A stretch of 5,444 nt of DNA. It comes from a virus (taxonomy: Duplodnaviria > Heunggongvirae > Uroviricota > Caudoviricetes). Below, one piece after another: positions 1 through 5,444 of this stretch. Made by a program: the position numbers and the translations under genes. Location: positions 1 to 5,444 of IMG/VR virus record IMGVR_UViG_2693429642_000001. The stretch is one strand, 5' to 3'. Each line of letters starts with the position of its first letter. Within the stretch, counting starts at the first letter, position 1. Under the pieces are notes generated by a model. It worked only from the letters and a program-made list of their open reading frames with translations, did not search any database and had not been told where the DNA came from.

Positions 1-296
1 CCATTGTCAGTAACTGCCCACCATTTGTTTCTCGAACAATCGTAATACCCTTCGAAGGTATCGCACTCAGTCCAGCCGTAAGACTTACCCCAACACCAAA
101 CATACTGTTTATCGTTCGGCATTCGCTCACTACAGCTTATCCAGCCATCCGTAGTTACCGGAGAATTGCCAGCCTTGCGCATGGCAATCTCCATGATTTC
201 AACCATATCCCCTGGTGGAATTTTACAATGCTGACCAGTATGCCTCTGCTGTCTGGCATATTCGAGGATGTGCTCCAGCTTGGTACGATTAATCAT
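1..296 (-). CDS. DUF551-like phage protein, partial (3' end runs past the left edge of the window)
   Basis: ATG at 296..294 overlaps the TGA stop (295..293) of the upstream gene (ATGA coupling); GGGAGA Shine-Dalgarno 6 nt upstream. Frame is open to position 3 (translation MINRTKLEHILEYARQQRHTGQHCKIPPGDMVEIMEIAMRKAGNSPVTTDGWISCSERMPNDKQYVWCWGKSYGWTECDTFEGYYDCSRNKWWAVTDNG...). The Trp-rich W-I-S-x-x-E-R-M-P segment resembles the DUF551 family common in enterobacterial prophages. Not in the ORF track because it lacks a stop inside the window. Confidence 0.5.
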   Translation of the reverse strand, partial: MINRTKLEHILEYARQQRHTGQHCKIPPGDMVEIMEIAMRKAGNSPVTTDGWISCSERMPNDKQYVWCWGKSYGWTECDTFEGYYDCSRNKWWAVTDN

Positions 297-802
297 GATT
301 TATCTCCCTTAAGCATGGCAGCGCGGCAGGCATCCTCTACGCCCTTAACTGCATCTGCGCAGTAGTTATAGCGATTGCATTCCACTAACTTCTGCTTGAG
401 ATTTTCAATTGATTGCGCGATATCAGCCTGTATTACCGGAGCTGGCGGAACGGCTGTCTGCACTCGAACGTCATCAGGTACTACCGGCTCTACTGCCAAC
501 TGACTGGCATATTTGTTAATGGTAACGATAAGCTCTTGCTCGGCCTCATCCAGACAATCACCGATACCTCGCCTGTCACCATCAAAATCATCGAAATCGG
601 CGCGAATCCTGGCAACCTCCCGGATTGCGGACAACACCTCACCAGGAATTACCGTAGAGTTGCCCGATAGTACATTCTGCTCCAGTGATGCCAGTGCAAT
701 CCGTGCCAGCTCACGAATCTCACCGCCGTCTATATCGTCAATGTCATCACGGCCAGAAATGTTAGCCAGCCATTGCAGTCGCTCTTTGGTAATAGTGATC
801 AT
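293..802 (-). CDS. hypothetical prophage protein (169 aa), acidic
   Basis: Track ORF with ATG start at 802..800 overlapping the upstream stop (ATGA); same strand and coupling as neighbours. No family recognised. N-terminal ~40 aa resemble the N-terminus of ORF 1977..2282 (see findings). Confidence 0.55.
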   Translation of the reverse strand: MITITKERLQWLANISGRDDIDDIDGGEIRELARIALASLEQNVLSGNSTVIPGEVLSAIREVARIRADFDDFDGDRRGIGDCLDEAEQELIVTINKYASQLAVEPVVPDDVRVQTAVPPAPVIQADIAQSIENLKQKLVECNRYNYCADAVKGVEDACRAAMLKGDKS

Positions 803-1314
803 GCCGCGTTTCCTTCTTCCTTATTAACAATTACACCGTCATATATTTCATTAAGGTGCCCTCTCAACTCCATGCGCCTTAATGCAGATAACATGTAATC
901 GCATTCAACCTGCTTATTCCCAGTAAATGGCTTATCGTCAGGATTACCCCAACAGCAATTACCCCTGGGCCATCCATGTACTTTCCGTACTCTTCCGTTA
1001 ACAACGTGAAGTAATCCCCAGCCGGGAGGTAAATCCTCAACTGAAATAATTTCCGGCTCACTAATAAAGAATCGCCAGTCGCCCATGCCAAGTGAGGGAT
1101 TTTTACGGAAACGCTTTTTTCTATCTGCCAACAAGTCAGCACGAGAACACTTCGCTTCTATCAGGCATGATGCTGAATTTCTGAATCCCATAGCATCTGG
1201 CTGTTCTCCGGTACTGGTTACAGCTATAAAGCGGTCATGAAAACAAACCTTGAACCCGTTGCGCTTAAGGAACTTGTACGCAATCTGACAGAGTTCGCGG
1301 TGTGTTAACGCCAT
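799..1314 (-). CDS. PD-(D/E)xK nuclease-fold protein, MmcB-family-like (171 aa)
   Basis: Start trimmed from the track start (1395) to ATG 1314..1312, which has an AAGGAG Shine-Dalgarno 6 nt upstream and sits 1 nt after the upstream TGA stop; the 1395 start has no RBS and would overlap the upstream gene by 80 nt. Protein (MALTHRELCQIAYKFLKRNGFKVCFHDRFIAVTSTGEQPDAMGF...CLIEAKCSRADL...) carries a D...E-x-K arrangement (PDA ... EAK) after a hydrophobic strand, as in PD-(D/E)xK nucleases; overall resembles 'MmcB family DNA repair protein' annotations in enterobacterial prophages (from memory). Confidence 0.55.
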   Translation of the reverse strand: MALTHRELCQIAYKFLKRNGFKVCFHDRFIAVTSTGEQPDAMGFRNSASCLIEAKCSRADLLADRKKRFRKNPSLGMGDWRFFISEPEIISVEDLPPGWGLLHVVNGRVRKVHGWPRGNCCWGNPDDKPFTGNKQVECDYMLSALRRMELRGHLNEIYDGVIVNKEEGNAA

Positions 1315-1315
1315 A

Positions 1316-1990
1316 TCACTCTCCTTTGATGCGAATGCCAGCGGCGCGTGGCACATTAACTTCCACGATGCGCACAGTTGGTTTGTACATCTCAATCGCT
1401 GTCAGCCAGTCAGCGCCAGTCATGCGCTTTTCTGCATCGCCATTAGTCCACTTAACCGGTACACCAATAGCCTTCATCGCGATTTCTATTTCCCCGGCAA
1501 TGGCGCTTTTTCCGCAACCAGTAAAACCAGAAACAACGACAAGAACTTCACCTTTGGCTGGTTTTATTTCCCGTGCTTCCAGTTCAGCAATACGCTTACT
1601 TCCATCCGAGATAACACCTTCGTAATACTCACGCTGCTCGTTGAGTTTTGATTTTGCCGACTCCAGTTGTTTTGTTAGTTCCGCAATACGGCAAACATCG
1701 TTGATACGCGTTTCCTCTAATGCGTTGATCTCATCCAGTAGTGCCAAAGCAACCTTTGGATTAAAGGCAGCAATAAATTCAGCGTTTGCGTAAGCCTGAG
1801 CATCTGTTTCAACCAGGCAGTTAACATGACATTCTGCAATCACGCCACCGGGTTCTCCTTTCCATTTTTGGCAAACAAAAACTCCTGTTAAATTGCCGTG
1901 CTGGTTAACAGATGTATGCCCTACGATGTAGCTTCCTTTAGTTGCTTTCTCTGCCTTTTCACGCAGTGCCTGATAGTTAATCTCGCTCAC
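1316..1990 (-). CDS. Ead/Ea22-like prophage protein with coiled-coil middle and a C-terminal Walker-A-like motif (224 aa)
   Basis: Track ORF 1316..2032 starts at a TTG with no RBS; a better start is GTG 1990..1988, preceded by AAGGAGG with a 6-nt spacer. N-terminal region (INYQALREKAEKATKGS...ANAEFIAAFNPKVALALLDEINALEE) resembles Ead/Ea22-like family proteins of lambdoid prophages (from memory). C-terminal part has EVLVVVSGFTGCGKSAIAG, i.e. hydrophobic strand + GxxxxGKS. Confidence 0.5.
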   Translation of the reverse strand: MSEINYQALREKAEKATKGSYIVGHTSVNQHGNLTGVFVCQKWKGEPGGVIAECHVNCLVETDAQAYANAEFIAAFNPKVALALLDEINALEETRINDVCRIAELTKQLESAKSKLNEQREYYEGVISDGSKRIAELEAREIKPAKGEVLVVVSGFTGCGKSAIAGEIEIAMKAIGVPVKWTNGDAEKRMTGADWLTAIEMYKPTVRIVEVNVPRAAGIRIKGE

Positions 1991-2282
1991 TGGCTGCCTC
2001 CTTTGCTGGGCTTTCGAATATATCAAACTCAAACAACTTAACTACGTCATCAAACAGGACATAATCGCCATCAGAATCTTCAGTCATGTCAGCGCCACAA
2101 TCCTGACCGAACGAGTCACAACCACCCATATCAAGCTCGTATCGCTTGAGTTTTGCGATATTTGATAAATTCAGCGCCAGTACAGCAAGGTCATAAACCT
2201 CGTCAGCGGTATACCCTGCACCATGCCCATACATTTCAATGCGGGATATGATTTCTTCTACACGTTGTTTTGTGATTGTCAT
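1977..2282 (-). CDS. hypothetical prophage protein (101 aa), acidic C-terminus
   Basis: ATG at 2282..2280 overlaps the TGA stop of the upstream gene (ATGA); its 3' end overlaps the next gene's GTG start by 14 nt. No family recognised. Confidence 0.5.
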   Translation of the reverse strand: MTITKQRVEEIISRIEMYGHGAGYTADEVYDLAVLALNLSNIAKLKRYELDMGGCDSFGQDCGADMTEDSDGDYVLFDDVVKLFEFDIFESPAKEAASERD

Positions 2283-2764
2283 TTTTGCTCACCTCCCTGT
2301 TCTTCCAGAAAAATACGCATAGCCTCAAGCATCTCTTCGGTGTCATACGGTGACAACTTGTCACGCAGGATGTGTTCAATGCTGTTAACGAACTTGCGGA
2401 TTGCTTTGCGTTCAATTTCAGCCAGGAAAGCGTCTGTAGCCGGGGTTTGCGGCATACCTCCGTCTGTTGCGCAGATATACGCATCAGATAGTTCATCCTG
2501 CTCGCCATCAAACACGTAGCAACTCTGTACGATAAATTTATTCAGCCCCGCACTCTCCGCTGCCAGCGCCGCGCACTTGGCCTCAAGGTTATCAATCGTG
2601 ATTCCAGCAGAACGACACTCCCGCAACGCCGTTTCTAGTTTTGATTCAAGTTCACCGAACTTACGGACAAGATATTCAGCGTTTGTTTCGTTAACCTTTA
2701 AATCTCGGGGGATGCATTTACCTTTCAGAAATCCATCCATCTCAATTAGTGACATTTGTTTCAT
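2279..2764 (-). CDS. hypothetical prophage protein (161 aa), predicted coiled-coil-rich
   Basis: ATG at 2764..2762 preceded by GGAGTGGGAAG (Shine-Dalgarno-like); long ORF on the operon strand; stop overlaps next start. No family recognised. Confidence 0.55.
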
Positions 2765-2935
2765 TTCTTCCCACTCCGCAACATCGCATTCAGATATTTG
2801 TTTTGATTTACTGATGGAAAAGAATTTCTCTTAAGCAATTCCTCTCTCGATGGCATTGGCTTTACGCGTTGGTGAATAATCATTTCTGCCGGAAGAATGC
2901 CGGGGTTGTATGCAAGTCATCTCATGGTAAATTCC

Positions 2936-3229
2936 TCAGTCATTACTGATAGCGCCATAGCGTGATCGGTAATTACGCAGGCGCGGGTCAATTTCAGGGA
3001 AGTGGGTATATGTGGCTTTGCGGAATGGTCGGATTGATGTCTGGTAAATTCGCTCGCGTTCTTCTTTCTCTGCAAGCCATATACAATGGCGAAATTCCTT
3101 TTCCTCTTTCGTTTCCTGCGGTAGCGACATTATCCGGTCGTAGTTTTTTCTGAATTTATCCAGCACCTCCGATACGGAATTGCCGGAACAGCGGCGCGCG
3201 TCGTCCGCACCATAGAGAGGCGCTGGCAT
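2936..3229 (-). CDS. hypothetical prophage protein (97 aa), highly charged
   Basis: ATG at 3229..3227 preceded by AGGAGA with a 5-nt spacer, 13 nt downstream of the ssb stop. No family recognised. Confidence 0.5.
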   Translation of the reverse strand: MPAPLYGADDARRCSGNSVSEVLDKFRKNYDRIMSLPQETKEEKEFRHCIWLAEKEERERIYQTSIRPFRKATYTHFPEIDPRLRNYRSRYGAISND

Positions 3230-3242
3230 GATTTTCTCCTGA

Positions 3243-3749
3243 TTAAATTGCGTGAATAGCGTGACGAGGGAAGGGGAGAGTTACTGGTGCAAAGGGTATA
3301 TCGTCGTCAAAATCCATCGGAGGTTCGTTGTGTTGTGCTGGTGATGATTGCTGCTGTGGCTTCTGTGATTGCCTGCTGGCTGCTTGTTGTTTGCTGTCGC
3401 CAATGCCGCCAAGCATTTGCATCACGCCATTAATTCCGACATGAACCTCGGTTGTGTAACGGTCTTGCCCTGACTGGTCTTTCCACTTTCTGGTTCTCAG
3501 CATTCCCTCGAAATAAATCTGATCACCTTTTTTCACATACTGCCCCACGACCCCAGCCAGTTTCCCGGATACAGCAACACGATACCATTCAGTCAATTCC
3601 TTTTGCTCGCCAGTATTTTTATCTCGCCATTGTTCTGACGTGGCTATTGTCAGGTTAGCGAACGCTGTACCTGATGGTGAGTATCGAACTTCCGGGTCTT
3701 GTCCTACCCGACCAAGGATAATCACCTTATTTATCCCGCGAGAACTCAT
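3243..3749 (-). CDS. ssb: single-stranded DNA-binding protein (phage-encoded SSB) with 15-residue C-terminal extension
   Basis: Protein aligns by eye with E. coli SSB: [23 protein letters not shown]..., ...TEWYRV..., ...[18 protein letters not shown]..., Gln/Pro-rich linker, acidic tail [11 protein letters not shown]. Start chosen as ATG 3749..3747 (AGGTGGAG Shine-Dalgarno 4-5 nt upstream, matches the E. coli SSB N-terminus) rather than the track's GTG at 3758. ATG overlaps the HNH gene's TGA stop (ATGA). Confidence 0.85.
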
Positions 3750-4213
3750 TTGCTCCACCTCTTGCCAGTTTTTATGTTGCTTATAATTGATTGAGATACA
3801 CCCATGTCTTTTGCTATCTTGTACTGACTCTCTTTTTCAGAGAGTCTTTTCCTGATTTCTATAACCTGCCACTCTGTTAATTTTGCACCATGATGAGCAT
3901 GACCTTTTTTTGCTCCACGATGCCTTCCTTTTGCTATCTTGTCGTCCATGTTTTCTTGCGCGCTACCTAAAAAGAGATGTTCAGGATTAACGCAGCATGG
4001 GTTATCGCATTTGTGGCAAACCATCTTCCCAGATGGGATGGGGGAGTGATAAAGCTCAAAAGCAACCCGATGAGAAAGCATTGTTACGCCAAAGGCTACA
4101 AATTTTGTGTATCCTCCTTTGTTTTTTGAATAGGTAGACTCCCAGCAACCTGTTGTTTCATTAACTTTGTAGCTGGACTCGAATCTTTTAATAATTCCGT
4201 CCAAGTGAGACAT
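3746..4213 (-). CDS. HNH endonuclease (phage homing-endonuclease-like) with C-terminal helix-turn-helix-like region
   Basis: Protein contains GCWES...GY...HRVAFELYH... and [26 protein letters not shown], the classic HNH signature; C-terminal [13 protein letters not shown]...[21 protein letters not shown] looks like an HTH. ATG 4213..4211 directly follows the annealase TAA stop. Region is visibly AT-rich compared with flanking genes. Confidence 0.8.
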
Positions 4214-4921
4214 TTATGCCGCCTGTTTTAGTTCGTTAACTCTGATGTTCATTACATGAACGCATTTAGCCTGCGCATCCTCATTGCCAGCCATTAATTG
4301 CCAGTCATGCTGATAACGTTCGATGAGTTTTTTCTTGTCAGTTTCTGTCGACGCATAATCGCTGAAGTCTTTCAGGATTTGTTCGCAGTCAACCGATGGA
4401 GATTTCTGGTTGGTATTTTCTGGTGATGGTTGATTGCCAGATGCTGGTATTGCCCATCCCGGCAGCGATGGAGGGGACCAGTAAAATCCTGTTCCATCCT
4501 TAAGTTTTTCCCTGTGCCATCCCTGCTTTTTATCGAGAGATGTTTGTGCGAAACCTTCCTCAAGGTTATACAGATACCGACCGATTCCCCACTGAACGGC
4601 AGCGCGCTTCATTGCACTGGAACGACCACCTTTTACGGCTTCTACCTGCGTGTTTTCAGCAGCATCCCATTTGGTTACCCATTCGGAATCAATCCTGATT
4701 GATATGCCGCATTCAACGCCTCCGTTGTTGGGAATATCGCGGTATTCATTGCGCCATCCTGCTTTGCCGCAAACATCGTCCAGGCGTTTCATGATTGCCC
4801 TGTTCGTGACATAAGCCAGCACCATAGCCCACACCTTTCCATCGCGTGTTTTACCGCTTTGCTGTATTCGCCATTCGATATCTTCAGGGCTGAATGGCTC
4901 ATCGAATTTATTCAAATCCAT
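4214..4921 (-). CDS. Rad52/Rad22-family single-strand annealing protein (phage recombinase, Sak-like)
   Basis: ATG 4921..4919 with AGGTGA Shine-Dalgarno 4-5 nt upstream. Protein has Rad52-family hallmarks (...GKVWAMVLAYVTNRAIMKRLDDVCGKAGWRNEY..., ...EAVKGGRSSAMKRAAVQWGIGRYLYNL...), comparable to the G-x-G...KEA.TD..KRALR.FGN core of Rad52. Adjacent to ssb, as in phage recombination modules. Confidence 0.7.
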   Translation of the reverse strand: MDLNKFDEPFSPEDIEWRIQQSGKTRDGKVWAMVLAYVTNRAIMKRLDDVCGKAGWRNEYRDIPNNGGVECGISIRIDSEWVTKWDAAENTQVEAVKGGRSSAMKRAAVQWGIGRYLYNLEEGFAQTSLDKKQGWHREKLKDGTGFYWSPPSLPGWAIPASGNQPSPENTNQKSPSVDCEQILKDFSDYASTETDKKKLIERYQHDWQLMAGNEDAQAKCVHVMNIRVNELKQAA

Positions 4922-4929
4922 AATTCACC

Positions 4930-5100
4930 TCAGAATGGACATAGCCCAAGGAAATAACGCTGATTTAATACTTCGACTCGGGACAAATTAAGGCATACCC
5001 GCATTCCTTCGCGGTCACCATTATGGCGATACCAGAGAGCTTTCTGCGTGTATATGCGTCTCTGTAACTTGCTCTCCTTCACTGTGGTTGCAAGTGACAT
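4930..5100 (-). CDS. small hypothetical ORF (56 aa) directly upstream of the annealase gene; coding status uncertain
   Basis: ATG 5100..5098 with GGAGA about 7 nt upstream; TGA stop 8 nt before the annealase RBS. The track's longer version (start 5136) begins inside the IS terminus and is rejected. Contains many rare codons (AGA, ATA, CGG, CGA, CTA), so it may be non-coding or a remnant. Confidence 0.3.
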   Translation of the reverse strand: MSLATTVKESKLQRRIYTQKALWYRHNGDREGMRVCLNLSRVEVLNQRYFLGLCPF

Positions 5101-5174
5101 GAATATCTCCTGAGGTAGCCTGAGTTTAACGGACACTCCTTCCTGAAATAGAATGGCATCAGAAGGAGCTAATA

Positions 5175-5444
5175 ATGAGCAGAAAAACCCAACGTTACTC
5201 TAAAGAGTTCAAAGCCGAAGCTGTCAGAACGGTTCTTGAAAATCAACTTTCGATCAGTGAAGGCGCTTCCCGATTATCTCTTCCTGAAGGCACTTTAGGA
5301 CAATGGGTTACCGCCGCCAGAAAAGGGCTCGGTACTCCTGGTTCCCGCACGGTGGCTGAACTGGAATCTGAAATTCTGCAACTGCGTAAGGCGTTAAATG
5401 AAGCTCGCCTTGAGCGAGATATATTAAAAAAAGCAACAGCGTAT
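5175..5444 (+). CDS. IS3-family transposase OrfA (IS600-like), partial at 3' end
   Basis: ATG 5175 with AAGGAG 6 nt upstream; translation MSRKTQRYSKEFKAEAVRTVLENQLSISEGASRLSLPEGTLGQWVTAARKGLGTPGSRTVAELESEILQLRKALNEARLERDILKKATAY has the N-terminal HTH and leucine-zipper-like region of IS3-family OrfA; matches my recollection of IS600 OrfA. Confidence 0.85.
   Translation, partial: MSRKTQRYSKEFKAEAVRTVLENQLSISEGASRLSLPEGTLGQWVTAARKGLGTPGSRTVAELESEILQLRKALNEARLERDILKKATAY
5426..5433 (+). other. putative programmed -1 ribosomal frameshift slippery site (A7G) for OrfAB transposase fusion
   Basis: Run AAAAAAAG at 5426..5433, read in frame as TTA AAA AAA GCA near the end of orfA, which is where IS3-family elements carry their A6G/A7 slippery motif. 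The downstream stimulatory structure and orfB are outside the window. Confidence 0.5.

What the first reader, a model, noticed from the sequence alone, without database searches (positions are those of the whole stretch)
799..1990. Possible two-gene module: Ea22-like protein with a Walker-A (P-loop) C-terminal module, immediately followed by a PD-(D/E)xK nuclease-fold gene
At 1528..1505 the minus strand encodes GFTGCGKS, preceded by the hydrophobic strand EVLVVVS; this is the beta-strand/GxxxxGK[ST] arrangement of P-loop NTPases. It sits in the C-terminal ~80 aa of an otherwise Ea22-like coiled-coil protein. Its stop is 1 nt from the start of a gene whose product shows a D...E-x-K nuclease-type motif. 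NTPase plus nuclease pairs are a recurring architecture of phage-borne defence and abortive-infection systems, and lambdoid 'ea' regions are known hot spots for such cargo. The region after the P-loop is too short for a full NTPase domain, so the motif could be a degenerate remnant or a nucleotide-binding mini-module. This is a hypothesis, not a call.
Basis: inference. Interest (0 to 1): 0.5.

Follow-up and report, generated by a model that had tools for sequence, protein, structure and literature searches.

The report
Ea22 P-loop head beside MmcB-like nuclease
Two neighbouring accessory genes of a lambda-like prophage, an Ea22-family protein ending in a tiny conserved Walker-A domain and a small MmcB-like nuclease, are both real, but they are independently shuffled cassettes and not a dedicated NTPase-plus-nuclease defence pair.

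Summary
GFTGCGKS lies at 1528..1505 on the minus strand, preceded by EVLVVVS, in the last ~80 aa of a 224-aa Ead/Ea22 protein (1990..1316). Its stop is 1 nt from the ATG of a 171-aa gene (1314..799).

The two-gene module idea fails on co-occurrence. In complete E. coli genomes the domain occurs in 367 records, the nuclease gene in 961, and the two are adjacent in only 79. In viral contigs 10 of 79 domain loci carry the nuclease, and 13 of 76 nuclease loci carry the domain. Distant homologues of either gene lack the other. Adjacency comes from a universal Ea22 3' seam (…GIRIKGE-TGA-N-ATG), whose KGE codons form the next gene's Shine-Dalgarno sequence.

Interest is modest. The mini P-loop head is the only unusual element.

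The parts
1316..1990 (-). Gene for a 224-aa Ead/Ea22-family protein (GTG start at 1990, TGA at 1318-1316). It has a variable N-terminal part, a coiled coil and an interchangeable C-terminal head.
   Evidence: ORF and RBS are. Pfam PF13935 scores 100.6 bits on residues 2-138. The same gene call appears on the source contig.
1577..1987 (-). Ead/Ea22 region (residues 2-138), including the central coiled coil.
   Evidence: Pfam Ead_Ea22 matches with E 1.5e-28. Lambda Ea22 is a coiled-coil tetramer with dimeric C-terminal domains (PMC10834534).
1349..1552 (-). Conserved ~70-aa mini P-loop-like domain (residues 147-214, GEVLVVVSGFTGCGKS...VRIVEVNVP). This is an uncharacterised Ea22 C-terminal head variant.
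   Evidence: 441 representative clusters match at E<=1e-3. The domain is C-terminal in 130 and N-terminal in 15 of the 150 classified. 27 columns are invariant. The AF2 model has pLDDT 83. Matches to P-loop families are only sub-threshold.
1505..1528 (-). Walker-A-type motif GFTGCGKS (G155-S162; the lysine is K161).
   Evidence: Position is. GxTGxGKS is kept in 144 of 147 representative homologues. In the model the helix begins at the GKS lysine.
1312..1342 (-). Universal Ea22 3' seam, GGCATTCGCATCAAAGGAGAGTGA-T-ATG. It encodes ...GIRIKGE*, contains the AAGGAG Shine-Dalgarno sequence of the next gene, and serves as the recombination joint for cassette exchange.
   Evidence: The same junction flanks many different upstream and downstream genes. 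The '+GE' tail is noted as unexplained in PMC7093339.
799..1314 (-). Gene for a 171-aa stand-alone PD-(D/E)xK nuclease-fold protein, a distant MmcB-like/DUF1052 relative.
1150..1206 (-). Catalytic core: E37, D40 (start of strand 2), and E53-x-K55 (strand 3).
   Evidence: These residues are invariant in 83 homologues. Their placement on the predicted strands E41-45 and E48-54 fits the canonical PD-(D/E)xK topology.

Best explanation
These are two adjacent but functionally independent accessory cassettes in the exo-xis-type early-left region of a lambdoid prophage. The gene order is kil, cIII, Rad52-like annealase, HNH, SSB, anti-RecBCD, then this region, then DUF551, xis-like, int.

Gene 1 is an Ea22-family protein. 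By homology with lambda Ea22, its coiled coil makes a tetramer that displays an exchangeable C-terminal head. Here the head is a ~70-aa strand / Gly-rich loop / helix domain with an invariant Walker A lysine and a conserved hydrophobic-strand-plus-Glu (RIVE). I infer that it is a phosphate-ligand binding head, for a nucleotide or a nucleic-acid backbone, and not a complete NTPase.

Gene 2 is a small metal-dependent PD-(D/E)xK endonuclease of the MmcB-like/DUF1052 lineage. I infer that it cuts or processes DNA structures in the context of phage recombination or repair.

Both genes are read from the early-left transcript. Gene 2 is translationally coupled because the last Ea22 codons (AAA GGA GAG, K-G-E) are its Shine-Dalgarno sequence. 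That same conserved seam is where cassettes are swapped by recombination, which explains the adjacency without any functional partnership.

Shown here: gene structures, family assignments, the nuclease fold, conservation, and the variable neighbourhoods. Inferred: ligand binding, the oligomeric state of this variant, the nuclease substrate, and the role in the phage life cycle.
For: - Gene models and context.
- Ea22 membership.
- Mosaic N-termini on an identical head.
- The head is found in lambdoid, epsilon15-like (phiV10) and P1-like (JL22, D6) phages followed by different genes.
- Co-occurrence counts: 79/367 and 79/961; 10/79 and 13/76.
- No head in 80 species-level nuclease loci.
- No nuclease next to distant head-bearing proteins.
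- The seam is conserved irrespective of neighbours.
- Nuclease fold and catalytic residues. 3dnx is DUF1052/PF06319 according to PMC3424549.
- Acidobacterial homologues are chromosomal, beside recR-ybaB-dnaX.
- Literature: Ea22 is a tetramer with dimeric, exchangeable C-terminal domains (PMC10834534), and the genes downstream of ea22 are variable (PMC8614690).
Against: - The pair does recur. It is 97-99% identical in a P1-like phage (JL22) and in some lambdoid prophages, so it can travel as a block. An adjacency rate of 8-22% is not negligible given the many alternative neighbours.
- In enterobacterial prophages the nuclease gene is nearly always preceded by some ORF ending in the Ea22 seam, so a generic Ea22-nuclease interplay is not excluded.
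- AlphaFold is known to mis-model Ea22 C-terminal domains depending on construct (PMC10834534).
- No biochemical or genetic test was possible.
Confidence: 0.7

Rival explanations
1. One reading: the Walker-A head and the nuclease form a dedicated two-gene NTPase-plus-nuclease defence or abortive-infection module carried as prophage cargo.
For: The genes are adjacent with translational coupling. The nuclease fold has intact catalytic residues. The Walker A motif is conserved. The same pair is present in a P1-like phage and in lambdoid prophages. The exo-xis or 'ea' region is a variable cargo region (PMC8614690).
Against: Each gene occurs mostly without the other. PADLOC gives no significant match. 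The head is about 70 aa, less than half of any complete P-loop NTPase domain. The coupling seam is generic to all Ea22 genes. The nuclease family is a vertically inherited chromosomal gene in Acidobacteria.
Confidence: 0.05
2. The Walker-A-like sequence is only a structural glycine-rich turn. The head would then be a protein-protein interaction or dimerisation module like other Ea22 C-terminal domains, and would bind no phosphate ligand.
Confidence: 0.3
3. The nuclease works with Ea22 proteins in general, whatever their head. For example, Ea22 might act as a regulator or antidote of the nuclease, so that the relevant module is 'any Ea22 + nuclease'.
For: In 76 viral loci the ORF upstream of the nuclease almost always ends in the Ea22 seam, and most are Ea22-like. 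Enterobacterial species loci L004-L009 and L015 also have upstream ORFs with Ea22-like N-termini or GIxxKGE-type tails. The genes are translationally coupled.
Against: Most Ea22 genes are followed by other genes. Outside Enterobacterales the nuclease family has no Ea22 upstream. The shared seam by itself explains why anything inserted there follows an Ea22 gene.
Confidence: 0.1

Closest known systems
Lambda Ea22 and the Stx-phage Ea22 variants V1-V3 (Pfam PF13935 Ead_Ea22; Goddard et al. 2024, PMC10834534; Dydecka et al. 2020, PMC7093339)
   Same: It has the same N-terminal/coiled-coil Ead_Ea22 region (100.6 bits), the same mosaic build with an exchangeable C-terminal head, the same terminal KGE tail, and the same genomic place between the recombination genes and xis/int.
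   Different: The head is none of the described ones. It does not have the lambda CTD beta-beta-alpha-beta-beta-alpha fold, it is not DUF551 (V2), and the Stx phages that carry V1-V3 lack it. It is net basic (12 K/R against 9 D/E), whereas the described heads are acidic. It carries a Walker A motif.
P-loop NTPases, especially the N-terminal strand-loop-helix-strand of APS kinase and SIMIBI-class enzymes (dethiobiotin synthetase, SRP54/FtsY, GPN GTPases)
   Different: The domain is about 70 aa against 150 or more. It lacks strands 4 and 5, the base-binding and lid elements, and any sensor. Every sequence and structure score is below significance.
Designed minimal 'P-loop prototype' proteins (PDB 6c2u/6c2v, 'phosphate-loop protein')
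   Same: They are small beta-(P-loop)-alpha units without a full NTPase core. 6c2u appears among the sub-threshold profile hits (E 0.61). From my own knowledge, such prototypes bind phospho-ligands and nucleic acids.
   Different: Those proteins are engineered. The match here is motif-level only and not significant, and no binding data exist for the phage domain.
MmcB-like / DUF1052 (Pfam PF06319, COG5321; structure 3dnx SPO1766; Caulobacter MmcB, an SOS-induced endonuclease for mitomycin C tolerance)
   Different: The window protein itself gets no PF06319 hit at E<=1. The family has its own conserved blocks (GMGDWRF, LPxGWGLL, a C-terminal helix with RR). The gene is phage-borne in Enterobacterales. 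Regulation and substrate are unknown.
ATPase-plus-nuclease anti-phage systems (OLD-family/Gabija, PARIS, Septu and similar, as modelled in PADLOC)
   Same: Only the superficial pairing of a Walker A motif with a nuclease fold in a prophage cargo region.
   Different: There is no significant match to any model (best E 0.011 and 0.014, on the coiled coil plus motif). There is no full ATPase domain and no conserved gene pairing.

Membership tests
Ead/Ea22 family (PF13935) | Match to the family profile above Pfam's gathering score | tested here: met
   100.6 bits against a cut-off of 27, E 1.5e-28, residues 2-138 covering profile positions 1-139 of 139.
Ead/Ea22 family (PF13935) | Mosaic build of N-terminal part, coiled coil and exchangeable C-terminal head ending in +GE, located between the recombination genes and xis/int | tested here: met
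   The same head sits on more than 20 different N-termini. The tail is IRIKGE. The features are as described in PMC7093339 and PMC10834534.
Ead/Ea22 family (PF13935) | Tetramer with dimeric head; pro-lysogenic effect | not testable with these tools
   Known only for lambda and P27 Ea22 (PMC10834534). No multimer modelling or genetics was available here.
P-loop NTPase fold | Walker A GxxxxGK[ST] between a hydrophobic strand and a helix | tested here: met
   EVLVVVS-GFTGCGKS. The predicted helix spans domain positions 19-32 and starts at the lysine. The motif is kept in 144 of 147 homologues.
P-loop NTPase fold | Walker B acidic residue at the end of a hydrophobic strand next to strand 1 | tested here: inconclusive
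   V64, I66 and E68 (VRIVE) are invariant. The model shows no paired strands, so the position relative to the P-loop could not be verified.
P-loop NTPase fold | Complete alpha/beta core (at least 5 strands, about 150 aa or more) | tested here: not met
   The domain boundaries are about 70 aa in all architectures, and the protein ends about 10 aa after the third hydrophobic segment.
P-loop NTPase fold | Significant sequence-profile or fold match to a P-loop family | tested here: not met
P-loop NTPase fold | NTP binding or hydrolysis | not testable with these tools
   This needs biochemistry.
PD-(D/E)xK nuclease superfamily | Alpha-beta-beta-beta-alpha-beta core fold | tested here: met
PD-(D/E)xK nuclease superfamily | Catalytic D at the start of strand 2 and (D/E)xK on strand 3 | tested here: met
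   D40, E53 and K55, plus E37, are invariant in 83 sequences and sit on the expected strands.
MmcB-like / DUF1052 (PF06319) | Match to the family profile above the gathering score | tested here: not met
   The window protein has no hit at E<=1. Distant homologues score 22.2 bits (cut-off 22), 17.4, 17.0 and 13.4 bits. It is therefore a sister lineage and not a called member.
MmcB-like / DUF1052 (PF06319) | Closest structural relative is the family's solved structure 3dnx | tested here: met
MmcB-like / DUF1052 (PF06319) | SOS-regulated role in tolerance of DNA crosslinks | not tested
   This is known for Caulobacter MmcB (PMC9578287). Regulation here would come from the phage early-left promoter instead.
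Two-gene ATPase-nuclease defence systems | Conserved co-occurrence of the two genes | tested here: not met
   79/367 and 79/961 in E. coli genomes. 10/79 and 13/76 in viral contigs. 0/80 in species-level nuclease loci.
Two-gene ATPase-nuclease defence systems | Match to models of known defence proteins | tested here: not met
   PADLOC gives no hit for the nuclease. For the Ea22-like protein it gives only E 0.011 and 0.014, at 11.7 and 12.5 bits.
Two-gene ATPase-nuclease defence systems | Protection against phage infection | not testable with these tools
   This needs cloning and a phage panel.

The most novel reading that the evidence does not exclude
The ~70-aa Ea22 head is a natural, autonomous minimal P-loop domain. 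When brought together in twos or fours by the Ea22 coiled coil, it binds a nucleotide or a nucleic-acid backbone, or completes a catalytic site across subunits. Through that it tunes the lysis-lysogeny decision. It would be by far the smallest natural Walker-A domain, and a living counterpart of the designed P-loop prototypes.
Probability: 0.2. Interest if true: 0.65.

Novelty: new variant of a known kind. Interest (0 to 1): 0.3.

Why it matters
Ea22 is the least understood pro-lysogenic protein of lambda and Shiga-toxin phages, and its exchangeable heads are thought to set its function.

- A head with a strictly conserved phosphate-binding-type loop gives a concrete, testable biochemical handle: a ligand to look for and one lysine to mutate. 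The described heads do not offer this.
- The survey also explains the puzzling '+GE' tail of all Ea22 proteins. It is the ribosome-binding site of the next gene and the seam for cassette exchange.
- It assigns the common 171-aa 'hypothetical protein' of Stx and other prophages, present in about 17% of complete E. coli genomes, to the MmcB-like nuclease lineage.
- It removes a tempting but unsupported defence-system annotation.

Tried and rejected
- Pfam, NCBIfam and PADLOC on the 171-aa protein gave nothing. PHROGs gave only unknown-function families, plus a weak 'DNA repair protein' hit at E 0.005.
- Sequence searches of both proteins against PDB chains gave nothing significant. The profile versions gave 3dnx at E 0.2 for the nuclease, and only sub-threshold, motif-level P-loop hits for the head.
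- The fold search of the head model with Foldseek on PDB was uninformative. The afdb50 library was unavailable.
- I considered that the head might be a degenerate remnant of a larger NTPase gene. I rejected this because the domain has sharp, constant boundaries, occurs at C- or N-termini of unrelated proteins, and is strongly conserved.
- I considered that the head might be one of the published Ea22 variants V1-V3. I rejected this because the Stx phages that carry those variants match only the 33-nt seam.
- I considered a Rossmann-type GxGxxG reading. The glycine spacing is GxxGxG and the GK[ST] is invariant, so Walker A fits better. The two readings cannot be separated without coordinates or experiments.
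- The first tblastn tally of head-plus-nuclease adjacency in the viral nuclease loci undercounted (3). The figure of 13 of 76 comes from clustering the upstream ORFs.
- I did not use the third homologue search, because it would only have returned more near-identical Ea22 proteins.
Full report
**1. What is in the sequence**

All genes of the window lie on the minus strand. The finding covers two of them.

- Gene 1 starts at GTG 1990, six bases after AAGGAGG, and stops at TGA 1318-1316. It encodes 224 aa.
- Gene 2 starts at ATG 1314, one base after that stop, and ends at 799. It encodes 171 aa.
- EVLVVVS is encoded at 1549..1529 and GFTGCGKS at 1528..1505 (residues 148-162). PDAMGF and IEAKC of gene 2 are at 1200..1183 and 1161..1147.
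- Gene calls on the public contig that equals the window give the same boundaries (GCA_000941535.1, CDQY01000315.1).
- Longer contigs with the identical protein show the context: kil, cIII, Rad52-like annealase, HNH, SSB, anti-RecBCD, a 161-aa and a 101-aa protein, gene 1, gene 2, a 169-aa protein, DUF551, DUF4222, DUF1233, integrase, then host mlrA.

This is the exo-xis-type early-left accessory region of a lambdoid prophage.

**2. Is the Walker A motif more than chance?**

A bare [AG]xxxxGK[ST] appears in 2.8% of shuffles of this protein, and three times in the six-frame translation of the window. The motif alone is therefore weak evidence. With a hydrophobic run just upstream it appears in 0.055% of shuffles.

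Conservation is what matters. A full HMMER scan of 1.84 billion representatives with residues 143-224 found 441 clusters at E<=1e-3.

- Among the further representatives listed, 144 of 147 keep GxTGxGKS. The intervening positions vary (F/L/I/Y and C/S/V/T).
- In a 38-sequence alignment at 56-93% identity to the window's domain, 27 columns are invariant. They include G13, T15, G16, G18 and K19, the EK and ADW of the middle segment, YKP, and V-I-E of the last hydrophobic segment.

**3. What the C-terminal segment is**

Pfam places Ead_Ea22 on residues 2-138 (E 1.5e-28). Nothing above threshold falls on 147-224. The best matches are APS_kinase at 17.2 bits (cut-off 21.1) and AAA_16 at 13.3 bits. 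NCBIfam and PADLOC give only far-sub-threshold, motif-driven hits.

The segment behaves as an autonomous domain of about 70 aa.

- It has constant boundaries. It is C-terminal in 130, N-terminal in 15 and internal in 5 of the 150 proteins classified. These proteins are 110-623 aa long.
- One of them is a Stenotrophomonas maltophilia prophage protein.
- In E. coli and relatives the identical head sits on more than 20 different N-termini.

An AlphaFold2 model of the domain has mean pLDDT 83, with a helix starting exactly at the GKS lysine, but DSSP finds no paired strands.

- Foldseek finds nothing.
- A profile search of PDB sequences gives no significant hit. Its sub-threshold list is mostly UvrA, ArsA, gluconate, APS, shikimate and cytidylate kinases, and the designed 'phosphate-loop protein' 6c2u.

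My reading is that this is a genuine, conserved strand / Gly-rich loop / helix domain of the P-loop type. It is less than half the size of any complete NTPase and belongs to no described family. Ligand binding is inferred, not shown. AlphaFold has mis-modelled Ea22 heads before (PMC10834534), so the model deserves caution.

**4. How this fits Ea22 biology**

Lambda Ea22 is a coiled-coil tetramer with a dimeric C-terminal domain and favours lysogeny. Stx-phage Ea22 proteins share the N-terminal and coiled-coil parts but carry unrelated heads, called V1, V2 (DUF551) and V3 (PMC10834534; PMC7093339).

The head found here is none of these. Stx phages match the window in the Ea22 N-terminal part and in gene 2 but not in the head. 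The head's DNA is found instead in phiV10, O157 typing phages 9 and 10, D6, JL22 and a few others. It is also net basic, unlike the acidic heads already described. It is therefore a further, undescribed head variant of a known mosaic family.

**5. What the 171-aa protein is**

No Pfam, NCBIfam or PADLOC family matches it. It has hundreds of homologues in Enterobacterales. Species-level genome loci extend the family to Shewanella, Marinobacter, Flavobacterium and many Acidobacteria. E37, D40, E53 and K55 are invariant.

The AlphaFold2 model is confident (pLDDT 91.3, pTM 0.86). D40 sits at the start of strand 2 and E53-x-K55 on strand 3.

- 3dnx is the structure of DUF1052/PF06319/COG5321 in the PD-(D/E)xK census (PMC3424549). 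That family is now named MmcB-like after a Caulobacter SOS-induced endonuclease (PMC9578287).
- The family profile hits 3dnx on the catalytic core at E 0.2.
- An acidobacterial homologue, 36% identical to the window protein, reaches PF06319 at 22.2 bits (cut-off 22). Others score 13-17 bits.

The protein is thus a stand-alone PD-(D/E)xK nuclease of a sister lineage to MmcB-like. In Acidobacteria the gene is chromosomal and lies beside recR-ybaB-dnaX, which fits a role in DNA metabolism.

**6. Are the two genes a module?**

Counts in 5,426 complete E. coli genomes:

| Query | Records with at least 80% of the query covered |
|---|---|
| Head DNA | 367 |
| Nuclease gene | 961 |
| Junction-spanning probe | 79 |

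Counts in IMG/VR viral contigs:

| Set | Result |
|---|---|
| 79 head loci with enough downstream sequence | 10 have the nuclease next; at least 15 other genes take that place |
| 76 nuclease loci with enough upstream sequence | 13 have the head upstream; at least 8 other ORF types take that place, nearly all ending in ...GIRIKGE |

Further points:

- Annotated examples show the head followed by small unrelated genes.
- They also show the nuclease preceded by a 315-aa Ea22 without the head.
- None of 80 species-level nuclease loci contains the head.
- Two distant head-bearing proteins, in Stenotrophomonas and in a metagenomic prophage, have no nuclease nearby.
- The pair does recur intact, for example in the P1-like phage JL22. 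That is what linkage of neighbouring cassettes predicts.

**7. Why the genes are 1 nt apart**

The last 24 nt of the Ea22 gene, its stop codon and the following base and ATG (GGCATTCGCATCAAAGGAGAGTGA-N-ATG) are conserved whatever lies on either side. The codons AAA GGA GAG (K-G-E) contain AAGGAG six bases before the next ATG.

This explains the universal '+GE' tail of Ea22 proteins, whose significance was reported as unknown (PMC7093339). It is the Shine-Dalgarno sequence of the downstream gene, and the conserved patch is the joint at which cassettes are exchanged. Genes downstream of ea22 are known to vary in number and kind (PMC8614690).

**8. Most likely mechanism**

Both genes are transcribed with the early-left operon, and gene 2 is translationally coupled to gene 1.

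- I infer that the Ea22-like protein oligomerises through its coiled coil and displays two to four copies of the mini P-loop head. The head would bind a phosphate-bearing ligand, a nucleotide or a nucleic acid, and would act in the lysis-lysogeny balance as other Ea22 proteins do.
- The nuclease is a metal-dependent endonuclease. I infer that it acts on DNA structures during phage recombination or repair, next to the Rad52-like annealase, SSB and anti-RecBCD genes.
- I put 0.7 on the statement that the two are independent cassettes, about 0.05 on a dedicated defence pair, and about 0.1 on a generic Ea22-nuclease partnership. On the separate question of the head, I put about 0.3 on it binding no phosphate ligand at all.

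**9. Novelty and score**

Both proteins are abundant in databases, annotated as 'ead/Ea22-like' and 'hypothetical'. New here are:

- the recognition of the head as a defined, widespread, uncharacterised mini P-loop-type domain, outside the published Ea22 variants;
- the assignment of the 171-aa protein to the MmcB-like nuclease lineage;
- the explanation of the seam.

The module or defence idea is not supported. Interest is 0.3. If the head proved to be a functional minimal P-loop, it would deserve about 0.65.

Noticed in passing
window 1312-1342 (minus strand); also L087-L246: The universal '+GE' C-terminal tail of Ea22 proteins, reported as unexplained in PMC7093339, is encoded by AAAGGAGAG. 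This is the Shine-Dalgarno sequence of whatever gene follows (spacing of 6 nt to the ATG). The surrounding ~30 nt are conserved regardless of the neighbours, so they look like the recombination seam for cassette exchange.
   Followed up: yes
window 2279-2764 (minus strand): A second Ea22-related gene (161 aa; phrog_614 and phrog_368) lies two genes upstream. Its first ~45 residues ([43 protein letters not shown]) are the N-terminus of other proteins that carry the mini P-loop head (for example P0128). This shows recombination between the two Ea22-type genes.
   Followed up: partly
L039-L083 (Acidobacteria genome loci), around 4000-8300: Homologues of the 171-aa nuclease (about 35% identity) are conserved chromosomal genes in Acidobacteria. 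They lie beside a recR / ybaB / dnaX cluster, downstream of a CHAD-like protein, with no phage context.
   Followed up: partly
L255 (Stenotrophomonas maltophilia CP031058.1) 2622-8232: A 453-aa protein with the mini P-loop domain at its N-terminus lies directly after a DGR-like set (Lcl_C lectin-fold protein, bAvd, reverse transcriptase) and before a DNA methylase, close to a prophage integrase.
   Followed up: no
window 293-802 (minus strand) and window 1-296: The gene after the nuclease (169 aa, phrog_14306, no Pfam family) overlaps it by 4 nt (ATGA). It is followed by a DUF551 protein that runs off the window end. DUF551 is the head of Ea22 variant V2, here encoded as a separate gene.
   Followed up: no
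window 5175-5444: The far end of the window (contig end) carries the start of an IS3-type transposase ORF (HTH_Tnp_1) just beyond the Rad52-like gene. In other assemblies an IS1 fragment lies near the same prophage. The early-left region is therefore truncated by IS elements in this strain.
   Followed up: no
L167 and 24 other viral loci, just upstream of the nuclease gene: In about a third of the viral nuclease loci, the ORF upstream is a 62-aa reading frame (MKNRKAK...RTKGE) that ends in the same KGE seam but has no Ea22 domain. It may be a deletion remnant or an out-of-frame reading of another cassette.
   Followed up: no

Follow-up and report, generated by a model that had tools for sequence, protein, structure and literature searches.

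A conserved C-terminal tail, proposed to mask the acidic tip, in SSB proteins from temperate phages and ICE-like elements in Enterobacterales

The window, i.e. the whole 5,444-nucleotide stretch of phage DNA analysed here, carries on its minus strand genes in the order Rad52-like, HNH_3, ssb and abc2, which is that of a lambdoid/P22-type recombination module. The gene for a Rad52/Rad22-like single-strand annealing protein (4214..4921; Pfam PF04098, E=1.5e-25) is followed by an HNH_3-type endonuclease gene (3746..4213; PF13392, E=1.1e-13), which is missing from most relatives, the Rad52-like gene there abutting ssb. The ssb coding sequence (3243..3749; 168 amino acids plus TAA; PF00436, E=5.8e-35) runs from ATG 3749..3747 to TAA 3245..3243, with its start overlapping the stop of the upstream HNH_3 gene (ATGA) and its stop 13 nt upstream of the ATG of the anti-RecBCD gene abc2 (2936..3229; PF11043, E=5.6e-63). 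A longer open reading frame call (3243..3758) starts at an upstream GTG, but ATG 3749 is preferred, since it fits the 168-residue coding sequence annotated in phages mEpX2 and epsilon34. The window SSB is 98% identical to the annotated SSB of mEpX2 and 90% identical to that of epsilon34, and its position between the annealase and anti-RecBCD genes, an order also seen in these two phages, is the one that 'SSB-1' proteins take in lambdoid Rec modules.

The protein follows the E. coli chromosomal SSB (1eqq/4mz9) in its OB fold, its disordered linker and an identical final canonical motif, but the motif is not final here. The OB-fold DNA-binding and tetramerisation domain (residues 1-112, 3414..3749; Pfam match over residues 6-104; phmmer to 1eqq, E=2e-55) is modelled by AF2 as OB-type strands and a helix, with pLDDT of about 81-88 over most of residues 11-80, while residues 107-168 are predicted to be disordered (pLDDT about 30). 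This disordered part includes a Gln/Pro-rich linker (residues 113-142, 3324..3413) and the canonical acidic tip with its DDDIPF motif (residues 143-153, 3291..3323), the last codon of which, Phe153, is 3293..3291. In E. coli SSB the chain ends at this Phe and its free carboxylate has a part in the docking of partner proteins, whereas the window SSB continues for 15 conserved residues (154-168, codons 3290..3246) before the TAA at 3243..3245, so that the acidic tip is internal. Query residue 153 pairs with the last residue of the E. coli chain in 1eqq, where the alignment stops, and the 15 residues thus lie truly beyond the canonical end; translation of the reading frame and this alignment agree in confirming the original prediction of 15 in-frame codons after the tip at these positions. 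Among solved SSB structures no extension past the tip was found.

This particular copy of the gene looks degenerate. It differs from its nearest relatives, loci L003 and L007, by three bases, one synonymous and two that change the protein, CAT>TAT giving H56Y (3582..3584, minus strand) and GAG>GGG giving E66G (3552..3554, minus strand), and both replacements are private to the window, His56 and Glu66 being present in every one of the roughly 300 other loci fetched. Tyr56 takes the place of the conserved tetramer-interface histidine, His55 in E. coli SSB, and H55Y is the classic ssb-1 allele, which causes unstable tetramers and temperature sensitivity (PMC11947617). The right end of the window (about 5100-5444) is IS600, and the best match among complete E. 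coli genomes covers no more than 64% of the window, from which we conclude that the prophage is probably degenerate. The decay that had been suspected on first reading is thus probably real for the copy, given the IS600 and the two private substitutions, but it does not extend to the tail, to which H56Y and E66G are unrelated. Loss of a stop codon in one decaying prophage, or a sequencing error, might seem to suit an interrupted element whose ssb has acquired two damaging-looking changes; its probability as the source of the tail is nevertheless negligible, because the nearest relatives and viable phages have identical tail DNA, and the tail is present in hundreds of independent genomes.

Tailed SSBs of 168 amino acids are annotated in the plaque-forming phages mEpX2, HK75, mEp235, epsilon34 and g341c. 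In a search of 5.8 billion sequences the 15-residue tail follows IPF in about 110 of the best 120 protein clusters, which come from Escherichia, Salmonella, Klebsiella, Citrobacter, Enterobacter, Kluyvera, Pluralibacter, Phytobacter and others. It recurs in frame and at constant length in 139 fetched loci, with the consensus [AS]P[VI][TG]L[PQ][FY]P[RK]Hx[IV][HY]x[IL]-COOH, and its intact junction with the tip is found in 297 of 5,426 complete E. coli genomes. The window tail is the majority form and conforms to the wider pattern of the clade, ..L/F-x-F/Y-x-R/K-H/x-x-I/V-H/Y-x-I/L-COOH in the 15-16 residues that follow IPF. Diverged prophage tails appear among the matches listed in a sample of one genome per species, in Tatumella (APIGLQHPAHFIYSI), Mixta (AYIGLQYPSHAIHSI) and Xenorhabdus (APIGKQYPNHTIYVI); the matches listed are mostly housekeeping ssb genes and under-sample the taxonomic spread of the tail. 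A second type of tail, [LI]GFGYG..[RK].AI[HY]A[LI](S), belongs to ICE-like loci with DUF3577 and topoisomerase III. After clustering at 50% about 13 of the nearest 150 SSB representatives have some extension after IPF, several of these beginning AP; examples are APIGLQYPALLSVM, APVPFY and AQVPYLAGI.

Housekeeping SSBs do end at the Phe, as had been expected: among the matches listed the tip Phe is the last residue of all 72 tip-ended SSBs (Trp in one case), and 69 have exactly DDDIPF as their end. A divergent uvrA-like gene lies beside 51 of these 72 and beside none of the eight extended SSBs listed, and the housekeeping ssb next to uvrA never carries the tail among those matches, unlike the ssb of the window. 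Extended SSBs are specific to mobile elements, being found only beside phage or ICE-type genes in the data examined. That many prophage SSBs share a conserved extension is the outcome that the original prediction had itself named as refuting it, and these sequence comparisons show that the tail is an inherited, selected trait of the SSBs of temperate phages and ICE-like elements in Enterobacterales, not a lost stop.

The boundary between tip and tail is in addition an insertion point. Alignment of occupied and empty alleles places at 3290..3291 (minus strand), between the Phe153 and Ala154 codons, the empty site of a free-standing HNH gene of the Sf6 gp26 type, and the window accordingly has the empty-site allele, in which DDDIPF is unchanged, the tail runs through without a break and abc2 follows directly. 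Occupied alleles are those of loci L055, L057 and L075-L079 and of phages Sf6 and Huey; among the IMG/VR relatives nearly all SSBs of the clade that end ...DIPF are followed, 8-16 nt on, by an HNH reading frame of 155-159 amino acids. This frame is Sf6 gene 26, also present in IME10, N7, CurroJimenez and Huey; it has the motif CxxC...HHCDYSKP..VMWLC..CH and its product ends ...HKHNKPIYPDE(E/A) followed by 14 residues of the ssb tail. As the HNH gene lacks a stop codon, its frame carries on through the final 14 codons of the gene it interrupts, the homology to the uninterrupted allele restarting at the second base of the Ala154 codon (uninterrupted junction ...GACGACGATATACCCTTT|GCACCAGTA..., occupied allele ...GACGATTCGGATATTCCGTTC-TAG). 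The GenBank record of Sf6 remarks that gp26 has 14 contiguous amino acids identical to a stretch in an E. coli SSB protein, which is the only earlier notice of the tail that was found. One gp26-type gene behind ssb has a diverged tail, ...ISVPLRAKQAIRAI.

A reverse origin, in which the tail would have belonged natively to the end of the HNH protein and would be left on SSB as the scar of a deletion, was rejected, as HNH homologues from unrelated Pectobacterium and Klebsiella phages end near ...NKPIY without it, which assigns the tail to ssb; other gp26-type genes behind ssb with different ends, and the co-variation of diverged tails with diverged SSBs, also count against it. Occupied and empty alleles differ in the tip itself. 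All 60 distinct HNH-linked alleles have altered tip codons (DDSDIPF, DDEIPF, DSDIPF, DDQIPF, DDPDIPF), and all 67 distinct extended alleles are free of those changes (63 DDDIPF, two DDDVPF, two YDDIPF), a division that would be expected of a free-standing homing endonuclease that targets the adjoining conserved sequence and to which its carrier is immune. Free-standing homing endonucleases with 'intronless homing' include the T4 seg and mob genes. The likeness to these lies in an HNH gene held at a fixed point by a conserved target, with private substitutions in the adjacent target codons of the occupied alleles; the difference lies in an HNH frame that lacks its own stop and runs in frame into the interrupted gene. 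Of the complete E. coli genomes, 101 have the HNH::tail junction and 297 the intact one. SSBs of the tailed clade that lack the tail are found in the viable phages Sf6 and Huey, and in locus L080, from which the tail DNA is entirely absent; in some contexts, then, the tail can be dispensed with.

Across 75 distinct extended genes, with all tail classes taken together, pN/pS is 0.18 in the OB fold, 0.49 in the linker, 0.06 in the tip and 0.37 in the tail, the buried tip being the most constrained part of the gene. When distinct tail haplotypes of the PVTL class are joined in a minimum-spanning tree they are separated by 15 synonymous and four non-synonymous changes (omega about 0.10), and two independent copies of APIGLQHPAHFIYSI differ by six synonymous and no non-synonymous changes. 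Replacements in the tail are conservative (I/V, H/Y, F/Y, A/T/S/C) and its length is constant at 15 residues, although the linker nearby has many substitutions and indels. These substitution patterns indicate constraint on the tail, weaker than that on the tip and only moderate when all classes are considered. In E. coli and Salmonella phages the DNA of tip and tail forms a 97%-identical island, the OB-coding parts upstream being 53-87% identical and the genes downstream unrelated, and one DNA haplotype is common to 107 of the 139 tails in SSB context, so that part of this uniformity reflects recent recombination, not independent selection; pS in the tail (0.14) is below that of the rest of the gene.

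Several specific roles were tried and set aside. Tail-coding RNA from five loci folds no better than shuffled sequence (z-scores +0.7 to +2.1), so that neither RNA structure nor an anti-Shine-Dalgarno hairpin controlling abc2 or exo explains the conservation. Beta-clamp-binding motifs have the form QL[SD]LF or QLxLxL; PVTLPF has no Gln, and the other classes (PIGLQY, GFGYGV, GLGASF) do not keep the pattern. Docking of the tail on the OB fold was likewise discarded, as the AF2 monomer model leaves the tail disordered. Predicted disorder across residues 107-168 is what would be expected of a short linear motif.

We propose that the tail is a disordered C-terminal peptide that both caps the DDDIPF tip and provides a new docking peptide, a reading to which we give somewhat less than an even chance. 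By making DDDIPF internal the tail would leave its Phe without the free alpha-carboxylate of which ExoI, RecQ, PriA, chi and other SSB-interacting proteins of the host make use in their pockets. The phage SSB would then coat recombination and replication intermediates while recruiting the host SSB interactome less or not at all, and since the operon also neutralises RecBCD, an SSB uncoupled in this way would suit phage recombination intermediates. The hydrophobic and basic new C-terminus would dock a partner that all these elements share, for which a host protein or SSB itself is the likeliest candidate and not the neighbouring annealase. The tail is a non-essential addition: in about a quarter of the E. 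coli carriers the putative homing HNH gene splits it off, and SSB then has the usual ...DIPF end. In structures of SSB-Ct complexes the terminal Phe is engaged both by its phenyl ring and by its negatively charged carboxylate, and the carboxylate of Phe177 has a share in the binding of partners (PMC6393309); E. coli SSB with GFP at its C-terminus binds ssDNA normally but loses ExoI and is dominant negative when supplied from a plasmid (PMC7293020). These two observations make masking plausible, and we reasonably infer that the tail would weaken or abolish the docking of host SSB-interacting proteins.

Capping by itself does not account well for the data, as the conservation of the tail is sequence specific, the tip that it buries is very strongly conserved (pN/pS 0.06) and the tail is seemingly constrained on the HNH protein too (20 synonymous against 12 non-synonymous changes). 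The constraint on the HNH copy would fit a portable peptide function better than pure capping of the tip, and it is this, together with the conservation of tail and tip, that leads us to propose a docking peptide in addition to capping. The masked tip may keep an intramolecular role, or may bind partners that tolerate an internal motif. In a fuller version, which we regard as rather unlikely, the tail would cut the element's SSB off from the host interactome or make it a mild dominant-negative poison of the hub, and would also be a portable address peptide for a conserved host factor, for which reason the HNH nuclease would keep the peptide in frame.

The strongest competitor to capping with docking, although itself improbable, is that the tail is a C-terminal degradation tag of the ClpXP type, which would keep a phage SSB prone to dominant-negative effects, and the HNH protein that captures the tail, short-lived. 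ClpX signals of this kind include MuA ...RRKKAI and ssrA ...YALAA, and the tail end ...R-H-A-I-H-A-I-COOH has what we take to be a loose resemblance to both. The extreme C-terminus is indeed the best conserved part, with a basic residue 6-8 from the end and then [AT]-I-[HY]-[ASV]-[IL]-COOH, a pattern that spans the tail classes and the ICE-type extensions, and the apparent constraint reaches a second, unrelated protein in HNH, where the diverged tail of locus L243 still ends ...AIRAI. Over-produced SSB with a blocked C-terminus is toxic (PMC7293020), so a short half-life could help. However, the likeness to known degrons is loose, and the conserved first half of the tail (PVTLPF or PIGLQY) would be left unexplained. 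A slightly smaller share of probability goes to the view that the tail has no protein function and is the translated boundary of a DNA feature, namely an HNH homing site or co-conversion tract coinciding with a mosaic recombination joint. The near-identical island of tip and tail between divergent upstream and unrelated downstream sequence, the single haplotype that dominates it, the low tail pS, a site that is a proven HNH insertion point and the existence of tail-less phages would all follow from it. A homing site by itself, though, puts no selection on the host gene, whereas diverged tail DNA has changed mostly at synonymous positions (15:4 and 6:0) with conservative replacements, and the frame and the 15-residue length are kept as far as Xenorhabdus and Tatumella with no frameshifts or early stops.

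The original prediction gave weight to the neighbouring Rad52-like annealase, and a tail that tunes contact with this protein would be in keeping with cognate pairs in which SSB C-termini are used, Sak4 with the HK620 SSB (PMC5928155) and Red-beta with SSB-Ct (PMC6393309). A Rad52/ERF-like annealase does adjoin 77 of 79 distinct class-A tails, the window included. Against such a special tie the same or closely similar tails occur beside AAA_24 (Sak4-like) proteins (L081, L090, L308), RecT (L088, and L314 with RecT and YqaJ), ERF (L144) and a DUF3799 nuclease module (L309), and in the ICE-like loci with DUF3577 and topoisomerase III, and at least 65 distinct loci combine the same Rad52-like annealase (91-97% identical) with an SSB that lacks the tail. 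The co-occurrence with several annealase types rules out a handle specific to one of them and makes a host protein or SSB itself the more likely partner; we regard tuning of the Rad52-like annealase as very improbable. A little less credible still is a pro-peptide that is cleaved after Phe153 to free the canonical tip at the right time or place. It would explain a canonical tip perfectly preserved ahead of the tail and an HNH insertion that yields a functional SSB by falling exactly at the Phe/Ala boundary, but the latter is more simply understood if SSB has to stay functional, the site is not known to have a protease or cleavage motif, and a mere leaving group needs no constraint in its C-terminal half.

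The closest described relatives of the window SSB are the SSB-1 proteins of lambdoid Rec modules, such as Sf6 gp27 and the ES18 SSB, which share its family and its position relative to annealase and anti-RecBCD genes (PMC12315714); this 2025 survey describes SSB-1 proteins as lacking experimental study. Sf6 gp27 ends ...DDSDIPF with the gp26 HNH gene at the junction of tip and tail, whereas in the window the site is unoccupied and the tail is present. A blocked SSB-Ct has a single experimental analogue, the engineered SSB-GFP (PMC7293020), in which the tip is likewise not terminal, but the block there is an artificial 27-kDa fold and here a natural, conserved, disordered peptide of 15 residues. 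HK620 SSB is, like the window protein, an SSB of a phage Rec module, and its C-terminal residues mediate the cognate interaction with Sak4 (PMC5928155); it is of an unrelated type, and unlike the window SSB it has a terminal NDYPPF tip with no extension beyond. A full-text search of the literature with the tail sequence gave no match, a literature search found no paper on an SSB extension past the acidic tip in prophages, and keyword look-up in the epsilon34 genome paper and in PMC12315714 returned no mention of the tail. Although the database entries are open to all under the plain name SSB, neither a conserved, capped tip nor the way in which a homing nuclease interacts with it appears to have been described.

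In the accepted view the last residues of SSB, with their free Phe end, act as a hub to which over a dozen proteins of genome maintenance are recruited. That this motif should be kept letter for letter and yet be buried by a 15-residue tail in widespread SSBs of mobile elements would surprise a specialist in these proteins, and it is a common feature, not an exceptional one, as about 5% of complete E. coli genomes have a member of the tailed group, and so do epsilon34, HK75 and other classic phages. The question is directly testable, since nature provides matched pairs in the tailed and the HNH-split alleles. If the tail blocks or redirects docking, the element's SSB would insulate recombination intermediates from host nucleases and helicases, or would disturb the host hub. 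If true, this would bear on phage recombination, on the pairing of annealase and SSB in recombineering and on the sensing of phages by defence systems that monitor SSB.

In phage Sf6, in Huey and in many related loci (L055, L057, L075-L079, L083, which is Sf6, L086, which is Huey, and L167-L243), a free-standing HNH gene of the Sf6 gp26 family, encoding 155-159 residues, lies exactly between the IPF codon of the ssb tip and the codons of the tail. The corresponding site in the window is empty and falls between 3291 and 3290. In occupied alleles the ssb stop codon is provided by the inserted HNH gene, whose own reading frame continues in frame through the former ssb tail codons, so that the final 14 residues are common to two unrelated proteins, an identity that is noted, without explanation, in the Sf6 GenBank record.

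Occupancy by the gp26-type gene is perfectly associated with the sequence of the tip itself (window equivalent 3291..3314) across about 130 distinct ssb alleles. All 60 distinct occupied alleles carry an altered tip, i.e. DDSDIPF, DDEIPF, DSDIPF, DDQIPF or DDPDIPF, and such changes are absent from all 67 distinct alleles with an uninterrupted tail, which read DDDIPF (63), DDDVPF (2) or YDDIPF (2). This pattern looks like target-site immunity to a putative homing endonuclease directed at the tip-coding DNA. Two SSBs, P0003 (Kluyvera georgiana) and P0004, combine the occupied-type tip NFDDEIPF with an intact tail, which may be the footprint of HNH loss or a resistant empty allele.

Comparison of window positions 3243..3323 with loci L082, L244 and L256 shows about 60-70 nt of tip and tail DNA that are 97% identical, while the part of the same ssb alleles coding for the DNA-binding OB domain is only 53-87% identical and the downstream genes are different. 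By these comparisons the tip and tail DNA is a mosaic boundary or gene-conversion island, with the HNH insertion site at its centre.

A second endonuclease gene, of HNH_3 type and unrelated to the gp26-type HNH, lies between the annealase gene and ssb (3746..4213, minus strand), its stop overlapping the ssb start (3749) as ATGA. It is missing in most relatives of the window, and the SSB N-terminus is MSSRGINKV in the window and in 16 of 16 other loci carrying it, the usual form being MASRGVNKV. The gene resembles a further insertion of the homing type, linked to changes in the sequence beside it. In L080 (2671..3299) the SSB ends at NFDDEIPF, and the gene after it, of HNH_3 type, shares 35% identity with the window HNH; no trace of tail DNA was found between this ssb and abc2, and this SSB is a fully tail-less derivative.

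The window ssb differs from its nearest relatives at three positions in all, two of which, Tyr56 (3582..3584, minus strand; equivalent to the tetramer-destabilising H55Y of E. coli ssb-1) and Gly66 in place of Glu (3552..3554, minus strand), are each unique among about 300 fetched loci. An IS600 (IS3 family) stretch, 99% identical, adjoins the recombination module at about 5100..5444, and no complete E. coli genome matched more than 64% of the window. Together these last two results suggest an IS-disrupted, mosaic cryptic prophage.

Extension beyond the tip is also seen in other settings. SSBs of ICE-like loci (L089, L091, L096 and L135 on genome contigs, and L112), in which a DUF3577 protein and topoisomerase III are encoded upstream of ssb, carry a different 15-16-residue extension beyond DDDIPF, of pattern [LI]GFGYG..[RK].AI[HY]A[LI](S), whose likeness to the phage tail is confined to its own C-terminal half. 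Short, unrelated post-IPF extensions, e.g. APVPFY, AQVPYLAGI, APYLSRKGYIV and SNYELRSVI, occur in diverse SSB cluster representatives (P0133, P0134, P0148, P0181, P0215, P0218, P0219, P0223, P0224, P0231 and P0249). Capped SSB tips may be recurrent outside the tailed clade to which the window protein belongs.

Follow-up and report, generated by a model that had tools for sequence, protein, structure and literature searches.

The window, that is, the whole stretch of 5,444 nucleotides that was analysed, carries an HNH endonuclease gene on its minus strand (positions 3746 to 4213, 155 aa) that reads as a selfish gene inserted into a phage recombination operon. We consider it likely that the element is a homing endonuclease gene with an HNH_3 core, a C-terminal HTH domain and an I-HmuI-like architecture, and that its site is the first codons of the phage bacterial-type ssb gene. 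Cleavage and homing by the HNH protein are inferred, with indirect support from the low diversity of the gene compared with the annealase and from its occurrence on two ssb backbones.

The 155-aa ORF matched the Pfam family HNH_3 (PF13392, 1.1e-13) with 51 bits, above the curated cut-off of 24.8, and its PHROG matches (59, 1872 and 6254) are annotated as HNH endonuclease. The Pfam match places the HNH / His-Me finger catalytic core at positions 3947 to 4072 (minus strand, residues 48-89), with C66, H67, C69, D70, C74, N76 and H79 as core residues and N88 just past the core. All of these residues are invariant in an alignment of 44 homologs and all are present in the window protein, where the His, the Asn and the zinc-ligand motif are intact. 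The C-terminal part (positions 3776 to 3883, minus strand, residues ~111-146) corresponds to a three-helix HTH DNA-binding domain, with a weak Pfam match. A sequence-only PDB search with the window protein gave no significant match, so structure prediction was needed, and the closest folds to the resulting model were the homing endonucleases I-HmuI and I-PpoI. The nicking homing endonucleases I-HmuI, I-HmuII and I-BasI of the Bacillus phages SPO1, SP82 and Bastille (structure 1U3E) share the same architecture, a beta-sheet DNA-binding region, an HNH core and a C-terminal HTH, at 17-19% sequence identity to the window HNH. The genes for these enzymes are borne on group I introns within the DNA polymerase gene, whereas the window HNH has no intron.

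All genes of the HNH-ssb-annealase region are on the minus strand. The upstream neighbour encodes a Rad52/Sak-type single-strand annealing protein (positions 4214 to 4921; Pfam Rad52_Rad22, 1.5e-25), the target and host gene of the insertion encodes a bacterial-type SSB of 168 aa (ssb, positions 3243 to 3749; Pfam SSB, 5.8e-35), and the anti-RecBCD gene abc2 (positions 2936 to 3229; Pfam Anti-RecBCD_p2, 5.6e-63) completes the recombination module around the insert. An earlier note on this DNA had claimed that the HNH gene fills the annealase-ssb junction exactly, and both junctions read from the sequence agree with it. On the left (positions 4211 to 4216, also covered by the junction alignment), the annealase TAA at 4216-4214 is followed by the HNH ATG at 4213-4211 with a spacer of 0; on the right (positions 3746 to 3749), the HNH stop TGA (3748-3746) overlaps the new ssb ATG (3749-3747) in an ATGA. 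Translation of ssb could alternatively begin at an in-frame GTG (3758), but PGAP and related loci use the ATG. A promoter and terminator scan found none above shuffled expectation and no coding-strand site, so the HNH gene seems to rely on operon transcription.

The same note had described the gene as more AT-rich than both neighbours, and the GC computation bore this out at 40.8% against 47-49% (HNH 0.408, ssb 0.485, annealase 0.473, window mean 0.465). It is the most AT-rich 468 bp of the whole window, and no 468-bp window that avoids the gene matches it. The GC break is real, though of modest size (chi-square test against both neighbours, p = 0.0125). GC3 is 0.39 against 0.44-0.46 in the neighbours, and the largest difference among codon positions is in GC1 (0.43 against 0.55-0.59), so part of the GC difference reflects amino-acid composition. 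The HNH homolog also has a GC content below that of both flanking genes in nine further lineages.

Alignment with insert-free relatives, whose junction at the ssb start reads ...CAGGCGGCATAAATGGCAAGCAGAGGCGTAAATAAGGTGAT..., showed a net gain of exactly 468 nt, placed after the ssb start codon and ahead of ssb nt 17. The ATG of the left junction is the ssb start in relatives that lack HNH and the HNH start codon in the window, and the HNH gene is translated from this old ssb ATG with the help of the ribosome-binding region ahead of it. The cassette is larger than the ORF alone: with it ssb also acquires a new start codon (ATG), preceded by a new Shine-Dalgarno sequence and followed by recoded codons 2-6. 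The Shine-Dalgarno-like stretch AAGAGGTGGAG (positions 3753 to 3763, minus strand) is supplied by the cassette within the HNH 3' end, 3-4 nt before the new ssb ATG, and the motif AAAGGTGG/AAGAGGTGG is kept at the same place in homolog loci; it would act as the Shine-Dalgarno sequence of ssb.

The right end of the mobile cassette is formed by the recoded ssb nt 4-16 (positions 3734 to 3746, minus strand, from the junction alignment). Codons 2-6 are AGT TCT CGC GGG ATA in the window and GCA AGC AGA GGC GTA in empty sites, so that 10 of the 13 bases of nt 4-16 differ while the peptide changes only by A2S and V6I, the Ser and Arg codons having moved to the other six-fold family. The recoding was completely associated with HNH presence, on two ssb backbones, and no association was seen past nt 16. 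This census of linkage is partly circular, since the junction patterns used for collecting loci included ssb nt 4-14; the independent checks are a protein-based search and the IMG/VR junctions, among which no empty junction with a recoded ssb start was found. Between the enteric and the Vibrio lineages the swap of Ser and Arg codon families runs in opposite directions, which makes each cassette maximally different from its local target. In an occupied allele the target sequence is thus both altered and split by 468 nt, and the recoded codons are a putative self-immunity determinant of the carrier allele.

The G-K-R-W motif at the HNH 3' end (…TGGCAAGAGGTGGAGCAAATG), with its nearly invariant Trp, was also considered as a vestigial duplicate of the ssb start (ATGGCAAGCAGAGGCGTAAAT). 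This idea was rejected because the motif is conserved in family members that do not adjoin ssb.

Related phages and prophages with annealase and ssb directly adjacent (TAAATG), as the earlier note had predicted, were found on comparison: mEp235, mEpX2, HK75, epsilon34, g341c and E. coli FHI_NMBU_03 carry the empty site, with flanks ~98% identical overall to the window (~90% in epsilon34). The HNH gene was present in 41 of 5426 E. coli genomes, always together with ssb, which is 41 of the about 420 genomes that carry the module; the boundaries are identical in all. In IMG/VR we counted 29 occupied and at least 120 empty sites. The annealase is 95-100% identical across loci with and without HNH, and ssb occurs in two types that are ~63-65% identical to each other, type 1 with 39 empty and 22 occupied sites and type 2 with 40 empty and 6 occupied. 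The HNH genes on both ssb types are near-identical (99.6% mean pairwise nucleotide identity). Querying one-genome-per-species contigs with the HNH protein gave only a distant planctomycete relative. The polymorphism, the GC break, the intact HNH motif and the fold support the note's interpretation of a free-standing homing endonuclease gene that has invaded the recombination module, and neither outcome that would have spoken against it (the gene in all related prophages, or no compositional break) was seen. Among the points that need refining is the site, which had been placed at the annealase-ssb junction.

The conserved partner is ssb. Among HNH clusters at 51% identity or more, all 10 of 10 lie immediately upstream of ssb, while the 3 of 3 clusters tested at 47% or less are located elsewhere. 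The genes upstream of the homologs vary (Rad52, ERF, RdgC/FtsK-gamma, Sipho_Gp157, YqaJ and unknown genes), and since homologs adjoin ssb behind at least five unrelated upstream genes, the likely homing site is the ssb start, within its first ~16 nt, and not the annealase-ssb junction. The 4-nt overlap of HNH and ssb recurs in the Vibrio phage, in Cronobacter, in Citrobacter and in metagenomes, and is 8 nt in Shewanella. An independent polymorphism was observed in Vibrio lentus phages, where the site is occupied in 1.079.O but empty in 1.003.O and 1.067.O, and the flanks are for the most part 93-100% identical. In 1.079.O the original ssb start is kept as a stub, ATGGCATCACGCGG (MASRG...), upstream of HNH, and several HNH homologs start with MA[S/A/T][R/K]G, resembling SSB.

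The proposed course of homing would be as follows. When a phage or prophage with HNH and one without it meet in one cell, the enzyme would nick or cut the empty allele within or close to ssb codons 1-6, and repair of the break from the HNH-carrying copy would copy the cassette in. The repair could plausibly be carried out by the surrounding annealase/SSB/Abc2 module itself, and the recoded codons together with the split site would keep the carrier from being cut. If this is true, the element would be an example of a selfish gene that enters an operon seamlessly, with the translation of its host gene left undisturbed.

A different explanation is that HNH is a genuine or domesticated nuclease of the recombination module, which would make the nicks or ends for annealase and SSB, be co-translated with SSB and persist through its benefit to phage recombination or replication, the patchy distribution being due to module shuffling. 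A 2025 survey of lambdoid Rec modules includes HNH endonucleases as a fourth nuclease type and treats such genes as probable module nucleases, possibly genuine recombination nucleases (PMC12315714). The tight conservation of the HNH-ssb translational coupling, with adjacency and a 4-8-nt overlap kept down to 51% protein identity, is what would be expected for a useful gene. Modules with HNH were also more often without a DnaQ-like exonuclease or other nucleases: among scorable modules, and with relatedness ignored, another nuclease was absent in 20 of 28 modules with HNH and in 30 of 94 without (Fisher p = 3e-4). However, about 90% of the E. coli prophages with the module have the same annealase and ssb directly adjacent and work without HNH, and all four HNH/exonuclease combinations occur, HNH being found both in the presence and in the absence of the DnaQ-like exonuclease and of the Sf6-type endonuclease. 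The leftover ssb start in Vibrio and the MASRG-like starts of homologs show insertion into ssb, no cooperative function readily accounts for the maximal synonymous recoding at the ssb start, and in fold and domain layout the protein matches site-specific homing enzymes. We therefore regard a role as module nuclease as unlikely, and the evidence from the window, in contrast to the view taken in the survey, points to a selfish insertion.

It is also improbable, in our estimate, that the gene is a former homing gene that no longer homes and is moved as passive cargo by general or short-homology recombination, with the annealase tail and ssb codons 6-9 as boundaries. The boundaries do coincide with the short conserved sequences …AAACAGGCGGCATAAATG and TAAATAAGGTG. 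No co-conversion tract or gradient was found in the flanks, where SNPs are unlinked to HNH upstream and past ssb nt 16, so that the pattern could also come from ordinary mosaic recombination at short conserved boundaries. Among 50,697 isolated phage genomes only one, a Vibrio phage, had a DNA match to the HNH gene (69% identity), and the insert was missing from all 93 phage records with a match to the module region. In addition, IS600 separates the operon from the promoter region in the window prophage, so the HNH copy examined here is probably carried silently in a prophage undergoing decay. Against passive carriage, decaying homing genes normally gain stops and frameshifts, whereas all 41 of the 41 full-length HNH copies are intact ORFs with dN/dS of ~0.03-0.27, mostly below 0.1; this purifying selection would also suit a module nuclease. 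Distant lineages carry an insert at the same site, each with a recoding of its own. Among loci with HNH, the mean dS is 0.012-0.015 for HNH and 0.087 for the adjacent annealase, a synonymous diversity 6-7 times lower, which also speaks against passive carriage; the dS of ssb type 1 (0.015) is as low as that of HNH, so that the insert can be called younger only when set against the annealase and the split between ssb types 1 and 2, not against its flanks as a whole.

HNH domains also occur in transposon, intron, terminase and defence contexts (for a review see PMC5714182), and the gene could in principle be a transposon or IS passenger, an intron-encoded enzyme, a packaging HNH or an anti-phage defence nuclease; each was checked, and any of them is very improbable, since no inverted or direct terminal repeats, target-site duplication or transposon ends were found at the insert ends, the Rfam scan of the window gave no family match (group I and II introns included) and the gene, an ORF that ends in its own stop codon, stands free within an operon and outside any intron or intein, its neighbours are annealase, ssb, abc2 and Ead/Ea22-type genes of the early-left region and not terminase genes as for the HK97 gp74 type, and the sole notable PADLOC match was to a generic 'homing endonuclease' model (1.9e-7), beside a weak HTH model (0.008).

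For the preferred reading of a homing gene directed at the ssb start, close parallels are the free-standing homing genes of T-even phages. SegG of T4 also targets a phage ssDNA-binding-protein gene (gene 32), next to which it lies; it is a GIY-YIG enzyme, whereas the window protein is HNH, and gp32 is not homologous to bacterial-type SSB. Such genes, SegG and MobE among them, and 'intronless homing' have been reviewed (PMC2988022, PMC2790892). Like the window HNH, they sit between conserved genes or at the edge of them and are present or absent among close relatives; the carrier is protected by target differences and the gene spreads by break repair from the carrier genome, which for the window HNH would hold by analogy. 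In T-even phages the homing genes are usually intergenic and driven by promoters of their own, whereas the window HNH is spliced seamlessly into an operon of temperate lambdoid and P22-like phages, reuses the target start codon and carries a recoded replacement start. The literature searched held the general concepts and no description of an ssb-start-specific HNH gene; its coverage was incomplete and a prior description is possible.

More tentatively, and with a low probability, the homologs may represent a previously unrecognised HNH clade dedicated to the starts of phage bacterial-type ssb genes in Enterobacterales, Vibrio, Shewanella and others, whose members would supply, in place of the first codons of the target, a version whose recoding sets it apart from the local target sequence, some of them borrowing the target start codon. 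The recognised sequence encodes the nearly universal MASRGVNKV motif, and a sequence-tolerant enzyme of the I-HmuI type might therefore also cut the ssb of competing prophages. Only a few third positions separate the host chromosomal ssb from the phage target, and even this gene might be cut; in that case the element would serve as a weapon in conflicts between phages or between phage and host rather than be a mere passenger.

The first ~16-30 nt of phage ssb offer a concrete, testable candidate homing site for this uncharacterised HNH_3 enzyme, with the natural recoded variant as a built-in, presumably resistant control, and the case argues for caution before such HNH genes are counted as functional nucleases of lambdoid recombination modules. 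The HNH genes of those modules, such as ES18 gp47 (also HNH_3), and Sf6 gp26 belong to the same operon and module (PMC12315714). ES18 gp47 and Sf6 gp26 are found downstream, at the 3' end of ssb or beyond it, whereas the window HNH is at the 5' end. Sf6 gp26, which falls in a different PHROG and has a weak endonuclease VII likeness, showed no sequence similarity to the window protein. The same ssb gene harbours Sf6 gp26 and the Huey endonuclease as insertions; in these modules it is a hot spot for endonuclease-gene insertion, with one site at the start codon and one right after the C-terminal IPF codon, and this helps to explain the mosaic boundaries in P22-like and lambda-like phages.

All long ORFs of the window lie on the minus strand. 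The Rad52/Sak-type single-strand annealing protein (4214-4921; Pfam Rad52_Rad22, 1.5e-25) and, likewise from Pfam matches, the 155-aa HNH_3 protein (3746-4213; also a weak helix-turn-helix match towards the C-terminus), the bacterial-type SSB (3243-3749) and the anti-RecBCD protein Abc2 (2936-3229) form the recombination module of the early-left region in P22-like and lambda-like phages. As the earlier note had described, the HNH gene leaves no spacer: the annealase stop TAA (4216-4214) is followed directly by the HNH ATG (4213-4211), and the HNH stop TGA and the ssb ATG share the ATGA at 3749-3746. The AT-richness proposed for the gene also held on computation, with a GC content of 0.408 versus 0.485 for ssb and 0.473 for the annealase gene, and no other 468-bp segment outside the HNH gene was equally AT-rich in a GC scan of the window. 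The composition break is modest (p = 0.0125 versus the neighbours, with a GC3 gap of about 5-6 points); the lower GC of the HNH homolog recurred in 9/9 other lineages examined.

When positions 3243-4921 were compared by megablast with 50,697 phage genomes, the annealase and ssb genes were 97-98% identical in mEp235, mEpX2 and HK75 and 90% identical in epsilon34 and g341c. The HNH gene is missing in all five (record span of 1215 bp versus 1679 bp of query) and the two genes abut as TAAATG in relatives that lack it, so the site predicted to be polymorphic is indeed so. The module was found in 420 of 5426 complete E. coli genomes and the HNH gene in 41, with ssb annotated alongside in every case. 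A protein-based search of IMG/VR returned 29 contigs with the HNH gene (23 at ≥99% amino acid identity, 6 at about 74%); a DNA pattern for the 3' junction recovered the identical set, and the empty-junction pattern gave at least 120 matches. The same HNH gene sits on two ssb backbones whose mutual identity is only about 63-65%, the window type (22 occupied, 39 empty loci) and the Sf6 type (6 occupied, 40 empty), and its mean pairwise identity over 28 loci is 99.6%. Mean synonymous divergence among occupied loci is 0.012-0.015 for the HNH gene versus 0.087 for the adjacent annealase gene. Since window-type ssb is equally low (0.015), the argument that the HNH gene is younger than its flanks rests on the annealase gene and the two-backbone result. 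Full-length copies were intact in 41/41 cases, with dN/dS mostly <0.1.

The boundaries of the insertion were identical in all loci aligned (six occupied and five empty). The empty allele reads …CAGGCGGCATAA ATG GCA AGC AGA GGC GTA AAT AAG GTG…; the occupied allele reads …CAGGCGGCATAA ATG TCT CAC … into the HNH gene at the left junction and HNH … AAGAGGTGGAGCAA ATG A GT TCT CGC GGG ATA AAT AAG GTG… at the right one, for a net gain of exactly 468 nt. In occupied alleles the HNH ORF begins with the codon that starts ssb in empty ones and so inherits that translation-initiation region, while the Shine-Dalgarno-like AAGAGGTGGAG and the new ATG for ssb come from the HNH 3' end. In ssb nt 4-16, counted from its ATG (codons 2-6), 10 of 13 bases are changed, but the peptide is altered only at A2S, forced by the ATGA overlap, and at V6I. 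The codons for Ser (AGC to TCT), Arg (AGA to CGC) and Gly (GGC to GGG) show the maximum possible synonymous change. Among the 22 occupied and 39 empty loci of the same ssb backbone, HNH status was completely associated with the sequence of nt 4-16, and no association was seen from nt 17 onward or in the 600 nt upstream. This census is partly circular, as the collecting patterns include ssb nt 4-14; as independent checks, the protein-based search returned recoded junctions only, and a pattern scan of IMG/VR found zero empty junctions with a recoded ssb start. The insert is bounded by neither terminal nor target-site repeats. Within the HNH gene, an exact 15-nt direct repeat (3808-3822 and 3928-3942, CTTTTGCTATCTTGT on the plus strand) encodes KIAK twice, in the post-HNH helix (DKIAKG) and in the helix-turn-helix (YKIAKD), and is probably a coincidence.

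The nearest relative in isolated phages is that of Vibrio phage 1.079.O (62% amino acid identity), where the HNH gene lies between an annealase of the ERF family, distinct from Rad52, and ssb, which it overlaps by 4 nt. Its sister phages 1.003.O and 1.067.O, with flanks mostly 93-100% identical, are without the HNH gene and have 11 nt between ERF and ssb. Phage 1.079.O keeps the original ssb start ATG GCA TCA CGC GG upstream of the HNH gene (2930-3000 of its locus, L010), where it opens a 12-codon stub ORF (MASRGYIGYNYL*) between the ERF and HNH genes; the HNH gene has its own ribosome-binding site and is followed by the new ssb start ATG AGT AGT AGA GGG ATA. From ssb nt 17 the sequence agrees with the empty allele again, which puts the insertion point inside codon 5/6, with a right-hand boundary shared with the enteric lineage. 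The direction of recoding is reversed: TCA CGC (empty) versus AGT AGA (occupied) in Vibrio, and AGC AGA (empty) versus TCT CGC (occupied) in enteric phages. This opposition would fit selection for unlikeness to the local target rather than common ancestry of the replacement codons.

Nine further homolog clusters that were looked up, from Cronobacter, Citrobacter, Shewanella and several metagenomic contigs, each lie at ≥51% identity directly upstream of ssb, whereas three clusters at ≤47% identity have contexts other than ssb. The gene upstream of the ssb-linked HNH gene varies (Rad52, ERF, RdgC/FtsK-gamma, Sipho_Gp157, YqaJ or unknown). The site had been proposed to be the annealase-ssb junction; the ssb start stands, the annealase junction as such does not, and the insertion target predicted from these contexts is ssb. 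Several other ssb-linked HNH proteins have SSB-like starts, MA[S/A/T][R/K]G, which suggests HNH ORFs fused to a captured ssb start.

The window protein has all the zinc-ligand and catalytic residues of the HNH motif, none of which varies among 44 homologs. An AlphaFold model from this alignment (mean pLDDT 88.8) has an N-terminal sheet, a beta-beta-alpha core, a low-confidence linker and a three-helix C-terminal domain. The sole notable PADLOC match was a generic 'homing endonuclease' model. Judged from sequence comparison, the insertion is precise, site-specific and polymorphic, it leaves both HNH and ssb translatable, and it carries the target in recoded form. The enzyme would recognise the empty ssb start, in enteric phages perhaps also the conserved annealase tail just upstream, and would nick or cut the empty allele there when occupied and empty genomes share a cell; repair off the occupied template would then copy the cassette, with the surrounding annealase/SSB/Abc2 module an obvious candidate for that repair. 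We consider such homing to the ssb start the likely mechanism overall, and are less confident that any given copy is active now. The earlier reading as a free-standing homing endonuclease gene gains support from the empty sites in near-identical modules, the composition break and the recoded target. The gene resembles I-HmuI-type HNH homing enzymes in predicted function and fold, but those are intron-encoded, whereas the window holds no Rfam family and hence no intron; its way of life recalls that of the free-standing homing genes in T-even phages. Among those, SegG likewise has a phage ssDNA-binding-protein gene as its target, although enzyme and target protein are both unrelated. A literature search of incomplete coverage turned up no report of an HNH lineage that specialises in the bacterial-type ssb start; start-codon capture and a lineage-specific recoded replacement start would be variant-level detail on a known type of homing gene.

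It is unlikely that the HNH protein is instead a real or domesticated recombination nuclease of the module. A 2025 survey counts HNH genes as a fourth type of nuclease in lambdoid Rec modules, a listing that favours this role, and also warns of their mobility (PMC12315714). The ORFs are intact and constrained, their coupling to ssb is conserved, and modules without another nuclease make up 20/28 of the HNH+ set versus 30/94 of the HNH- set, with kinship ignored. Yet the gene is absent from about 90% of identical modules, every combination with the DnaQ-like exonuclease exists, and the ssb stub and the recoding speak against such a role. Slightly less probable still is a retired homing gene moved by mosaic recombination only: flanking SNPs show no co-conversion tract associated with HNH status, and the sole DNA-level match in isolated phage genomes is the 69%-identical homolog of one Vibrio phage, but no decayed copy occurs among the 41 full-length ORFs and synonymous diversity of the gene is low. 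Readings as a transposon, an intron, a packaging HNH gene or a defence gene were rejected (no repeats, no Rfam family, a generic PADLOC model).

Whole-window matches to E. coli prophages with the HNH gene end at 5111, and positions 5112-5444 match IS600 (IS3 family), an element typical of Shigella, at 100% identity. Copies of it occur in some 3000 E. coli genomes and also on plasmids. The element ends 10 nt before the ATG (at 5100) of a small 'recombinase'-PHROG gene preceding the annealase gene; at this operon edge it displaces the kil/cIII/N/PL region of related loci from the early-left operon. Expression of the module from PL is thus unlikely; the prophage itself is probably defective.

Ead/Ea22-type and unknown 'ea' genes lie to the left of the recombination module. 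Read from its first TTG, the Ead/Ea22-like ORF (1316-2032) overlaps both neighbours by 56-80 nt (1316-1395 and 1977-2032); its true start probably lies downstream of that TTG. For four ORFs of this region (293-802, 799-1395, 1977-2282 and 2279-2764), no Pfam match passes Pfam's cut-off and the only matches are to PHROG families of unknown function.

The window SSB extends past the canonical …DFDDDIPF with an extra C-terminal tail (3' end, 3243-3290), while in Sf6 and Huey (L003 2501-2980; L002 2501-2968) ssb stops right after IPF. Downstream in these two phages lies an endonuclease gene of the Sf6 gp26 type (PHROG 2340, weak endonuclease VII likeness), whose C-terminal end is the tail of the window SSB, identical also at the nucleotide level. 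This marks a second insertion site for endonuclease genes in ssb, directly after the IPF codon, and the window ssb 3' end is either this site in its empty form or the scar of a deletion. An SSB with a non-C-terminal IPF may bind partner proteins differently. Across 167 loci, the ssb-abc2 interval is empty or holds the DnaQ-like exonuclease, the Sf6-type endonuclease, both of these, or the ES18 type. The ES18 type is a third endonuclease, gp47 of that phage (L032 1164-1685; HNH_3, 8.6e-13). Other, unrelated HNH genes are scattered through the early-left regions of related phages and prophages, at 1-463 and 4274-4690 of locus L007 and at 765-1457 of the epsilon34 locus (L004), where gene 31 is an eaE-HNH fusion (PMC2629481); the region seems generally permissive for HNH gene insertions.

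Follow-up and report, generated by a model that had tools for sequence, protein, structure and literature searches.

IS600 is a copy-out/paste-in element of the IS3 family that measures 1264 bp and produces a 3-bp target duplication, and copies of it are commonplace in the prophages of E. coli and Shigella. In Sf6, HK97, HK75, mEpX2, P22 and the prophage of E. coli E2348/69, the early-left genes follow a common order, namely PL with its operators, an antiterminator region, various genes, cIII, kil, gene 30 and gene 29 or else arf, the recombinase gene, ssb and abc genes, ea genes, xis and int. In lambda-type operons, IS insertions are polar via Rho, and antitermination of the N type suppresses this polarity; Adhya, Gottesman and de Crombrugghe reportedly described in 1974 that transcription modified by N overcomes the polar effect of IS insertions. 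Among the closest cases to the locus considered here are the IS600 insertions between kil and erf in O26:H11-type EHEC strains (11368, 6629, 2013C-3252, RM10386, EH2252 and 98E11), where the same element entered the same gene 29/30 module of ~250 bp.

The stretch of DNA that we analyzed, referred to below as the window, is 5444 bp long and makes up a whole short-read draft contig (GCA_000941535.1, CDQY01000315.1) that ends inside an IS element. We consider it probable that the window records one recent event in which IS600 transposed into the early leftward operon (PL-type) of a P22/lambda-like prophage that is integrated beside mlrA (yehV), with the inferred consequences that are discussed below. 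As in the classical polar insertions in lambda-type operons, the IS lies between the promoter and the distal genes of a long early operon. In those classical cases, however, Rho-dependent polarity was seen to be relieved by N, whereas here the same effect is only expected, on the basis of the sequence.

Identity of the element and the empty site

The original prediction had recognized an IS600-like element of the IS3 family, and this identification can be made more precise, as window positions 5111-5444 are identical to six annotated IS600 copies in 334 of 334 nucleotides, with 0 mismatches. These copies carry the RefSeq label 'IS3-like element IS600 family transposase', and 3189 of the 5426 E. 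coli genomes contain a match. We are thus dealing with IS600 itself, an already known element in an ordinary situation. Like the full 1264-bp IS600 of E. coli and Shigella (IS3 family, IS3 group), the 334 nt in the window present a TG terminus, a left inverted repeat (IRL) and an orfA with an HTH_Tnp_1 domain. The distance from the terminus to the orfA start is equal in both, and no difference was seen in the visible part, it being noted that only the left quarter of the element (5111..5444, plus strand) is within the window and that the element runs past the window end.

Alignments of the window with the IS-free E2348/69 prophage and with the IS600 copy of an O121 strain show that phage sequence gives way to IS sequence exactly between 5110 and 5111, where the window reads GCAAGTGACATGAATATCTCC followed by TGAGGTAGCCTGAGTTTAACGG. 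The sequence from 5111 onwards is TGAGGTAGCC, with TGAGG as its first five bases and the TG terminus at 5111-5112. As other IS600 copies have different bases before TGAGG (C, G or T), the T at 5111 is a base of the IS. The terminus had been predicted at about 5111, at 10 bp from the ATG at 5100..5098, and both direct reading and the alignments place it there; alignment with IS600 thus did not shift the terminus elsewhere. The IRL occupies 5111..5137 on the plus strand, starting with TG, and is identical to the IRL of full copies. In those copies, the right end reads ACACCTCA, and alignment of its reverse complement with the IRL shows that the terminal inverted repeats are imperfect and pair as TGAGGT..CTG..CGGACACT. 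On the plus strand, orfA starts with the ATG at 5175-5177, and its first 90 codons (5175..5444) encode the helix-turn-helix N-terminal part of the transposase (PF01527, HTH_Tnp_1, E=1.1e-20). The element is therefore transcribed against the direction of the operon, as had been proposed. A programmed frameshift is annotated in identical full IS600 copies elsewhere, while the window shows the orfA part alone.

The state of the site before the insertion can be learned from an empty-site allele (L006, GCA_010686485.1) that is 100% identical to the window over positions 1-5111 and then, with no IS, continues into kil, cIII and a DUF2528 gene. The use of IS-free homologs for recovering the pre-insertion sequence, as suggested by the original prediction, thus proved feasible, with the empty site reading GGTAACGAA GGA GATATTCATG. 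The possibility that IS-free relatives would share the sequence upstream of 5100, in which case that sequence would not be IS-derived, does not apply, as this allele departs from the window after 5111. On the coding strand, the insertion point is located between GAA and GGA, so that the expected 3-bp target-site duplication is GGA, corresponding to TCC on the plus strand at 5108..5110, of which the left copy alone is visible. As the occupied and empty alleles are 100% identical and as the IS is identical to other copies, the comparison points to a very recent insertion event. The prophage had also been described as decaying and cryptic. The comparison does not support such a decay, the occupied and empty alleles being identical over 5111 nt and every ORF of the left arm being intact.

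The empty-site contig itself starts with an IS1 fragment (L006, 1-111), just upstream of the DUF2528 gene; in at least one close relative, therefore, IS1 too interrupts the early-left operon of this prophage family. Contig L010 is without IS1 at the upstream position and presents an Nmad5-domain gene there.

As short-read assembly breaks in the IS repeat, the contig stops at the window end, and it is the IS600 copy that explains this contig end. One should consider whether the junction could be an assembly artefact that joined a prophage contig to an unrelated pile of IS600 reads, especially as the window spans a whole contig of a short-read assembly and stops within a multicopy repeat. We regard this as extremely improbable, since the breakpoint matches the true IS600 terminus to the base and since the identical 60-mer spanning the junction recurs in other NCBI assemblies, in Logan contigs built from public read sets and in a genome from IMG. 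At least nine contigs, the window's own (L009) included, carry the junction and stem from distinct assemblies or read sets; L007, L008, L009, L011, L012 and L013 were collected by the exact 60-mer, L014 and L015 by alignment past 5111, with L146 in addition. Given its recurrence in at least nine contigs, the junction is not a one-off misassembly. It is a real inherited allele of a clonal group and can serve as a clean clonal marker of one lineage. In 5426 complete E. coli genomes, the identical junction was absent, and only neighbouring IS600 insertions were seen. A scan of genome contigs for the exact left junction gave 0 matches, while viral contigs yielded one further contig, which also breaks in the IS.

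In a 43.5-kb sister contig, the prophage integrase adjoins mlrA (yehV) and the yehWXY genes. For the chromosomal flank (L007, 7400-11059, with mlrA, yohO, yehW, yehX and yehY), the best identity among the 5426 complete E. coli genomes is 99.0%, an indication that the host may be a Shigella-type or otherwise unsampled Escherichia lineage. At the prophage attachment site, mlrA is shortened, with 215 aa in L007 as compared to 233 aa in L006.

The interrupted operon and its small overlapping genes

The ORFs and Pfam families of the window, taken together with kil, cIII and the DUF2528 gene of the empty-site allele, fit a lambdoid/P22-like early-left gene order on one strand. Directly downstream of the insertion, gene 29 (4930..5100, minus strand) is followed by a gene for a single-strand annealing recombinase of the Rad52/Erf type (4214..4921, minus strand; PF04098 and RefSeq relatives). 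Pfam families and ORFs of the window contig further assign, on the same strand, an HNH endonuclease (3746-4213), SSB (3243-3758) and an anti-RecBCD Abc2-like gene (2936-3229). In IS-free relatives, PL, the operators, an antiterminator (N, gene 24 or put), nutL/putL and the repressor are found upstream of cIII and kil, which would place the IS in the middle of the operon, at least 1.2 kb downstream of PL, and not at the operon start. The original prediction had considered the small ORF next to the IS as the head of the operon, whereas in relatives this ORF, gene 29, is internal, with cIII, kil and the overlapping gene 30 in front of it. Its proposal that the promoter normally driving these genes lies beyond the IS is nonetheless supported, as in IS-free relatives the operon continues via kil and cIII to PL and the repressor.

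Only some of the close relatives have the HNH endonuclease gene (3746-4213, minus strand) between rad52 and ssb, and in several relatives, whose matches begin at query base 12, ssb comes directly after rad52 without it. This patchy distribution suggests that the gene may be a mobile, homing-type cassette.

Gene 29 is an intact gene of 56 aa, homologous to Sf6 gene 29 and HK97 gp42 (phrog_1723, E=5.5e-34), and its start is the CAT at 5098-5100, namely a minus-strand ATG (5100..5098). Between this start and the IS, there is a 10-nt spacer of phage origin (5101..5110, minus strand; GAATATCTCC, as read directly against the empty site) that includes the gene 29 Shine-Dalgarno sequence. GGAG is kept at 5110..5107, and the first base of the IS restores the A of AGGAG. 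That gene 29 is a real gene follows from the conservation of its protein over diverged DNA, from the phrog_1723 match and from distant full-length homologues. In HK75 and mEpX2, the DNA of the 3' half is strongly diverged while the protein is conserved (KALWYRHNGDREGMRVCLNLSRVEVLNQRYF versus QALMYRQKGDREGVRVFLNAAKTEVLNQRYF), and over this diverged half the other frame is not conserved. Full-length homologues are found with 63% identity in Enterobacter phages and with 48% identity in Erwinia phages, and an invariant C-terminal motif, E-x-LNQ-[RK]-YFLG-x-x-PF, extends out to Erwinia phages.

The homologues of gene 29 are always located directly upstream of a phage recombinase gene, be it of the Erf, Rad52 or ATPase type, with a gap of 8-10 bp; we suspect that the ATPase recombinase beside some of them is Sak4-like. 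Such homologues were also seen at 901-1071 in both L023 and L024. The 'recombinase' label that RefSeq and PHROG give to this 56-aa protein looks like an annotation carry-over, and its role is possibly that of a recombinase accessory factor. A Pfam search with the small ORFs (genes 29 and 30) gave no matches. An assignment of gene 29 as a homologue of P22 Arf (phrog_2445) was considered and rejected, with an hhalign probability of 0.07%.

As had been noted, and as the ORF list confirms, the minus-strand frame of gene 29 stays open across the junction up to a GTG at 5136 (ORF 4930..5136, 68 aa), and it was from this frame that the cutting of a longer gene had been proposed. A gene was indeed cut, although not in this frame, the true cut ORF being in the frame of Sf6 gene 30. 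In IS-free relatives, a TAA closes the gene 29 frame 8 codons before the ATG; the frame is thus uncut, and its extension is IS sequence. For these reasons, we rejected the 68-aa ORF as a longer, cut gene, and annotators should be aware that this ORF, which reads into the IS, is an artefact and that the ORF that was cut is in the other frame.

What remains of gene 30 in the window is a 3' remnant of 29 codons and a stop (5021..5110, minus strand), assigned to Sf6 gene 30 homologues (phrog_2123) by comparison of frames, annotations and PHROG families. The intact protein is 52 aa long and matches phrog_2123 with E=6.6e-42. Comparison of the frames with those of E2348/69, Sf6, HK97, HK75 and mEpX2 shows that the gene was cut between codons 21 and 22, so that the remnant lacks the first 21 codons. 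In L006, Sf6, HK97 and HK75, the gene 30 ATG overlaps the kil stop (ATGA), and in the window the IS parts the remnant from this coupled start. What has certainly been lost is thus an intact gene 30 product, along with the coupling of its translation to kil.

Both gene 29 and gene 30 are annotated in Sf6 and in mEpX2. The two ORFs overlap by ~80 nt (4930-5110, minus strand, in the window; 1516-1765 in L016; 1502-1753 in L017). The HK97 record contains two single-base insertions by which the ORFs become one, the 83-aa gp42.1; as this fusion drops the gene 29 N-terminus that is conserved elsewhere, it may reflect either an error in sequencing or natural frameshift variation.

Gene 30 can be compared with P22 arf, the gene of an Erf recombination cofactor between kil and erf. 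Both have the same position, overlapping the kil end, and both encode a small acidic protein with the N-terminal motif [FW]SDEEFI in common. The alignment, however, includes 7 residues only (E=0.013), and the PHROG families differ (2445 versus 2123). The term 'Arf-like' for gene 30 should thus be considered a lead only, drawn from the sequence comparison.

Transcription through the element and the far side of the insertion

In the proposed event, IS600 would have landed between kil and the Rad52/Erf-type recombinase gene, inside the kil-coupled gene 30 and just upstream of the gene 29 ribosome-binding site. Between PL and the genes for recombination (gene 29, rad52, HNH, ssb and abc2, followed by the ea genes, all taken here as one module) there would then be 1.26 kb of antisense IS RNA that is not translated and is expected to be strongly polar via Rho when antitermination is absent. 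If the prophage, once induced, still makes a PL transcript with antitermination of the N or put type, the IS would be largely read through. In the repressed lysogen, where the operon would be off anyway, the insertion is probably neutral. The original prediction had considered the operon as probably silenced or rewired, and 'silenced' would hold only if the antitermination system is missing.

We also scanned the IS for signals that could change this picture. A consensus scan of the minus strand of the IS left end gave no outward promoter toward gene 29. IS3-family elements carry a weak transposase promoter in the IRL, and a promoter-like site pointing inward (TTAACG-17-TAGAAT, 5126..5154, plus strand) sits there; it is a single match at chance level in the consensus scan, assigned by position as a putative promoter. 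On the full IS600 antisense strand, two weak terminator-like hairpins were found, no more than shuffled sequences give. As the scan gave no outward promoter and as the terminators are at chance level, the distal genes would depend on read-through of 1264 nt of antisense RNA.

A terminator-like hairpin, CTCGCTCAAGGCGAG with a weak T tract after it, was also seen at 5404-5418 (minus strand), inside the antisense of orfA. In the scan, its frequency is no higher than expected by chance, but it would face transcripts arriving from PL.

The contig of the window, like its sister contigs and L146, ends within the IS, and the predicted right junction (GTACACCTCA, TCC, TTCGTTACCGATTAATTC) was not found in viral, metagenome or genome contigs. 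A search with the DUF2528 protein gave cluster representatives only, with at most 97% identity, and reached no far-side contig. The IS600 copy could thus now be a rearrangement breakpoint, with kil, cIII, the immunity region and PL deleted or moved and with the left arm left as an orphaned, promoterless remnant, whether by a change that followed the insertion or because two IS600 copies recombined. Of the 74 distinct full-length IS600 copies in an unbiased sample of IMG/VR viral contigs (L027-L145), only 28 had matching 3-bp duplications. That 62% of the full-length copies in these prophage contigs are without them implies that secondary recombination or rearrangement at IS600 copies is frequent in the sampled genomes, and it is therefore a real possibility that the IS has since caused the far side to be deleted or inverted. 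The missing right junction and the identity of the chromosomal flank, at most 99.0%, point the same way, as the latter would fit an IS-rich, Shigella-type host in which rearrangements are common. Nonetheless, the missing junction is expected anyway, as draft contigs break in IS copies and as the collections are not exhaustive. Moreover, the 100% identity between the occupied and the empty allele over 5.1 kb leaves little elapsed time, and all seven IS600 copies in six E. coli loci are simple insertions with perfect 3-bp duplications, six of them in the kil-recombinase interval and one at the cIII start. Taking both sides into account, we judge that a breakpoint at this copy is quite unlikely, and continue to favor a single, simple transposition.

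IS600 insertions between kil and the recombinase gene

Together with the window, six E. coli loci (L003, L004, L005, L020, L021 and L022) reveal seven distinct IS600 sites within 213 bp (window-equivalent positions 4993-5205) in three prophage backgrounds, with verified 3-bp duplications for six of the seven and one orientation for six of the seven. In window-equivalent positions, these sites are 4993 (duplication TGC; strain 98E11, in the inverted orientation), 5044 (TTC; O26 11368), 5064 (CTG; 6629), 5110 (TCC, predicted; the window), 5149 (TTC; 2013C-3252), 5169 (CTG; RM10386) and 5205 (GAT; EH2252, inside kil). An eighth IS600 copy, with the duplication AAT, is found at the cIII start of 98E11. 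All of the E. coli copies are 1264 bp long. The possibility that one ancestral IS, followed by adjacent deletions, produced these sites was rejected, as every copy is flanked by a perfect 3-bp duplication of its own and as the distance between erf and kil is constant.

As compared to the window, the insertions of the O26:H11-type strains are all simple, with five of the six sharing its orientation, and differ in position (4993, 5044, 5064, 5149, 5169 and 5205 versus 5110). Their prophages carry a recombinase of the ERF family rather than the Rad52 type of the window, and the host lineage and the attachment site differ as well.

Such clustering raises the question of whether the insertion is neutral. 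The kil-recombinase interval could be one where IS600 lands preferentially, or insertions in it could be favored by selection, for instance if it is of advantage to detach recombination and accessory genes from PL or to inactivate the Arf-like gene 30. We find this somewhat unlikely, although the seven sites in 213 bp, in three backgrounds, with six verified duplications and six of seven copies in the same orientation, are in its favor. The probability of at least six sites in 213 bp is ~4e-7 per window and ~0.01 when corrected for all windows, as calculated with a conservative uniform null in which all 6374 IS600 places in the database were counted as independent events. This null is nonetheless too strict, as prophage DNA tolerates insertions better than core genes do, and the orientation bias alone (seven of eight when the cIII copy is included) is not significant. 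Six of the seven sites, moreover, come from O26-type EHEC and from two prophages only, so that short-range relocation of one ancestral copy or a high, lineage-specific activity of IS600 could explain most of them. None of the 109 distinct IS600 flanks from the unbiased viral-contig sample was in the kil-recombinase interval. The target consensus reached at most 0.35 bits per position (n=35), with no informative motif, and a search of the interval for IR-like target sequences gave best matches of 7-13 nt, none of them convincing. A literature search on IS600 target preference and on an insertion cluster between kil and the recombinase gene gave nothing relevant.

In its more specific form, this possibility would describe the gene 29/30 module of ~250 bp as a recurrent, orientation-biased landing region of IS600, in which at least three independent arrivals, in different prophages, gave the seven sites, owing either to a regional target property or to selection for cutting recombination and accessory genes or the Arf-like ORF from PL in lysogens. 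We put this forward tentatively, as a rather unlikely reading.

The insertion in the window is, then, an ordinary event, with a modest side-lead in the clustering of IS600. If the clustering reflects a real target or selection effect, it would offer a small, testable example of IS elements domesticating the early operons of prophages.
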